64,000 nucleotides of DNA, taken from the NCBI GenBank assembly GCA_030584185.1, contig CP129495.1, positions 1,079,628 through 1,143,627 on the forward strand, read 5' to 3'. Positions within the stretch are counted from its first letter, which is position 1; the number at the start of each line of letters is the position of its first letter. The stretch is from Acidimicrobiia bacterium. GTDB lineage: Bacteria; Actinomycetota; Acidimicrobiia; Spongiisociales; UBA11373. The translations under genes and the position numbers were made by a program. Of the stretch, positions 1 to 64,000 are shown piece after piece. The notes under the pieces are model-generated. The model saw nothing but the letters and a program-made list of their open reading frames with translations, was not told where the DNA came from and made no database searches.

Positions 1-124
1 TGCCGCCCGTCGACGAAGCCGCCGCCGGGCGCCTCGCCGAGACTGCTGAACGGATCCGAGCGGCGGCGGGCTGAACCACTCGGAAGTTCGCCCGGCTACA
101 TTTCCTGCCAGTAGAGGGAGGTCG

Positions 125-685
125 ATGCCCCGAGTGGAGCACGCCGATGGTTCAGGTCAAGCCGGTGTGGAGCCGATCGCGAGGGCGATTCTGGCGGCCA
201 ACCAGCGCGAGTTCCTCAGGGCGGCCCGCGGCCAACGGTTCGCCTTCGCCACGATGAAGTGGCTGTTCCTGGTCGTGTTCCTGATCTCGCTGGGGGCGAT
301 GATCGCCGCCGTCCGCCTCGCCTCCAACCCTCCTGCAGCCGGGTACGACTGGGCGTACGCCGGCACCGTGGCAGCCGTCGCCGCCATGGCGGTGATCCTC
401 TTTGCCCTCGTGCTCTACATGCGCCCCATGGCCACGCTTGAGCGGAACTCGGTCGTGCAGTCGTTCCTAACGGTCGTGGTCAACTCGTACTGGACGCGCC
501 TGCTGTACACGGCGGACGCCGCCGACGTCGACGCCCACCTCGAAGGGGCCACCGCCTACACCGTGGGGCACCTCGGGGCGCTCCTCGACCGGCAGATCCT
601 GGGGGCATCGCGCTTCATGGACCTGGTGAAGAAGGCACAGGACGACGCCGACCTGGATCCCGGGGCGTACACCTCGCCGCTGTGA
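125..685 (+). CDS. hypothetical membrane protein (two hydrophobic segments)
   Basis: 186-aa ORF preceded by AGGGAGG RBS 5 nt upstream of ATG; TM-like segments WLFLVVFLISLGAMIAAV and VAAVAAMAVILFALVLYM; no recognisable catalytic motif. Confidence 0.5.
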   Translation: MPRVEHADGSGQAGVEPIARAILAANQREFLRAARGQRFAFATMKWLFLVVFLISLGAMIAAVRLASNPPAAGYDWAYAGTVAAVAAMAVILFALVLYMRPMATLERNSVVQSFLTVVVNSYWTRLLYTADAADVDAHLEGATAYTVGHLGALLDRQILGASRFMDLVKKAQDDADLDPGAYTSPL

Positions 686-719
686 ACGCCTTCGCCCGGA
701 CGCGTCGACCGTCCGGCGC

Positions 720-1253
720 TCAGTCTTCGGTGTGCTCCAACACGCAGATCCGGGGCAGCGTGCGGTGCCGCTCGGCGAAGTCGAGCCCGTACCCGACTAC
801 CCATACGTCGGGGATGTCGAACCCCAGGTAGTCGATGGGCACATCCACCTCTGCGCGGTCGGGCTTGCGCAGCAGGGTGCAGGTCTTGAGCGACGCCGGA
901 AGGCGGGCCCGCAGGAGACGCAGCAGGTAGGAGAGGGTGTGGGCAGTGTCCACGATGTCCTCGATCACCAGCACGTGCTTCCCCCCGATGTCGTGACGCA
1001 CGTCGAGGATGAGGCGCACCGCGCCCGGGTCCTCGCTCTCGCGATCACCGTATGACGACACCGAGATGAACTCGACCCGATGCGGCGTCCGAATCCTTCG
1101 CGACAGGTCGGCCAGGAATAGGAACGACCCCTTGAGGACGCCGATCAGAACCAGCTCGTCCGAACCCGCGTAGTCCCGGTCGATCTCACCGGCGAGCTCG
1201 GCGACTCGTGCGGCGATCTGCTCCTCGTCTATCAGGGTGGTGAGGGATTCCAC
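720..1253 (-). CDS. hpt: hypoxanthine-guanine phosphoribosyltransferase
   Basis: 177 aa; PRPP-binding motif VLVIEDIVDTAHTL and typical Hpt N-terminus (IDEEQIAARVAELAGEI...VLIGVLKGSFLF). Confidence 0.9.
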   Translation of the reverse strand: MESLTTLIDEEQIAARVAELAGEIDRDYAGSDELVLIGVLKGSFLFLADLSRRIRTPHRVEFISVSSYGDRESEDPGAVRLILDVRHDIGGKHVLVIEDIVDTAHTLSYLLRLLRARLPASLKTCTLLRKPDRAEVDVPIDYLGFDIPDVWVVGYGLDFAERHRTLPRICVLEHTED

Positions 1254-1476
1254 CGGGCGAGGATACCGGGTGCCCCGACGCCCGCCGTGGCCTGTTGACG
1301 GCTGCCCGAGTTCCTGCGAGAGTCGATCCGTCCTCGATGGGAGGACGAAGGAGGCCCACGATGTTCAGGAACCCGACCCAGGTCCGCTGACCCGGAGCGT
1401 CGCCTGAATTCGTGCGGCCCGCCGGCGGCGAGCAGCTACCCACCCCCCCTGGTGGCGCGCCCGCGCCACCTCCCGC

Positions 1477-3243
1477 TTGAGGAGATCGATGATCCCGGTG
1501 CGCGCCTACTGGCGCCTCTTACGAAGGTACCTCCGCCCGCTGCGAGCCCGGGCGGCGGTCATGGCCGCCCTTCTCCTGACCGGCATCGCCTTCCAGGTGA
1601 TCAATCCTCAGCTGATCCGGGCCTTCATCGATGGGGCCCTGGAGGGCGCCCCCACATCGGAACTGCTGGCGCCTGCCATCTGGTTCGTCCTACTGGCGGT
1701 GGGCCATCAACTGCTCAGTGTCGCCGCCACCTACTTCGCCCAGCAGGTCGGCTGGTCCGCCACCAACACGATGCGCACCGACCTGACCGCCCACCTCCTC
1801 GACCTCGACCTCTCCTTCCACAAGACCCGCAGCCCGGGCGAGCTGATCGAACGCGTCGACGGCGACGTCACCACGCTCTCCAACTTCTTTTCGGCGTTCG
1901 TGGTGCACGTGATCGGCAACCTGGTCCTGGTGGCGGCAGTCGTCGCCCTGATGTGGCGGGAGCATCCGTGGCTGGGCATGGGGATGGGCCTGTTCGCCAC
2001 CGCGGCGATGGTCTTCATGATCCGCATCCAGGCGCTCGCCGTGCCCTGGTGGCAGGCGGTTCGAGCGAAGCGGGCCGAGTTCTTCGGGTTCCTCGGCGAG
2101 CAGCTGGGAGGCACCGAGGACATCCGTGCCAACGGGGCGGTTCCCTACATGATGCACCGGTTCACCTCCTTCCACAGGGAGTGGCGCCCGCTCGAGGTGA
2201 GGGGTGAGCTCGGGTTCGGGCTCCTGTGGGGGTCGTCGATCACGGTCTACGTGTTCGGTCTGGCGATGGTGTTCGGTCTCGGTGCCAGGCTGCTCGGCGA
2301 GGGTGCCCTCACCGTGGGAACCGTCTACCTGGTCTTCCACTACACGGAGATGATCCGTCATCCCATCGACCAGATCCGCACCCAGATGCAGGACCTGCAG
2401 AAGGCGGGGGCCGGCATCGCCCGGGTCGAGGAGATCTTCGCCGCCACGCCACAGCTCGAGGAGAACGGGACGGCATCGCTTCCCGACGGTCCCCTTGCAG
2501 CGGATCTTCGGTCGGTGACCTTCCGCTATCGCGACGAGGCGTCCGACGGCGAGATCGTCCTCGACGGGGTGAACCTGAGGCTGGCGCCGGGACGGGTGCT
2601 CGGGGTCCTCGGCCGCACCGGCTCGGGGAAGTCCACACTGGCCCGGCTGCTCACCCGCCTCTACGACCCCGTCGCCGGCGAGATCCTGCTCGGAGGCGTC
2701 GACCTTCGCCGGGTCCACCGTGACAGCCGGCGCGCCCGGATCGGCATGGTCACCCAGGAGGTGCAGCTCTTCCGGGCGACCGTCCGTCAGAACCTGACCT
2801 TCTTCGACGGCACCATCGAGGACACCCGTCTGTGGGAGGTGCTGTTCGACCTCGGGATCGGGGACTGGGTGGCGGGACTTCCCGAGGGCCTGGACACCAT
2901 GCTGGAGTCGGGTTCGGGAGGGATCTCGGCCGGCCAGGCACAGCTGCTCGCCTTCACCCGGATCTTCCTTCGCGACCCGGGCCTGGTCATCCTCGACGAG
3001 GCGTCTTCGCGTCTCGACCCAGCCACGGAGATGCTCATCGAGAGGGGTGTGGCCCGCCTGCTATCGCGCAGAACCGGGATCATCATCGCCCACCGGCTGG
3101 CCACCGTGGAACGGGCCGACGACATCCTCATCCTCGAGGGTGGGCGCGTCGCCGAGCACGGCCCTCGAGAGGCCCTGGCGGCCGACCCGAACAGCCGGTT
3201 CGCATCGCTGCTGCGAACCGGGATCGAGGAGCTGCTGGCATGA
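1477..3243 (+). CDS. ABC transporter, fused permease/ATP-binding subunit (heterodimeric exporter, subunit 1)
   Basis: 588 aa; N-terminal 6-TM exporter domain, Walker A GRTGSGKST, Walker B VILDEAS with glutamate, degenerate signature ISAGQ. Confidence 0.85.
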   Translation: MRRSMIPVRAYWRLLRRYLRPLRARAAVMAALLLTGIAFQVINPQLIRAFIDGALEGAPTSELLAPAIWFVLLAVGHQLLSVAATYFAQQVGWSATNTMRTDLTAHLLDLDLSFHKTRSPGELIERVDGDVTTLSNFFSAFVVHVIGNLVLVAAVVALMWREHPWLGMGMGLFATAAMVFMIRIQALAVPWWQAVRAKRAEFFGFLGEQLGGTEDIRANGAVPYMMHRFTSFHREWRPLEVRGELGFGLLWGSSITVYVFGLAMVFGLGARLLGEGALTVGTVYLVFHYTEMIRHPIDQIRTQMQDLQKAGAGIARVEEIFAATPQLEENGTASLPDGPLAADLRSVTFRYRDEASDGEIVLDGVNLRLAPGRVLGVLGRTGSGKSTLARLLTRLYDPVAGEILLGGVDLRRVHRDSRRARIGMVTQEVQLFRATVRQNLTFFDGTIEDTRLWEVLFDLGIGDWVAGLPEGLDTMLESGSGGISAGQAQLLAFTRIFLRDPGLVILDEASSRLDPATEMLIERGVARLLSRRTGIIIAHRLATVERADDILILEGGRVAEHGPREALAADPNSRFASLLRTGIEELLA

Positions 3244-5030
3244 CCGGACCCATCGAGCCCCGCGCCGTCCCCACCGCCCGTCTCGGCTGGCGCCTGATCA
3301 CCTTCCAGAAGGCGCGCTATGTGGCCAACATCGCCGCCTGGGCCGCCATGTGGGTGATGCCGGTGATCCCGGCGATGATCACCCGCAACTTCTTCGACTC
3401 CCTGGGTATCGACACGGCCAATGGCCCGTCGGTGGCGTTCCTGGTGGCGTTGGTGCTGGCCTACGGGGCGGGAAGGATCTCCATGGTCATTGTCGGCGTG
3501 TGGACCTGGGCGAACCTCGGGTTCCGCATCGCCACCCTGCTCCGGCGCAACATGCTGAAGCGGATCTTCGATCTCCCCGGGGCCCAGTCGATGAAGGAGT
3601 CCCCCGGCGACGCCATCAGCCGGTTCCGCGACGACGTCGACGAGAACGTGGAGTCGTTCGGCTGGTCGGTCGACATGCTCGGCCTGGGGCTGTTCTCCGT
3701 CGTCGCCCTGTGGATGCTGGTGTCGATCGATGCCGGCCTCACCCTCGCCGTGTTCGGCCCCACCGTGGGCATCGTCTACGTGGCAGCCATCGCCCGGCCC
3801 AGGATCAAGCGGTACCGGGAGGCGGCGCGTGAGGCGACGGGCCGGGTCACCGAGGCCCTCGGGGAGACCTTCGGGGCGGTTCAGGCGATCAAGGTGGCCG
3901 GGGCCGAGGCTTCCATCACCGAGCACGTCGCTCGCCTCAACGACATCCGGCGCGACGCCACGGTCAAGGACAAGGTGCTCACCTCGATGCTGGAGTCGCT
4001 GTTCTGGAACACCATCAGCATCGGGACCGGGATCATCCTCATCCTGGCCTCCGGAACGATGCGTTCGGGGGAGTTCACGGTGGGCGAGTTCGCCCTGTTC
4101 GTCTACTTCCTCGGGTTCGTCACCGACGCCGTGTTCTTCCTCGGCCTCTTCATCGCCCGCTACCAGCAGGCATCCGTCTCCTTCGCCCGGATGCTGGCGC
4201 TGATGGGCGACGAGGTCGATCCGATGGCCCTGGTGGAGCATGTCGATCTGCAGCTGCGGGGACCGCTCTTCGACCCGGAGGTGGTGCCGCCACACCTGGC
4301 GCCGCTCGAGCACCTCGAGGTGAGCGACCTCACCTTCCGGTATCCGGGCACCAACGAGGGCATCACCGACGTGGGTTTCGGCGTTCCGGCCGGGTCCTTC
4401 ACGGTCATCACGGGCCGTGTGGGCGCCGGCAAGACCACGCTCCTGCGGGCCATACTCGGCCTGGTCGAGGCCGATTCGGGAACCGTCTCCTGGAACGGCG
4501 AGGTCGTGGAGGACCCCGCCGGCTTCTTCGTCCCGCCTCGCTCGGCGTACACGCCGCAGGTGCCCCGCCTGTTCTCGCTTGCCCTCATCGACAACCTCCT
4601 GATGGGTCGCGACGACTCGGTGCGTCAGGTCGAAGAGGCTGTGAACTCGGCGGTGATGGCACCCGACGTCGCCGCCATGCCCGCCGGCCTGGACACGATG
4701 GTGGGACCCATGGGAGTGCGCCTCTCCGGTGGCCAGATTCAGCGCTCGGCAGCGGCGCGCATGTTCGTGCGCCGTCCCGACCTGCTGGTGTTCGACGACG
4801 TATCCAGCGCCCTTGACGTCGAGACCGAGCGCATCCTCTGGGAGGGCCTGTTCCGCGACCGGTTGGGGGTCACCTGCCTGGTGGTCTCGCATCGCCGGCC
4901 GGCGCTGCAGCGGGCCGATCAGATAGTGGTGATGGCCGGGGGCCGCGTCGCCGCCGTGGGCACCCTCGAAGAACTCCTCGCCTCCAGTGCCGAGTTCAGG
5001 GCGATGTGGGAGTCGCCCGGCGAAGACTGA
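3240..5030 (+). CDS. ABC transporter, fused permease/ATP-binding subunit (heterodimeric exporter, subunit 2)
   Basis: ATG overlaps upstream stop (ATGA at 3240-3243); TM domain then Walker A GRVGAGKTT, canonical signature LSGGQ, Walker B LLVFDDVS (catalytic E replaced by D). Confidence 0.85.
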   Translation: MTGPIEPRAVPTARLGWRLITFQKARYVANIAAWAAMWVMPVIPAMITRNFFDSLGIDTANGPSVAFLVALVLAYGAGRISMVIVGVWTWANLGFRIATLLRRNMLKRIFDLPGAQSMKESPGDAISRFRDDVDENVESFGWSVDMLGLGLFSVVALWMLVSIDAGLTLAVFGPTVGIVYVAAIARPRIKRYREAAREATGRVTEALGETFGAVQAIKVAGAEASITEHVARLNDIRRDATVKDKVLTSMLESLFWNTISIGTGIILILASGTMRSGEFTVGEFALFVYFLGFVTDAVFFLGLFIARYQQASVSFARMLALMGDEVDPMALVEHVDLQLRGPLFDPEVVPPHLAPLEHLEVSDLTFRYPGTNEGITDVGFGVPAGSFTVITGRVGAGKTTLLRAILGLVEADSGTVSWNGEVVEDPAGFFVPPRSAYTPQVPRLFSLALIDNLLMGRDDSVRQVEEAVNSAVMAPDVAAMPAGLDTMVGPMGVRLSGGQIQRSAAARMFVRRPDLLVFDDVSSALDVETERILWEGLFRDRLGVTCLVVSHRRPALQRADQIVVMAGGRVAAVGTLEELLASSAEFRAMWESPGED

Positions 5031-5054
5031 GGCCGCCACCCGGCGACGACAAGG

Positions 5055-5960
5055 TCAGTCGTCGGTGACGCTGAACCCGTCGACCTCCATCGACTGGCCG
5101 GGCCATCCGACCAGCACCACGCCGACGTGCCCGGAGGTGAACTCGATGGGCGGATCGAACTGCTGCGCCAGGGCGCCGTTCACGTAGATCGACACCATGC
5201 CCCCGCTGGTCACCACCTTGATCGTCGTCCACTGGCCGGCGAGGAATGCGCTTTCGGGCGGCAGAGCCTCACTGGCTCCATCTTCTTCTATGCCCACCCT
5301 TTCCCAGAGGACCAGCTCTCCGGCGAAGGGCCGGATGCCGACGCCGAAGAAGTGATCGACGACGGCGTCGGAAGGATCATCGGCGAACAGGGCGATCCCG
5401 CCGAAGGTCCAATCGCCGGGTGGTGCCTGCCACCTGACGGACGCCTCGATCGTCACCGTGTCGTCGACCGCCGTCGGGTACAGCGCCATGAAGGTCGCCG
5501 GGTCGGTCTCCGTTCCCTCGGTCACCGTGATGATGGAAAAGGAATCACCGAGGCTCAGCGTCCCGGCACCCGGCAACGCCACCAGGCAGGTCGACCCTTC
5601 GAACCCGTCGAAGATCACCTTCCCCGACGGCAAATCGGAACACGGCGGCGGAGGTTCCGTGGTCGTCGTCGGCGGCAGTGTCGTCGTGACGACCGTGGTG
5701 ACCGTCGTCTCCTCGGTGGTGGTTGCCGACTGCTCGGCACCATCACCACGGAGAAGGAGAACGATGAGCGTCACCAGGAGTGTGAGAGCGACTCCGGCGA
5801 GCAAAGGGATCCAGGTCGTGGTCAGGTTGCTCGACGACGAATCGGCCACTTCTTCATGGGGCGGAACGCCGGGCGGGGGCGGTGGTGGAACCGACGAGCC
5901 TTGGGCTGACGGATCGACCTCGCCAGGCGGATCGATCGGGGGTGGTGGGGGTGTGGTCAC
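5055..5960 (-). CDS. membrane-anchored Pro/Thr-rich protein with C-terminal concanavalin-A-like (LamG/DUF1080-like) domain
   Basis: 301 aa; N-term poly-Pro (PPPPPIDPP, PPPPPPG), one TM helix (WIPLLAGVALTLLVTLIVLLL), Thr-rich linker (TTTEETTVTTVVTTTLPPTTTTEPPPP), C-term beta-rich domain (WTFGGIALFADD ... SIYVNGALAQQF). Confidence 0.6.
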   Translation of the reverse strand: MTTPPPPPIDPPGEVDPSAQGSSVPPPPPPGVPPHEEVADSSSSNLTTTWIPLLAGVALTLLVTLIVLLLRGDGAEQSATTTEETTVTTVVTTTLPPTTTTEPPPPCSDLPSGKVIFDGFEGSTCLVALPGAGTLSLGDSFSIITVTEGTETDPATFMALYPTAVDDTVTIEASVRWQAPPGDWTFGGIALFADDPSDAVVDHFFGVGIRPFAGELVLWERVGIEEDGASEALPPESAFLAGQWTTIKVVTSGGMVSIYVNGALAQQFDPPIEFTSGHVGVVLVGWPGQSMEVDGFSVTDD

Positions 5961-6254
5961 GATCTCAGGGTATTCGGATGGCGTCTATCGCGCCGGGCGT
6001 TCTCACGTGTAGCCGATGACTGGGAAGATCGCTGTTGGCCGAGGCACCGAGTCCTCTCATGAATGCGGAGCCCCGCAGGGCCGACGGCGGCTTTTCCTCC
6101 CCCGAAGGGGGGTGGCCCGAAGGGCCGGAGGGGGCACCAGCACGACGAGGCGTGTGTCGCGTTCCCTCCCCCGAAAAGGGGGGTGACAAGACGCTTCCCT
6201 GCATGGCCGTGCTTCTACCTGCGGGAATCGGAACACGACGTCTCCTCTCACCTC

Positions 6255-7046
6255 TCAGCCGCCCGACTCACGCTCCAGGTGCTGGTGCCGGCCCGGCACG
6301 GGACGGTGGGCCGGGTCCTCGATGAAGAAACCCCCGTCGGTGAGATGGAGGAACGACTGGCCGTAGGCTTCGGAGAGGTGCTCCAGGGTCAACACCTCTT
6401 CGGGTGGACCGGCCGCCACCACCCGCCCGGACAGCAGCAACACCCAGTCGGAGGCCGCCGCCTCGTTGAGATCGTGGGTGGTGATCACGACGGTCCGGCC
6501 AGCCGCCTGCTCCTGATGGATCACATCGTCGATCGCTCGCGCCGAGGCCAGGTCGAGCCCGGTGAGCGGCTCATCGAGCAGCAGGACGTCGTGCTCCTGC
6601 GCTATCCCCTGGGCGACGAACACCCGCTGCCGCTGCCCTCCCGAGAGCTCGTGGAGGTGACGGCCGGCAAGGTCGGACACGCCCATCCTCTCCATCGCCG
6701 CCATGACGAGCCGGCGATCGTGCGCCTTGAGCCGCCGATATGCGCCGACGGTTGCGTAGCGGCCCATCGTCACCACCTCGCCGACGGTCACCGGGAGCGA
6801 CTCGTTGACCTTGGTGGACTGCAGCACGTAGGAGATCTTCGGCTCTCCGGCTACCTGCAGAGAGCCGGTCGCCGGAGACAGCAGCCCGGCGATGGCATGA
6901 AGCAAGGTCGACTTGCCCGATCCGTTGGGACCGATGAGCGTCGAGACCACTCCCTCCGGGATCACGAAGTCGGAGGCATCCAGGGCCAGGCTGTTCCCGT
7001 AACGAAACGACACCCCGACGCCGGTGACCACAGGGCTCAGGCGCAT
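6255..7046 (-). CDS. znuC: metal (zinc) ABC transporter ATP-binding protein
   Basis: Walker A GPNGSGKST, signature LSGGQRQR, Walker B LLLDEPLTGLD; start taken at MRLSPVV (7046) rather than ORF-track 7220 because the upstream part is occupied by zur in another frame. Confidence 0.8.
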   Translation of the reverse strand: MRLSPVVTGVGVSFRYGNSLALDASDFVIPEGVVSTLIGPNGSGKSTLLHAIAGLLSPATGSLQVAGEPKISYVLQSTKVNESLPVTVGEVVTMGRYATVGAYRRLKAHDRRLVMAAMERMGVSDLAGRHLHELSGGQRQRVFVAQGIAQEHDVLLLDEPLTGLDLASARAIDDVIHQEQAAGRTVVITTHDLNEAAASDWVLLLSGRVVAAGPPEEVLTLEHLSEAYGQSFLHLTDGGFFIEDPAHRPVPGRHQHLERESGG

Positions 7047-7468
7047 CGGGCACACCTGCCCTCGATCTCCAGGACATGGTTCGCCGCGGAAAAGCCCGCC
7101 CGATCGGCGATCTCGACGACAATCGACTCCAGGTCCTGCTCCTCCACCGCGGGTACCGCCACGTCCTCCACCGCACCGCAGGTGACGCACACCAGGTGGT
7201 GATGATGCCCCGAGAGCCACTCCGCCGGTTCGTAACGGGTGACGCCGCGTGCCCCGTGATGGGGGGTGAGGACCCCGGCGTCCTCGAGGACGGCGAGCGA
7301 CCGGTAAAGCGAGGAGAGGGGGATGGCAGCACCGAGCAGATCATGTACCTCGGCAGCAGACTTGGGCCCGTCGGCGGCGAGGAGGGCGCCGACCACCGCC
7401 CGCCGCGACGGCGTGAACCGAACGCCGCGCTCCCTGAGCCGTTCTTCCACCCGAGAGTCGGTTGGCAT
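7037..7468 (-). CDS. zur: Fur-family zinc uptake regulator
   Basis: 143 aa from MPTDSRVEERLRERGVRFTPSRRAVVGALL; metal sites HHHHLVCVTCG ... CARC typical of Fur/Zur; 4-nt overlap with znuC start (operon). Confidence 0.85.
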   Translation of the reverse strand: MPTDSRVEERLRERGVRFTPSRRAVVGALLAADGPKSAAEVHDLLGAAIPLSSLYRSLAVLEDAGVLTPHHGARGVTRYEPAEWLSGHHHHLVCVTCGAVEDVAVPAVEEQDLESIVVEIADRAGFSAANHVLEIEGRCARCA

Positions 7469-7555
7469 CGTCGATCGCTCCTGATATCGTCCACGGCGAT
7501 GGTAAGAATGATTCTCAATATCGTCAACCCGTTGGGAAGCCGCAGTGCGGTCGTC
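7469..7555. promoter_or_regulatory. divergent zur-znuC / znuA-znuB promoter region with candidate Zur box
   Basis: TAAGAATGATTCTCAATATC at 7503-7522 resembles actinobacterial Zur box core AATGATTTTCA (1 mismatch); AT-rich relative to flanks. Confidence 0.45.
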
Positions 7556-8461
7556 ATGGCCCTGACACTCTCGCTGGTCGTGGCGGCATGCGGCGACGAG
7601 ACCGAAACCTCCGACGATCGCCCGTTGGTGGTCGCCACCACGACGATCCTGGGCGATCTGGCACGCCAGGTGGTCGGCGAATCGGCGCGAGTGGAGGTCC
7701 TGATGCCGATCGATGCCGACCCTCACGACTTTCAGCCCTCGTCGGGCCAGGTGGCCCTGCTCGCCGACGCCGAGCTGGTGGTGGCCAACGGCCTCGGCCT
7801 CGAGGAGGGACTCGAAGACGCCATCGAGTCCACCGCCGGAGATGGCGTGACCGTCCTCTGGCTGGCCGCGGCCCTGAATCCGATCCCGTTCGCCGATCAC
7901 GGCGAGGAAGCCGAGAACGGCAGCGATCACGGTGACCTGGATCCCCATGTATGGATGGATCCACTCCGAATGGCCGAAGGCGCTCGCCTGCTGGCCGCAG
8001 CCCTCGAAGAAGCCGCTCCCGGCGAGGACTGGACGACACCGGCCGAGGCGTATGCGCAAGAACTGCTCGATGCCGACCGACAGATCACGGAGATCCTGGC
8101 GGTGGTCCCCGACGAGAGACGGCTGCTGGTCACCAACCACGACTCACTCGGCTACTTCGCAGCCCGCTACGGGTTCGAGATCCTGGGAACGGTGATCCCT
8201 GGCGGCTCGACCACCGGCGAGCCCTCCTCACGGGATCTGGCCGCCCTGGCCGCCCTCATCACCGAGGCCGGAGTGCCGGCGGTCTTCTCCGAGACCACCG
8301 CACCCCAGAACGTGGTCGATGCGATCGTCGCCGAGGTGGGCACGGAGGTCGCGGTGGTCGACCTGTACTCCGGTTCCCTGGGGCCGGCGGGCACCGAAGC
8401 CGACACGCTCATCGGAATGCTCGTGGAGAACGCCCGCCGGATCGCCGGGGCCCTGTCATGA
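7532..8461 (+). CDS. znuA: metal (zinc) ABC transporter substrate-binding lipoprotein
   Basis: ZnuA/TroA-like SBP with His/Asp/Glu-rich loop (HGEEAENGSDHGDLDPH); lipobox LVVAAC. Start ambiguous: ATG 7499/7508 would overlap the Zur box, TTG 7532 gives a 21-aa signal peptide, ATG 7556 also possible. Confidence 0.75.
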   Translation: MGSRSAVVMALTLSLVVAACGDETETSDDRPLVVATTTILGDLARQVVGESARVEVLMPIDADPHDFQPSSGQVALLADAELVVANGLGLEEGLEDAIESTAGDGVTVLWLAAALNPIPFADHGEEAENGSDHGDLDPHVWMDPLRMAEGARLLAAALEEAAPGEDWTTPAEAYAQELLDADRQITEILAVVPDERRLLVTNHDSLGYFAARYGFEILGTVIPGGSTTGEPSSRDLAALAALITEAGVPAVFSETTAPQNVVDAIVAEVGTEVAVVDLYSGSLGPAGTEADTLIGMLVENARRIAGALS

Positions 8462-8486
8462 TCCCGCCGACACCCGGGAGGGGCCC

Positions 8487-9323
8487 GTGGACTGGCTGAC
8501 CGAACCGTTCTCCCACGCCTTCCAGCAACGCGCCCTGCTCGGCGCCGCCCTGGCGGCCGTGGCCACCTCCACGGTGGGGATCTGGGTGGTGGTGCGCGGG
8601 ATGAGCTTCCTCGCAGACGCCCTGGTCCACGGCGTCGTCCCGGGAATCGCCCTGGCTGTCCTCTTCGGGTTCGACCCAGCCCTGGGAGCCGCCGCTGCCG
8701 CCCTGGTCATGATCGGTGGGATCCGCCTGGTGCACCGCCAGACTCCCTTCTCCGAGGACACCGGTATCGGGCTGCTGTTCGTGGGAATGCTCGCCCTCGG
8801 CGTCATCCTCGTCTCTCGAACCGCTTCGTACAGCGTCGCCCTCAACTCGATCTTGTTCGGCAACGCCCTTGGGGTCACCGTTGGCGACATCGTCTGGCTG
8901 GCTGTGATCGCCGCCGTGGCGCTCGCCGTGTCGCTGCTGTTCTATCGGCGCTTCCTGGTCCTTGCGTTCAACGAGCAGAAAGCGGCTCTGCTCGGGCTCC
9001 GCCCCGGCCTGTCGCACGCCGTGCTGCTGGGGCTCACCACCCTGGCGATCGTCGGCGCCTTCCGCACCGTGGGTACCCTGCTCGTGTTCGGGCTGCTGGT
9101 GGGCCCTCCCGCCACTGCCGCCCTTCTGGTACGCAGGGTCCCGACGATGATGGCGGTGTCGATGGCGATCGGCGTCGCCTCGGCCGCACTCGGGCTGTTC
9201 ATCTCATATCACGCCGACACTTCCGGCTCGGCCACGATGGCACTGGTCCCGGTGGTCGGCTTCTTCCTCGTCCTCACCGTCAAGGGCGTGCTCAGAGGGG
9301 TGACTCGAAGCCCGGTTCGATGA
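8487..9323 (+). CDS. znuB: metal (zinc) ABC transporter permease
   Basis: GTG start 8487 in frame of ORF 8319..9323; 8-TM ZnuB/TroCD-like permease (LADALVHGVVPGIALA motif). Confidence 0.8.
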   Translation: MDWLTEPFSHAFQQRALLGAALAAVATSTVGIWVVVRGMSFLADALVHGVVPGIALAVLFGFDPALGAAAAALVMIGGIRLVHRQTPFSEDTGIGLLFVGMLALGVILVSRTASYSVALNSILFGNALGVTVGDIVWLAVIAAVALAVSLLFYRRFLVLAFNEQKAALLGLRPGLSHAVLLGLTTLAIVGAFRTVGTLLVFGLLVGPPATAALLVRRVPTMMAVSMAIGVASAALGLFISYHADTSGSATMALVPVVGFFLVLTVKGVLRGVTRSPVR

Positions 9324-9400
9324 CGGTCCCAGGGACCGAACTTTGGCGAGTGCCCGCATCCAATTAGGGTCTCGCCCTCCCGAACGCACCAGGAGATGAC

Positions 9401-9940
9401 ATGAGATCTCGACACACTGGTTTCGCCGCCATCGCCGTTCTCGCGCTGATCGTGGCAGCATGCGGTGACGACGCCGCACCAAGCACCGCGGCAACCACCG
9501 CCTCCACGGCGGCCGCATCGACAGACGAATCCCTCGAAGACTCGATCGAGGACATGGTCGAGGATCTCGAGGACCAGCAGGCGGCGGTCGGTGGCGGCGG
9601 CGCCACGCTCACCGTCGGCGACAACACCTGGACCTTCGACTCGGTCCTGTGCGCTTTCGGTCCTGAGCAGATCGGGCAGGAGGACGCTGTGTTCGTGCTC
9701 TCCGCCATCAAGGACGGGCTCCAGTTGTATGTCTCTGTCGACGGATTCGGCGACAGCGTGAGCATCGACGACATCTCCGACTTCGAGAACCCTTCGGTGA
9801 GCCTGTCTGCGTTCGATGCCGAACAAGGCTCCTTCGTGGCGATCGACGGCAAGAATGTCAGCGCCCAGGCGGAGTTCCTGGACAGCCTGTCCGATGACTT
9901 CGCCTCCTACCCCGGGACGCTCCAGGCCACCTGCCCGTAG
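9401..9940 (+). CDS. hypothetical lipoprotein
   Basis: signal peptide MRSRHTGFAAIAVLALIVAAC with lipobox; Ala/Thr-rich linker, acidic mature domain; no known domain recognised. Confidence 0.55.
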   Translation: MRSRHTGFAAIAVLALIVAACGDDAAPSTAATTASTAAASTDESLEDSIEDMVEDLEDQQAAVGGGGATLTVGDNTWTFDSVLCAFGPEQIGQEDAVFVLSAIKDGLQLYVSVDGFGDSVSIDDISDFENPSVSLSAFDAEQGSFVAIDGKNVSAQAEFLDSLSDDFASYPGTLQATCP

Positions 9941-9989
9941 CCGGAAGCCAAGGCACCGAGCCGCAGGAGCCCAGCCCTACGCTGGGCCC

Positions 9990-11144
9990 ATGAAGAGGGT
10001 CGTCGTCGTCGGTGGCGGCATCGCCGGTGCTTCGGTCGCCTACGAGCTGGCGGCCGAAGCCACGGTGACCGTCCTCGAGCAGGAGGTCACCTGCGGTCAC
10101 CACTCCACCGGGCGTTCGGCTGCGATCTTCACCGAGTGCTATGGCGACGAGGTGGTTCGCCGCCTCGCCATCGGGAGCCGAAGGTTCCTCCAGGATCCGC
10201 CAGACGGATTCACCGACGCCCCTCTCGCCACGCCGCGGCCCCTCCTCTTCGTGGGTGGACCCGAGGACACCACCGCCCTCGATGCCGCCTTCGTGGAGTT
10301 CAAGGCACTGGTGCCCTCGATCGAGCGGCTGGACGCCACCGGGTGCGTGAAGGCGTGTCCGATCCTGCGGCCCGATACCGTCATCGGAGGGGTGCTCGAG
10401 CCGAACGGCGCCGACCTCGACGTGCACGCCCTGCACGCCGGGTTCCTCGGCGGCATCCGCCGGCGTGGTGGACGCGTCCACACCGGCTCACCGGTGGTCG
10501 GACTCGAGAGGAGAGGCGAGGCCTGGCTCGCCTCCACCCCGTCGGGCGTCTTCGAGGCCGACGTCGTGGTCGATGCCGCCGGCGCCTGGGCAGATCGCGT
10601 GGGTGCCCTCGCCGGGGCCGATCCGATCGGGCTGACCCCGATGCGGCGCACGGCGTTCACCTTCCCGGCACCCGAAGGAGCGTCCACCTCCGGTTGGCCC
10701 ATGGTCATCGACGTGCACCACGAGCAGTTCTATTTCCGCCCGGAGGGCCGGTCGCAGCTCCTCGCCTCGCCATGCGACCAGACGCCGATGGAGCCCCACG
10801 ACGTCAGACACGAGGAGCTCGATGTTGCGCTCGGCATCGAGCGAATCGAGTCGGTCACCACGCTGCGGATCCGGTCCGTCGCTCACGCCTGGGCCGGGCT
10901 GCGCTCGTTCGTGGCGGACCACCGGCCGGTGAACGGGTGGGACCCTTTGCTCCCCGGCTTCTACTGGCTGGCGGGACAGGGGGGTTTCGGGATCAAGACC
11001 TCGCCCGCCATGGCCCGCTTCGCCGCCGGGCTGATCCTGCGCGGGACCGTTCCCGATGACCTGACGGCGATCGGCCTCGCCGTCGGTGACCTCTCGGTCA
11101 CCCGACCAGGTCTACACGATGACATCACCTCGCCGTCACCCTGA
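9990..11144 (+). CDS. FAD-dependent oxidoreductase (DAO / glycine-D-amino-acid oxidase family)
   Basis: start MKRVVVVGGGIAGASVAYELA (GxGxxG dinucleotide fold); ORF-track upstream extension (9816) lacks protein-like composition. Confidence 0.8.
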   Translation: MKRVVVVGGGIAGASVAYELAAEATVTVLEQEVTCGHHSTGRSAAIFTECYGDEVVRRLAIGSRRFLQDPPDGFTDAPLATPRPLLFVGGPEDTTALDAAFVEFKALVPSIERLDATGCVKACPILRPDTVIGGVLEPNGADLDVHALHAGFLGGIRRRGGRVHTGSPVVGLERRGEAWLASTPSGVFEADVVVDAAGAWADRVGALAGADPIGLTPMRRTAFTFPAPEGASTSGWPMVIDVHHEQFYFRPEGRSQLLASPCDQTPMEPHDVRHEELDVALGIERIESVTTLRIRSVAHAWAGLRSFVADHRPVNGWDPLLPGFYWLAGQGGFGIKTSPAMARFAAGLILRGTVPDDLTAIGLAVGDLSVTRPGLHDDITSPSP

Positions 11145-11173
11145 GGTCAAGCGGCCCCGATAGTTTCGGCTCA

Positions 11174-11764
11174 GTGATCACGGCGCCAGCGCTCAGACCG
11201 GCACGTCCAGCAGAGGCAGAAAAGATCGCCGATCTGCTGGCGAGGGCCTACGCCGCAGACCCGGTGTTCCTCTGGCTCCTGGAGCGCCGGGCTGCATCCA
11301 CTCTGCCACGGCTGTTCAATCCGCTGGTGAGGTGGTTCGCCCGGGGTGGATCGGTGACGGTCGCCGCTGATCCGGTTCGCCTTCTCGGCGCCGCCGTGTG
11401 GTCTCCGACCACCGGCAGGCGGCCTCCGGGCACGACCTGGGGGGGTCTGTTTCCCGGGCGAGGCGGCGACCCCTTGGTCCGCCTCCTCTGGTCACACTCC
11501 GCTCGGGAGCGTCAACCAACCCGCCCCCATCGGCACCTCGTGCTCCTCGGGGTCGAGCCAGGACTCGGCGGTGAGGGCAGCGGCACCCGACTGCTCGCCG
11601 CGGGCCTCGCCGGATGCGATGCCCGTCGGCTAGGGGCCTACACCGAGGTCAACACGCCGAGTGCCGTCGGCTTCTTCCTCGGCCACGACTTCGAGGTGGT
11701 GGCCGAGGGGCCCCTCATGGCCGGTGCCCCCGACTCCTGGGGGCTGTGGCGACATCCCCGGTAG
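11174..11764 (+). CDS. GNAT-family N-acetyltransferase (putative)
   Basis: 196 aa; C-terminal acetyl-CoA binding-like region (LLGVEPGLGGEGSGTRLL); weak family assignment. Confidence 0.55.
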   Translation: MITAPALRPARPAEAEKIADLLARAYAADPVFLWLLERRAASTLPRLFNPLVRWFARGGSVTVAADPVRLLGAAVWSPTTGRRPPGTTWGGLFPGRGGDPLVRLLWSHSARERQPTRPHRHLVLLGVEPGLGGEGSGTRLLAAGLAGCDARRLGAYTEVNTPSAVGFFLGHDFEVVAEGPLMAGAPDSWGLWRHPR

Positions 11765-11848
11765 GACCTTCGGCCCTCCCCGGAGCCACCGCTCCCGATA
11801 ACCTGGCGCCAGGCAGCAGTCGCGCCACGCCACCCTAGGAGGACACCC

Positions 11849-13111
11849 ATGGCGAAGTGGAGCGACATCGACGCCTCCGGCCTGCATCCGGAGAGCCTGA
11901 TGATGACCTACGGGTACCGACCCGAGTGGTCGGAGGGGGCGGCGGCCCCTCCCATCTTCCAGAACTCGACCTTCGTGTTCCCCTCGGCCGCCGTGGGAGA
12001 ACGCTGCTTCGCCGTGGCCTACGGCCTCGCCGCCCCTCTCCCCGACGAGCACCCGGACCTCATCTACTCGCGAATCAACAACCCGGACCTCGAGATCGCC
12101 GAGGATCGCCTGGCGCTGTGGGATCGCGCCGAGACCGCAGCCCTGTTCGTGAGCGGCATGGCGGCGATCACCACCACGCTATGGGCACACCTGCGACCCG
12201 GCGACGTGATCGCCGCCTCCTCCCCCATCTACGGCGGCACCCACCACTTCATCGAGACCGTGCTGCCCCAGTTCGGGATCGAGTCGGTGCGCTTCGACCC
12301 CGACGCCAAGGCCGGCGACGTGATCGCAATGGTCGAGGCCACGGGCAGGCCGCTGGGCATGGTGTATGCCGAGACCCCAGCCAACCCCACCAACGCCCTG
12401 ATCGACCTGGGGATGTGCGCCGAGGTCGCCGCCCGATTCTCGACGCCGGCACGGAGGGTGCCGGTGGCGGTGGACAACACCTTCCTGGGGCCTGTCTTCC
12501 AACGCCCCCTGGAGCACGGAGCCGACATCGTGCTCTACTCGGCCACCAAGTATCTGGGTGGCCACGGCGACCTGATCGCCGGCGCCGCCGTCGGGGCGAA
12601 GGCGCTCCTCGATCCGATCCGTGTGATGCGCACCTTCACCGGCAACATGCTCACGCCGTTCGTCTCCTGGCTCCTGATGCGCAGCCTGGCCACGCTGCAT
12701 CTGCGCATGGAACGGCAGGCCGACAACGCCCAGAAGGTGGCCGACTTCCTCAGGGGGCATGCGAAGGTGGAGTCGGTCAACTACCTGGGTCACCTCGAGT
12801 CCGGCGACCCCGGCCACGACCTGTACCGAAAGCAGTGCCTCGGGCCCGGGGGGATGATCTCCTTCGAGGTCGCCGGCGGGAAGCCGGAGGCGTACCGCTT
12901 CCTCGATGGCCTTCGCCTCTTCAAGCTGGCGGTGAGCCTGGGCTCGGTGGACTCCCTCGCCGAGCATCCGGCCACCATGACCCACTGCGAGGCGGGCAAG
13001 GAGGCCAACGACGCCAAGGGGATCACCGAGTCGCTGATCCGGATGTCGATCGGGGTGGAGCATCCCGACGACCTCGTGGCCGACGTGAAGCAGGCCCTCG
13101 AAGCGATCTGA
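11849..13111 (+). CDS. PLP-dependent Cys/Met-metabolism enzyme (methionine gamma-lyase / cystathionine gamma-synthase family)
   Basis: 420 aa; PLP-lysine motif YSATKYLGGHGD, NPTN motif (ETPANPTNALIDL), trans-sulfuration family architecture. Confidence 0.85.
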   Translation: MAKWSDIDASGLHPESLMMTYGYRPEWSEGAAAPPIFQNSTFVFPSAAVGERCFAVAYGLAAPLPDEHPDLIYSRINNPDLEIAEDRLALWDRAETAALFVSGMAAITTTLWAHLRPGDVIAASSPIYGGTHHFIETVLPQFGIESVRFDPDAKAGDVIAMVEATGRPLGMVYAETPANPTNALIDLGMCAEVAARFSTPARRVPVAVDNTFLGPVFQRPLEHGADIVLYSATKYLGGHGDLIAGAAVGAKALLDPIRVMRTFTGNMLTPFVSWLLMRSLATLHLRMERQADNAQKVADFLRGHAKVESVNYLGHLESGDPGHDLYRKQCLGPGGMISFEVAGGKPEAYRFLDGLRLFKLAVSLGSVDSLAEHPATMTHCEAGKEANDAKGITESLIRMSIGVEHPDDLVADVKQALEAI

Positions 13112-13142
13112 GCGGCGGTCGCCGCTGCGGTACCGTCGGCCC

Positions 13143-13910
13143 ATGAGGATCACCGTCTGCGAGCTTCCCGCCGATCCGGCGCGCCTCGACCCGGCATGGG
13201 ATGGGCTGGTCGAGCACACCGCCGCCCACCGGCCCGACCTGGTGGTGCTGCCCGAGATGCCGTTCTACGCCTGGCTGGCGGCCAGCAGCGTCGTCGATGC
13301 CCACCGATGGTTCGCCGCCGTCGCGGCACACGAGGAATGGCTACCCCGCCTCGCCGACCTGGGTGCGGCGACGGTCGTCGCCACACGACCGGCGATGATC
13401 GGCGATGGGCCGCGCAACGAGGCCTTCGCCTGGACGCCGACCGGCTATCTGTTCCTCCATCACAAGCGCCATCTGCCCGACGAGGACGGCTTCTGGGAGG
13501 CCTCCTGGTACGAACGGGGGCCGTCCGAGTTCGTCGCCGTCGACACGCCGGCGGGGAGGCTGGGGGCCATGGTGTGCACCGAGATCTGGTTCACCGACCA
13601 TGCCCGGAGCTACGCCCGGCAGGGCGTCGACGTCGTGGTGTCGCCGCGGGCGACCCCGTGGTCGAGCCGCGGCCGCTGGCTGGTGGGTGGCCGGGCGGCG
13701 GCGATCATGGCCGGAGCGTTCTGCGCCTCCTCCAACCGGTCCGGAACGGGCGAGGACGCAATGCGCTGGGCAGGCACGGGCTGGGTGATCGACCCCGAGG
13801 GTGATGTCCTGGCCACCACCGACGGGGACAACCCCTACGCCACCATCGAGGTGGATCTCGCCGCCGCCGAGGCGGCGAAGTCGACCTACCCCCGCTACGT
13901 GGAGGAGTGA
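13143..13910 (+). CDS. carbon-nitrogen hydrolase (nitrilase superfamily amidohydrolase)
   Basis: E-K-C triad context: VVLPEMPF, HHKRHLP, MVCTEIWF. Confidence 0.8.
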   Translation: MRITVCELPADPARLDPAWDGLVEHTAAHRPDLVVLPEMPFYAWLAASSVVDAHRWFAAVAAHEEWLPRLADLGAATVVATRPAMIGDGPRNEAFAWTPTGYLFLHHKRHLPDEDGFWEASWYERGPSEFVAVDTPAGRLGAMVCTEIWFTDHARSYARQGVDVVVSPRATPWSSRGRWLVGGRAAAIMAGAFCASSNRSGTGEDAMRWAGTGWVIDPEGDVLATTDGDNPYATIEVDLAAAEAAKSTYPRYVEE

Positions 13911-13923
13911 GGTCGGGAACGGG

Positions 13924-14574
13924 ATGGTTTCACGTGCGCCAGACTTTGCCAGGCATGCTACGGTTCCGGCGATGGTGGCGAGGCGCCCCCTGGTGGCCGT
14001 ATTGGGGCTGGAGCCAGCGTTCACTGCTGGCCTCGAATACGCCGCTCAAGATCGATTCTGTGTCGTGACCACTGGGCAAGCCGCGCTTGGAAGTGTTGAT
14101 CGCTTCCTCGCTGCCCTTGCACTGGACTCAGCCGGGGACAACGGCCTCGCCACGCTCGTCGCCCGGTTTGATCCGAAGCCGGTGGTTGCGATCACAAGGG
14201 AGGACGACCCGAGCCATTGGGTGGAGGTGATGGCTAAGGGTGTCGCCGGTATAGCCCCATACGCCGATACTCCCGAAGGCATTCTGGACGTACTGAGCCA
14301 CTCGCTCAGGGGTATGTTTTTGCTCCCCGTCGGCATCCTCAGGTGGGTCGTGGATCGGGTACATCAACCTCCATCAGGACTCCTGTCCGACCGCGACACC
14401 CGAGTGCTCGTCAGGCTGGCCCGCGGCGACACTGTTGCAGACGTGGCGACCGCCGAGGCATGTGCCCCCCGGACGATGCATCGCATGCTCGCTCAGCTCT
14501 ACGCCAAGATCGGGGTCGATCGTATTGACGGCGCCCGGCGACTGGCGATCCGATGGGGGTTCGCAGATGACTGA
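13924..14574 (+). CDS. LuxR-family transcriptional regulator with N-terminal receiver-like domain
   Basis: C-terminal GerE/LuxR HTH (LSDRDTRVLVRLARGDTVADVATAEACAPRTMHRMLAQLYAKIGV); start at MVSRAPDF; stop overlaps next gene (ATGA). Confidence 0.7.
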   Translation: MVSRAPDFARHATVPAMVARRPLVAVLGLEPAFTAGLEYAAQDRFCVVTTGQAALGSVDRFLAALALDSAGDNGLATLVARFDPKPVVAITREDDPSHWVEVMAKGVAGIAPYADTPEGILDVLSHSLRGMFLLPVGILRWVVDRVHQPPSGLLSDRDTRVLVRLARGDTVADVATAEACAPRTMHRMLAQLYAKIGVDRIDGARRLAIRWGFADD

Positions 14575-15655
14575 ACCTGGACGCGCTCGCAGCGCAGCGA
14601 CCAAGCGCGCTCTCGGCGCGATCGCACTCTCCGGCGTTGCCGCGGCCGCCGGGTTCTGGGCCGGTCGGATCGTGTTCCTGCCCCCTTCCGATCCGCTGGA
14701 CGACACTCCCGAGCCCATCACATATACAGTCGCCCAAGGTGAACTGGAACGATCATTGCGATTCACCGCCGTCGCCGAGTGGCGACTCATTCCGACGGCG
14801 CGCAATGCCAAGCAGGGGGTCGTGACCACGGTCGAATTCCACTCGGGTGGTGTCGCAACGCCAGGGCAGATCATCTGCACTGTCGACCTACGACCCATCG
14901 TCGTGGCGGAGGGCAAGGTCCCGGCCTTCCGTAGCATGTCCCTCAACGCACGGGGTGCCGATGTCGCGCAGCTGCAGACCTTCCTTGCCGACCTCGGACT
15001 CTTCACACAGGAGTCCGACGGCGTCTTTGGAACGTCAACCCGTGCCGCGGTGATGGAGTGGCAGCGGATGCTCGGCGTCCGTGCCGACGGGATCGTGGGT
15101 CTGGGCGATGTGGTATTCGTCCCGACGCTACCCGCCCATCTCACCCTGGACCCCAACTTCGTTCCAGGCACGCCGTTGGCCGGCGGTGAACCCTTCCTCT
15201 CACTGGTCCCGGACGCTCCCGAGTTCCGCGTGCCGCTCGCCCAAGAGCAACTGAGGCTCGTCCCCCTCACCGCTCAGGTCCGCGTGAGCTACGCGGACGG
15301 TGAGTGGAGCGGGAGGATCGAGCAAGCGGTTGAGGATTCGGGCACCAACCTCGTCAATCTCCTGCTCACGGCGGAGGACGGCGGTCCAGTGTGCGGCGGG
15401 AATTGCACTCGTTGGGTCGACCTGGGAGCACCGACCGACTTTGACGTCGAGATCGTCGTGATTCCACATACCGTGGGCCCGGCGGTGCCCGTGGCGGCCA
15501 TACACTCCGATGCCGGCAATCAAACCTATGTCATCACCTCGGATGGGACCCGGATCGACATCACCGTCGTGGTGGCCGCGAAAGGGATCGCAATCGTCGA
15601 AGGCCTCGACCAGGGGACGGTGATCGCTCTGCCGATTGTCCCGGTGGGGGGCTGA
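14567..15655 (+). CDS. HlyD/MacA-family periplasmic adaptor with embedded peptidoglycan-binding (PG_binding_1) domain
   Basis: N-terminal TM anchor (ALGAIALSGVAAAAGFWAGRIVFL); PG-binding repeat GADVAQLQTFLADLGLFTQESDGVFGTSTRAAVMEWQRMLGVRADGIVG; beta-barrel/lipoyl-like adaptor remainder; translationally coupled to ABC ATPase. Confidence 0.7.
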   Translation: MTEPGRARSAATKRALGAIALSGVAAAAGFWAGRIVFLPPSDPLDDTPEPITYTVAQGELERSLRFTAVAEWRLIPTARNAKQGVVTTVEFHSGGVATPGQIICTVDLRPIVVAEGKVPAFRSMSLNARGADVAQLQTFLADLGLFTQESDGVFGTSTRAAVMEWQRMLGVRADGIVGLGDVVFVPTLPAHLTLDPNFVPGTPLAGGEPFLSLVPDAPEFRVPLAQEQLRLVPLTAQVRVSYADGEWSGRIEQAVEDSGTNLVNLLLTAEDGGPVCGGNCTRWVDLGAPTDFDVEIVVIPHTVGPAVPVAAIHSDAGNQTYVITSDGTRIDITVVVAAKGIAIVEGLDQGTVIALPIVPVGG

Positions 15656-16290
15656 TGATCGAAGTCGAGGATCTGTCGTTCGGGTACCGGCGGACACAGC
15701 CCATCCTCGAGCATCTCTCTTGGTGCATTCCTCCGGGTCTGATCTCCGGGGTGACCGGTCAATCGGGGTCGGGCAAGTCGACATTGCTGTACATCCTCGG
15801 CCTTCTGCTGTCTCCCTGGAGCGGAAGGATCGTCGTTGACGGCGAGGACGTCGGCGCAGCATCTGACGGCGTCAGATCGCAGATCCGAGCGCGGCGAATC
15901 GGCTTCGTGTTCCAGGACGCCGCCCTTGATCCAACCAGAACGGTCGTCGACAACATCGTCGAAGGATCCCTCTACTCGGGAATGGGAAGAAGGCGGGCGA
16001 TCCGGCGTGCCCACGAGCTCTTGGAGAAGTTCGATGTCGGGTTGCGCGCCGAGCACAGGCCGGGCGAGGTGTCGGCGGGCCAGGCTCAGCGCGTCGCCTT
16101 GTGCCGAGCGCTGCTCCCAGAACCACGCATCATCCTGGCAGATGAGCCGACCGGCAACCTGGACACGGACACCGCTGCGGTGGTGCTGGCAGCGTTGAGA
16201 TCGCTCTCCCATGGTGACGGCGCCACCGTCGTCATGGTCTCACACGACCCGACAGTCGTGGTCGCGTGCGATCGAGTGCTGACGCTTTGA
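15655..16290 (+). CDS. ABC transporter ATP-binding protein (MacB/LolD-like)
   Basis: Walker A GQSGSGKST, Q-loop, signature VSAGQAQRVA (SGGQ variant), Walker B IILADEPTGNLD. Confidence 0.85.
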   Translation: MIEVEDLSFGYRRTQPILEHLSWCIPPGLISGVTGQSGSGKSTLLYILGLLLSPWSGRIVVDGEDVGAASDGVRSQIRARRIGFVFQDAALDPTRTVVDNIVEGSLYSGMGRRRAIRRAHELLEKFDVGLRAEHRPGEVSAGQAQRVALCRALLPEPRIILADEPTGNLDTDTAAVVLAALRSLSHGDGATVVMVSHDPTVVVACDRVLTL

Positions 16291-17384
16291 GGGTCATCAG
16301 GTACGCTCTGGAGTCGGCACGGGTGGCCCGAAGCCAACCGGTGTCCTCCGTCGTGACGATGCTCGTCGTCGGAAGTGTGTGCGCGGTCATCCTCTCCACG
16401 ACGGGACAGACCGAGGCGGCAGAACGCCAGGTGATCGCCCGCATCGATGAGGCCGGGACTCGATCGATCGTGGTCACCGACGTTCAAGGCGGAGCCGGAA
16501 TCCCTCCTTCGGCGGTCGGGCGTATCGAGCGCCTCGCCCACGTGGAGTGGGTGATCGGGCTGGGTACCGCCTTCGATGCTCGACCAGTCGGAGTGCCCGG
16601 CGGAACGCCGATCCCCATCCGCTTCCTCTACGGCGACATACCACCGGTGGTCGAGATGTCCCCATGGACCCGCGACATTGGAACGGTCGTCATCGGGCCA
16701 GAAGCCCAAGCAACCCTCGGACTGCTGGTCCCGGCCGGAGGTGTCGTCACCGGCAACGATGACCACCTCGCGGTCGTCGGATCGTTCCACCCCTCTGAGC
16801 CATTGGCCTTCCTCGAGCAGTCCGGTCTGGCAGCCCCGGACCCGCACGACGAGCTGCCATGGGTACGTACCATCTTCGTATCGGTGGAGCGGCCAGAAGA
16901 CGTCACGTCGGTGACGCAAGGAGTCCTCATGGTCCTCGGGGCCAACGACCCGACCCAGGTGTCAGTCGAAACGTCGAGCAACCTCGCGGCGGTCCGGGCT
17001 ACGGTGGAGGGTGAACTCGGCTCGTTCGGTCGCAACCTCGTGCTGATGGTGCTCGGAGCGGGAATCGTGTTGGTAACGCTCACAACCTACGGGTCGGTGA
17101 CGGCAAGGCGTAAGGACTTCGGACGCCGCCGAGCTCTGGGGGCAGAAAGGGCAACGATCATCGCCCTGGTGACGCTTCAGGCGACAATCACTGGGAGTCT
17201 TGGTGCGGCCCTGGGGTCGCTCATTGGTGGCGGCATCGTTTGGAGGCTCACCGGTGAGCCCCCGAACGCCGGATTCGCAACGGCGGTGGCCACACTCGCC
17301 ATGCTGGCCACGATCATTGCTGCCGCACCGCCAGCGATGATCGCTGCTCATCGAGACCCGATCAGGGAACTGCGAGTGCCCTGA
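16266..17384 (+). CDS. ABC transporter permease, FtsX-like
   Basis: GTG start overlapping ATPase stop; N-terminal TM, large extracytoplasmic domain, C-terminal 3 TM helices (LVLMVLGAGIVLVTL ... LGSLIGGGIVW ... LAMLATIIAAA) typical of MacB/FtsX permeases. Confidence 0.75.
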   Translation: MRSSADALRVIRYALESARVARSQPVSSVVTMLVVGSVCAVILSTTGQTEAAERQVIARIDEAGTRSIVVTDVQGGAGIPPSAVGRIERLAHVEWVIGLGTAFDARPVGVPGGTPIPIRFLYGDIPPVVEMSPWTRDIGTVVIGPEAQATLGLLVPAGGVVTGNDDHLAVVGSFHPSEPLAFLEQSGLAAPDPHDELPWVRTIFVSVERPEDVTSVTQGVLMVLGANDPTQVSVETSSNLAAVRATVEGELGSFGRNLVLMVLGAGIVLVTLTTYGSVTARRKDFGRRRALGAERATIIALVTLQATITGSLGAALGSLIGGGIVWRLTGEPPNAGFATAVATLAMLATIIAAAPPAMIAAHRDPIRELRVP

Positions 17385-17834
17385 GAGCGCTTCGGTTGCA
17401 CGACCCAGGGGAACCTCGGGCGGAGTGATGCACCTGCCCCTCGGGAACGGCGGTGGCGCGGGCCACGGCCATGTGCAACACGTCGACGACAAGCTCGACG
17501 CCAGCACGGTCACCATGGACAATCCCAGGATGTCCCGACGACTCAGATCCTAGGTTCCAGCGACATGCAGCGGATCCTCGCCGGCAGGAAACTGGGCCAG
17601 GCACGCCACGCGCCGTTGGTCGGGCCCGTCGGCGGTGAGGTTCTGAACCAACAAGGCAGCAGCCGTGGCGATGTCGGGACGCCGCCACCGCCACTTCTTG
17701 CGGAAAAGCACCCACACCGGGCCGCTTCTTGCCATCGACCGAGCCACCCGGCTCTGGCTCACCCCGAAACCCCGGCGGGCTTCCCCCCCGCTTCTCCGAA
17801 CACTTGGCCTGTGGGCCCCGAGAGAGGAGAAGTC

Positions 17835-18437
17835 GTGCCTGCACCTCATCCACCTGAGTTCCGCCAGCGGGCGGTGGAACTGGCCCGGGAGGGCTCGAGG
17901 CCGATCGCCCTGGCTGCCCAAGACATCGGGATCTCGGAGTCGTGTCTTGGTATCTGGCTTGTCCACGCCGATGTCGACGAGGGGAAGCGGGGGGTCTGTC
18001 GACCCCGGAGCGGAGAAACTGGCCCGGCTCCGCAAGGAGAACCCGGTGCCCAAGATGGAGCGTGATCTACTCTCTCGGGCCGCAACCTTCTTAGCCTCGG
18101 AGAATGCCCTGCCGAAGTGATCAATCGGTTGATGGACGCGAACAAGGCCGACTTTCCGAGCCGGTTCATGGCCGAGCGGCCGGAGGTGTCCACCAGCGGG
18201 TTCCATGACAGGCGGGCACGGCCGTGTGATCCCGCGGCTCGAACGATCGCCGATGCCGCCTTGAGCGTGCTGATCATCGAGATCCAGGATCGATCCCGGG
18301 GCACCTACGGGTCGCCTCGAGTGTGGACCGACCTCAGGTTGGGTCTGGGGATTCGGGTTGGTCGTGAGCGGGTCGAGCGGCTGATGCGTCACGCCGACCT
18401 GGCCGGGATGACGGGGATGTCCGATCGTATCGTGTAA
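17835..18437 (+). mobile_element. IS3-family insertion sequence remnant (frameshifted orfA plus truncated orfB N-terminus)
   Basis: GAGAGGAGAAG RBS then GTG 17835; orfA HTH PEFRQRAVELAREGSRPIALAAQDIGISESCLGIWL; frame switch to KLARLRKENPVPKMERDLLSRAATFLASE (IS3 orfA leucine zipper); orfB fragment 18117..18437 with HTH_21-like YGSPRVWTDLRLGLGIRVGRERVERLMR but no DDE core. Confidence 0.65.
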
Positions 18438-18630
18438 GCGGTCCGGACCTCTACCCGATAGGAGACCACGATGACCAAGCCAGACTCCGAGAGCGAGGAG
18501 CGTCGCCGGCGCCAGAGCGAGATCGCCGATTCGTTGAAGGAGTCCGGGGCGCTTCTTCAGATCTTCGCCCGGATCGACGCGGGGGAACTCCTGACTGGTC
18601 ATGTCCCAGGTCCTCAACGAGACCCCGTCG

Positions 18631-19311
18631 CTACGGCCCGAGACCGGCGCCGTAGTCGTGCGGGCTCTGAGGGCATCGAGCCTCGAGTTCGGACGACGTG
18701 TTGCTGACATACCGCCAGGGAACCCATTCGACGTCGGGATAGTTCTCGACGAACGAATCGACCGACGGCGGGTCCGGAATGTCGTAGCCTTCTGCCTCGA
18801 GGCATGGCTTGAGTACGTCGACCCAGAACGTGTAGATGTTCTCTACTTCGACCCCTGACTCGACCCCATACTCTGGAATGCTGAGACCGGCGACACATCT
18901 CGCGAAGCCGACCTGAGCCGCTTCGTTCTGTTCGAAAGGTATGGCCAGCCACGAGATTCCGGTATCTCCGATAGGCTCCACAGGCCAGCCCTGGTCGCGC
19001 ATGCACGCTATCTCGGCCGCTGTGACGAGGCCCCAAGGGACCTTGGAGTACGGGTAGGCTGAGTAGTCGCCATAGCCGTAGATCGGATCGACCTGTTCGA
19101 TCAAGACCTCGAATGGTGGGAGGCTGGAAGTTGCCTCCTCTCTCTCGCTGGTGGGGAGAAAGGTCGCGTTCGGATCAGACTGCTCGACACCGACTGTGGT
19201 CGCGGTGCCACCTTGTCCGATACACGCCGCTCCAAGGACTATCACGGCAATCGATCGCACGGTCGCCGTGATCGGCCGACTGGCGAGGCGTTGCCAAGTC
19301 TTCCTTTTCAC
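18631..19311 (-). CDS. hypothetical lipoprotein (Trp/Tyr/acidic-rich)
   Basis: signal peptide MKRKTWQRLASRPITATVRSIAVIVLGAAC; located in lower-GC island; overlapping antisense ORFs 18471..18707 and 18601..18858 judged less likely. Confidence 0.45.
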   Translation of the reverse strand: MKRKTWQRLASRPITATVRSIAVIVLGAACIGQGGTATTVGVEQSDPNATFLPTSEREEATSSLPPFEVLIEQVDPIYGYGDYSAYPYSKVPWGLVTAAEIACMRDQGWPVEPIGDTGISWLAIPFEQNEAAQVGFARCVAGLSIPEYGVESGVEVENIYTFWVDVLKPCLEAEGYDIPDPPSVDSFVENYPDVEWVPWRYVSNTSSELEARCPQSPHDYGAGLGP

Positions 19312-19356
19312 GGCGCTGCATCCATTCCAATCCAGTGATGGAGTGCTGTCTCCGAC

Positions 19357-19674
19357 TCAATAGCAGTAAGAGAAGGTAAGCCCATAGTTCATGTACCCGT
19401 TGGTTTCCGCCTTCCATGATGTGCTCTGCAGACCGCTCAACGAGTAGCGTGCCTGGAGGAACACGCCATTGTTGTAGGTCCCGATCAGGTGACCGAGCGG
19501 GGCGTAGTGCCTCGTGGGGCCCGTCGTCTCCGACGTGACCCCCACATACCACGAGGCGGGGCAGCTTCTGGTTCCCTGCTTCGAGCCAGTGGCCATGGCT
19601 GGCACGGCCGAGAGAAACGCCAACAGGACGACACCCACCGTCAGTCTTGAACCAAGTCGAGATCTCGAATGCAT
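19357..19674 (-). CDS. small secreted protein, 2 Cys (putative disulfide), unknown function
   Basis: GGGAGG RBS 7 nt upstream; Sec signal MHSRSRLGSRLTVGVVLLAFLSAVPAMA; ~76-aa mature Tyr/Asn/Gly-rich beta-type composition, Cys near both ends (SCPASW ... FSYCY-stop); region GC ~55% vs ~70% genome. Confidence 0.5.
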   Translation of the reverse strand: MHSRSRLGSRLTVGVVLLAFLSAVPAMATGSKQGTRSCPASWYVGVTSETTGPTRHYAPLGHLIGTYNNGVFLQARYSLSGLQSTSWKAETNGYMNYGLTFSYCY

Positions 19675-19979
19675 CGATCAACCTCCCATTCTCGTCAAGC
19701 CATTCCCTGCTCAAGCTACGCCAAGATCGCGAGCGATCGCAATGACAATCGGTGGCGGCCGGACCGACGCCCATCGGCAGTAGCGCCGTCACCGGGTTCT
19801 TGAGAAACGGCAGCCGGGGAGTGTGTGCCACTGACGGACCGACCCGCATGGTCCGAGCACTTCGCGCTGGCTGTTGGCGAGCACTCGCGTGGGACATGGA
19901 GTGCAGTAGACGCACCTGGTCTTGGCGTCTTCCCCAAACCGCCGCGGCGCGTCTTGGCCAGAGCGGGTCGGAGGCATGG

Positions 19980-21245
19980 ATGACCGGCCGCAGCGCCTCT
20001 AGCCTCGCGGGCGTGACCCGGCGACTGACCGTCCTCCTCGGCATGATCCTGGCTCTCGCCGCCTGCGGCGACGACGGCGCCGACACCACGACCTCGGCTC
20101 CGACGACCACCGAGCCGCCGGCGACCACCACCACTCTTGGAGGAACCACCACCCCGGCGCCGGACACGACTGCCACGCTTCCCACGACGCCCACGACCGT
20201 GCCTCCCCCGCCGCCTCTCGGCGAGGTGGGGATCGCCCTGGTGCCCGTCGCCGCCGGCCTCTCCAACCCGGTGCTCGTCACCGCCCGTACCGGCGACGAC
20301 CGGCTGTTCGTCGTCGAGCAGCCGGGGGTGGTGCTCGCCCTCACCCCAGGAGGCGACCGCGAGACGATCCTCGACCTCCGTTCCCGGGTGGAGTACGGAG
20401 GTGAGCAGGGCCTGCTCGGACTCGCCTTTCACCCCACCGACCCGGACCGCACCTTCCTCCACTACAGCGCCGCCGGAAGCGGCGACACGGTCCTAGAGGA
20501 GTTCGACCTCACCACCGGCGAGTCGGTGGGAGTGGTCCTCACCGTCGCCCAGCCGGCCGGAAACCACAACGGGGGGATGATCGCCTTCGGCCCCGACGGG
20601 ATGCTCTACGTCGGGCTCGGTGACGGGGGCGGCGCCAACGACCAATACCGCCACGGCCAGAACCGTGACAGCCTGCTCGGGGCGATCCTGCGCATCGACG
20701 TCGACTCGGCCTTCCCCTACGCCATCCCCGCCGACAACCCCTTCGCCACCGACGGTGGCGCCCCCGAGGTGTGGGCTTACGGCCTGCGCAACCCGTGGCG
20801 GTTCTCCTTCGACGGCGACGACCTGTGGATCGGTGACGTCGGCCAGGGCGAGTGGGAGGAGGTCTCGATGGTCTCCATCGACCAAGGCGGCCACAACCTG
20901 GGCTGGTCCGTCTACGAGGGGACTCACTGCTTCGGAGCGGCTGCCCTCTGTGTCCCCGACGGGTTCACCATGCCGGTGTTCGAGTACTCCCACGATGGCG
21001 GCCGCTGCTCGATCACCGGCGGGTACGTGTACCGGGGCTCCGCCGTCCCGGGCCTCGCCGGGGCCTACCTCTTCGGGGACTGGTGCACCGGTGAGGTCAT
21101 GGGCCTTCGGATAGGAGATGACGGCACCGTCGAACGTCGCGCCTTTTCGGTGGACGCCCCTCGGATCACCTCCTTCGGGGTCGGTCCCGACGGTGAGGTA
21201 TACCTGACTGCAGGCGACTCGGTGTTCCTGATCGTCGCAGGCTGA
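19980..21245 (+). CDS. PQQ-dependent sugar dehydrogenase (soluble glucose/sorbosone dehydrogenase family) lipoprotein
   Basis: lipobox LALAAC, Thr/Pro-rich linker, beta-propeller GSDH motifs (HNGGMIAFGPDGMLYVGLGDGG, YGLRNPWRFSFD). Confidence 0.8.
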   Translation: MTGRSASSLAGVTRRLTVLLGMILALAACGDDGADTTTSAPTTTEPPATTTTLGGTTTPAPDTTATLPTTPTTVPPPPPLGEVGIALVPVAAGLSNPVLVTARTGDDRLFVVEQPGVVLALTPGGDRETILDLRSRVEYGGEQGLLGLAFHPTDPDRTFLHYSAAGSGDTVLEEFDLTTGESVGVVLTVAQPAGNHNGGMIAFGPDGMLYVGLGDGGGANDQYRHGQNRDSLLGAILRIDVDSAFPYAIPADNPFATDGGAPEVWAYGLRNPWRFSFDGDDLWIGDVGQGEWEEVSMVSIDQGGHNLGWSVYEGTHCFGAAALCVPDGFTMPVFEYSHDGGRCSITGGYVYRGSAVPGLAGAYLFGDWCTGEVMGLRIGDDGTVERRAFSVDAPRITSFGVGPDGEVYLTAGDSVFLIVAG

Positions 21246-21432
21246 ACCGGCCCGCCCGCCGTGGTGACCGTGGTCGCTCGGTGACCCTTGTCGAGTGTTG
21301 GGGGTGGCCTGGCCCCCACTCCGAACCGCACTTGCTGGCTGTCGGCGGCTCGTGACCGTCGATCTGAAGGCGTGTGATGGTGAACGGGCATCCCCCCTTG
21401 CACTTTGTCATACGATCCGTATATTGCTCCGT

Positions 21433-21684
21433 ATGACAACCCCGGTGCCTACCCGGTTCACCGAGGCGGAACTCGCCCTCATCGACGAGCTCGTGACCAA
21501 GGGCATAGGAGACAGTCGATCGGCCGTGATCCGCCGAGGCGTTCACCACCTCGCCGACGCCGTTCACCGAGCCCAGATCGGTGCCGCCATCGCAGCGTCG
21601 TATCGGGAACGGCCCCAGGGCCCCGAGGACGACGCCCTTGCCATGTCCAACGCCATCGCGATGACCGAGGCGGAACCGTGGTAG
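21433..21684 (+). CDS. type II antitoxin, ribbon-helix-helix (CopG/MazE-like)
   Basis: 83 aa; MTTPVPTRFTEAELALIDELVTKGIGDSRSAVIRRGVHHL RHH fold signature; immediately upstream of MazF-like toxin. Confidence 0.65.
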   Translation: MTTPVPTRFTEAELALIDELVTKGIGDSRSAVIRRGVHHLADAVHRAQIGAAIAASYRERPQGPEDDALAMSNAIAMTEAEPW

Positions 21685-21989
21685 CCCAGACCGAGATCTG
21701 GTTGATGGAGACGCCCAACCAGAAGCGCCGACCGGTGCTCGTCATCTCGCGCGACGAGGTCATCCCGGTCCTTGCCAACATCATCGTGGCCCCCATCACG
21801 AGCACGATCCGCAACATCCCCACCTGTATCCCGGTCGGACCCGATGAAGGCATCGACCACGACAGCGTGGCCACATTCGACAACCTCGCCGCCGTGCCCA
21901 AATCGGTGCTCACCAGACGCCTCGGCAAGCTCGGCGCCGACGGACGCCGGCTCATCTGCGAGGCCCTCGCCGCAGCTGCCAACTGTTGA
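21678..21989 (+). CDS. type II toxin, MazF/PemK-family endoribonuclease
   Basis: GTG start overlapping antitoxin stop by 7 nt; VVAQTEIWLMETPNQKRRPVLVISRDEV ... IVAPITS matches MazF/PemK core (GEIWxVDL...RPVLVxS...VAPxTS). Confidence 0.75.
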   Translation: MVAQTEIWLMETPNQKRRPVLVISRDEVIPVLANIIVAPITSTIRNIPTCIPVGPDEGIDHDSVATFDNLAAVPKSVLTRRLGKLGADGRRLICEALAAAANC

Positions 21990-22268
21990 CCGATCTCGTC
22001 GATCCCCTCCACAGCGGGGACGCATCCGGAGAGACAAGTGCCATTTCGGCGCGCCCCGGCATGCGGACGGTCGGCGCCCCTTCGAGACCCCTGACTGTGA
22101 GGATGACACTCGTAGCTCGGTGCGTGTGCTGGGCTGCTGTTGGTGGCGGCGATACACCCGCCCACCCCCCTTCCCACCGCGTCTGCCTCCCGGGCACGCC
22201 CAGGGAGTCGCTGATACTCTTACGGTGTCCGCCTGCGGGGCAGGGCGGCGTGGTCTGCGGAGGGACTG

Positions 22269-24626
22269 ATGGCACGCCTGCCGCGCGCACCGACGCTCTT
22301 GGTGGTGGTGCTCCTCCTCGCCTCCGTCGTTCCCACAGCCCTCGCCGAGGTGGGCTGGAGCCGTGCCGCCCGGTTCGGTGGCGACAACCAGACGGTGGCC
22401 TGGGCCTCGGCGATGGACCGGATGGGCAACGTCTACGCAACCGGCGTCCTCAACGGGACCGCCGACTTCGACCCTGGCGGCGGCACCTTCAACCTGACCA
22501 GCGCCGGCGCCCAGGATGTGTTCGTCGCCAAGCTCACCCCCGATGGTGATCTGCTCTGGGCGCACGCCATCGGCGGAACCAGCTCCGACGAGGGGATGGG
22601 TATCGCCACCGACCCGGCGGGGAACGTGTACGTCACCGGATACTTCATGGGCACCGTCGACTTCGACCCCGGCCCGGGCACGTCGAACCTCACCTCGGCA
22701 GGCGACCAGGACATGTTCGTCCTCAAGCTGTCCACCGACGGCGACCTGCTCTGGGCAAAGCGGATAGGCGGAGCGGGCGCCGACACCGGCTCCGCGATCG
22801 CGGTCGATCGCGGCGGCAACGTCCTCACCACGGGCTACTACACGGGCACCGTCGACTTCGACCCGGGCGCCGGTGAGGCCAACCTCCCCGGCGTGGGCGA
22901 CACCGACGCCTTCGTGTCCAAGCTCGATGCCGACGGGACCCACGTCTGGGCTCGACTCCTCGGCGGCACCGGGCCGGACGAGGGCATGGCGGTCGCCACC
23001 GACGCCGCAGGCAGCGTCTACTCGGCGGGCCGTTTCAGCGGCACCGTCGATTTCGACCCGAGCGGTGCAGTGAGCAATCGCACCTCGAACGGAGGGATCG
23101 ACGGCTACGCCTGGAGGCTCGACCCGGACGGGTACCTTGAGTGGGCCGCCCCGCTCGGCGGCGCCGGAGACGACACGGCGACGGCGATCTCGGTCGACCG
23201 TTACGACTTCGCCGTCATCGGCGGGAGCTTCGCGGGTACGGCCGACCTCGATCCTCATCCCACCGAGACCTTGAACCTGGTCTCCGCCGGCGGCCTCGAC
23301 GCCTTCCTCGTTCGGCTCGATCAGAACGGCGAGCTCTCCTGGGCCAAGCGCGCCGGTGGCGTCAACGACGACGAGGTCACCGGTGTTCACCTGGGCGGCG
23401 CCATCGAATCGGCGACCGCAACCGGCACCTTCTCGGGAACGGTCGACTTCGACCCCGGCCCCGACACCGCCTCGTCGGCCTCGGCCAATCCCGCCGGGTT
23501 CGTGTGGAAGCTGAGCGCTCTGGGCGACTACGAGGACCACGGGGCGATGTCGGGCACCGGAACCGTCCGATCCGAGGGCCTCGGCTGGGACGGCTCCGGC
23601 GGCTTCGCCGCCTCCGGCCGGCTCTTGGGGACCGCCGACTTCGACCCGGGACCGGGCGTGGCCGAACTCACGGCGAGCGGACCGCTCGATGCCTATGTCA
23701 CCACGATCGGAAAGCCGACACTGCTGACCCACATGGGCAGCAACCGCTACCACACAGCCTCCCTGGTGGGCTCCTGGGCATTCCCACGCGGCCCCAAGAC
23801 GGCTTTCGTCGCCGTCGGCACCAACTTCCCCGATGCCCTCGCCGGAGCGGCGGTGGCCGGCCTCTTGGATGCCCCCCTCTTCCTGGTCCGTTCCGACTCT
23901 ATCCCGTCGGAGACCCTCACCGGGATCACCAACATGGACCCGGACTCGATCGTCGTGCTCGGAGGGACCACCGCAGTCTCCCAGGTCGTGTTCGACCAAC
24001 TCACCGCCATCCAGACCAACACCGTGCGCGTCTTCGGGAGCAACCGCTACGCCACCGCGGTGGCGATCTCCCAGCTCGGGTTCCCGGCGACCGCCAGGAC
24101 CGTGGTGATCGCCACCGGGCTCAACTTTCCCGACGCCCTCGCCGCCGCGCCCGCTGCCGTCGTATACGGCGGTCCGGTGCTGCTCACCGATCCGAACACC
24201 GTCCCGCAGGTGGTGAGGGACGAGATCACCCGCCTGGCACCGGAACGGATTGTGGTCGTCGGCGGAACGGCGGTGATCTCCGACGATGTCGTGAACGCCT
24301 TGAAGGAGATACAGCCCAACACGGTCCGCATCGCCGGCGCCAACCGCTACGACACCGCCATCGGCCTCGCCCAGGACGCCTTCCCCGACGGTGCCAGCCG
24401 GGTGACGGTCGCCACCGGCCTCGCCTTCCCCGACGCCCTGGCGGGGGCGGCGGCGGCGGGGGCCTGGCGGGGGCCGATCCTCCTCGTCCCCGGGACCAGC
24501 CTCCCCGCTGCGGTGTCGACCGAACTCCTCCGTCTCGACCCGTTCCACGTCGACCTGCTCGGAGGGGACGCCGCGATATCGCCTCTGGTCCGCTACCAGA
24601 TCGGTGCCCTGCTGTTCGGCTGGTGA
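22269..24626 (+). CDS. secreted surface protein: SBBP beta-propeller repeats plus three cell-wall-binding repeat-2 (CWB2) domains
   Basis: Sec signal MARLPRAPTLLVVVLLLASVVPTALA; ~8 repeats of G-TVDFDPG-x-NLTSAG-DAFV-KL-DG-LWA (SBBP); C-terminal three repeats of GSNRY-TA-AIS...FP....V..ATG.NFPDALA (CW_binding_2). Confidence 0.75.
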   Translation: MARLPRAPTLLVVVLLLASVVPTALAEVGWSRAARFGGDNQTVAWASAMDRMGNVYATGVLNGTADFDPGGGTFNLTSAGAQDVFVAKLTPDGDLLWAHAIGGTSSDEGMGIATDPAGNVYVTGYFMGTVDFDPGPGTSNLTSAGDQDMFVLKLSTDGDLLWAKRIGGAGADTGSAIAVDRGGNVLTTGYYTGTVDFDPGAGEANLPGVGDTDAFVSKLDADGTHVWARLLGGTGPDEGMAVATDAAGSVYSAGRFSGTVDFDPSGAVSNRTSNGGIDGYAWRLDPDGYLEWAAPLGGAGDDTATAISVDRYDFAVIGGSFAGTADLDPHPTETLNLVSAGGLDAFLVRLDQNGELSWAKRAGGVNDDEVTGVHLGGAIESATATGTFSGTVDFDPGPDTASSASANPAGFVWKLSALGDYEDHGAMSGTGTVRSEGLGWDGSGGFAASGRLLGTADFDPGPGVAELTASGPLDAYVTTIGKPTLLTHMGSNRYHTASLVGSWAFPRGPKTAFVAVGTNFPDALAGAAVAGLLDAPLFLVRSDSIPSETLTGITNMDPDSIVVLGGTTAVSQVVFDQLTAIQTNTVRVFGSNRYATAVAISQLGFPATARTVVIATGLNFPDALAAAPAAVVYGGPVLLTDPNTVPQVVRDEITRLAPERIVVVGGTAVISDDVVNALKEIQPNTVRIAGANRYDTAIGLAQDAFPDGASRVTVATGLAFPDALAGAAAAGAWRGPILLVPGTSLPAAVSTELLRLDPFHVDLLGGDAAISPLVRYQIGALLFGW

Positions 24627-24627
24627 C

Positions 24628-25773
24628 TCAGAGCGCCCGGCACCAGGCGTCGTAGTCGACGAGCGGCGGCGGGCGGGCCTCGTCCCCGCAGGCGGGGCAG
24701 TCCCGAAGCCGCTCGAACCGCAGCGTGGTCGACTCGCCGGAGAGGGCGTCGTGGATGAGCAGCCTTCCCACCAGGGCGTCGCCGGCACCGACCAGGATCT
24801 TGATGGCCTCCACCACCTGCAGCGAGCCGATCGCCCCGGTGAGCGCCCCCAGCACCCCGCCCTCGGCGCAGTCGGCCACAGTCCCCGGATCGGGTGGCAG
24901 CGGATACAGGCAGCGGTAGCACGGCCCCCGATAGGGGTCGAAGACGGTCACCTGGCCCTCCCACCGGTACACCGAGGCGTGCACCACCGGCACCCGCAGG
25001 TGCAAGGAGGCATCGTTCACCAGGTAACGGGTCGGGAAGTTGTCGGTCCCATCGATCACCACGTCGTAGTCCGACATCACATCCAGGGCATTGCCCGCCA
25101 TGAGGGGTTCCTCCCTCGGGAGCACCTCCACGCCGGGATTGAGGCGGCACAGCGCCGCCGCCGCCGAGGCCACCTTGGGCTGTCCGATGCGGTCGGTGTC
25201 GTGGATCACCTGTCGCTGCAGGTTGGAAAGCTCCACCCGGTCGGAGTCGACGATCCCGACCGTGCCCACGCCGGCGGCCGCCAGGTACAGGGCGGCCGGT
25301 GACCCGAGCCCACCGGCCCCGATCACCAGGACCCGGGCGGCGGCTAGTCGCTCCTGGCCCGCCCCCCCGATCCCGGGCAAAGCGACGTTGCGGGCGTAGC
25401 GGGCCGGCCCGGTCCCTTCGGGAAGCATCACCTCCCTTCCCTCGATCCTCCACAGGACGATCCCCCCACTCATGGAGGCGACCCTCCCGTACCCCATCTC
25501 CCGCAGTTCGAGCCCGGCGAGCAGCGACCGCCTGCCGGTGGCACAGAACAAGACGATCTCCGCATCCCGATCGGGCGCGGCATCCGCCACCTCGTCGGCG
25601 AGCCGCTCCCACGGGACCGCCAGCGACCCGGGGATGGTCCCGGCGACGATCTCGTGGTCGTGCCGGACGTCGATCAGCACCAATCCCCCTCCGAGACGCT
25701 CCTCCACGTCACCCGGGGTGACCTCGGGGACGCGGAGCCGCGCCTCCTCCATGCGATCGACGAAGGCGGTCAC
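24628..25773 (-). CDS. sulfur-carrier-protein adenylyltransferase/sulfurtransferase (MoeZ/MoeB-like) with N-terminal rhodanese domain
   Basis: GTG start with GGAGG 8 nt upstream; rhodanese active site LFCATGRRS at N-term, then ThiF/MoeB E1 fold (VLVIGAGGLGSPAALYLAAAGVGTVGIVD, ELSNLQRQ) and Zn motifs CYRC...CPAC; ORF-track N-terminal 190 aa rejected. Confidence 0.8.
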   Translation of the reverse strand: MTAFVDRMEEARLRVPEVTPGDVEERLGGGLVLIDVRHDHEIVAGTIPGSLAVPWERLADEVADAAPDRDAEIVLFCATGRRSLLAGLELREMGYGRVASMSGGIVLWRIEGREVMLPEGTGPARYARNVALPGIGGAGQERLAAARVLVIGAGGLGSPAALYLAAAGVGTVGIVDSDRVELSNLQRQVIHDTDRIGQPKVASAAAALCRLNPGVEVLPREEPLMAGNALDVMSDYDVVIDGTDNFPTRYLVNDASLHLRVPVVHASVYRWEGQVTVFDPYRGPCYRCLYPLPPDPGTVADCAEGGVLGALTGAIGSLQVVEAIKILVGAGDALVGRLLIHDALSGESTTLRFERLRDCPACGDEARPPPLVDYDAWCRAL

Positions 25774-26168
25774 TCCCCTGCCTCCAGGGGTTCCTCGACC
25801 GGCACTCCTTCGACGATCCTCCACGCCCGCATCTCCGGATGGCGGCCTTCGAGGCCGACGATGACATCGATCCATTCGCCTCCGGGAGCACCTGCCATGT
25901 CCGTCGCCGAAGGCAACGCCGGGCCGGCGGGATGCGAGTGGAAGGCGCCCCGGATCGTCCAGCCGTTGGCGTCCGCCATGCGCACCACGCGATGGTGCTC
26001 TGCCGGGTCGATGGTGAACTCGACGGTGGACTGATCGGCGTTGGGCACGCAGTACGCCTTGCGCAGCACACCCTCGGTGTCGAACGCCAGCAGGCCACAG
26101 GCTTCCATCGGCCGCGCCGCCAAGGCTCGCTCCAAGACTTCGACACGGACTAGATCGGTGATGATCAC
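25770..26168 (-). CDS. JAB/MPN-domain metalloprotease (Mec/CysO-hydrolase-like)
   Basis: 132 aa; JAMM motif E..x.. HSHPAGPALPSATD; GTGA overlap with downstream moeZ-like gene. Confidence 0.8.
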   Translation of the reverse strand: MIITDLVRVEVLERALAARPMEACGLLAFDTEGVLRKAYCVPNADQSTVEFTIDPAEHHRVVRMADANGWTIRGAFHSHPAGPALPSATDMAGAPGGEWIDVIVGLEGRHPEMRAWRIVEGVPVEEPLEAGE

Positions 26169-26211
26169 GGCGTGACGCTACCGCGGCCACGCCCACAGGT
26201 GGCCGGGCGCA

Positions 26212-26475
26212 GTGACCGGCCACCTGGCTACTCTTTGCCCCGTGAACGAGCAGATGACCCGAATGTTCGAGGCGGCCTCGCGGCGCACCGTGGCCGTGCG
26301 CACCGCCGAGGGCAAGCCCCTCGCCCGCCTCAAGCTCCTCCATGCCGCGGCGGTCGCCGCCGCCGGGATCGTGATGGCACCCCGCCTCACGGCGACGGCG
26401 GTACTGGGAGCAATGTTCAAGGGGCTGCGGCTCGAGGTCGAGGAGCAGGTGGACCAGCAGCCCGCTGCCGCCTGA
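26212..26475 (+). CDS. small hypothetical protein (possible membrane-associated)
   Basis: 87-aa ORF exactly filling gap between mec start and MFS stop; Ala-rich hydrophobic stretch LLHAAAVAAAGIVMAPRLTATAVLGAMF; start uncertain (ATG 26254 alternative). Confidence 0.3.
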   Translation: MTGHLATLCPVNEQMTRMFEAASRRTVAVRTAEGKPLARLKLLHAAAVAAAGIVMAPRLTATAVLGAMFKGLRLEVEEQVDQQPAAA

Positions 26476-26478
26476 TCA

Positions 26479-27786
26479 TCACGGACGGGGCGGCCCGTCC
26501 CTCTCCACCAGCAGTCCGGCGACGAACACGGTCTGGGCCGCCAGGGCGGCGGCGCCCGCCACCGCCAAGCCGACCCGGGCATCGATGGTCAGCGTCACCG
26601 GGATGATGGCACCCACCACCCAGGCGAGCTGGAACAGTGTCTCCGAGCGGGTGAACGCCGCTCCCCGGCCATCGGGTGCCACCCGACTCTGCAGCAGCCC
26701 GTCGAAGGCGAACTTGGCCGTGCCCCAGGCGAGACCGGCAGCCGCCGCCAGCGCCGCCGCCGCCGCCAGGCTGAAGAACTGACCGGCCACGAATGCGGCG
26801 GCGGCCTCGATCGCCAGGGCGGCCACCACCATCGGCTCCTCTCGCAGCAGCCTCTCCAACGCCGGGCTGATCAGGGAGGCCAGGCCGTACCCGAGCCCGG
26901 CGGCACCGATGAGGGCGGCGAAATCCACCCCGCCCGCCTCCTGGCCCCGGAACTCGAAAGCCAGCAGCAGGAGGAGGAAGCCGTTGATGAGCCGCACCCC
27001 GGCGGTGGCGAGACGGGAGAGCCGCAGCGAACGGGTCGCCCCCGAGGTCATCGGTTGCATCACGTCGTCGGGAGCGAGAAAGGTCCGGTCGCGACGCGCC
27101 GCATCACGCGGATCGGGGAGACCCAGGCTGGTGAAAGCGGAGAACCCGAAGAACACCGCCGCCAGCGCCAGCGCCAGAGACGGCTCGATCGAGACCAGTG
27201 CCGCCCCGATCGGCAGCACCACGGCACCGGCGTAGATCCCGATGCGGGCCAGAAAGGCGTTGGCGCCCACGAGGGCGACCGGCTGCGGCAGCGCCACCGG
27301 AAGCATGCTGGAGCGGGCGATCCCGTAGAGGCGTGACAGCACCAGCATCCCGAAGGCGAGCGGGTACAGCCAGAGGGTGGTGAGGCCCATCATCATCACC
27401 ACGGCCAGGATGGTTCTCAGGCTGGATGCGATGGTCAGAGCCGCCCGGTAGACGCCGCCGAGACGGGAGAACAGCCCACCCATGATCGGGGCGATCACCG
27501 TGAACGGCACCAGCGTGAGGCCCAGGTAGAGGGCCACGTTTCCCCGCGCCTCGCTGGTGGGAACGCTGAAGAACAGGGTTCCGGCGAGGGCCACCGCCAC
27601 CAGGGTGTCGCCGGCGACGTTGGCCGCCCACGACACGGCCAGCTGCTTGAAGGCGGGCCCGTGGCGGCTGAACATGGCGTCCACCCGCTTGGCGGCGGCA
27701 CGCGCCGTCCTCCTCGTCATGCCGGCAGACGGCCGGTCGTTCATGCCGGGACGACCGCGAGATGTCATGGAGACGAACTTAGCCAA
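26479..27786 (-). CDS. MFS-family transporter
   Basis: 435 aa, ~12 predicted TM helices, MFS-like loop motifs; start among several in-frame Met (MTSRGRPGMNDRPSAGMTRR). Confidence 0.75.
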   Translation of the reverse strand: MAKFVSMTSRGRPGMNDRPSAGMTRRTARAAAKRVDAMFSRHGPAFKQLAVSWAANVAGDTLVAVALAGTLFFSVPTSEARGNVALYLGLTLVPFTVIAPIMGGLFSRLGGVYRAALTIASSLRTILAVVMMMGLTTLWLYPLAFGMLVLSRLYGIARSSMLPVALPQPVALVGANAFLARIGIYAGAVVLPIGAALVSIEPSLALALAAVFFGFSAFTSLGLPDPRDAARRDRTFLAPDDVMQPMTSGATRSLRLSRLATAGVRLINGFLLLLLAFEFRGQEAGGVDFAALIGAAGLGYGLASLISPALERLLREEPMVVAALAIEAAAAFVAGQFFSLAAAAALAAAAGLAWGTAKFAFDGLLQSRVAPDGRGAAFTRSETLFQLAWVVGAIIPVTLTIDARVGLAVAGAAALAAQTVFVAGLLVERDGPPRP

Positions 27787-27802
27787 CCAGGGCGACGACG
27801 CC

Positions 27803-29137
27803 TCAGAGCAGACCTGCCGCCAGCTCGGCCAGCGGGCTGCGCACGGTCCGCTCCAGGGTCACGTGGCCGAACAGCCGGTTGCCCTTCATCTTCTCGATCA
27901 GCGCCGCCGCCCCGCCGAACGGTGAGACGTACGGGTTGTCCACCTGGCTGAAGTCCCCGCAGAACACCACCTTGGCGTCTGGGCCGATCCGGGTCAGGAT
28001 CACCTTGAGCGTCGACAGCTCCAGGTTCTGCGCCTCGTCGACGATCACGAACTCTCCGGTGATCGACCGGCCCCGCAGATAGGTGATCGCCGCCAGCTCG
28101 AGGGCGTCGCGCTCCATCAGCTCCTCGAGGGCCCCTCGAGCCGCCGCCGGGCCGCCCTCGGCGAACAGGGCGTAAAGGTTGTCGTGCACCGCCGCCATCC
28201 ACGGGGCGAGCTTCTCGTCGAGGTCCCCCGGCAGGTAGCCCACCTCCTGACGGCCCACCGCGATCAGGGGTCGATACACCGACACCTTTCGGTAACGGCC
28301 GGCCTCCAGGACCTGCTCCAGCCCGGCCGCCAGAGCGAGGAAGGTCTTTCCCGTTCCCGGCGGGCCCATCACCGATACCGCCGGGATCTCCGGATCCAGG
28401 AGCAGGTCGAGGGCGAAGGCCTGGCGCAAGTTCTTCGATTCGACCCCGAAGACGCGGCGGCTGCCCGGAACCCGCACCACCACCGTCTCCGGCTCCAGAT
28501 CCACCACCTGTCCCACCGCCGTCTGCGATGCCGAGGCGCGCAACACGACGAACTGGTTGATCAACAACCCGGACACTCCCGGCAGCACCACCTTGCCATC
28601 GATGTAGATCCGATCGACGGTGGCGGCCTCGACGTCCACCTCGGCGACGCCGGAGTAGGACTCGTCGACGGCGACCGTGTCGGCGCGATAGTCCTGGACG
28701 GCGACCCCGAGCTGCGCCGCCTTGATACGAAGCGAGGCATCCCTGGTGACCAGCACCGTCTCCCTCGACTCCATCCGATCGGCCAGCTCCAGGCAGGTGG
28801 AGAGGATCCGGTGGTCGGGGGTGGCCGGGTCGAGCACCTCGGGGAGGCGCCTCGAGTGGATCCCGTTGATCTCGATGCGCAGCGTGCCGCCGGAAGGCAG
28901 AGGTGTCGCCTGCGAAAGGCCTCCGGGCCGGGACGCCCCGTGCTCTTCGAGGAGGCGAATGGCGCGACGGGCGTTGGCGCCCACCTCGTCCATCAGGGTC
29001 TTCTTGCGATCCAGCTCCTCGATCACCGCCAGGGGCAATACCAGGTCGTGCTCATCGAAGCGGAACAGTGCCCCCGGATCGGCGAGGAGCACACAGGTGT
29101 CGAGAACGAAGGTCCGTCTGTCGGGGCCCGCCGCCAC
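27803..29137 (-). CDS. phoH2: PhoH-like ATPase with N-terminal PIN domain (PhoH2/YlaK)
   Basis: PIN acidic residues (FVLDTCVLLADP, AVIEELD, VLVTRD) followed by PhoH P-loop VMGPPGTGKTFLALAAGL. Confidence 0.85.
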   Translation of the reverse strand: MAAGPDRRTFVLDTCVLLADPGALFRFDEHDLVLPLAVIEELDRKKTLMDEVGANARRAIRLLEEHGASRPGGLSQATPLPSGGTLRIEINGIHSRRLPEVLDPATPDHRILSTCLELADRMESRETVLVTRDASLRIKAAQLGVAVQDYRADTVAVDESYSGVAEVDVEAATVDRIYIDGKVVLPGVSGLLINQFVVLRASASQTAVGQVVDLEPETVVVRVPGSRRVFGVESKNLRQAFALDLLLDPEIPAVSVMGPPGTGKTFLALAAGLEQVLEAGRYRKVSVYRPLIAVGRQEVGYLPGDLDEKLAPWMAAVHDNLYALFAEGGPAAARGALEELMERDALELAAITYLRGRSITGEFVIVDEAQNLELSTLKVILTRIGPDAKVVFCGDFSQVDNPYVSPFGGAAALIEKMKGNRLFGHVTLERTVRSPLAELAAGLL

Positions 29138-29180
29138 GGGCCCAATCTTGCCGGTGACGGGCCCGAGGTCAAGGATCCCC

Positions 29181-30224
29181 GTGGCGGGACCCCGGAAGCG
29201 GCGTTACGGTTCCCCGGTGCGTGTCGCCGTGATCGGAGCCGGATCCTGGGGAACTGCGGTTGCAGAGATGTGCGGCCGCGCCGCCCCCACCAGCCTGTGG
29301 GCGCGCCGCCCGGATCTGGCCAGGGCGATCGAAACGGAGCGATGCAACGACGCCTACCTCCCCGACGTGGCGCTCCCCGACTCGGTGCGAGCCACCTCCG
29401 ATCTGGGGAAAGCCCTGGACGGTGTCGAACTGGTGGTGATGGCGGTGCCATCCCACGGCTTCCGTCCGGTGCTCCAGGAGGCGGCGCCGCTGGTGCCACC
29501 GGGCACGCCGATCCTCAGCCTCACCAAGGGGATCGAGCAAGGCACGCTGCTGCGCATGACCGAGATCGTGGAGCAGGTACTGCCCCAAGCCGACCCCGCC
29601 AAGGTCGGCGTCCTCACCGGCCCCAACCTCGCCGCCGAGGTCGCCGCCGGGCAGCCCACCGCTGCGGTGGTCGCCGTCAGGGATCCGGCCACCGCCGCAG
29701 AACTGCAGGGCCTCCTGATGACTCCCACCTTCCGGGTGTACACCAACCCCGATGTCGTCGGCTGTGAGGCGGCGGGTGCCCTGAAGAACGTGATGGCCAT
29801 CGCCGCCGGCATGGCCCACGGACTGGGCTACGGCGACAACTCCAAGGCGGCACTGGTGACCAGGGCCCTGGCCGAGCTCACCCGCCTCGGGATCGTGCTC
29901 GGCGGCAACCCGCTCACCTTCGCCGGTCTCGCCGGGATGGGCGACCTCATCGCCACCTGTTTCTCGGAGAAGAGCCGCAACCGGCGGGTAGGGGTGGCGC
30001 TCGGCGAGGGACGGTCCCTCGACGAGATCGTCGGCGAGATGCGCATGGTCGCCGAAGGCGTGAAGACCACCGAGGCGGTGCTGGCCCTGGCCGATCGGCA
30101 CGGCCTCGACATGCCCATCGCCCGCATGGTCGGGGCGGTCCTCTACGAGGGACGCTCCCCGGCCGACCTGGTGGAAGGTCTGATGACCCGGGAGGCGAAG
30201 GCGGAGCTGCACGGGATCGGCTGA
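29181..30224 (+). CDS. gpsA: NAD(P)H-dependent glycerol-3-phosphate dehydrogenase
   Basis: VAVIGAGSWGTAVAEM NAD-binding, GLKNVMAIAAG, typical GpsA length; GTG 29181 (AAGGA RBS) or GTG 29217 as start. Confidence 0.85.
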   Translation: MAGPRKRRYGSPVRVAVIGAGSWGTAVAEMCGRAAPTSLWARRPDLARAIETERCNDAYLPDVALPDSVRATSDLGKALDGVELVVMAVPSHGFRPVLQEAAPLVPPGTPILSLTKGIEQGTLLRMTEIVEQVLPQADPAKVGVLTGPNLAAEVAAGQPTAAVVAVRDPATAAELQGLLMTPTFRVYTNPDVVGCEAAGALKNVMAIAAGMAHGLGYGDNSKAALVTRALAELTRLGIVLGGNPLTFAGLAGMGDLIATCFSEKSRNRRVGVALGEGRSLDEIVGEMRMVAEGVKTTEAVLALADRHGLDMPIARMVGAVLYEGRSPADLVEGLMTREAKAELHGIG

Positions 30225-30269
30225 CCGGGGCGCATACTCCCGATGCCGCCCTAGCCTGGCCCGGGCAGC

Positions 30270-31676
30270 ATGAAGCATCGCCCCCCGATCGTCAGGGCAG
30301 TCGCCCTCGTCGCCGCCATTGCGGTCGCCGCGGCACTTCCCGATGCGCCGGCAGCCGATGCCGGCGAAGGGGCGCTCTTCCACCTAGGGGACCGCGGTGC
30401 CGGTGTCATCGACCTCCAGGCCCGGCTCCTCGATGCCGGCTTCGACCCCGGGCCGAGGGACGGCGTCTTCGGGCCCAAGACCAGGCAGGCGGTCTCCTCC
30501 TTCCAGACCAGCCGGTCACTCCCGGCGACCGGCGAGGTCGACCAGGCCACCTGGGATGCATTGGCCGCATCCCCTTCGGCTCCGAGCCTGGCGCCCGGCG
30601 ACCGGGGTACCACCGTCGCCGACCTGCAACGGCGCCTGGCGGCGGCAGGTCATGATCCCGGTCCGATCGACGGCATCTATGGAGGCAAGACCGAGGCTGC
30701 CGTCCGGTCCTTCCAGACGGAGTCCGGCCTGGCGGCGACCGGTCGGGTCGACGCTGCGACCTGGGACGCCCTCGGCGCCGGGTTCGACTCGCTCGAGCCG
30801 GGGGACACCGGAGCCCGGGTCTCGGAGGCACAGCGCATGCTCGCCGCCGCCGGTCACGATCCGGGCCCGATCGACGGCAAGTTCGGCCTTCGCACCGCGG
30901 CGGCGGTGCGGTCCTTCCAGAGTGTCGCCGGATTGACCGCGACCGGATCGGTGGACTCGGCGACCTGGACGGCGCTGGTCGCTGCCGGGGAGGGGTCGGA
31001 AACCGTCGTGCTGCGCCGGGGCGACCGCGGGGAGGCGGTACGCGACCTGCAGACGAGGCTCGCCTATGTCGGGATCAGCCCCGGAACCATCGACGGCGTG
31101 TTCGGCAGCCGCACCGAGGCAGCGGTCGCCCGGTTCCAGAAGACGTTCCGGCTGCCCGGGGAAGGCGTCGTCCACGAAGGCACCCTGACCCGTCTCGCCG
31201 AGCACGAAGGCAACGTGGCGCGCGGATACGCAGCCGGATACCAGCCCGGCGCCGGCGCCGAACAATGGCGCCCGCTGGTGACCGAGGTGTTCGCCCGCTG
31301 GGGCCTCGACGAGACGGTGTGCGCCGACCCGGCTCGTGCCGAGACCTGCGTGCCCTCACAGGTCGATGCCGCCATCCAGATCATGGCCTGCGAGAGCCAC
31401 GGGATCCCGTTCTCGGTGAACGTGACCTCCGGGGTGACCGGATTGTTCCAGCATCGCCTGCAGTACTGGCAGGCCCGCGTGGAGCGGGTGCGCCAGCAGT
31501 TCCCGGAGTTTCCCGTCGACGCCTCCCCGTTCGAGCCGGAACACGACGCGATGGTGGCGGCGCTGCTCGTCTGGGAGTCGCGCGGCGCCCTGCTGCGCAA
31601 CCTCGCAGACGGCCGGCCGATGAGCGACGGTCCCAGCCCGTGGAGCCACTGGAGCTGCCGGCGCGTGCTGGGCTGA
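30270..31676 (+). CDS. secreted protein with four peptidoglycan-binding (PG_binding_1) domains and C-terminal lysozyme-like/transglycosylase-like domain
   Basis: signal peptide MKHRPPIVRAVALVAAIAVAAALPDAPAADA; four repeats GDRG..V.DLQ.RL...G.DPGP.DG.FG..T..AV..FQ; C-term IMACESHG...SGVTGLFQHRLQYW resembles SLT/Rpf-type catalytic core (E-S ... GLxQ). Confidence 0.7.
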   Translation: MKHRPPIVRAVALVAAIAVAAALPDAPAADAGEGALFHLGDRGAGVIDLQARLLDAGFDPGPRDGVFGPKTRQAVSSFQTSRSLPATGEVDQATWDALAASPSAPSLAPGDRGTTVADLQRRLAAAGHDPGPIDGIYGGKTEAAVRSFQTESGLAATGRVDAATWDALGAGFDSLEPGDTGARVSEAQRMLAAAGHDPGPIDGKFGLRTAAAVRSFQSVAGLTATGSVDSATWTALVAAGEGSETVVLRRGDRGEAVRDLQTRLAYVGISPGTIDGVFGSRTEAAVARFQKTFRLPGEGVVHEGTLTRLAEHEGNVARGYAAGYQPGAGAEQWRPLVTEVFARWGLDETVCADPARAETCVPSQVDAAIQIMACESHGIPFSVNVTSGVTGLFQHRLQYWQARVERVRQQFPEFPVDASPFEPEHDAMVAALLVWESRGALLRNLADGRPMSDGPSPWSHWSCRRVLG

Positions 31677-31679
31677 GGG

Positions 31680-32720
31680 TCAGTCCAGCGACTCCAGGGC
31701 GCCCTCCGCCAGCGGCCCCACGAGGTCGCCGAGAACCGCGAAGCGTTCGTCGCGGGTCTGGCCGCGGACCCACCGGATGTGGATCTGCTGGAGGATGACG
31801 GCGATGCGGAAACTCCCCAAGGCGCGATACCAGTCGAGTTCGCCGAGGTCGAGACCGGTCCTGACTGCGTAGCGCCGGGCCGCCTCCTCGGCGGGCATCA
31901 CCACCCCCGGGGCGGTGGCGTCGGAGGTGACCATCCGAGTCTTCGACCCGGTCCCGCCCCAGTAGCTGAGGGCCGTGCCCAGGTCGACGAGGGGATCCCC
32001 CAGGGTGGCCATGTCCCAGTCGAACACCGCCACCACGTCGCCGCCCGAACCGATCATGGTGTTGTCCAGCTTGAAGTCGTTGTGCAGCAACACGGCGCGC
32101 TGCGGAGCAGGCACCCGTGACAGCAGCCGCTCACCCAACGCATCCATCGCCGGCACCTCGTGGTGTTGCGCTCGAATCCAACGCTCGGTCCAACCCTCCA
32201 CCTGACGGGTGGTGAAGCCCTCGGGCCGCCCCAGGTCGCCGAGGCCGAGGACGACATGGTCGACGAGATGGAGGTCGGCGAGAGTGTCGACCAGGTTTCC
32301 GGCGACCGTCCTGCGGCCGGCTTCGGTGCCGTCCACGGAGGGTGGCCACTCCTCCCGTATCACCTCGCCCCGCCGGCGTTCCATGACGAAGAACGGCTTG
32401 CCCATCACCTCGGGGTCGCCGCAGAAGTGCAGGGCCTCTGGTGCCTGTGGGAAGACGGAGTGGAGGACCGAGAGCACCCGGTACTCGCGTGCCATGTCGT
32501 GGGACCTGGGGGCGACCTCCCCTAGCGGCGGGCGGCGCAGCACCAGTTCCACGTCGCCTGCCCGTGCCAGATAGGTCAGGTTGGCCTTGCCGCCGGGAAA
32601 CTGCTCGAAGACGATCGACGAGTCTCCCAGCAGGTCAGGCAGGTTGCGGCGGAGGTGGTCCGCCACCCGCTCCTCGTCGAACCGCTCGTCGGGTCGAATC
32701 GGAGCAGTGTCGCTGCTCAC
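31680..32720 (-). CDS. phosphotransferase-family protein (APH/choline-kinase-like fold)
   Basis: GTG start overlapping lgt stop; Brenner motif LLHNDFKLDNTMI and DWDMATLGDP; N-term FPGGKANLTYL nucleotide loop. Confidence 0.75.
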   Translation of the reverse strand: MSSDTAPIRPDERFDEERVADHLRRNLPDLLGDSSIVFEQFPGGKANLTYLARAGDVELVLRRPPLGEVAPRSHDMAREYRVLSVLHSVFPQAPEALHFCGDPEVMGKPFFVMERRRGEVIREEWPPSVDGTEAGRRTVAGNLVDTLADLHLVDHVVLGLGDLGRPEGFTTRQVEGWTERWIRAQHHEVPAMDALGERLLSRVPAPQRAVLLHNDFKLDNTMIGSGGDVVAVFDWDMATLGDPLVDLGTALSYWGGTGSKTRMVTSDATAPGVVMPAEEAARRYAVRTGLDLGELDWYRALGSFRIAVILQQIHIRWVRGQTRDERFAVLGDLVGPLAEGALESLD

Positions 32721-33595
32721 TCGGCCGCAGGCACCGCCCCTCGGGCGGCGTCCTCCTCGGGCGACACGATCGGCGTGCGGCGGCCCACGACCAGCCAGGC
32801 GACCAGGCCGAGGGCCAGCAGCGATGCCGTCAGCCCGGTCCACTGATTCCAGGTGAACGGGCCGGCGGTGGCATCGGCCCCGGGAAGGTCGGTGTTGCGC
32901 ACGAAGTCGATGAGGAACCGCTGCATCCCGTACCAGGCGGCCCACACCAGGATCAGAACGCCGTAGCGGATGCGCGACCAGTTACGGGCCAGCAGGTAGA
33001 GGAGTCCGAGCAGCAGGGCGGCACCGAAGAGGTCGTAGAGGGCGGCGTGGTGGTACGGGCCGCAGTCGCCTGCGGTCTCGCACAGCACCTCCAGGCCGTC
33101 GTGCTGTGGTGCCAGGTCGTAACCCGGCTTCACCAGGTATCCGAGGAAGAAATCGGTGCGGGCACCGAGGTGCTCGACTATGAACAGGTCGCCGATCCGC
33201 CCGATCACGGTGCCGATGGCCAGCCCGAAGGAGGCCATGTCCATGTGGGCGGCGACGTCGATGCCCAGCCGCCGCATCCGCCAGGCCCCGACCAGGATCC
33301 CGCCGGCGAACCCGCCCATGATGGAGAAGGTGCCAAAGGGACGCAGCGCCTCCACCAGCCCTTCGTCGAGATGGGCCGGAACCGTGAAGTAACGCGCCCC
33401 GACGAGCGAACCCACCAGCGCCCAAGTGAGCACCGAGGTGATCTTCTCCTCGTCGAAGCCCCGGCGGCGGGCCTCCCTGATCATCAGCATCGCCCCCACC
33501 AGGAATCCCACTCCGGCCATGACCCCGTGCAGCGAGAGGCGGATCGGGCCGATCTCGAAGATCGGAATCGGCGGGTAGGAGACGGAGGCCAACAT
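32717..33595 (-). CDS. lgt: prolipoprotein diacylglyceryl transferase
   Basis: 293 aa from MLASVSYPPIPIFEIGPIRLSLHGVMAGVGFLVG (Lgt signature N-terminus), multiple TM helices. Confidence 0.85.
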   Translation of the reverse strand: MLASVSYPPIPIFEIGPIRLSLHGVMAGVGFLVGAMLMIREARRRGFDEEKITSVLTWALVGSLVGARYFTVPAHLDEGLVEALRPFGTFSIMGGFAGGILVGAWRMRRLGIDVAAHMDMASFGLAIGTVIGRIGDLFIVEHLGARTDFFLGYLVKPGYDLAPQHDGLEVLCETAGDCGPYHHAALYDLFGAALLLGLLYLLARNWSRIRYGVLILVWAAWYGMQRFLIDFVRNTDLPGADATAGPFTWNQWTGLTASLLALGLVAWLVVGRRTPIVSPEEDAARGAVPAAE

Positions 33596-33788
33596 CGGGC
33601 CGAACCGTAACAGCGCCGATGGGCCTACAAAGCGGCCCAGGCGGCCACCACCAGGGCGATGGCGCCGAACACCGTCGTCGCCAGGTACACCACGTCCATA
33701 CCCTTGGGCCGGGGCCGGGCGGCGAGCGCAGCCCCGACCAGTGGAGCCAGGGTGAGGACCGAGGCGATCGCCAGCGTTCCCCGATCGG

Positions 33789-34649
33789 TCATGCTGCCCT
33801 GAGCACGTCGAGAGCGATGCTGCCGAACAGCAGCGCCAGGTACAGGTTGGAGTAGCGGAAGGCGCCAAGGGCACGGTCGGGACGGCCTCGAAGGCGCCAG
33901 GCCGCCGCCACCAGGCCGGACCCGAGAACGATCGCGGCCACCGGGTAGATCGGTCCCAGCCCCGCCACGGGAGCGAGCAACAGGCTGACACCGACCACCG
34001 TGATCGAGTAGAGGACGATCTGCGTGACCACCGCTTCCTGACCGGCGACCGCCGGCAGCATCGGCACGCCGGCGGCGGCGTAGTCCTCCCGGAACCGGAT
34101 CGCCAACGCCCAGAAGTGGGGCGGGGTCCAGAAGAACACGATGCCGAACAGTATCCACGCCTCGACCGCCGTGGTCCCGGAGACGGCGGACCACCCGATC
34201 AACGCCGGTGCCGCCCCTGCGGCGCCCCCGATCACGATGTTCTGCGGCGTAGAGCGCTTCAGCCCGAGCGTGTACACCAGCACGTAGAAGAGGAGCGCTC
34301 CGGCGGCGAGGGCGCCGGCGAGCGGCGTGGTCGCCACCGCCAGCAGGCCGACGCCGGCCACGCCGAGCACCAGCCCGAGAAGCAGAGCCTCGGAGGAGGA
34401 GATCCGCTGGCTGGGAAGCGGTCGCTTGCGCGTGCGCGCCATCCGGGCGTCGATGTCGCGATCGATCACGTTGTTCAGCGCGTTGGCCCCACCGGCGGTG
34501 AGGAACCCTCCGGCCAGCGTCGCCGACACCAGGCCGTTGCCCGGCCACCCACCCGCCGCCATCACCATTGCCGGAAGTGTCGTGATGAGCAGCAACTCGA
34601 TGATGCGGGGCTTCACCAGCGCCGACCAGGCGGCGAGACGGCCGCTCAC
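33789..34649 (-). CDS. ctaB: protoheme IX farnesyltransferase (heme O synthase)
   Basis: GTG start (GGAG RBS); UbiA-family motifs LVKPRIIELLLITTLPAM, NALNNVIDRDIDARMARTRKRPLP, WTPPHFWALA. Confidence 0.85.
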   Translation of the reverse strand: MSGRLAAWSALVKPRIIELLLITTLPAMVMAAGGWPGNGLVSATLAGGFLTAGGANALNNVIDRDIDARMARTRKRPLPSQRISSSEALLLGLVLGVAGVGLLAVATTPLAGALAAGALLFYVLVYTLGLKRSTPQNIVIGGAAGAAPALIGWSAVSGTTAVEAWILFGIVFFWTPPHFWALAIRFREDYAAAGVPMLPAVAGQEAVVTQIVLYSITVVGVSLLLAPVAGLGPIYPVAAIVLGSGLVAAAWRLRGRPDRALGAFRYSNLYLALLFGSIALDVLRAA

Positions 34650-34730
34650 GAGGCGACTCCGGCGCGTCTCAGGTTCCCGACATTGAGCAGGTCGGGGAGT
34701 ACGATCACCCGCAGAAGGGAGTCGAAGACC

Positions 34731-34811
34731 ATGAAGAAGATCCTGCTCCTCCTCATCGTGGTCGCGGTTGGCCTGCTGATCGCCAAGCAGTTCACCAGCC
34801 ACGAGCACTGA
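34731..34811 (+). CDS. 26-aa single-TM small peptide (candidate small membrane protein)
   Basis: AGGGAG RBS 8 nt upstream of ATG; MKKILLLLIVVAVGLLIAKQFTSHEH; GC3-rich codon usage consistent with host coding bias; divergent from ctaB. Confidence 0.3.
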   Translation: MKKILLLLIVVAVGLLIAKQFTSHEH

Positions 34812-34869
34812 GCCGAAACCCTGTCGGCGGCCTCCCACCATCGGGAGGCCGCACGCATCTCGACGCCGA

Positions 34870-35781
34870 TCACCCGGAGACGAACCCGGCGATGGCCTTG
34901 GCGATCTCCTCGTGATGGGTGAGCACCGCCTCGTGACGCCCCCCGACCACCTCGTACACCTGTGCGTCCGCGATGGCGGCGGCGGTGGCGTACTGCCTCG
35001 CCGGAAGCACCAACTGATCCTCGGTCGGGATGACGCACAGCGTCGGTATCCGAATCCGTGACACCCGGTCGCGGGCGTCGAAGCGGAGGATGGCGAATCC
35101 GGCCTCGTAGTAGAGGTCCGGATCGCGTTCCATCAGCGACTGCCACAGCCAGGCGGAGTGCTCGGGAGGGATCACCCCGGCGAGCATCATGTACCGATGG
35201 GCGAGGCGCGGCAGGAGAGTGCGGTCGATGCGGCCCAGTGCCCTGCCTGCCACCAGGAGCGGCACCCCCACCGAGCGGGGTACGAACGAAGGGTGTGCGG
35301 CGGTCGCTCCGAGCACCAGCCGGGTGACCCTGCCCGGATGTCGCAGCACGAGCTCCTGAGCCACCATTCCCCCCAGCGAGTACCCGACGACAGGGACGGC
35401 GTCCAGTCCGAGCACGTCGAACACCCTGGCCACGTCGTCGGCGACGTCGGCCACCTCGAAACGACTGCGGATCCGGTCGCTGCGGCCGTGGTTGCGCAGG
35501 TCGATGGCGACCACCCGATGGCTGGTGTCTAGACCGGAGCGAATCCGATGCCAGGTGGCGTGGCTGTCGTACAGCCACCCGTGCAGCAGGACCAGCACAG
35601 GGCCGTCGGCCGGTCCCGACTCGCGCACGAAGAACTCGTGGCGACCGGCGAGCACGGTGCGTCCCGTGGGGCCCGAAGGCCGCTCCTGCGGCCCGGAGGC
35701 CGCCGGAGAGCTCTCCTTGCCGAAAAGGCGCCACAGCACCCATCCCACGAGCGCAGTCAGGACGAGGTTTCGCCGCTTCAC
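34870..35781 (-). CDS. alpha/beta-fold hydrolase
   Basis: nucleophile elbow GYSLGG, HGW oxyanion region (VLVLLHGWLYDSHATW), N-terminal TM anchor. Confidence 0.8.
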   Translation of the reverse strand: MKRRNLVLTALVGWVLWRLFGKESSPAASGPQERPSGPTGRTVLAGRHEFFVRESGPADGPVLVLLHGWLYDSHATWHRIRSGLDTSHRVVAIDLRNHGRSDRIRSRFEVADVADDVARVFDVLGLDAVPVVGYSLGGMVAQELVLRHPGRVTRLVLGATAAHPSFVPRSVGVPLLVAGRALGRIDRTLLPRLAHRYMMLAGVIPPEHSAWLWQSLMERDPDLYYEAGFAILRFDARDRVSRIRIPTLCVIPTEDQLVLPARQYATAAAIADAQVYEVVGGRHEAVLTHHEEIAKAIAGFVSG

Positions 35782-35791
35782 GACACCGAGC

Positions 35792-36223
35792 CTAGGTGTC
35801 GCCGGAATGCAAATCGTCTACGGCGAAGGCGTGTTCGGTCACGACCCGGCCCTCGATGACGTGCTCCCGCACGATCCGCTCCATCACCTCGGGGGTGACC
35901 CGTCGATACCAGACGCCCTCGGGGTACACGACGGCGATCGGCCCATCCTCGCAGATGCGCAGACAGTCGACCTTGGTCCGCAACATGATCCCGTCTCCTG
36001 GCTCACGCACTGGGTCGGCTGTGGGATCGTCCCGCCATGGGGGCGGCGGCGACGCCAGGCCCAGCTCCTTGCTCAGCCGCTTGAGGTGGATCCAGGTCTC
36101 ACGGCTCTCGGGGACGGAAGAACAGCGGGGCACCGTCTGGTCGGCGCAGAGGAACACGTGACGGCGGAGGCGGCCTATGGAGAGGGCGTCGGCGATCGCG
36201 GGGAGCCGGTCGGTGTCGGTCAC
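35792..36223 (-). CDS. thioredoxin-like [2Fe-2S] ferredoxin family protein
   Basis: Cys pattern FLCADQTVPRC ... VDCLRIC typical of thioredoxin-like 2Fe-2S ferredoxins; 4-nt overlap with selD stop. Confidence 0.6.
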   Translation of the reverse strand: MTDTDRLPAIADALSIGRLRRHVFLCADQTVPRCSSVPESRETWIHLKRLSKELGLASPPPPWRDDPTADPVREPGDGIMLRTKVDCLRICEDGPIAVVYPEGVWYRRVTPEVMERIVREHVIEGRVVTEHAFAVDDLHSGDT

Positions 36224-37251
36224 GTCACCACCACGGTACCGGGATGCTCCTCTGTGAACTGCCCGATGACGGCCACGAACACGGCCTCCCGGGTGAGCCC
36301 GGCGAGCAACGGGATCGCCGCGGCCTCGGCGACGGCAATGAGGAGCCCGCCGCTGGTCTGGGCGTCGGCGAGAAGGATGCGGCCCGCCTCGTCGACATCG
36401 CCGAACTCCGTGAACCCCGAAGCGTGCTCCAGGTTGCGGCGCGTGCCGCCCGGCACGACGCCCTCGGCAGCGAAACGGAGCGCCCCGGGAAGGATCGGCA
36501 CCGCCGCCGCATCGAGCCGAACCCCGACGCCGTCGAGCATCTCACCCAGATGTCCAAGGAGCCCGAACCCGGTGACGTCGGTGGCCGCCGACGCCCCGGC
36601 GGCGACTGCGGCACGGCCGGCGCGATCGTTGAGCGCCACCATGGAGGCCACGGCCGCCGCCCGCTCCGCAGGCCCGGCAAGCCCCCGCTTGATCGCGGTG
36701 GAGATCACACCGGTGCCGATCGCCTTGGTCAGGAGCAGCAGGTCGCCTGCCCGAGCCCCACGGTTCCTCAGGATGCGATCCGGATGCACCAGCCCGGTCA
36801 CCGCCAGACCGAACTTGGGCTCCGGGTCGTCGATGGTGTGACCCCCGACGATCGTCACCCCGGCGGCGGCGAGGACCTCGGCCGCCCCGGCGAGGACCTC
36901 CCCCAACAGTTCGAGCGGGAGCGCCTCACGAGGCCACCCCACGATCTGCAGCGCCGTGATCGGGCGCCCGCCCATGGCATAGACGTCGGACAGGGCGTTG
37001 GCGGCGACGATCCGACCCCAGTCGTCGGGCTCGTCGACGATCGGTGTGAAGAAGTCGACGGTCTGGACCAGGGCGGCGTCGTCTGAGACCCGGAACACAC
37101 CGGCGTCGTCCGACCCCTCGATCCCGACCAGCAGGTCGGGATGATGGACCGCATCCAGGTTCTCCAGACGGCGCAGGACCTGCGCCAACTCACCGGGGGC
37201 GAGCTTGCAGGCTCAGCCGGCCCCGTGCGAGTACGACGTCAAGCGCTCCAC
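36220..37251 (-). CDS. selD: selenide, water dikinase (selenophosphate synthetase), selenocysteine-containing form
   Basis: ORF track truncates at TTG 37188; in-frame upstream extension gives GTG 37251 (AGGAGG 5 nt upstream) M-ERLTSYSHGAG-[TGA 37213..37215]-ACKLAPGELAQVL, matching SelD N-terminal SHGAG(C/U)GCK active-site motif; rest of protein has SelD/AIR-synthase-related fold (DAGVF..., GGHTIDD). Confidence 0.8.
37165..37212 (-). promoter_or_regulatory. candidate SECIS element downstream of selD UGA
   Basis: hairpin GGCGCAG-GUC-CUGCGCC (7-bp stem) beginning ~28 nt 3' of UGA codon within coding sequence. Confidence 0.4.
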
Positions 37252-37337
37252 GGTCACCTCCTTCCCGCCCGGAGTGTACGAACGTGCTGCCGTCGAGCGA
37301 TCGAGGCGTCACCGCCTCCGGCTACATTCGGCCGGAG

Positions 37338-37922
37338 ATGAGCCGCTCCGCCAAGATCGCCTTCATCGGGTCCCACTCGGTGCGAAAGACCAACGCCGTG
37401 CACTCCTTCGCCGGCGCAGTCGGGCGCAGCGGACGAAGCGTCGAAGTGGGTCGGGAGGTGGTTCGCTTCAATCCCCTCGGCCTCAACGAGGGAGCGTCCG
37501 CCGAGGCGCAGCTCTGGGTGCTGGTCACCCAGATCCAGCAGGAGCTGGAGCTTGCGGACCGATGCGACGTCCTGGTCACCGATCGGGCGGTGGTGGACAA
37601 CTACGCGTACTTCCTGCGTGTCACCGACGGGGCCGATCCCTTCGGCGTCGAGGCCCTGGTGAGACGATGGGCCTCCACCTACGACCTCTTCGTGCGGCTG
37701 CTCCCCGACGTCGCCCTCCAGGCCGACGGCGTGCGCTCGGTCAACGACGCCTTTCGCCAGGAGATCGAAGAGATCCTGGACCGGCTGCTGCCCGACTTCA
37801 TCGCCGATGAGAGGCTGATCACCATTCCGGCTTCCCAGGTGAGCGACCGATTCGACTGGGGCGCCCTGGTGGAGCGTCTCTTCACCGAAGAGACGGCGGG
37901 CGCCGTACCGGGCCCGACCTAA
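37338..37922 (+). CDS. P-loop ATPase/kinase-like protein (AAA_28-like)
   Basis: divergent from selD; N-terminal KIAFIGSHSVRKT (deviant P-loop), DRAVVDNYAY; weak family assignment. Confidence 0.45.
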   Translation: MSRSAKIAFIGSHSVRKTNAVHSFAGAVGRSGRSVEVGREVVRFNPLGLNEGASAEAQLWVLVTQIQQELELADRCDVLVTDRAVVDNYAYFLRVTDGADPFGVEALVRRWASTYDLFVRLLPDVALQADGVRSVNDAFRQEIEEILDRLLPDFIADERLITIPASQVSDRFDWGALVERLFTEETAGAVPGPT

Positions 37923-37931
37923 CCTGGCGAG

Positions 37932-39137
37932 ATGATCGGGGTCGAGGAGTTCCGTGCCGAGGCCCGGGATTGGCTTGCCGCCAACGTTCCTCTTCGCAGC
38001 GGTGACGACAACCCGGCGGTGCTGTTTCCCGAGAGGCGCGACGAACCCGCCTATGTGGCCGAGGCCAAGCGATGGCAAAGGCGCATCGCCGAGGCCGGGT
38101 TTGCCGGGATCACCTGGCCCGGCGAGTACGGCGGTCGCGACCTGACGACGGCGCACCAGGTGGCCTGGGTACGGGAGGCCGCCGCCTACGACCTCCCCCT
38201 CGAGCTGTTCGCCATCGGCGTGGGCATGGGAGGGCCCACCGTGCTCGCCTGGGGCACCCTGGAGCAGAAGGAGAGGTGGCTGCGCCCCATGCTGCGCGGC
38301 GACGAGATCTGGTGCCAGCTGTTCTCCGAGCCCAACGCAGGCAGCGACGTCGCCGGCATCCAGACGCGTGCAACCGCCGACGGCGACGAGTGGATCGTGC
38401 ACGGACAGAAGGTGTGGACCAGCGGCGCCCATCTCTCCAGGTGGGGGATGCTGATAGCCCGCACCGACCCGGAGGCACCGAAGCATGCCGGGATCACCTA
38501 CTTCATCCTCGACATGGAACAGCCCGGGGTGGAGGTGAGACCGCTGCGACAGATGACCGGCGGCGCCAACTTCAACGAGGTGTTCCTGGATGGAGCCCGG
38601 ATCCCGGCCGCACAGATGCTCGGTGAGCCGGGAATGGGCTGGTCGGTGGCGCTGACGACGCTCATGAACGAGCGCACCTCGATAGGTGCCCTTGGTGGCC
38701 TGTCCAGTGGAGCCGGGATGGCGGCCCTTCGTCGGCTCCTCGGCGAGGTCGAGGACCGCCTCCGAGCCGATCCGATGCAGGACACGGTGACCCGGCAGGC
38801 TCTAGCCGACATCTACGTGCGCGCCCGCGTGCTCGAGTTCCACGGGGGGAGGATCCTGGCCAAGATGGAGCGGGGCGAGATCCCCACCGCCGAGGGTTCG
38901 GTTGCCAAGCTCGCTCTCGGCGACCTGCTCGAGAGGCTCGCCTCCTTCGGTGTGGGAGTCCAGGGAAGCACTGGGATGCTCGCCGGGGACGACGCCATCG
39001 GCGACGGCCAGTGGACGCAGGTGCTTCTGGGATGGCCCGGGCTTCGTATCGCCGGAGGCACCGACGAGATCATGCGCAACGTCATCGGCGAACGCGTCCT
39101 CGGCCTCCCTCGAGAGCCGCGTCCCACCGGCACCTGA
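37932..39137 (+). CDS. acyl-CoA dehydrogenase family protein
   Basis: 401 aa; ACAD motifs QLFSEPNAGSDVAGIQTRA, WTSGAH, C-terminal four-helix domain. Confidence 0.85.
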   Translation: MIGVEEFRAEARDWLAANVPLRSGDDNPAVLFPERRDEPAYVAEAKRWQRRIAEAGFAGITWPGEYGGRDLTTAHQVAWVREAAAYDLPLELFAIGVGMGGPTVLAWGTLEQKERWLRPMLRGDEIWCQLFSEPNAGSDVAGIQTRATADGDEWIVHGQKVWTSGAHLSRWGMLIARTDPEAPKHAGITYFILDMEQPGVEVRPLRQMTGGANFNEVFLDGARIPAAQMLGEPGMGWSVALTTLMNERTSIGALGGLSSGAGMAALRRLLGEVEDRLRADPMQDTVTRQALADIYVRARVLEFHGGRILAKMERGEIPTAEGSVAKLALGDLLERLASFGVGVQGSTGMLAGDDAIGDGQWTQVLLGWPGLRIAGGTDEIMRNVIGERVLGLPREPRPTGT

Positions 39138-39358
39138 CCCCCACCGGACGGTCATCGGGATGTCGCTCACAGCCGGTTAGCATTCCGACCCGGTGACCTC
39201 CCCCAGGGTCACCCACCCGCAGGCGCTCGTGCCCCCCACGAGGGCCTGCCACCCACCGGGATCGGCCCGCGGCTGCCTTGCAGTTGCGGGCCGATCCTCT
39301 TTCTCCGTGGCAGGAGACCTGCCCCGCCTCCCGAACGCGGTGCTTGAATCGGCCCGGC

Positions 39359-40735
39359 ATGAAGATCCGTCTGCGCCGTCCCCGCGACCTCGCAATCGCA
39401 CTGCGCGAGCTGGCCCGTCGCCGCCCCGATGAGGCCGCCGACTACCTCGATGCCCACGAGGAGGAGTGGGCTTCGCTCGCCGAGGCCGACCCCCAGAACG
39501 CCGCCGACATCCTCGAGGCGATCCCGGAGGAGGACGCCGCCGACCTGATCTCCGAGCTGACACCGGGTGAGGCGGCCGAGGTGCTCGAGGAGATGCAGGA
39601 CGCCGCCGCCGCCGACATCCTCGAAGAGCTGACCGCCGCCGAGGCCGCCGCCGCCGTCACCGAGCTCCCGCCCGAGGAGGCTGCCGACATCGTCGGTCTG
39701 ATGCCCGAGGACTCGCGTCAGGCCATCTTCGAGGAGATGGATGAGGAACGGGTCGAGGAGATCCTCGACCTGCTCCGGCACCCGCCGGACTCGGCGGGCG
39801 GACTGATGACCCCGGGTCCGGCGACGCTGCCATCGGGGATCACCGCCGGCGAGGCCATCGAGGCTTTGCGGCGCCTCCACGAGGGTCTCGAGGAGATGAA
39901 CTACGTCTACGTGACCGAACTGGATGGCCGGCTCACCGGTGTGGTCTCGTTTCGCGACCTGGTCTTCGCCCGGCCACTCACCTCCCTTGCCGAGGTCATG
40001 GTCCCCAACCCGGTCGCCGTGGGGCCCGAGACCGACCGAGAGGAGGTCGCCGAGCTGATCCAGCGATACGGGCTGTTGGCGCTGCCGGTGGTCGACGAGG
40101 CCGGGGTGCTGCTGGGCATCGTCACCATCGACGACGTGATCGAGGCGGTGCAGCGTGAAGCATCCGAGGACATCGCGGCGATGGTCGGCGCCGGCGTCGA
40201 GGAGACCATCTACACCACCTGGTACCAATCGGTGCTTCACCGGCTCCCCTGGACGGTGTTCAACCTGGCGAGCGCCTTCTTCGTGGCCCTGGTGGTGAGC
40301 CGCTTCGAGCCGGTGATCGGGCGGATCGCCGTACTCGCCGCCTACATGCCGGTGGTGGCATCGGTGGGTGGCAACAGCGGGGCCCAGAGCCAGGCGGTTG
40401 TGATCCGCTCGATGGCGGTCGAGGAGATCCCTTCGCACATGGTCCGCCGCCTGTTGGGCCGGTCGCTCCTGATCGGGTTCGTGAACGGCCTGGCCGTGGC
40501 CGCGATGTCGGGGTTGGTGGCTGCCTTCTTCACCGGGCGGGCAGACATCGGCGTGGTCATCGGGCTGGCCGCCCTGGCCAACCTGGTGATCGCCAACCTG
40601 GCGGGGAGCGGAATCCCCCTGCTTCTGCATCGGCTAGGGCAGGACCCGGCGATGGCATCGAACATCTTCATGACGATGATCACCGACATGGTCGGGTTCG
40701 GCGGGTTCCTGGCGATCGCCACGCTGCTGCTCTGA
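39359..40735 (+). CDS. mgtE: magnesium transporter MgtE
   Basis: N-domain acidic helices, tandem CBS domains, 5-TM C-terminus with PVVASVGGNSGAQS and MITDMVGF motifs; start at MKIRLRRP. Confidence 0.85.
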   Translation: MKIRLRRPRDLAIALRELARRRPDEAADYLDAHEEEWASLAEADPQNAADILEAIPEEDAADLISELTPGEAAEVLEEMQDAAAADILEELTAAEAAAAVTELPPEEAADIVGLMPEDSRQAIFEEMDEERVEEILDLLRHPPDSAGGLMTPGPATLPSGITAGEAIEALRRLHEGLEEMNYVYVTELDGRLTGVVSFRDLVFARPLTSLAEVMVPNPVAVGPETDREEVAELIQRYGLLALPVVDEAGVLLGIVTIDDVIEAVQREASEDIAAMVGAGVEETIYTTWYQSVLHRLPWTVFNLASAFFVALVVSRFEPVIGRIAVLAAYMPVVASVGGNSGAQSQAVVIRSMAVEEIPSHMVRRLLGRSLLIGFVNGLAVAAMSGLVAAFFTGRADIGVVIGLAALANLVIANLAGSGIPLLLHRLGQDPAMASNIFMTMITDMVGFGGFLAIATLLL

Positions 40736-40794
40736 TACCGGCGGGCTGCCGCCGCTCAGGAAGACCCCGAGCGTGACGATGGAGGGGCCGGGGG

Positions 40795-41661
40795 GTGCCT
40801 GGTCGACGACCGCCGCTGGTAGCGTGGCCCGGCCCTCACCGGGAGACGCCGACCTTGCGGATCTGGGATCAGGTGCGCCGCATTGGCCGCGGAGTGCGGC
40901 GATGGCCCACGAGGACCATCGAACGCGGCCTTGTGGAGTCGCCCTACCACGCCCCGGAGGTGGAAGCCGGGGTCAGATCGGAGCTGGCCGCTCCCTCACC
41001 GACTGCGGCGGGCCAGGACAGATTCGACGCCCGCCGCATCGCCGTGGCGATCGAGTACATCCGCCGATTCGACCTCTCTCGGGGGACGGTGATGGAGGCG
41101 GGGAGCCTCGACAACCCGGCGGCCCGCCTGATCTGGGAGCGGTTCCCCGATGCGCGGCCTCGACCGGCGCTCAACGACTTCCGGAAGGAGCCGCTGCAGT
41201 TCGAAGACGGCTCGGTCGACTCGGTCGTGTGCCTGGAGGTGCTCGAGCACCTCTCCGACATCGAGTACCGCCACGCCACGACGCTCAGCGGGCTGTTCTA
41301 CTTCCTGGAAGAGGTGTACCGGGTGCTTGGCGTCGGTGGACGGGCACTGTTCACCACACCCAACGCGGCATCGCTGCTGACCATCGGAAGAGCCCTGGAA
41401 CACGAACCACCCATGCAGTACCCGTGGCACTTTCGCGAGTACAGCGTCGGCGAGCTGCGTCGGATCCTGGAGCACGTCGGGTTCCGCGTCGTTTCGTTGC
41501 GCACCGAGTTCGTGTGGAGGACCTGGGACCTGGGCCGTCTCGCTCGATCGGTCTCCCGGCTCGGCCACTCGCTCGAAAACCGGGGGGATGACATCTTCGC
41601 AGTGGTGGAGAAGCCGGCCGAGAGGGTCCGACCTCCCCATGGCCTCGATCTCCCAGTGTGA
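40795..41661 (+). CDS. class I SAM-dependent methyltransferase (type 11)
   Basis: C-terminal MTase fold (VVCLEVLEHL, GGRALFTTPN); first ~50 aa Arg-rich and may not be coding (GTG 40933 alternative start). Confidence 0.6.
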   Translation: MPGRRPPLVAWPGPHRETPTLRIWDQVRRIGRGVRRWPTRTIERGLVESPYHAPEVEAGVRSELAAPSPTAAGQDRFDARRIAVAIEYIRRFDLSRGTVMEAGSLDNPAARLIWERFPDARPRPALNDFRKEPLQFEDGSVDSVVCLEVLEHLSDIEYRHATTLSGLFYFLEEVYRVLGVGGRALFTTPNAASLLTIGRALEHEPPMQYPWHFREYSVGELRRILEHVGFRVVSLRTEFVWRTWDLGRLARSVSRLGHSLENRGDDIFAVVEKPAERVRPPHGLDLPV

Positions 41662-41801
41662 GGGGAGGTCACCGACGCGGCGCCAGGCGGGCCGGCGCCC
41701 GGCGACGGCTACGGATTCGTTGGAGAGAGAAGGTGGCCCCGACCGCGCGGTTCTGCTCGGTCACGGCCATGCCATAGGCTGCGAACGCCACAGGAGGTGG
41801 G

Positions 41802-42824
41802 ATGGGCAGAGCGCGACTCGAGGCTTCCCGGCAGCAGATCCTGACCTTTCGCAGGAGGGTGGGTGCCCTCGATCGACGGCTGCCGGAAGGCAGCGAGTCC
41901 CTGCGGGCCGCCGCCTGGGCGGGCCTGCAGGATTCGATGCCGCGGGCGGCGCTGCTCTCGATCAACGCCCGTGTCACCGCCACGGATCCACGAGCATGGC
42001 AGCACCACACTCTGGTGCAGGTGTGGGGTCCGCGCTACAGCGCATACGTGGTGGCCGAGGTCGATCGGCATGTGTTCACGATGGGGCGTCTCCCCGACTC
42101 CACCGCGGCCCGGCGACGCGCCTTCGAGCTCGCCGATCGGCTCGAGGCCCTGCTCGACGGGGCGGAGATGGAGTACGCTGCCGCCGGTCGCGCCCTCGGT
42201 GAGCCACCCAACAGGCTCCGGTACGCCACCACCAGCGGGCGGGTGCTGATCAGATGGACGGGTGCCGGCCGGCCCACCATCAGGGCGGTGCCGGCACCCT
42301 CGGTCGATGCCCAGGTCGCCCGGCTCGAGCTGGCGCGCAGGTACCTTCGCGTGTTCGGTCCGGGCAGTCACCGATCCTTCGCCACCTGGGCCGGGGTCAC
42401 ACCGAAACAGGCCGCTGCCACTCTCGCCGCGCTCGGTGCCGACCTGATCCCTGTGTCGACTCCGCTGGGCGAAACCTGGCTGTTGGCGGACGATGAACCC
42501 TTGCTCCGACTCTCGCCGGAGTCTTCTCCCGAAGCCCGACTCCTCCCCAGCGGCGACGCCTACTACCTGCTCCAGGGACCGGACCGGGGCCTTCTCGTTC
42601 CCGACGCCCGGCATCGTTCGACGCTGTGGACCTCCCGGGTGTGGCCCGGAGCCGTGCTGGTCTCCGGCGAGATCGTCGGGACCTGGCGTCGGGCGCAGCA
42701 CCGGATCACCATCAGTCCTTGGCGACGTCTGTCCACCGCCGAGTCGGGGAAGGTGGAGGCCGAGGCGGCTGCACTGCCGCTTCCCGATGTCGAAGCGGAG
42801 GTCGCGATCGACTGGGAGAGGTGA
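41802..42824 (+). CDS. winged-helix DNA-binding domain protein (DUF1006/AlkZ-YcaQ-like)
   Basis: 340 aa; architecture and motif spacing reminiscent of HTH_42/AlkZ-like DNA glycosylases (QQILTFRRRVGAL ... LLQGPDRGLLVPD); low-certainty family call. Confidence 0.5.
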   Translation: MGRARLEASRQQILTFRRRVGALDRRLPEGSESLRAAAWAGLQDSMPRAALLSINARVTATDPRAWQHHTLVQVWGPRYSAYVVAEVDRHVFTMGRLPDSTAARRRAFELADRLEALLDGAEMEYAAAGRALGEPPNRLRYATTSGRVLIRWTGAGRPTIRAVPAPSVDAQVARLELARRYLRVFGPGSHRSFATWAGVTPKQAAATLAALGADLIPVSTPLGETWLLADDEPLLRLSPESSPEARLLPSGDAYYLLQGPDRGLLVPDARHRSTLWTSRVWPGAVLVSGEIVGTWRRAQHRITISPWRRLSTAESGKVEAEAAALPLPDVEAEVAIDWER

Positions 42825-42904
42825 CACCAGGACACCCGCTCCCGAACGACGCCAACCCGGCCGGGCGTCCGATCCGCTCGGCGAGCAGGACGAGCTCCCC
42901 TCTC

Positions 42905-43342
42905 TCAGAACATCGGCTCGCCCGGCAGCTCGCTCGCCTGTCTCACCCACTCGGCGAACTGCGCCTCGTCGAAATCCCCATCCTCGAAGACGTGGAGGTA
43001 ACGCACCGACTCCATCTTCGACTCCACGGGCGGGAGGGGCCGAAGCGATGAGCCATTGAAGAAGGCCACCTTCACGTACCTGGAGATGCAGTGGAAGTTC
43101 AGGAACCAGCCGGCGCCTTCGATCCCGTAGAACGGCGAGTTCCACCTCACGGCCTTGCGGACCTGGGGCACCGTGGCGACGACCAGGGCGTCGAGTCGGC
43201 GTCCCACGTCACCCTTCCACCCGGGCATGGCGGCGATGTAGGCCTGCACGGGAGCATCGCCGTCGCCCTTGGGCATCTGCGGGTTGCCGCCGGTGAGGAG
43301 AACCGGTTCCGATGCCTTGGACGACTTCTTGGATCCGACCAT
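42905..43342 (-). CDS. DUF1801 (YdhG-like) domain protein
   Basis: start MVGSKKSSKASEPVLLTGGNPQMPKGDGDAPVQAYIAAMPGWK typical of DUF1801 N-termini; ORF-track N-extension rejected. Confidence 0.55.
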   Translation of the reverse strand: MVGSKKSSKASEPVLLTGGNPQMPKGDGDAPVQAYIAAMPGWKGDVGRRLDALVVATVPQVRKAVRWNSPFYGIEGAGWFLNFHCISRYVKVAFFNGSSLRPLPPVESKMESVRYLHVFEDGDFDEAQFAEWVRQASELPGEPMF

Positions 43343-43442
43343 GACCACCCCCTCGGTGCTCGTCGTGCCCGTCAGGGTAGGAGGGCGGACTTGCTGGCGT
43401 CCCGACGGCGCTGCGCACTCGGGGCTCGCTCGACTACGGGAC

Positions 43443-43769
43443 TCAGTCGCAGGCGACGGCGACGGCGAGCGCCTCACAGATCTCTCGCATGCGGCCGCCG
43501 CTCAGACGGCCGAGTCTCTCGGTGAGCGTGCCGATGGAGACGCTCTCGACAGAGTCGAGGTTCACGGCCGAGTCGAGGGGCACCGGATCGCGCCCTGCGC
43601 TCAGAATCACTTCGCTGGGCAGGCGACGAACCCTCGTCGTGCATGGGGCGACCAGCGCACGTCGAAGACGCGGGATCGCGGGATCGCGGGAGAGAACGAC
43701 GACGGGACGCCGGCCTATCTCCGGGAGCTCACACCACCACACCTCGCCACGAGCAGGCAGGTCCCTCAC
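43443..43769 (-). CDS. type II toxin, MazF/PemK-family endoribonuclease
   Basis: GTG start; [23 protein letters not shown] ... VAPCTTRVR core; GTGA overlap with upstream antitoxin. Confidence 0.75.
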
Positions 43770-44002
43770 GATCGTCCTGCGGCCTCGCCAAAAGACGCCA
43801 GGTCCCCCCAGGCGTCCGGTTGGTCGAGAGGGTGCATGTCGTACGCCTCATAGGCGCGATCGAACTCCGCTGTCCGGTGGCGGCGAAGGAGTGCTTCGAG
43901 CGCCTCGTCGAGGAGGGTGGCGTCGTTGGTTCCGACCCGCACCTCCCGCGCCCTCGTCAAGAGAGCCTCATCGACGGTGGTGCTGACACGGATTCGCGGC
44001 AT
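43766..44002 (-). CDS. type II antitoxin (RHH/MazE-like)
   Basis: 78 aa from [21 protein letters not shown]...[11 protein letters not shown]; coordinates +/-1 (local register disagreement between my reading of the sequence lines and the ORF track near 43979). Confidence 0.6.
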
Positions 44003-44095
44003 GCCACAAGCATGCCACACCTGTGGCATGGAAACAACGGGGTCGACCGCGGACGCCACAGGTGACGGCTTCGTTCCCCACACACGCCCGGCCCC

Positions 44096-44470
44096 TCACT
44101 CCTCCAGGTCGACGAAGTGGACCGCCCGATAGCGCTCCCTGAGCTCGGCCATCGTGTCGTCGCCGGGGGTGGACTCCCAGGCCCAGCGGGCCAGGTCGAG
44201 CTGCGGCTCCCACCCGGCGCTGCCCAGTGCCTCGTCGACGCCGTTGCGCCAGTCGGGAAAGTCTCCGAGTCGGGACGAGTACCGGCGAGCCAGCCGGATC
44301 GCCAACCGGGTGGCCCGTCTCAGAGCCTTCATCGCCGTGCGGTCACCTTCGACCGCTGCCGCTGCTTCGGTGAACCACTCGCCGAGCAGCACCTCGTCCA
44401 CGGTGTCAGGCTGTTCGATGGCAGTTCGGTACAGGTCGTCGACCAGGGCGGCGGCAGACCTTCCGCTCAC
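44096..44470 (-). CDS. hypothetical protein translationally coupled to pckA
   Basis: GTG 44470 overlaps pckA stop (GTGA); 125 aa, helical acidic protein (AALVDDLYRTAIEQPDTVDEVLLGEWF...); ORF-track upstream 68 aa is antisense of pckA and rejected. Confidence 0.45.
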   Translation of the reverse strand: MSGRSAAALVDDLYRTAIEQPDTVDEVLLGEWFTEAAAAVEGDRTAMKALRRATRLAIRLARRYSSRLGDFPDWRNGVDEALGSAGWEPQLDLARWAWESTPGDDTMAELRERYRAVHFVDLEE

Positions 44471-45984
44471 ACCGCCGCCGAGATCTCCGCGAGCAGGTCG
44501 GGGTAGCGGGCGAGGTGGGCACGGCGCTCCTCGTGCAGCCGGGACACGATCTCGGCGTACTCCGCCGAACGCCCCTGCTCCTGGTAGAGAAGAGACGGAC
44601 GCAGCAGGCCTGCATCCTCGACCCCGGGCACCGACACCGCCACGTGGTACCCGAAGTCTGGATCCTCGTCCCACTCGACCGTTCCCGAGGCGACTGCGGC
44701 GACGATCGCCCCCGAAACCCCAGGGGTCACCTTGCGCGACCTCTCGTCGTCATCCGGCCCCCCCACGCGACCCGTGTTGAGGACGAACACCTCCAGGTCA
44801 CAGGTCTCCAGGATCTCGCGCAGCCGGTTTGCCTGCCACTCGTGGCGATACACGAAGAACGGATTGGTTCCGGGCACCCTGAGGAACTTTCCGGCCTCGG
44901 CCTTACCGCCGGCGCTGGTGCCCTGCGTCTCGCCGAGCATGAAGTAGGCGGCGGCCTGGTCCCTGGTGAGGCGGGCCACGGCAGGGATGATGTTGGCGTT
45001 ACGGTTGAGGATCAGCATGAAGTCGGCCCGATCCACCTCGGCGGGCGGCAGGAACCCCGGAATGTCGCGCCCCGAGATCACGGCCCTGCCGTTCTCGGTG
45101 TGGCTGCGATCGCTCCAGTCGACCCGGCCGTCCGGCCCCACCGCCACGTTCTCCAGGTACGACCCCGGTCGGGTGGCACCGTGCCAGACGGCGGGCTCCG
45201 AATCCGGGCTCAACCCGAACACCTTGGCGAAAGTGCCCGCCTCGGTCCCGTACACCCGGCCGCCGGGGAACAGGGCCACGAAGTCGTCCTGCACCGGGCG
45301 CCCATTCCCCGCCGGGGAGAACGTCGTGGTCGTCTTGCCGGTGCCGGAGAGCCCGACGACGAGACCGACCCTGCGATCCGGCCCCTCCCCCATCACCCGC
45401 AGGCCGCTGTGCATCGCCAGGCCACCCCGTCGGTACATGGCGGCGTCCCACATCCGCAGGCCACCCATCTTCGACTCGCCGAAGTAGTCGGAGTTGAGCA
45501 CCCGGGTCACACCGGCCTCCAGGTCGACGGCGATCACCCGATCGTCGGGGTACCCCGGCGCCGTCAGGTTCGGCGTGTAGATCACGGTCAGCTCGGGCTC
45601 GGCGTCGTCGTCGGCCGGGAAGAAGAGAAGCCTTTGCTTGGCGGCGATGTTGGCGTTCGACTTCTCGACGACCAGCCGGGTGCGCATGCGGGCATCGGGG
45701 TGATCGCCGATGTACCCGTCGAGCACGATCACGTCGCACCCGGTCAGGTACTCATCCTGGCGGACGGCCAGCGCCTGGTACGCGGCGCGGTCGATTGTGG
45801 GATCGGTGTGGCGCTCCGGCGTGTCGGAAACCACGAAGGTGGACGACTTCGACCGGGCGGTCACCGAGGTGATGACATCGAGGTTGTCGTACTCGGTGAC
45901 ATGCGCGTTGGGCTGGGTCTCGGCCAGTCGGCGCAGCTCCTCGCCGCCCGGGTTTGCCAGCGCCGATCGCGTTCTGATCTCCAT
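44467..45984 (-). CDS. pckA: phosphoenolpyruvate carboxykinase (ATP)
   Basis: 505 aa; ATP-PEPCK kinase-1a motif GLSGTGKTT, PEPCK-specific domain NTGRVGG. Confidence 0.9.
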   Translation of the reverse strand: MEIRTRSALANPGGEELRRLAETQPNAHVTEYDNLDVITSVTARSKSSTFVVSDTPERHTDPTIDRAAYQALAVRQDEYLTGCDVIVLDGYIGDHPDARMRTRLVVEKSNANIAAKQRLLFFPADDDAEPELTVIYTPNLTAPGYPDDRVIAVDLEAGVTRVLNSDYFGESKMGGLRMWDAAMYRRGGLAMHSGLRVMGEGPDRRVGLVVGLSGTGKTTTTFSPAGNGRPVQDDFVALFPGGRVYGTEAGTFAKVFGLSPDSEPAVWHGATRPGSYLENVAVGPDGRVDWSDRSHTENGRAVISGRDIPGFLPPAEVDRADFMLILNRNANIIPAVARLTRDQAAAYFMLGETQGTSAGGKAEAGKFLRVPGTNPFFVYRHEWQANRLREILETCDLEVFVLNTGRVGGPDDDERSRKVTPGVSGAIVAAVASGTVEWDEDPDFGYHVAVSVPGVEDAGLLRPSLLYQEQGRSAEYAEIVSRLHEERRAHLARYPDLLAEISAAV

Positions 45985-46119
45985 CGGAACCTTCCGAAGT
46001 CGGGAGGCGACAGTCTACGGAAGGTGTGAGGGGTCGCGTCCTGCCGGTCCGATCCCACCCGCCACGGGCGAACCTGCGATCGCGGGCCGTCGCTCCGGCC
46101 GGTCACGTACGCTCGCGCC

Positions 46120-48918
46120 GTGATCCGCACCATCCAGGAAACCCTGGCAGGCACGCCGTGGGGTGATGACGAGCAGGGTGTCGAGCGAGCCATCGAGAGG
46201 ATCGCCACCGGGCCCGATCCGACCGGCACCGCCACCCGCCTGGCCCGCGTGCTCCCGGCAGCCCCGGCCCTAGCGTCCGAGTCTTCCCGAGATCCTCTTC
46301 TCGCCGAGGCGCTAGTCGCCGTCTGCTCGTCGGGCCGTGCCCTCACCGCGGCGCTCACCGCCCTCGGCGACGATGCACTCGAGCCACTGCGTTGGGCCTC
46401 CCCGCCGGCTCCCCGAATCGAGGCAGCGGGTCCCGATCCCGGTCTGGCCATCCGACGCGGGGTCAGACGACACATGCTCGGAGTCGCCGCACTCGATCTG
46501 ACCCGCCGCATCGACATGCCCGCCGCCGGCATCGCATTGGCCGACCTCGCCGACGCCGCCGCCGATGCCGCACTGCGCTCGGTGGCCCGGCCCGGCGACC
46601 CCTCGATGGCGGTCGTAGCCCTGGGAAAGTGGGGTGGCCGCGAGCTCAACTACGCCTCCGACATCGACCTGGTCTTCGTCCACGAGGGGGATGAGGCTGC
46701 TCTCGCCGCGCGGCTCGCCGAGCGCTTCATCGCCATCCTGTCCTCCCGCACGGCCGACGGCATCGCCTTCAGGGTCGATCCCGACCTGAGGCCAGAGGGT
46801 CGGGACGGCCCCCTCTCGCGGACGGTCGAATCATTCCGCGCCTACTGGGAACGGTGGGCCCACACCTGGGAGCGCCAGGCCATGCTCAAGGCGCGCCCCG
46901 CCGCAGGCGATCGGGCGCTGGGGACTGCTTTCGTGGAGGCGTCGCTGTCGTTCGTCCATCCTGAAGTGCTCCCCCACGATGCGGTCAGGGAGATTCGGGC
47001 CATGAAGATACGCAGCGAGCGCCTCGTATCCGGAGCCGCCGACGAGCTGAAGCGGGGGGTGGGCGGCATCCGCGACATCGAGTTCGCCGTTCAGTTGCTG
47101 CAGTTGGTTCACGGCGGAGCCGACCCCCTGCTGCGCTCCGCCAACACCCTCGATGCTCTGGCCAGGCTCGGCAGCGGCGGGTACGTGGACCCGGCGGATA
47201 CCGAAGAGCTGTCGGACTCCTACCGCTGGCTGCGTGACCTCGAGCACCGCATCCAGCTCCAGGATCTGCGCCAGACCCACACGGTCCCCGGTGGCGGCGC
47301 GGCGCGTGAGCGCATCGCCAAGCTGATGGGGTACCGCGACCGGCCAGACGCCTCGGCCGTCGAAGCCTTCGAGGGTGAAATGGTCGAACGCCGCTCAGCA
47401 GTACGCGACATCCACCAGCGGCTCTTCTACCGACCGGCGTTGGAGGCGTTCGCCAGTGCCCGCCGGGACGGCAGGATCGACCGCCAGATGGCCGCACTCG
47501 GCTTCACCGACTCCGAGGCGACACGCGCCGCCGCCGCCGACCTGACGGCGGGCCTGTCGCGCAGGAGCCGCTTGATGCGTCAGGTCCTCCCGCTCATGAT
47601 GGAGTGGCTTTCGGCGGCGCCGGACCCCGATCTGGGATTGGCGCAACTGAGACTCCTGGTGGCCGGCTCCGGTGACAACGGCCTGCTCATCGCCGCCCTG
47701 CGCGACGACCCGGGAGTCGGTGAGCGCCTGTGCCGACTGCTGGGAACGGCGCGCCTGGCCGGTCGGCTCGTCGATCGGATTCCTTCGGCGCTGACCCTGC
47801 TCGGCGATGACGTCGCCCTGGGCACACCTCCCGAACCGTCGTCGCTCCGTGCCGAGGCGCTAGGACGGGGGGCGATCAGGCCGGACCACGCCGAGACGAT
47901 CGAGTCTCTGCATCGATTCTGGGGCGAGCGGCTCCTGGTGACGATGGCCGCCGACGTCGCCGGCCTGTCCGACGTCCAAGAAGTGGGACGCCGCCTCTCA
48001 GACGCCGCCGACGCCCTGGTGGAGGCGCTCCTGGCCGCCGCCATCGACGAGGTCGGTGCCGGCGGTCTCCAGGCACCGCCGATGGCGGTGATCGCCATGG
48101 GCAGCTGGGGCGGCCGCGAGCTCACCTACGCAGGAGACCTCGATGCCCTGGTCGTCTTCGATCCCGACGCCGGTGACGAGGAAGCCGCATCCCGGGTCGC
48201 AGAGGTACTCGTCGGATCTCTCGCCGCTCCGTCACCAGGTGTCTCTCCACCGGCGGTCGATCTCGACCTCAGGCCCGAAGGCCGCAAGGGGGCACTGACC
48301 CGTTCCCTCGCCGCCTACGAGGCCTACTGGGACCGGTGGGCCCTCACCTGGGAGTTCCAATCGCTGCTGAGGGCTCGTTTCGCCGCAGGCGACGCCGCCC
48401 TCGGCGATCGGTTCGTCGCCGCCGCCACGGTTCGGGCGCATCCCGCGAGCTTCGACGCCGACCGCGAGGTACGGTCGATGAAGCTGCGCGTCGAGAAGGA
48501 GCGCATCCCCCTCGGCGAGGACCCCGACTTCCATGTCAAGCTGGGCAAGGGCGCCCTGTCCGACGTGGAGTGGACCGTTCAGCTCCTGCAGATGAGACAC
48601 GGCCACGCCCACCCGGCGATTCGGACCCCCGCCACCCTCGAGGCGTTGCGGGCCCTCGCCAGGGGCGGCCTGGTGCGCCCCTCCGACGCCGCCGCACTTG
48701 AGGCCGCCTACCTGTTCTGCGCCCGGGTCCGCAATCGCCTGGCGCTTCGCGCAGGGCGGACGTTCGACTCTCTCCCCACCGACCCCGACGAGAGCGCCGC
48801 ACTCGCCCGCTCCCTCGGATACGAGATCTCACCTCGCACGGCGCTACGTGAGGAGTACCGCAGGGTGACCCGGCGCGCCCGCAAGGTCGTCGATCGGGTG
48901 TTCTACGGCCGGAGTTGA
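46120..48918 (+). CDS. glnE: bifunctional glutamine synthetase adenylyltransferase/adenylyl-removing enzyme
   Basis: 932 aa with two nucleotidyltransferase domains (GKWGGRELNYASDIDLVFV and GSWGGRELTYAGDLDALVVF). Confidence 0.9.
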   Translation: MIRTIQETLAGTPWGDDEQGVERAIERIATGPDPTGTATRLARVLPAAPALASESSRDPLLAEALVAVCSSGRALTAALTALGDDALEPLRWASPPAPRIEAAGPDPGLAIRRGVRRHMLGVAALDLTRRIDMPAAGIALADLADAAADAALRSVARPGDPSMAVVALGKWGGRELNYASDIDLVFVHEGDEAALAARLAERFIAILSSRTADGIAFRVDPDLRPEGRDGPLSRTVESFRAYWERWAHTWERQAMLKARPAAGDRALGTAFVEASLSFVHPEVLPHDAVREIRAMKIRSERLVSGAADELKRGVGGIRDIEFAVQLLQLVHGGADPLLRSANTLDALARLGSGGYVDPADTEELSDSYRWLRDLEHRIQLQDLRQTHTVPGGGAARERIAKLMGYRDRPDASAVEAFEGEMVERRSAVRDIHQRLFYRPALEAFASARRDGRIDRQMAALGFTDSEATRAAAADLTAGLSRRSRLMRQVLPLMMEWLSAAPDPDLGLAQLRLLVAGSGDNGLLIAALRDDPGVGERLCRLLGTARLAGRLVDRIPSALTLLGDDVALGTPPEPSSLRAEALGRGAIRPDHAETIESLHRFWGERLLVTMAADVAGLSDVQEVGRRLSDAADALVEALLAAAIDEVGAGGLQAPPMAVIAMGSWGGRELTYAGDLDALVVFDPDAGDEEAASRVAEVLVGSLAAPSPGVSPPAVDLDLRPEGRKGALTRSLAAYEAYWDRWALTWEFQSLLRARFAAGDAALGDRFVAAATVRAHPASFDADREVRSMKLRVEKERIPLGEDPDFHVKLGKGALSDVEWTVQLLQMRHGHAHPAIRTPATLEALRALARGGLVRPSDAAALEAAYLFCARVRNRLALRAGRTFDSLPTDPDESAALARSLGYEISPRTALREEYRRVTRRARKVVDRVFYGRS

Positions 48919-48937
48919 GGCGAGCCGGCCGGCACCA

Positions 48938-49972
48938 TCAACCGCTGTCAGCCAGGGCGGCGTGGATGGCCTGCACGGCCCTCATCATGGCGGCGAACTC
49001 CTCGGGGAGGAGCGCCTGGGCACCGTCCACACGGGCCGTGTCCGGAGAGGCGTGAACGTCCACCATCACCCCGTCGGCGCCCGCCGCCACCGCAGCACGC
49101 GCCAGTGCCGGCACCAGCTCGCGGCGACCCGCCGAGTGTGAAGGGTCGACGAGGATCGGAAGGTGGCTGATGCCCTTCACCACGGGAACAGATGAGAGGT
49201 CGAGGGTGTTGCGGGTCCTCTGCTCGAAGGTGCGGATTCCGCGCTCACAGAGGACCACACCATGGTTCCCCTCCTTGTACACGTACTCGGCGGCATAGAG
49301 CCACTCGTCGATCGTGGCGCTCATCCCCCGCTTCAGCATCACCGGCTTCGGCTGGCGGCCCACCTCGGCGAGCAATGTGAAGTTGGCCATGTTGCGCGCT
49401 CCGATCCGGATCATGTCGGCGTACGACGACACCAACTCGACGTCTCGAGGATCGAGGACCTCGGCGACGAACGGCATGTCGAACTCGTCGCGAGCCTCGG
49501 CGAGCAGCTGCAGTCCCTTCTCCCCGAGACCCTGGAACGCATACGGGGAAGTCCGAGGCTTGAAGGCGTCCCCCCTGAGGATCACACCCCCGGCGGCCCG
49601 TACCGCAGCCGCCGCGGCGAACAGCTGTTCACGGCTCTCCACGGCACAGGGACCGGCGACCACCACCAGCCGATCCCCACCGACAGGAACCCCGCCGACC
49701 TCCACGATCGAGTCCTCAGGGTGGAAGTCGCGGCTCACGAAGCGATGGCTCTGCAGGATCGGGACGGCCCGCTCCACACCGGGGAACGCCTCCCACGGCA
49801 CCTGCTGGATGGCCGACCGGTCGCCGGCGGCACCGATCACCGTGCGCAGGGCGCCCTCCGACACGTGCGCCTCGGCGCCGAGATCCCGGAGCCGGTCCAC
49901 CAGATGCTCGATCTGGACGCCGGTGGCATCGCGCCGCATGACGATGATGATCGAGTCGTCCTGGCCGGCCAA
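48938..49972 (-). CDS. 3-deoxy-7-phosphoheptulonate (DAHP) synthase, type I-beta, with N-terminal regulatory domain
   Basis: TTG start with AAGGAG RBS; ~70-aa ACT/ferredoxin-like N-domain (DSIIIVMRRDATGVQIEHLVDRL) then KDO8P/DAHPS I-beta core (VVAGPCAVES, ARNMANFTLL, PILVDPSH). Confidence 0.8.
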   Translation of the reverse strand: MAGQDDSIIIVMRRDATGVQIEHLVDRLRDLGAEAHVSEGALRTVIGAAGDRSAIQQVPWEAFPGVERAVPILQSHRFVSRDFHPEDSIVEVGGVPVGGDRLVVVAGPCAVESREQLFAAAAAVRAAGGVILRGDAFKPRTSPYAFQGLGEKGLQLLAEARDEFDMPFVAEVLDPRDVELVSSYADMIRIGARNMANFTLLAEVGRQPKPVMLKRGMSATIDEWLYAAEYVYKEGNHGVVLCERGIRTFEQRTRNTLDLSSVPVVKGISHLPILVDPSHSAGRRELVPALARAAVAAGADGVMVDVHASPDTARVDGAQALLPEEFAAMMRAVQAIHAALADSG

Positions 49973-50040
49973 AGACCGCTCCTTTCGGTGTGGCGAGGAT
50001 AACTGAGGCCTGGGAGCAGGCCATCCCTCGCCGCTTGCAT

Positions 50041-50073
50041 TTGCTAGCACTCCGCTGTTACACTGCTAACACA
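50041..50073. promoter_or_regulatory. candidate operator: palindrome TTGCTAGCA and direct repeat TGCTA(G/A)CAC x2 in DAHPS/XRE divergent promoter
   Basis: TTGCTAGCAC-13nt-TGCTAACAC immediately upstream of XRE regulator ATG 50074. Confidence 0.35.
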
Positions 50074-50421
50074 ATGAAGACGAGAGTGAGCGAGGTCGGA
50101 GAGTTCATCCGCCAACAGCGCGAGCGAAGCGCCATTTCGATGCGCAAGCTCGCCGAGCGGGCAGGGATCTCCAACCCGTACCTCAGCCAGATCGAGCGGG
50201 GCCTTCGCAGGCCGTCGGCAGACATCCTCAAGGCCATCGCCCGAGGGTTGTCGATCTCGGCGGAGAGCCTCTACGAGCGGGCCGGGTTCCTCGACGGGAC
50301 GCCTCGTCCCGAGGTCGAGGACGCCATTCGCACGGACGCGGCCCTCACCGAACGTCAGAAGCAGGCCCTCACGGAGATCTATCGCAGCTTCGTGGAGGGA
50401 TTTCGAGAGGAGAGAGAATGA
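50074..50421 (+). CDS. XRE-family helix-turn-helix transcriptional regulator
   Basis: ISMRKLAERAGISNPYLSQIERGLRRPSADILKAIARGL HTH_3 signature; ATGA overlap with downstream gene. Confidence 0.75.
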   Translation: MKTRVSEVGEFIRQQRERSAISMRKLAERAGISNPYLSQIERGLRRPSADILKAIARGLSISAESLYERAGFLDGTPRPEVEDAIRTDAALTERQKQALTEIYRSFVEGFREERE

Positions 50422-50888
50422 AGGAAAAGGTCACGGAGATCCGCCAGCGCACCGCCAAGGTGGCAGGTGCGGTGGGAACCTCCGCCAAGAAGGCCGCCTA
50501 CGCGGCCATCGGGGCACCGGCGGTCGCCCGTAAGCGCATCGCCGCCAACTCCGACAAGTGGCGCAAGGGCGTTCGCAGTGAGTTCGACACCTGGGTGGCC
50601 GCCGGTGAGCGGCTGACCACCGAGATGCGGGACGGCAAGATGGTCGAGGACCTGAAGGACAAGGTCGATCTCGACCAGCTGCAGGACCGCGTGGAGAAGC
50701 TGCGCGATCAGCTCGAGGACGTGCTCGCCGGCTGGCGCGCCAGTTTCATGCCCGAGAAGTCCGCCACCGCGGCGAAGAAGCCGGCGGCGAAGAAGCCGGC
50801 AGCCAAGGCTCCTGCCAAGGCCCCGGCGGCGAAGAAGCCGGCAGCCAAGGCTCCTGCCAAGAAGGCGAGCGCTGCCACCAAGTCCTGA
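50418..50888 (+). CDS. HbhA-like protein (coiled-coil N-domain plus Lys/Ala/Pro-rich C-terminal repeats)
   Basis: C-terminal AAKKPAAKKPAAKAPAKAPAAKKPAAKAPAKK histone-H1-like repeats; gene order XRE regulator then HbhA-like mirrors mycobacterial Rv0474-hbhA. Confidence 0.65.
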   Translation: MKEKVTEIRQRTAKVAGAVGTSAKKAAYAAIGAPAVARKRIAANSDKWRKGVRSEFDTWVAAGERLTTEMRDGKMVEDLKDKVDLDQLQDRVEKLRDQLEDVLAGWRASFMPEKSATAAKKPAAKKPAAKAPAKAPAAKKPAAKAPAKKASAATKS

Positions 50889-50952
50889 CCACCCGGATGC
50901 GCACACGACCGAGGGGCCCCGTCACAGGGGCCCCTCGACGCGACCGAAGCGC

Positions 50953-51357
50953 CTAGTACTTGACGACCGCCTCGAGGCCGGACGCCGACTCGATCCAGCC
51001 CTCGACCATCTTCGACGTGGGGAGCCGCCTCACCAAGCGCTTCTTGGTGTTGACCTCGACCATCTTTGCCAGGAGGTTGGCGGCGTTGCGAGTCCGCAAC
51101 TCCTTGACCGTGTCGACACCGGCCGCCTCGAGCAGATCGGAGTACTCCTCGCCGATCCCCTTGACCCGCATGAGGTCGGCTCGATTGACCCACTCCAGGA
51201 CCTGGGCATCGGTCAACCCGGCGTTGGCGGCAACTTCCTTGCGGCCGCCGCGAGTGGCTCCTCGCTTGAGCAGCGCCTCGGTGGTTCGGATGCCCGCCTT
51301 GCGAAGTTTGGTGGCGAACTTGGGTCCGATGCCCTCGATGGCATCAATTGAAGGCAT
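50953..51357 (-). CDS. helix-hairpin-helix (DUF4332-like) DNA-binding protein
   Basis: start MPSIDAIEGIGPKFATKLRKAGIRT (GGAAAGGA RBS); two HhH motifs (IEGIGPKF, VKGIGEEY). Confidence 0.5.
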   Translation of the reverse strand: MPSIDAIEGIGPKFATKLRKAGIRTTEALLKRGATRGGRKEVAANAGLTDAQVLEWVNRADLMRVKGIGEEYSDLLEAAGVDTVKELRTRNAANLLAKMVEVNTKKRLVRRLPTSKMVEGWIESASGLEAVVKY

Positions 51358-51419
51358 TGCAGTCCTTTCCGTCACGGGGCCGGTGTCAGGCGTCGCCCGG
51401 GGGCGTCGCATTCGCGAGC

Positions 51420-52049
51420 CTAACCTCCCGCCGGAGGCGATGGCCTGCGGCCGCCTCTGCCGGCGGTGAGGTCGGTGACATCGTCCTCGGTGTCGAGATC
51501 CCCGGGAGCCCTGTGATCGACGCGGACCTCGTGGACCCAGTCGGTGTGTGCCTTCAGCAACCCGGCGGCGCCGACATCCCCCTCCAGGGCCATCAGGCGA
51601 TCCCACAGCCGGCGACGGAAGAGCACCGGGTTGCCCCGCTCCCACCGGTACACCGGGACCAACGCCGGGCGATCGCTCTCCTCGGCGGCGGCGAGCAGGG
51701 CATGCGGAACATCGGTCGGGATCTCGGGCTGGTCACCGAGCACGACGAACGCCTTCTCCACGTGAGGGTGACGCGTCAGGAAGTCGAGACCGACCCGCAG
51801 GGATGAGGCCATGCCCTCCTCCCACTCCTCGTTGAGCAGGACGACGGCGTCACCGAACTCGACGGCGTCGAGGATCTCGTCGGCGTGCGCACCAAGCACC
51901 ACCACGACCAGATCCACCGGCCAGGACCGCACCGACGCCACCACCTTGGCCAGCAGCGGCCCGTCGCCATAGGGCACGAGCTGCTTGGGGCGCCCCAATC
52001 GGCGGCTGGCGCCGGCCGCCAGGATCAGGGCGGCGGTCGTGGGATTCAT
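51420..52049 (-). CDS. MobA-like NTP-transferase domain protein (molybdenum cofactor nucleotidyltransferase family)
   Basis: start MNPTTAALILAAGASRRLGRPKQLVPYGDGPLL (LAAGxSxRxG motif of MobA/MocA). Confidence 0.65.
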   Translation of the reverse strand: MNPTTAALILAAGASRRLGRPKQLVPYGDGPLLAKVVASVRSWPVDLVVVVLGAHADEILDAVEFGDAVVLLNEEWEEGMASSLRVGLDFLTRHPHVEKAFVVLGDQPEIPTDVPHALLAAAEESDRPALVPVYRWERGNPVLFRRRLWDRLMALEGDVGAAGLLKAHTDWVHEVRVDHRAPGDLDTEDDVTDLTAGRGGRRPSPPAGG

Positions 52050-52160
52050 TCGTCGCACAGTAGCCCCGCGGTGCGCGTCCACCAGGAAGTGCCGATTGCG
52101 GTCGCCGCCGGGCTCCCGGCGTGGCAATCTTGGGGGCTGCATGTCACCTTGGAGGTTCAG

Positions 52161-53276
52161 TTGATCGTCGGTGTCCCCCGCGAGATCAAGACCGAGGAGT
52201 ACCGCGTCGCCATGACGCCCGTCGGAGCACGCGAGCTGGTCGGTCACGGACATCGCGTCCTTATCGAGTCAGGTGCGGGCACCGGATCGTCGATCACCGA
52301 CGACGACTTTGTCGCCGTGGGGGCCGAGGTGGTGCCCACCGCGACAGAAGTCTTCGCTGCAGCGGACATGATCGTCAAGGTCAAGGAGCCCCAGCCCTCC
52401 GAGATCGCCATGCTCGAGCCGCGCCACGTCCTGTTCACCTACCTCCATCTGGCGGCGTATCCGGCCGAGGCCAGGGGCCTGCTCGACTCCGGGGCCACCG
52501 CCATCGCCTACGAGACGGTTCAGCTGCCCAACGGTGCCCTGCCGCTGCTCGCCCCGATGAGCGAGATAGCCGGGCGGATGGCGGTGCAGGCGGGAGCGCA
52601 CTTCCTGGAGCGACCACGGGGGGGTCGCGGCGTTCTGCTCGGTGGCGTCCCCGGAGTGGCTCCCGGTCGGGTCACCGTCCTCGGCGCCGGCATGGCGGGC
52701 CGCAACGCGGCGATGATCGCTGCCGGGATGGGTGCCGAGGTGGTGGTGCTCGACGTCAACCTGATGCCGTTGCGTCACCTCGACGAACTGCGCTGGGGAA
52801 GCGTGTTCACCGTGAAGTCTTCGATCCTCGCCATCGAGACATACGTTTCGACCTCGGAGCTGGTCGTGGGTGCAGTTCTGATTCCGGGTGCTCGCGCCCC
52901 GATCGTGGTCAGCGAGGAGATGGTGAAGGGGATGAAGCCGGGGAGCGTGCTGGTCGACATCTCGATCGACCAGGGGGGATGCATCGCCACCGCTCGGGAG
53001 ACCACGCACAGCGATCCGGTTTACGAGCAGCACGGAGTGATCCACTACGCCGTGGGAAACATTCCGGGGGCCGTGCCCAACACCGCCACCTACGCCCTGA
53101 CCAATGCCACGCTCCCCTATGTGGTGGCGCTGGCCGACGGGGTGGCTCCGGCGATGCGTCGCCACCCGGAGCTCCTGGGGGGTGTCAACGTCGCAGCCGG
53201 CCAGGTGACCAATCAGGCAGTCGCCGCCTCACTCGGGATGGAGACGGTCGACGCCTCAGCCGCCCTCGGGCTCTAG
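52161..53276 (+). CDS. ald: alanine dehydrogenase
   Basis: TTG start with GGAGG RBS; MIVGVPREIKTEEYRVAMTP, NAD-binding VTVLGAGMAGRNAA, AlaDH/PNT family. Confidence 0.9.
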   Translation: MIVGVPREIKTEEYRVAMTPVGARELVGHGHRVLIESGAGTGSSITDDDFVAVGAEVVPTATEVFAAADMIVKVKEPQPSEIAMLEPRHVLFTYLHLAAYPAEARGLLDSGATAIAYETVQLPNGALPLLAPMSEIAGRMAVQAGAHFLERPRGGRGVLLGGVPGVAPGRVTVLGAGMAGRNAAMIAAGMGAEVVVLDVNLMPLRHLDELRWGSVFTVKSSILAIETYVSTSELVVGAVLIPGARAPIVVSEEMVKGMKPGSVLVDISIDQGGCIATARETTHSDPVYEQHGVIHYAVGNIPGAVPNTATYALTNATLPYVVALADGVAPAMRRHPELLGGVNVAAGQVTNQAVAASLGMETVDASAALGL

Positions 53277-53728
53277 CCCAACACCTCCACCAGACGGTCC
53301 TGCAGATGGCCGAGGTAGAGGAGCAGAGCCATCTCGGCGTCCTCCGCCGGCTCGGACTCGTCCTCCCAGCCGTCGTCCTCCACGCCGAGCGCATGGGCCA
53401 GGAGGAGGCGGGCCTCGCCTATCACCCGCAGCCAAGCCTCGGCCTCGTCGGCGTCGATTCGCTCCCGACCCAGGCCGGAGAGGAACACGGAGCGGTCCTG
53501 CTGCCGCGCCTCCTCCAGGGAGGCGCCGACCAGGTCGCGGTACCTGCGGTCGGCCGCTTCATCGTCGGGGTGAGCGACGTATGTGAGCCTGCCCCCGGCG
53601 TCGCCGCCACCATCCAGCATCTCGGGGAGCGCGGCCAGGGCCGTGCGCTCCAGGTCACCGAGACGAACCACGATCTCTCGCTCGTCCCTGGCGAACGGGC
53701 CCCTCACGTCCGCTCCAACGTCGCCCAC
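53273..53728 (-). CDS. DUF2017 domain protein (ClpS-associated)
   Basis: 151-aa acidic protein immediately downstream of clpS on the same strand, conserved actinobacterial synteny. Confidence 0.55.
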
Positions 53729-53991
53729 AGCCCGTGATGGTGGAGGCGATGGCAGTCGAGCTCGGCCTTCTCAAGGGGGCCGCTCGACACCACCGCCCTT
53801 CCCTCGTGGTGGACCTGGAGCATGAGGCGGGTCGCCTCCTCCAGGGAGTGGCCGAACAGCTTGCGGAACACCCAGACCACGTAGGACATCAGGTTCACCG
53901 GATCGTTCCACACCACCACCTGCCAGGAGCGGTGGCGAGCGGTCGACTCGTCGACTTCCGGGGTGTCTACGCGTTCGGGGGCGACGGTCAT
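53704..53991 (-). CDS. clpS: ATP-dependent Clp protease adaptor protein ClpS
   Basis: 96 aa from MTVAPERVD; [46 protein letters not shown] matches ClpS core. Confidence 0.85.
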
Positions 53992-54278
53992 CGTCGCTGA
54001 TCTGCCGGGCGCTCCGAGAGCCTGGAGGCCAGCCGCTGGGCGTTGAGCCAGTCCTCGAAGTCGAGGCGGGCGACCCGCCACTCACGGCCCATCTTCACCG
54101 CCGGCAGCTCGCCGCTGCGCAGCACCCTGGTCACCACGAAGGTGGATACGTCCATGTACTCGCAGATGTCGGCCACGGACAGCCACTCCTTGCCGACGTC
54201 GACCACGATTCGTTCCACACGCGCAGGGTACCGCCGCCTGGATGAGCGTGGAAGTGGGCCGGCTTCGGGGTGGAACAT
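53988..54278 (-). CDS. helix-turn-helix (excisionase/MerR-like) DNA-binding protein
   Basis: [47 protein letters not shown]; ATGA overlap with clpS; start chosen at MFHPEAG. Confidence 0.5.
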
Positions 54279-54339
54279 CGAAAAGAATTCGCGAGAATCC
54301 GCTAAACCGGCGCGCACTAGTGCCGATTGACTAGTCACG

Positions 54340-55272
54340 ATGGACCCGCGCGAGACGACACTGGTGCGCTTCCCACTGATACGGCGGTTCCCCAACGGTG
54401 CGCCGCTGGCAGTCGGTGTCGTCCTCGCCACCGGGATCGCCGGCCTCGACTGGTGGTCCGGACCCGCCTACTCGCTGTCCCTCCTCTACGTGCTGGCGGT
54501 GATGGCCGTCTCCTGGATCGGAACCCGTCGCCACGGCATCGTCGTCGCCGCCCTCGCCGCCGGCGAGCAGATGATCGCGGGCTCCGGCGTCACCGTCCTG
54601 GCGCGCCTGTGGAACTCCGTGATGCTCGGCGGCGTGCTGATGATCGTCGCCGTCATGCTGTGTTCGCTGCGCCGTTCCCTCGTGGACCAGCGCCGCCACG
54701 CCACGATCGACAACCTCACCGGAGCCATGAACCGCAGGTCGTTCGCCATCATCGCCGAGCGCGAGCGGCTGCGGGCCGGTCGCGACGGCAGCCCCCTCAC
54801 CATGGCCTACTTCGACATCGACGCCTTCAAGACGGTGAACGACGCCCACGGCCATGCCCTGGGGGACCGGATCCTGGAGGCGTTCGCCGAGGCCGTGGAG
54901 TCCACGATTCGCGGCACCGACCTCTTCGCCCGCCTCGGCGGTGACGAGTTCGTCCTGCTCCTCCCCGACACCGACGCCCACCGCGCCATGGTGGCCGTGG
55001 ACCGGGTCCGGCAGCGACTCGCCGCCACCTGCGTGGTCGACGGCAGCCCCCTCACCACCTCGGTAGGGGTCGCCACCTTCCGGTTCCCGCCCCACTCCGT
55101 CGATGCCATGATCGCCGGCGCCGACGAACTCATGTATCAGGCGAAGCAGCGCGGTGGCGATACCGTGGTCGGCATGGTGTTCATTGGACCGTGGGCGCGC
55201 TGGTCGGACACGATGGCCGCAGGTGAACCCCATCTGGTCCCGGCACAGCGACTGCCGGTCGACGTCCGCTGA
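54340..55272 (+). CDS. membrane-anchored GGDEF-domain diguanylate cyclase
   Basis: 4 TM N-domain then GGDEF: NLTGAMNRRSF, active site RLGGDEFVLLLP, I-site-like RGTD. Confidence 0.8.
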   Translation: MDPRETTLVRFPLIRRFPNGAPLAVGVVLATGIAGLDWWSGPAYSLSLLYVLAVMAVSWIGTRRHGIVVAALAAGEQMIAGSGVTVLARLWNSVMLGGVLMIVAVMLCSLRRSLVDQRRHATIDNLTGAMNRRSFAIIAERERLRAGRDGSPLTMAYFDIDAFKTVNDAHGHALGDRILEAFAEAVESTIRGTDLFARLGGDEFVLLLPDTDAHRAMVAVDRVRQRLAATCVVDGSPLTTSVGVATFRFPPHSVDAMIAGADELMYQAKQRGGDTVVGMVFIGPWARWSDTMAAGEPHLVPAQRLPVDVR

Positions 55273-55278
55273 GTCAGC

Positions 55279-55416
55279 TCAGGTCCGGCTGGGCTCCGGG
55301 ACAGCCGGCTCCGCTTCGCGCTCGAGGCCCGGCGGCTCCTCGAACTCCGGCCGCTTTTCGTCGGGGAACTCCATCGGCTCGACGATGATCACCCGCTTCT
55401 GCTCACCTATGTCCAT
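55279..55416 (-). CDS. 45-aa acidic small protein (hypothetical)
   Basis: strong RBS GAGAAGGAGAG 6 nt upstream of ATG; MDIGEQKRVIIVEPMEFPDEKRPEFEEPPGLEREAEPAVPEPSRT; not in ORF track (below length cut-off). Confidence 0.35.
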   Translation of the reverse strand: MDIGEQKRVIIVEPMEFPDEKRPEFEEPPGLEREAEPAVPEPSRT

Positions 55417-55711
55417 GTCTGTCTCTCCTTCTCAATGAGGAAGTCACCTATCCCGGGTTGGCGCCATCGGCGGAACATACGCCCCCGAACGCACGTTTGG
55501 CAAGGTCGATCCGAATCGTTTTCGCACCCCAGACCGGCCCGGGTGGCCGGGTGCGAACGTCGCCCGCCCGGACCCGGCACTGCGGCCACGACGCCCTCGA
55601 CCGACAGTGCCTGGAGCCGTCCACCGGGTAGAAGGGCCCGCGCCGAGAGTGCTTCCGACCCTGGCCGCCATGTTGCCGGCCCGATACCTTCACCGCGAGA
55701 AGGAGATCACG

Positions 55712-56221
55712 ATGCGAGTTCTCGTCACCGCAGCCAGCAAACACGACGCCACCGGCGAGATCGCCGAGGCCATCGGCCAGACGCTCTCCGACCACGGCGT
55801 GGAGGCGGTGGTGACCCCGCCCGGCGAAGCTCCCGGCCCCGAGGGTTTCGACGCCGTGGTCCTGGGCAGCGCCGTGTACGCCGGGCACTGGCTGAAGCCC
55901 GCCCTGGCCTACGCCGAGGAGCACCAGGATGCCCTTGCCGGGCTGCCCGTGTGGATGTTCTCGTCGGGCCCGGTGGGTGACCCACCGCGTCCCATTGAGG
56001 AGCCGGCCGACGCCGTTCGGGTGGCCGGCGAGATCGGCGCCCGGGAGCACCGCCTCTTCTCCGGTCGCCTCGACCCGACGATCCTCGGGCGGGGCGAGCG
56101 CCTGATCGTCAAGGCGATGCGGGCCCCTCAAGGTGACTTCCGGGAGTGGGCGGCGATCACCGGGTGGGGCACCGGAATCGCCGCCGAGTTGGGCGCCTCT
56201 AGGGCGAGAAAAGAGACGTGA
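55712..56221 (+). CDS. flavodoxin-like fold protein (FMN-binding)
   Basis: AGAAGGAG RBS; MRVLVTAASKHDATGEIAEAI and VVLGSAVYAGHW flavodoxin-like motifs. Confidence 0.7.
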   Translation: MRVLVTAASKHDATGEIAEAIGQTLSDHGVEAVVTPPGEAPGPEGFDAVVLGSAVYAGHWLKPALAYAEEHQDALAGLPVWMFSSGPVGDPPRPIEEPADAVRVAGEIGAREHRLFSGRLDPTILGRGERLIVKAMRAPQGDFREWAAITGWGTGIAAELGASRARKET

Positions 56222-56631
56222 TCGCACCCGAGTTGGTCACCGCCCGCTCCGGCCCGGCCTGGCGAAGCCGCCTGGTGACGGGCCTCGGTCTGCTCACCAT
56301 CCTCCATGGCGCCATCCACATGATGGCTCCCGCCGACATCTGGGACCTGGCCGAGTTCGAACAGGAGGTATCCCCATCGGTCGAGTTCGGTGGGGCAGCG
56401 CTCGACGCCCTCGCCGTGGGATGGACCATCACCGCCCTGATCCTCGCCTTCGCCGGGGTCATGCTGCTGTTGCGGCGTCCCTCCTGGTCGATCCCCGCGC
56501 TCACCGGGGTCGCCGTCTCGCAGGCCCTGATCGTCCTCTGGTGGGGATCGGCCTGGGTGGGGACCATCCCCAACGCACTCATCCTGCTCGGTGTGGTGCT
56601 CGACCGGCGTCTACGGCTCACCGCGCGATGA
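56218..56631 (+). CDS. hypothetical membrane protein (4 TM)
   Basis: GTGA overlap with flavodoxin gene; hydrophobic segments LVTGLGLLTILHGAIHMMA, ITALILAFAGVMLLL, GVAVSQALIVLWWG. Confidence 0.5.
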   Translation: MIAPELVTARSGPAWRSRLVTGLGLLTILHGAIHMMAPADIWDLAEFEQEVSPSVEFGGAALDALAVGWTITALILAFAGVMLLLRRPSWSIPALTGVAVSQALIVLWWGSAWVGTIPNALILLGVVLDRRLRLTAR

Positions 56632-56756
56632 CGCCCGCTCGCGAAAACATTCCCGCGGCGACCCCCTTGAGTGGCCGCCTCACGGCTGATACGTAGACGC
56701 TGCCGCCACCCGCCGACCGGCGGGGCACTCCCCTGGCTGCCGAAGAAAGGGGACGC

Positions 56757-57059
56757 GTGGACGTCAGCGGCCATCCCGACCTGGTCCACATCGGCCGCCT
56801 GCTGCGCGACCGAATGGACCGCACCCTCGAGGCGGAGATGGAGGCGGCCCGGGCCGCAGCCCGACGCAACCGGACCCTGCGCGAGATACTGCTCGCCGCC
56901 GAAGACGCCACCGAACGGGTCTGCCTCACCTCCAGCGACGGCGCCGCCCACCACGGCACGATCACCGCCGTCGGCTCCGACCATGTCGAGCTCACCTCCG
57001 GACCGGGCTCCCGGATACTCTCCCTGGCCCACCTGGTGGCGGTCGAGTGGCAACGATGA
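56757..57059 (+). CDS. hypothetical protein, first gene of tad operon (overlaps cpaB start)
   Basis: 100 aa, GTG start; helical Arg/Ala-rich N-half, beta-like C-half (RVCLTSSDGAAHHGTITAVGSDHVELTSG); no recognised domain. Confidence 0.4.
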   Translation: MDVSGHPDLVHIGRLLRDRMDRTLEAEMEAARAAARRNRTLREILLAAEDATERVCLTSSDGAAHHGTITAVGSDHVELTSGPGSRILSLAHLVAVEWQR

Positions 57060-57619
57060 AGGCGGTTCGCCTCGACCTGCGCCTGATGGCGGCCTCCGCC
57101 CTAGCCCTCATGGCAGGCCTCGCAGTCCATCTCGCTACACGACCAGAACCAACGACCGAGGTCCTGGTGGCGGCGACGGTGCTGCCACCGGGGGTTCCCC
57201 TTGCCGAACTCGAAGTCGACACGAGGTCGCTCCCGCCACTCCCCGGGCTGGTCGAAGCCTCTCGCCTCGATTCCGTGTCACAGCACTCGCTGCTTGCCGC
57301 CCTCGCCCCCGGCGAGCCCCTCCTCGAATCCCTGCTCCTTCCGCCGGGCGATCGTCCTGACTCCGTGGCCCTCACCCTCGATCCGTCCCAAGCGGTTCAG
57401 GGTGACCTGCTTCCCGGGGATCGCGTGGACATCTACGCCTCGGGCGACGAGGGCACCGCGCAGATCGCCTGGGATGTGCTCGTGCTCTCGGTCGGCGCAT
57501 CCAGCGGGATGGCCGGGGAACAGGTGGCCCTGGTGCTCGCTGCCGACCCCGACCTCGCCGCGGCGATCATCGCTGCCGCCGCCGGGTCGCGCATCGACCT
57601 GGTGAGGAGGGCGCGATGA
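57047..57619 (+). CDS. cpaB: Flp pilus assembly protein CpaB/RcpC
   Basis: N-terminal TM anchor, SAF-like domain (VLVAATVLPPGVPLAELEVDTRSLP), CpaB C-domain (GDRVDIYASGDEG...VLVLSV). Confidence 0.7.
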   Translation: MATMKAVRLDLRLMAASALALMAGLAVHLATRPEPTTEVLVAATVLPPGVPLAELEVDTRSLPPLPGLVEASRLDSVSQHSLLAALAPGEPLLESLLLPPGDRPDSVALTLDPSQAVQGDLLPGDRVDIYASGDEGTAQIAWDVLVLSVGASSGMAGEQVALVLAADPDLAAAIIAAAAGSRIDLVRRAR

Positions 57620-58647
57620 CGCTTCGCGTGGCCACGGTGCTGTCGGCCCGGGAGTGGGAGGCTCGACTCGTGGGAGCGGCTCGCAGCACCGCGGCCGTTC
57701 GCCTCGTGGTGCGGGCCTTCCGGCCCGACGAGATCCTGGAACGCGGCTCCGAGATCGATGTCGTCGTGGTCGGCTCCGAGGTCCCCTGGGCGACGACGGC
57801 GCGAATCGCCGCCTGGTCGCGCAGCGGGCTGCGGGTGGTGGGAGTTCACCCGGCTGGCGACCGGCCCGCCTGCGAGCGCCTGAAGGCAGGGGGTGCCGAT
57901 CTGGTGATCCCCGATGACCTCCCGGCCGAGGCCATGCTGCGCGAGATCCGCCTCCTGGAGCCGGCGTCGAGCCGAGCCGCCGTCGAGTTCCCCCTGGTCG
58001 CGGTCACCGGTCCGCGGGGGGCTCCCGGCCGCACCGAGGTTGCCCTGGCTCTGGCCTGGCTGATGGCGGGCCACGGGATCGTGGTCCTCGCCGACGGCGA
58101 CCTGGAGGCGCCCGGCGTCGCCATCCGAATGGGTGTGCCACCGCGTCCCGATCTCACCGATGCCGTGGACGAGGTTCACGGATCGGGATCGATCTCGTCT
58201 GACGCCCTCCACGCCGTGGGCCGCCTCCGGGTGCTGCCCGGGTCGCATCGACCGGGTGAGCCACCTCTGCGCATCGAGCCGGTCCAGGACGTCCTCGATG
58301 CCATCCGCTCCGACTCGGGCGTCGTCGTCGACTGCGGGCCGTGGCCCCTGCGATCGGAGTTGGTCAAGGCCGCCACCACCGCCGTCGTGGTCGTCGACTC
58401 GTCACCGCGCGGGATAGTGCGCGCCGCCGGGATGCTCGCCGAGTGGGCGGGACCGCCGCCCTGCCTGGTGCTCAACCGGCTGCCGAGGTCGGGCCGTGAA
58501 GACGCCGTGCTTGCCACCCGCCGTTGGACGGGGCTCGATCCCGTGGCGCTCATCCCCGACACGCCCCGGGTGGCTGCGGCGGCCCGGGCGGGAGCACCAC
58601 CGGCCCGCCCGCTCCTGAAGCACCTCCACGCGGTGGCCGGCCGATGA
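57616..58647 (+). CDS. cpaE: Flp pilus assembly protein TadZ/CpaE-like (receiver-like N-domain plus ParA/MinD-like domain with degenerate Walker A)
   Basis: ATGA overlap with cpaB; N-terminal REC-like fold; ParA-like region VAVTGPRGAPGRTEVALALAWLMAGHGIVVLADGDL where the deviant Walker A lysine/threonine are replaced (GAPGRTE). Confidence 0.7.
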   Translation: MTLRVATVLSAREWEARLVGAARSTAAVRLVVRAFRPDEILERGSEIDVVVVGSEVPWATTARIAAWSRSGLRVVGVHPAGDRPACERLKAGGADLVIPDDLPAEAMLREIRLLEPASSRAAVEFPLVAVTGPRGAPGRTEVALALAWLMAGHGIVVLADGDLEAPGVAIRMGVPPRPDLTDAVDEVHGSGSISSDALHAVGRLRVLPGSHRPGEPPLRIEPVQDVLDAIRSDSGVVVDCGPWPLRSELVKAATTAVVVVDSSPRGIVRAAGMLAEWAGPPPCLVLNRLPRSGREDAVLATRRWTGLDPVALIPDTPRVAAAARAGAPPARPLLKHLHAVAGR

Positions 58648-59576
58648 CCGGGTTCCTCGCCGACGTGCTCGCCGATCCTCTGGTCGAAGAGGTCATCGTT
58701 CACGGCGGAGAGCGCACCTTCGTGGTGCGCCAGGGCGAGAAGCGACTTCTGCCCATCGTCTCCGACCCCGACTCGGTGCGAGACCTGGTCGAGCGTCTCC
58801 TGAGCGGCACCGGAAGGCGGCTCGACCTGGCCAGCCCGATCGTCTCCGCACAGCTCCCCGATGGCAGCCGCCTCCATGTGACCGGACCGCCCGTGACCCG
58901 ACCCGGAAACCTCAACGTCCAGATCCGGCGGTTCGTGGTCGCAGCCTCGGGCATGGAGGAGCTGGCGCGCCGCGGCAGCGTCCCATCCGAGATCGCCGAA
59001 CTGCTCGCGACGGCCATCGCCGACGACCGGACGGTGCTGGTGGCGGGAGCGCCGGGGGCCGGCAAGACGACCCTCGCCGGGTGTCTGCTGGCAGCGGTGC
59101 CTCCCGACCGTCGCGTCGTCACCTGTGAGGAGGTCTTCGAGATCTCGGTCGAGCTCCCCGACATGACCCGCATGCAGACCCGCGACGAGGGCCTCGACGG
59201 AGGAGCCGCCATCACGCTGCGCGATCTGGTGCGGGCGTCGCTGAGGCAGCGCCCCGACCGCATCGTGGTCGGAGAGGTGAGGGGTCCCGAGGCTCTCGAC
59301 CTCCTACTCGCCCTCAATGCCGGGTGCTCCGGGCTGGCCACGCTCCATGCCAACTCGGCGATCGACGCCCTCGACAAGCTGGTCGGCTACTGCGTGCTCG
59401 CCGGCTCCAACGTGTCCATCGACTACGTCCGCTCGGCCCTGGCGGCGGTCACCGACCTGGTGGTGTTCCTGCGACGCAGTCCCGAAGGCAGGCGGGTCGA
59501 GGAGGTCGCCCAGGTCACGGGATGGGATGGAGCGTGCTGGACCCACGAGATGCTCTACCGGGCGGCCGGAGGATGA
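58644..59576 (+). CDS. cpaF: Flp pilus assembly ATPase TadA/CpaF (secretion NTPase)
   Basis: Walker A GAPGAGKTT, Asp box/Walker B RIVVGEVRGPEA, His box LATLHANSA. Confidence 0.9.
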   Translation: MTGFLADVLADPLVEEVIVHGGERTFVVRQGEKRLLPIVSDPDSVRDLVERLLSGTGRRLDLASPIVSAQLPDGSRLHVTGPPVTRPGNLNVQIRRFVVAASGMEELARRGSVPSEIAELLATAIADDRTVLVAGAPGAGKTTLAGCLLAAVPPDRRVVTCEEVFEISVELPDMTRMQTRDEGLDGGAAITLRDLVRASLRQRPDRIVVGEVRGPEALDLLLALNAGCSGLATLHANSAIDALDKLVGYCVLAGSNVSIDYVRSALAAVTDLVVFLRRSPEGRRVEEVAQVTGWDGACWTHEMLYRAAGG

Positions 59577-60349
59577 GGATGGTGGCAACCGCAGCGGCGA
59601 CGGGAGCGGTCCTGGTGGCGCTCGGCTCACCGTGGTCGGCGGAAGTGAGGTTTCCCCGGCCGGGCACCCTGGGTGTCGGGCTCGTCGCCGGCGTCACTGC
59701 CTTCTTGGTCGCAACGGCCCTGGGCCTTCCGCTGGGCGCCACCCTGATCGCCGGCCTGACGGCGGCGCCGGCTCCTTCGTGGTCGATGCGCCAGGCGGCG
59801 GGTCGCAGGGCACGCACCGCCGCCGAGCGCTGGCCCGACTTCCTGACCGCAGTTCGCAGTCGCCTTGCCACCGGAGCCTCGATGCCGGAGGCGTGCGCCG
59901 CCGCCGCCCGGCACCTCGGCGGCGCCTTCGCCTGCCTCGACCGGGGACCGGGACAGCCGTTCTCGACGACCATCGCCCAGGCCCGCCAGACCTGGTCGGA
60001 CTCGCTTGCCGACCGTGTGCTCATGTCCCTGGAGGCTGCCGAGACGGCAGGCGGACCCACAGTCGGTGCGGTCCTGGGATCGCTAGCCGCTTCGGTCGCC
60101 GACGACCTTCGGCTTCGCCGCGCTCATCACGCCGCACTCACCGAGCAGCGGCTCACGGCAGCCGTTGCCCTGCTGGCGCCATGGGCGATCCTGGTCCTCT
60201 CCATCCTCACCAATCCCACCGCCGCCGAGGCGTTCGCCACGCCGACCGGCAACGCCATCGTCGGCGGAGGAGCCATCGCCACCCTGGTCGGCTTCGCCAT
60301 GGCACGCCGGGCGGCGCGTCTGTCTCGACCCCCGCGGGTGTTCTCGTGA
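59573..60349 (+). CDS. tadB: Flp pilus assembly inner-membrane protein TadB (GspF-like)
   Basis: ATGA overlap; 258 aa, T2SS-F family topology (TM, cytoplasmic helical domain with RWPDFLTAVRSRLATGASM, C-terminal TMs). Confidence 0.75.
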   Translation: MRMVATAAATGAVLVALGSPWSAEVRFPRPGTLGVGLVAGVTAFLVATALGLPLGATLIAGLTAAPAPSWSMRQAAGRRARTAAERWPDFLTAVRSRLATGASMPEACAAAARHLGGAFACLDRGPGQPFSTTIAQARQTWSDSLADRVLMSLEAAETAGGPTVGAVLGSLAASVADDLRLRRAHHAALTEQRLTAAVALLAPWAILVLSILTNPTAAEAFATPTGNAIVGGGAIATLVGFAMARRAARLSRPPRVFS

Positions 60350-61074
60350 CCGCCCTATTGGCAGCGGCGGCGGTCGGCCTGGCGACCATGGCGATCAGGC
60401 CGGCGCGGGTCCATCCCGGCAGGTATCTGCAGGCCACCGACTCGCCCGGGAAGACGGTGAGCCGTCGGTCGTATCGGCCCCCGCCTGCGATGCTGTGGGG
60501 AGGTGGTGCCGGTGCCGCCCTGGCCACCAGCACGGTGCCCGACCGCATCCTCCCTCTCGTCGCTGTCGGTGGTCTCGCCGGGCTCCTGGTGCGCCGGGCC
60601 ATCAGCAGCACCCGGGCCGATCGGCGGGGACGCAGGCTCGCCCAGGAGGTTCCCGCCGTGGCCGACGCCCTCGCCCTGCGCACCCTCGCGGGCGACTCCG
60701 TGGCGGGGGCCATCCACGGTGTGATCCGGCGCTGCAGAGGCGTTGCCGCCGAGGAGCTGAGCGCCGTGCTCGCCCTGGAGGGTGGACTCGAGGATGCACT
60801 GCGCCAGGCGGCCCGGGACAGTGCCCATCCCTCGGGAGCCCGACTGTGGGACCTGCTCGCCCATGCCCATCGCACCGGGGGCAGGCTCGCCGAAGCCTTG
60901 TTCTCCCTGGCGACCGACCTGAGGGCGACGCTGGCCGCCGATCTCACCGCCGAGGGGGGACGGCGCGCCCTCGCCTCCTACGGGCCGATCCTGGCGTTCA
61001 TGGTGCCGGTGACGATCGTCTTTCTCATGTACCCGACCCTCGCAGGGCTCAACGCCCTGTCCGCCCGACCATGA
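60346..61074 (+). CDS. tadC: Flp pilus assembly inner-membrane protein TadC (GspF-like)
   Basis: GTGA overlap; 242 aa, T2SS-F family (VPAVADALALRTLAGDSVAGAI ... ILAFMVPVTIVFLMYPTLAGL). Confidence 0.75.
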   Translation: MTALLAAAAVGLATMAIRPARVHPGRYLQATDSPGKTVSRRSYRPPPAMLWGGGAGAALATSTVPDRILPLVAVGGLAGLLVRRAISSTRADRRGRRLAQEVPAVADALALRTLAGDSVAGAIHGVIRRCRGVAAEELSAVLALEGGLEDALRQAARDSAHPSGARLWDLLAHAHRTGGRLAEALFSLATDLRATLAADLTAEGGRRALASYGPILAFMVPVTIVFLMYPTLAGLNALSARP

Positions 61075-61086
61075 AAGGAGCCCGTG

Positions 61087-61254
61087 ATGAGTTCGACGTT
61101 GCATCGAGACGACAGTGGGGTGACCACCGTGGAGTGGCTGGGGATGGCGGCGATCGCCGTGCTGGTGATCGCCATCCTGCTCCCCCAGGTTCGCTCGGCG
61201 GCCAGCAGATTGTGGTCGTCGATCGTCAGCCAGCTCACCGGCTTCCTCGCCTAG
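61087..61254 (+). CDS. flp: Flp-family type IVb prepilin
   Basis: AAAGGAG RBS 6 nt upstream; MSSTLHRDDSG/VTTVEWLGMAAIAVLVIAILL fits Flp motif G/xTxVEYxL with cleavage after Gly; 55 aa, absent from ORF track. Confidence 0.65.
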   Translation: MSSTLHRDDSGVTTVEWLGMAAIAVLVIAILLPQVRSAASRLWSSIVSQLTGFLA

Positions 61255-61289
61255 AACGGGGAAGCGCCATCCTCGAGGAGACAGTGGGC

Positions 61290-61610
61290 ATGGCGATCAC
61301 GTTCCTGCTGCTCACCGTGCTGGTCCAGGCCTCGACGGCCCTGGCGGCACGATCGGTGGCCGATGCCGCCGTGGCGGCCTCGGTCCGCCGCCTCTCCCTG
61401 CCGGGTGCCGACCTGGCCGGGGAGGAGCGTCGGCTGGCCCAAACCCTGGAGTCGGTGGTGCCCGGGGCGGCCGGGGTCGGCGTGCGCCTGTTCGCCGGGC
61501 CGACTTCGACCTGGGGCATCGCCACCATCGAGTGGAGGCCACCGGGACCGCTGCTGGTGCCGATCACGCTCCACTCCCGAGCCGAGGTACCGCGTGCCAT
61601 CCCCCCGTGA
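61290..61610 (+). CDS. TadE-like pilus assembly protein
   Basis: GAGGAG RBS; N-terminal hydrophobic segment MAITFLLLTVLVQASTALAARSVADAA characteristic of TadE/TadF. Confidence 0.6.
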   Translation: MAITFLLLTVLVQASTALAARSVADAAVAASVRRLSLPGADLAGEERRLAQTLESVVPGAAGVGVRLFAGPTSTWGIATIEWRPPGPLLVPITLHSRAEVPRAIPP

Positions 61611-61620
61611 TCGCGGCTCG

Positions 61621-61959
61621 GTGCTGATCGCCGACCTGGTCCTGGCGTCCGCAGTGGTGGTGCTGGTGGCGGCGGCGACGGCTGCCGCCGGCCGGGTCTC
61701 CGTCTACCAACAGGAACAGCGTGAGGCGGCCCGGGTGGCCGCCGTGACCGCCGCCCGCACCGGAGACGTACCGGCGGCGGTCGCCGCGGCCGGACGGCTG
61801 GCCCCGGGCCGAAGCGTGGCACTGAGCGCCGGCGGAGGCAGGGTGGTTGCCCGCCTCACCGGGAGCGTTCGGCTCGCCCACCCCGAGGGCGCCGCAAGCC
61901 TCACCATCACCGAGACTGTCGTCGTACCCATCGCCCCGTACCGATCCAACCGTGGCTGA
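61621..61959 (+). CDS. TadE-like pilus assembly protein (second copy)
   Basis: N-terminal LIADLVLASAVVVLVAAATAAAGR hydrophobic segment; start GTG 61621 (GTG 61594 alternative). Confidence 0.5.
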   Translation: MLIADLVLASAVVVLVAAATAAAGRVSVYQQEQREAARVAAVTAARTGDVPAAVAAAGRLAPGRSVALSAGGGRVVARLTGSVRLAHPEGAASLTITETVVVPIAPYRSNRG

Positions 61960-62338
61960 ACGCGGCGCAGTCCACCTGACGCTGCTCGCCCTGCTGCTGG
62001 GCGGGATGCTGATGCTGGGGCTCGCCGTCGACCTGGCCAGGTTCGCCGCGACCTGGCGGGAGGCTTCCCACCTGGCCGCCACCTCGGCCGAGGCAGGCGC
62101 CGGCTGGATCGACGAGACGGCTGCCCGCCGGGGGGAGTTGGAGGTCGATGCCACCCGATCCCGTGTCGCGGCCACACAGGTGGCGTCGGGCTCCGGGAGG
62201 TCGGTGCTGATCTCGGTCACGCCGGCACGGGTCTGCGTGCGGGTCTCGATCCCGGTGCACCCCACCCTGCTGGCGATGGTGGGCGCCGCCCCTCGCCAGG
62301 CATCGGCTGTGGCGTGCGCCGAGCCGCGCCGGGGGTGA
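61952..62338 (+). CDS. TadE/TadG-like pilus assembly protein (third copy)
   Basis: GTG start overlapping previous stop; ERGAVHLTLLALLLGGMLMLGLAVDLARF N-terminal TadE/G-like motif. Confidence 0.55.
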   Translation: MAERGAVHLTLLALLLGGMLMLGLAVDLARFAATWREASHLAATSAEAGAGWIDETAARRGELEVDATRSRVAATQVASGSGRSVLISVTPARVCVRVSIPVHPTLLAMVGAAPRQASAVACAEPRRG

Positions 62339-62502
62339 GGTCAGACACCATCGGGTGCCACCTGCCGAGCACACACCTCCGTCGCTCGCTCGGAGATCCC
62401 ACATTCCGGGGAAGCTTCCCTCGAGTGATGGAAAGGCGGTTTCCATGCATCGCCGTAACTGATAGTATCACGTACGACGCTAGTTGGTGACAGATTCCAA
62501 TC

Positions 62503-63654
62503 ATGTTGTTCGAGACACCTGAACTCCAAGGCCCCGAACTGCAAGTCCTCGACCAGTTGCGCAAGCTCCGGGAGGACTTGCGAATCTACCTGCATGAACC
62601 GCGACGCTGGCACGGTCCACTTCGGCGCCAGGCGTTGGCGCGCGCCATCCAAGGTTCGAACACCATCGAGGGCTACAGCGCCGAACTCGACGACGCTGCT
62701 GCCATCGCCCTCGGCGAAGACCCGCTCGACGCCGACGAGGAGACACGCCTCGCCTTGAGGGGGTATCGCGAGGCGATGACATTCGTTCTGCAGATGGCCG
62801 ACGATCCGGACTTCAGGTTTGGCGAGCAACTCATTCGCAGCCTCCACTTCATGATGTTGAGCTACGACCTCTCCAAGCGACCGGGACGCTGGAGGCCAGG
62901 GGCCGTCTACGTTCACCACGACCAGACGGGGGAGATCGTCTACGAGGGAGCGCCAGCCGAGGAGGTGGTCGATCTCATGGCAGAGCTCCTCGACGACCTC
63001 AATGGGACCAACGACACGCCGGCAATGGTGCGAGCAGCGATGGCCCACCTCAATCTGGTTCTCGTGCACCCATTCTCAGACGGGAATGGCCGCATGGCTC
63101 GATGCCTGCAGAGCCTGGTACTGGCGAGAGAGGGAATCCTCTCACCGGTCTTTCTGAACATCGAGGAGTACCTTGGCCGCAACACCCAGGCCTACTACGA
63201 CGTGCTCGCTGATGTCGGCGGTGGATCGTGGCAGCCCACCCGGGACGCTCGCCCGTGGCTTCGATTCGCGCTGACCGCGCACCTGCGCCAAGCACGCACC
63301 TGGTTCCAGCGCGTGAAGGAGACCGAACGGCTGTGGGGCGAACTCGAAGCTCTCGTTGCTCACCACGGTCTTCGGGAACGTTCGACCGTCGCGCTCTATG
63401 ACGCAGCGATGCGATTCCGAGTTCGTAACGCGACTTACCGGGCGGCATTCGATGAGGCCGATGATGAACTCAGTGACCAAGCGGCGGGCCGAGACCTAAG
63501 GGCACTTGTCGACGCGGGACTCCTGGTGAAGAGAGGAGCGAAGCGAGGCACGTACTACGTCGCGTCCCCGAGGCTCGCAGCTGTGCGGAAGGCCATCGTC
63601 GAGAAACGAGGTCCGCGTGACGATACGGACCCCTTCGCCGGAACCGGATCGTGA
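62503..63654 (+). CDS. fic: Fic-family protein (AMPylator/toxin-like)
   Basis: Fic motif HPFSDGNGRMAR (HPFx[DE]GNGR); C-terminal winged-helix-like region; gene and 160-bp upstream region have lower GC than surroundings. Confidence 0.85.
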   Translation: MLFETPELQGPELQVLDQLRKLREDLRIYLHEPRRWHGPLRRQALARAIQGSNTIEGYSAELDDAAAIALGEDPLDADEETRLALRGYREAMTFVLQMADDPDFRFGEQLIRSLHFMMLSYDLSKRPGRWRPGAVYVHHDQTGEIVYEGAPAEEVVDLMAELLDDLNGTNDTPAMVRAAMAHLNLVLVHPFSDGNGRMARCLQSLVLAREGILSPVFLNIEEYLGRNTQAYYDVLADVGGGSWQPTRDARPWLRFALTAHLRQARTWFQRVKETERLWGELEALVAHHGLRERSTVALYDAAMRFRVRNATYRAAFDEADDELSDQAAGRDLRALVDAGLLVKRGAKRGTYYVASPRLAAVRKAIVEKRGPRDDTDPFAGTGS

Positions 63655-64000
63655 CCGCAGGAGAGCCTTCTGGGGCAACACCACATCTCCCGCCTCACGA
63701 CAACCTCGATGACGCCGTGCGTCCCCGGGGTGGCGATGCCTCGCCGGGCGCCGGTTCCGCCTGCTCGGCACCAGCCAGGGTGACCACGACAGTGTGACCA
63801 CGGGCCGCGCCGCCGGCCCACTCGTACCCCACTCCAGCGAAGTGGGGCAGCGCTGTCTCCGCTCGAAGGCGCCGGCCAGGGGGAACAGACAGCCGGCAAT
63901 CGCGGAGCCGGGATCCTCCTCGTGCGCCAATCCCCAAGCGTGACGCTCCGGACGACGAGAATGCCCGGTCATGAGGCGACGCGGCGTGTTTCTCATGACG

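What the first reader, a model, noticed from the sequence alone, without database searches (positions are those of the whole stretch)
37165..37251. selD encodes a selenoprotein: in-frame TGA (Sec) plus SECIS-like hairpin, missed by ORF calling
The ORF track starts selD at TTG 37188, which removes the catalytic N-terminus. Reading further upstream in the same frame gives GTG(37251)-E-R-L-T-S-Y-S-H-G-A-G-TGA(37213-37215)-A-C-K-L-A-P-G-E-L. This aligns residue-for-residue with the SelD active-site loop SHGAG(C/U)GCK, in which E. coli has Cys17 and Haemophilus-type enzymes have Sec. AGGAGG sits 5 nt upstream of that GTG. A 7-bp perfect hairpin (GGCGCAG-GUC-CUGCGCC) begins ~28 nt 3' of the UGA. Together these imply a complete Sec-insertion machinery elsewhere in the genome and make selD autoregulated by selenium.
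Basis: partly seen in the sequence, partly recalled or inferred. Interest (0 to 1): 0.72.

Follow-up and report, generated by a model that had tools for sequence, protein, structure and literature searches.

The report
Selenocysteine-type selD gene, truncated by ORF callers
This is a normal selenophosphate synthetase gene whose catalytic residue is a UGA-encoded selenocysteine followed by a conserved insertion hairpin, which is real and mis-annotated in databases but belongs to one of the commonest bacterial selenoprotein families.

Summary
On the minus strand, GTG 37251 (AGGAGG 5 nt upstream) opens a 343-codon selD reading frame. It holds one in-frame TGA (37215-37213) at the position of E. 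coli Cys17.

The TGA is not an error. It is identical in four independent read-set assemblies of the same organism. The same codon is TGA in 39 of 80 species-level relatives (Acidimicrobiia, other Actinomycetota, Gemmatimonadota, Chloroflexota); the other 41 have TGC or TGT.

It forms in 39/40 Sec-type genes against 4/25 Cys-type genes. Among genes encoding the identical AQVLR peptide, 34/34 Sec-type keep it against 1/4 Cys-type. Its outer pairs show compensatory changes, and it decays after each of about nine independent Sec-to-Cys conversions. A second, proximal hairpin also covaries.

Not shown: tRNA-Sec, selA and selB are absent from the 64-kb window and could not be searched for genome-wide. 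Selenium autoregulation remains an inference.

Sec-type SelD is the second most widespread prokaryotic selenoprotein family. This is therefore a confirmed but ordinary new member and an annotation fix. Interest is low.

The parts
37257..37262 (-). Shine-Dalgarno sequence AGGAGG, 5 nt upstream of the GTG start
   Evidence: Read directly. The start agrees with the full-length Cys-type homologs P0002 and P0003 (M-E/D-R-L-T-S-Y-S-H-G-A-G-C).
36220..37251 (-). Full selD coding sequence: 343 codons plus stop, with GTG start 37251-37249 and terminal TGA 36222-36220
   Evidence: Translation. TIGR00476 selD scores 391.7 bits over residues 3-311 = profile 1-310/311. Pfam AIRS and AIRS_C domains found. 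E. coli SelD structure 3u0o matches at E = 9e-83.
37213..37215 (-). In-frame UGA, codon 13, read as selenocysteine (equivalent to E. coli Cys17)
   Evidence: Identical in four independent assemblies L081-L084. The same codon is TGA in 39 loci and TGC/TGT in 41 loci. TGA is otherwise the normal stop: 37 of 43 GC3-supported ORFs end in it.
37187..37205 (-). Proximal hairpin AGCUCGCC-CCC-GGUGAGUU, offsets +10 to +28 from the U of UGA; probable spacer or lower-helix part of the SECIS
   Evidence: Folds at -9.2 kcal/mol, z = -4.3. RNAalifold predicts it independently, with a GC<->CG swap at pair 17-23 in 10 sequences. At least 4 of 5 bp form in 37/40 Sec-type against 11/25 Cys-type genes.
37170..37186 (-). 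Distal hairpin GGCGCAG-GUC-CUGCGCC, the presumed SelB-binding apical stem-loop of the SECIS; the loop GUC is at 37179-37177, 33 nt after the UGA
   Evidence: Folds at -12.8 kcal/mol. At least 6 of 7 bp form in 39/40 Sec-type against 4/25 Cys-type genes, p = 4e-12. Third-codon-position entropy is 0-0.17 in the stem and 1.28 at the third loop base. With the AQVLR peptide held fixed, the core is intact in 34/34 Sec-type against 1/4 Cys-type genes. Compensatory GC->AU and GC->CG changes occur in pairs 30-46 and 31-45. Fits the bSECIS model in PMC13188914.
37186..37188 (-). TTG used as a false start by mechanical ORF calling and by public gene callers; it lies at the junction of the two SECIS hairpins
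   Evidence: One search lists the ORF as 36220..37188. Database entries P0001, P0007, P0014, P0027 and P0028 are 322 aa and begin at (M/L)AQVLRRL.

Best explanation
This is a selenocysteine-type selenophosphate synthetase gene (selD) from an uncultured Acidimicrobiia-like actinobacterium.

Proposed mechanism:
1. Translation starts at GTG 37251, behind a strong Shine-Dalgarno sequence.
2. After 12 codons the ribosome meets UGA (37215-37213).
3. The mRNA just downstream forms two adjacent hairpins. The distal one (37186-37170) has a 7-8 bp GC-rich stem and a GUC loop 33 nt from the UGA. It is the bacterial SECIS element.
4. SelB-GTP-Sec-tRNA(Sec) binds this hairpin and delivers selenocysteine to the UGA.
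5. The product is a 343-aa enzyme with Sec13 beside Lys16 in the glycine-rich catalytic loop SHGAG-U-ACK.

Shown here: gene identity; the UGA is real and conserved; the hairpin is under RNA-level selection specifically in UGA-type genes.

Inferred: SelB binding, actual Sec insertion, presence of selA/selB/selC elsewhere in the genome, and positive feedback of selenium supply on SelD synthesis. Expression of the translationally coupled downstream genes may also depend on selenium.
For: Gene identity:
- TIGR00476 selD scores 391.7 bits from profile position 1.
- Residue 13 aligns with Cys17 of E. coli SelD.
- The nearest full-length homologs read SYSHGAG-C-ACKLAPGELAQVLRRL.

The UGA is real:
- The 49-nt UGA-plus-hairpins segment matches exactly in four assemblies from different sequencing runs. 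In two of them (L081, L082) the surrounding 171 nt is also identical to the window.
- The encoded protein of those two assemblies (P0001) differs from the window's SelD at 3 residues elsewhere, so they are separate strains.
- TGA sits at the same codon in 39 of 80 species-level genomes.
- The five codons before the UGA stay SHG(A/G/S)G across 22 distinct nucleotide versions, including TCN<->AGC serine switches. That region is therefore translated.

The hairpin is a SECIS:
- It fits all four criteria of the bSECIS model: 3-nt loop starting G-U, 7-8 bp stem, 33 nt spacing, -12.8 kcal/mol.
- At least 6 of 7 bp form in 39/40 Sec-type against 4/25 Cys-type genes.
- In Sec-type genes Ala is always GCG, Leu always CTG, and Arg only CGC or CGT, while the loop Val codon uses all four third bases.
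- With an identical AQVLR peptide, the core is intact in 34/34 Sec-type against 1/4 Cys-type genes.
- Compensatory GC->AU and GC->CG changes occur. 97% of cells pair, against 27-50% when the partner is slid by 1-3 columns.
- The hairpin decays after about nine independent Sec->Cys conversions on the SelD tree.
- The apical GCAG-GUC-CUGC resembles the E. coli fdhF SECIS GCA-GGUC-UGC.

The class does decode Sec: a Microthrixaceae MAG has tRNA-SeC, selD, selA and selB together.
Against: - No tRNA-Sec, selA or selB lies in the 64-kb window or in the flanks of any Sec-type relative. The machinery is unverified for this genome.
- The four innermost stem pairs never or almost never vary (three are invariant, one departs in a single sequence), so they give no covariation signal. 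True compensatory changes are confined to the two outer pairs and are few.
- The sequences are phylogenetically related, so the Fisher p-values overstate independence.
- The UGA-to-loop spacing (33 nt) is near the upper limit of the 16-37 nt range and is 15 nt longer than in fdhF.
- Rfam has no matching family, so there is no independent model-based confirmation.
Confidence: 0.9

Rival explanations
1. The UGA is a genuine stop. The gene is a pseudogene, or it makes an N-terminally truncated SelD from TTG 37188, as the ORF callers assume.
For: Mechanical ORF calling and public gene calls (P0001 and others, 322 aa) use this model. No Sec machinery is seen in the window.
Against: The truncated product would lack the catalytic loop containing Sec/Cys17 and Lys20. 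The 12 upstream codons are conserved as protein with synonymous variation across 39 species. A strong SD precedes the GTG, not the TTG. The TTG lies inside the conserved hairpins. A nonsense mutation would not persist at one codon across several phyla.
Confidence: 0.02
2. The UGA is read through without selenocysteine, by near-cognate Trp/Cys/Arg insertion. The hairpins then act as a generic read-through stimulator, as proposed for the hymenopteran SPS1-UGA element.
For: Stem-loops next to UGA that promote non-Sec read-through are described in SPS genes (PMC4561486). The Sec machinery was not demonstrated for this genome.
Against: The UGA replaces exactly the catalytic Cys, as in established Sec-type SelD enzymes. 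The hairpin fits the SelB-type bSECIS model, including the G-U loop start, and resembles the fdhF SelB-binding loop. Sec decoding exists in the class. Literature reports that Sec-decoding bacteria lacking FdhA always have Sec-SelD (PMC1794560).
Confidence: 0.03
3. The hairpin conservation reflects something other than SECIS function, such as peptide constraint on AQVLR, codon bias in a GC-rich genome, or an mRNA-stability element.
For: GCG-CAG-GTC-CTG-CGC uses common GC-rich codons. The inner four pairs are invariant or nearly so, and thus uninformative for covariation. The 71-nt region is not more stable than shuffles.
Against: Cys-type genes with the same AQVLR peptide break the stem by synonymous changes in 3 of 4 cases; Sec-type genes do so in 0 of 34. 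Cys-type homologs vary the peptide freely, with 14 different versions. The loop third base is free while stem third bases are frozen. Outer pairs change in a compensatory way. The stem decays after each Sec->Cys conversion.
Confidence: 0.03

Closest known systems
Selenocysteine-containing selenophosphate synthetase (Sec-type SelD; e.g. Haemophilus influenzae/Pasteurellales, Aquifex aeolicus, Clostridia, Rubrobacter, Symbiobacterium)
   Same: Same enzyme family (TIGR00476). UGA sits at the catalytic Cys17-equivalent position in the N-terminal glycine-rich loop, next to the conserved Lys. A stem-loop lies in the coding sequence just downstream. SelD is the second most widespread prokaryotic selenoprotein family (PMC13188914), and Sec-SelD is already recorded in Actinobacteria (PMC1794560).
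   Different: This lineage consists of uncultured Acidimicrobiia, with 79% identity to the nearest species-level genome. The SECIS here is two adjacent hairpins with the loop 33 nt from the UGA.
Cys-type SelD (E. coli SelD, PDB 3u0o)
   Same: Full-length alignment at E = 9e-83 with the same domains. Catalytic loop is SHGAG-C-GCK against SHGAG-U-ACK. The closest relatives of the window gene (L001, P0002, P0003; 76-79% identity) are Cys-type with identical flanking residues.
   Different: Cys codon in place of UGA. No requirement for the downstream hairpin, which is absent or decayed in 21 of the 25 motif-aligned Cys-type loci. The other 16 Cys-type loci also lack the GCGCAG...CUGCGC stem on inspection of their sequences and folds.
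E. coli fdhF SECIS (the reference SelB-binding element)
   Same: A hairpin within the coding sequence downstream of UGA. The apical sequence GCA-GGUC-UGC in fdhF (sequence confirmed in 5,413 genomes) compares with GCAG-GUC-CUGC here. G-U is exposed in the loop. Both satisfy the bSECIS consensus.
   Different: In fdhF the loop starts 18 nt after the UGA in one continuous long stem, with a bulged U (the bulge is from my own knowledge). Here the loop starts 33 nt after the UGA, no bulge is present, and a separate proximal hairpin fills the gap. The host gene also differs.

Membership tests
SelD / selenophosphate synthetase (TIGR00476) | Whole-protein score above the curated equivalog cutoff | tested here: met
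   391.7 bits against a cutoff of 125. NF002098 scores 368.4 against 299.
SelD / selenophosphate synthetase (TIGR00476) | AIR-synthase-related N- and C-terminal domains | tested here: met
   PF00586 at 92.5 bits and PF02769 at 58.7 bits.
SelD / selenophosphate synthetase (TIGR00476) | N-terminal glycine-rich loop with catalytic Cys/Sec and Lys (E. coli Cys17, Lys20) | tested here: met
   SHGAG-U13-A-C-K16 aligns with E. coli residues 13-20, with U13 on Cys17 and K16 on Lys20.
SelD / selenophosphate synthetase (TIGR00476) | ATP-dependent selenophosphate synthesis activity | not testable with these tools
   Requires an enzyme assay.
Bacterial selenoprotein gene | In-frame UGA aligned with Cys in homologs (Sec/Cys pair), with coding signal on both sides | tested here: met
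   39 TGA against 41 TGC/TGT at the same codon. GC3 is 0.84 upstream and 0.86 downstream of the TGA. The upstream peptide is conserved with synonymous variation.
Bacterial selenoprotein gene | UGA is not a sequencing error or a reassigned codon | tested here: met
   Four independent assemblies are identical. TGA ends 37 of 43 GC3-supported ORFs in the window.
Bacterial selenoprotein gene | Genome encodes tRNA-Sec (selC), SelA and SelB | not testable with these tools
   None in the 64-kb window, and the rest of the genome is unavailable. The class has them: L066/L070 carry a tRNA-SeC-selD-selA-selB cluster.
Bacterial selenoprotein gene | Selenium actually incorporated at the UGA | not testable with these tools
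   Needs 75Se labelling or mass spectrometry.
Bacterial SECIS element (bSECIS consensus model, PMC13188914 Fig. 2A) | Apical loop of 3-9 nt on an upper stem of 4-16 bp | tested here: met
   3-nt loop and a 7-bp stem; 8 bp in the RNAalifold consensus.
Bacterial SECIS element (bSECIS consensus model, PMC13188914 Fig. 2A) | G in the first or second loop position, usually followed by G or U | tested here: met
   The loop is G-U-C. G36 and U37 are invariant in all 40 Sec-type sequences.
Bacterial SECIS element (bSECIS consensus model, PMC13188914 Fig. 2A) | 16-37 nt between the UGA and the apical loop | tested here: met
   33 nt, with no indel in any of the 39 aligned sequences.
Bacterial SECIS element (bSECIS consensus model, PMC13188914 Fig. 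2A) | MFE of -7.5 kcal/mol or lower | tested here: met
   -12.8 kcal/mol for the distal hairpin alone.
Bacterial SECIS element (bSECIS consensus model, PMC13188914 Fig. 2A) | Structure maintained by selection (covariation or synonymous-site conservation) in UGA-type homologs only | tested here: met
   The signal is strong at synonymous sites. It is modest for true compensatory changes, which occur in only two pairs of the distal stem and three of the proximal stem.
Bacterial SECIS element (bSECIS consensus model, PMC13188914 Fig. 2A) | Binds SelB and directs Sec insertion | not testable with these tools
   Needs a binding or reporter assay.

The most novel reading that the evidence does not exclude
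The SelD SECIS of this multi-phylum clade (Acidimicrobiia, other Actinomycetota, Gemmatimonadota, Chloroflexota) may be a distinct two-hairpin class. Its SelB-binding loop is held exactly 33 nt from the UGA, 15 nt further than in fdhF, and its nucleotides are almost frozen across phyla. That would imply a SelB with different geometry, or repeated horizontal transfer of selD. Separately, the conserved, translationally coupled selD / thioredoxin-like [2Fe-2S] ferredoxin / alpha-beta hydrolase / UbiA prenyltransferase gene order in the Acidimicrobiia members could mark an uncharacterised selenium-delivery or selenium-utilisation pathway.
Probability: 0.12. Interest if true: 0.4.

Novelty: new member of a known kind. 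Interest (0 to 1): 0.18.

Why it matters
The practical value is annotation.
- The true selD product is 343 aa with Sec13, not the 322-aa fragment recorded here.
- Dozens of public database entries for this clade carry the same truncation. Among the best hits, many 311-331-aa entries begin at or just after the AQVLR peptide.

The finding also marks the organism as a selenocysteine decoder. It predicts selA, selB, selC and probably other selenoproteins elsewhere in its genome.

The paired set of 39 Sec-type and 41 Cys-type relatives, with about nine independent conversions, gives a clear natural example of a SECIS decaying once the UGA is lost. None of this changes current understanding of selenoprotein biology.

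Tried and rejected
- Rfam, gathering thresholds over the whole window and permissive thresholds over 37050-37350: nothing relevant. The one weak hit (MH_s15, 15 bits against a 123-bit cutoff) is chance.
- ARAGORN on the window and on 52 loci: tRNA-SeC in L070 only.
- Pfam/NCBIfam on 39 window ORFs: no SelA, SelB, YbbB, or other selenium-trait gene.
- Local tblastn with SelA and SelB probes from L070 against the window and all loci: hits in L066/L070 only.
- Scan of the window for other in-frame TGAs with coding signal on both sides: only selD is credible. The others are off-frame, low-complexity artefacts.
- The 410-aa ORF 37254-38486 (-) upstream of selD: rejected as a shadow ORF. It has no family hit. 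An AAA_28 gene and an acyl-CoA dehydrogenase occupy the + strand there.
- Identifying the source genome through exact-protein look-ups: only short Logan contigs (50 kb or less) from many runs, so the genome-wide machinery test was not possible.
- Folding energy of the 71-nt region as evidence: rejected because z = -0.9.
- Lin et al. 2015 (PMC5322559), checked for the ferredoxin/hydrolase/UbiA neighbours: no mention.

Full report
OBSERVATION. On the minus strand the sequence reads AGGAGG (37262-37257), then 5 nt, then GTG (37251-37249). It continues GAG CGC TTG ACG TCG TAC TCG CAC GGG GCC GGC TGA (37215-37213) GCC TGC AAG CTC GCC CCC GGT GAG TTG GCG CAG GTC CTG CGC C. Translation from the GTG to the terminal stop at 36222-36220 gives 343 residues with one internal stop, VERLTSYSHGAG*ACKLAPGELAQVLRRL.... 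The mechanical ORF list starts the gene at TTG 37188, giving 322 aa. There are 26 nt between the UGA and its first base, and 33 nt between the UGA and the loop.

GENE IDENTITY. With Cys substituted for the stop, the 343-aa product scores 391.7 bits on the selD equivalog TIGR00476 (cutoff 125). Residues 3-311 cover profile positions 1-310 of 311, so the 21 codons added upstream of the TTG belong to the family model. Both AIRS domains are present. Against solved structures the best match is E. coli SelD, 3u0o, at E = 9e-83. In that alignment residue 13 falls on Cys17 and residue 16 on Lys20. The nearest full-length database homologs are 73-78% identical, named SelD from Actinomycetota/Acidimicrobiia MAGs, and read (M)ERLTSYSHGAG-C-ACKLAPGELAQVLRRL. 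A second class of hits is 322 aa long and starts at (M/L)AQVLRRL. That is the signature of genes cut at the same TGA by gene callers.

IS THE TGA REAL? The 49-nt segment spanning the UGA and both hairpins matches exactly in four assemblies from four different sequencing runs (L081-L084). For two of them (L081, L082) the surrounding 171 nt is also identical to the window. The encoded protein of L081/L082 (P0001) differs from the window's SelD at 3 residues, so these are separate strains. In 80 species-level genome loci found with the protein, the homologous codon is TGA in 39 and TGC/TGT in 41. The TGA-type genes come from Acidimicrobiia, other Actinomycetota, Gemmatimonadota/Longimicrobiales and Chloroflexota. 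The five codons before the TGA encode SHG(A/G/S)G in all 40 sequences through 22 different nucleotide versions. These include TCN/AGC serine switches, so that stretch is translated in this frame. TGA is the ordinary stop in this genome, ending 37 of 43 GC3-supported ORFs, so a reassigned genetic code is excluded.

IS THE HAIRPIN A SECIS? The published consensus for bacterial SECIS elements requires four things: a 3-9 nt apical loop on a 4-16 bp stem; a G in loop position 1 or 2, usually followed by G or U; 16-37 nt between the UGA and the loop; and MFE of -7.5 kcal/mol or lower (PMC13188914). The distal hairpin has a 3-nt loop G-U-C, a 7-bp stem (8 bp in the RNAalifold consensus), 33 nt of spacing, and folds at -12.8 kcal/mol. 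The comparative evidence is as follows.
- (i) The stem forms with at least 6 of 7 pairs in 39/40 TGA-type genes but in only 4/25 aligned Cys-type genes (Fisher p = 4e-12). The 16 further Cys-type loci also lack it.
- (ii) In TGA-type genes the synonymous third positions inside the stem are frozen, with entropy 0, 0.17 and 0 bits at offsets 32, 35 and 41. In Cys-type genes the values are 1.30, 1.41 and 0.90. The third base of the loop codon is free, at 1.28 bits. Ala is GCG in 35 of 35 cases, Leu is CTG in 40 of 40, and Arg is only CGC or CGT, both of which pair with G.
- (iii) Holding the peptide constant at AQVLR, 34/34 TGA-type genes keep a perfect 6-bp core. Only 1 of 4 Cys-type genes does. 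The other three each carry one synonymous change that breaks a pair (p = 5e-4).
- (iv) The two outer pairs show compensatory changes. Pair 31-45 is GC in 29 sequences, GU in 6 and AU in 3. Pair 30-46 is GC in 32, CG in 2, AU in 1 and GU in 2. L011 keeps the stem through a bulge. Overall 97.2% of cells pair, against 27-50% when the 3' partner is slid by 1-3 columns.
- (v) On a neighbour-joining SelD tree, Sec is the majority state of a large clade, with about nine separate Sec-to-Cys conversions. The hairpin is intact only in the most recent one (L001). It is one mismatch off in L014, L027 and L068, and gone in the older ones.

Caveats on the SECIS evidence. The four inner pairs are invariant or nearly so, and so say nothing by covariation. 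The sequences are related, so the p-values are optimistic. The 71-nt region as a whole is not more stable than shuffled sequence (z = -0.9).

PROXIMAL HAIRPIN. RNAalifold independently predicts a 5-bp hairpin at alignment columns 14-18/22-26, with a GC<->CG exchange at pair 17-23 in 10 sequences. At least 4 of 5 pairs form in 37/40 Sec-type against 11/25 Cys-type genes (p = 2.5e-5). Its loop has no conserved G and starts 15 nt from the UGA, so it does not itself fit the SelB-binding model. I read it as the equivalent of the lower helix of classical SECIS elements. That helix is melted as the ribosome reaches the UGA (PMC13188914). This reading is inference.

COMPARISON WITH fdhF. The E. coli fdhF SECIS sequence that I recalled matched 5,413 E. 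coli genomes at 99% identity or better, with the listed hits at 100%, under the annotated selenocysteine-containing fdhF. Its apical part, GCA-GGUC-UGC, is very close to GCAG-GUC-CUGC here. The differences are the spacing (18 against 33 nt from the UGA to the loop) and the two-hairpin layout in place of one long stem.

SEC MACHINERY. ARAGORN and Rfam find no tRNA in the window. Pfam/NCBIfam scans of 39 ORFs show no SelA, SelB or other selenium-trait gene. SelA and SelB probes taken from L070 hit nothing in the window or in the flanks of any Sec-type locus. One relative, a Microthrixaceae MAG (L066/L070, Cys-type selD), has tRNA-SeC immediately upstream of selD, followed by selA and selB. So the class includes Sec decoders, but the machinery is normally unlinked to selD. 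The source organism appears only as Logan contigs of 50 kb or less, so the genome-wide test could not be run. [quoted passage not shown]

MECHANISM. The steps are: initiation at GTG 37251; UGA at codon 13 recoded by SelB-GTP-Sec-tRNA(Sec) bound to the distal hairpin; and a 343-aa SelD with Sec13 in the catalytic loop. SelD makes the selenophosphate needed to charge tRNA(Sec). Its own synthesis would therefore depend on selenium supply, which is positive feedback. The next gene overlaps the selD stop by 4 nt (GTGA at 36223-36220), so termination at codon 13 could also lower its translation. Both of these points are inference.

RIVALS. Three alternatives were considered and are each rated at or below 0.03.
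- A true stop, giving a pseudogene or a TTG-initiated fragment. It is contradicted by protein-level conservation upstream, the SD position, and the persistence of the TGA across phyla.
- Sec-independent read-through stimulated by the hairpins, as proposed for insect SPS1-UGA (PMC4561486). It cannot be excluded by computation, but it is disfavoured by the fit to the SelB-type model and by the Cys/Sec pairing at the catalytic residue.
- Hairpin conservation due to peptide or codon bias. It is contradicted by the fixed-peptide control and by decay of the stem after Sec loss.

NOVELTY. SelD is the second most widespread prokaryotic selenoprotein family (PMC13188914). Sec-SelD is already listed for Actinobacteria such as Rubrobacter and Symbiobacterium (PMC1794560). 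The bSECIS of Sec-type SelD genes has been described (PMC4561486). This is a new member of a known kind and a correction of a systematic annotation error, not a new mechanism. Interest is 0.18.

Noticed in passing
window 33789-36223 (-), with L001-L011 and L018: selD is followed by a 143-aa protein whose GTG start overlaps the selD stop (GTGA, 36223-36220), then an alpha/beta hydrolase (35781-34870) and a UbiA prenyltransferase (34841-33789). The 143-aa protein has four Cys and only weak similarity to thioredoxin-like [2Fe-2S] ferredoxins (NCBIfam NF041612 E = 2e-13; Pfam PF01257/PF06999 below cutoff). The gene order is conserved in 12 Acidimicrobiia loci, both Sec- and Cys-type. It is not mentioned among the selenium-linked candidates in PMC5322559.
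   Followed up: partly
L070 9869-14119 (and L066): A Microthrixaceae MAG carries tRNA-SeC, selD (Cys-type), selA and selB in a row. selD and selA read as one 858-codon ORF. selB is split between two frames. These are either assembly frameshifts or real fusion and decay.
   Followed up: partly
Database proteins P0001, P0007, P0010, P0012-P0014, P0022-P0029 and others: Many of the best SelD hits are 311-331-aa entries that cover only about 91-94% of the query. Those retrieved begin at (M/L)AQVLRRL or just after it, which suggests Sec-type selD genes cut at the UGA. TGA was confirmed directly at the DNA level only for the P0001 contigs and, via matching contig length, probably for P0027 (= L004). 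The mis-annotation looks systematic for this clade.
   Followed up: partly
window 37254-38486 (-): The 410-aa ORF immediately upstream of selD has no family hit. It lies antisense to real + strand genes, an AAA_28 P-loop protein (37284/37338-37922) and an acyl-CoA dehydrogenase (37932-39137). It is a shadow ORF typical of high-GC DNA.
   Followed up: yes
window 24628-26343 (-): A ThiF-family adenylyltransferase fused to a rhodanese domain (MoeZ-like sulfur-carrier activation). Rhodanese domains can also handle selenium. No link to selD was examined.
   Followed up: no
L001 208-300: The closest species-level relative has TGC (Cys) at the Sec position but still carries the complete distal and proximal hairpins. 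This is an apparently very recent Sec-to-Cys conversion with a fossil SECIS.
   Followed up: partly
L018 (CAXMOL010000195.1): This contig is labelled 'uncultured Kiloniellaceae' (Alphaproteobacteria). However, its selD, ferredoxin-like gene, hydrolase, UbiA, AAA_28 and MgtE genes match the Acidimicrobiia synteny at 62-74% identity. It is probably a mis-binned contig.
   Followed up: no
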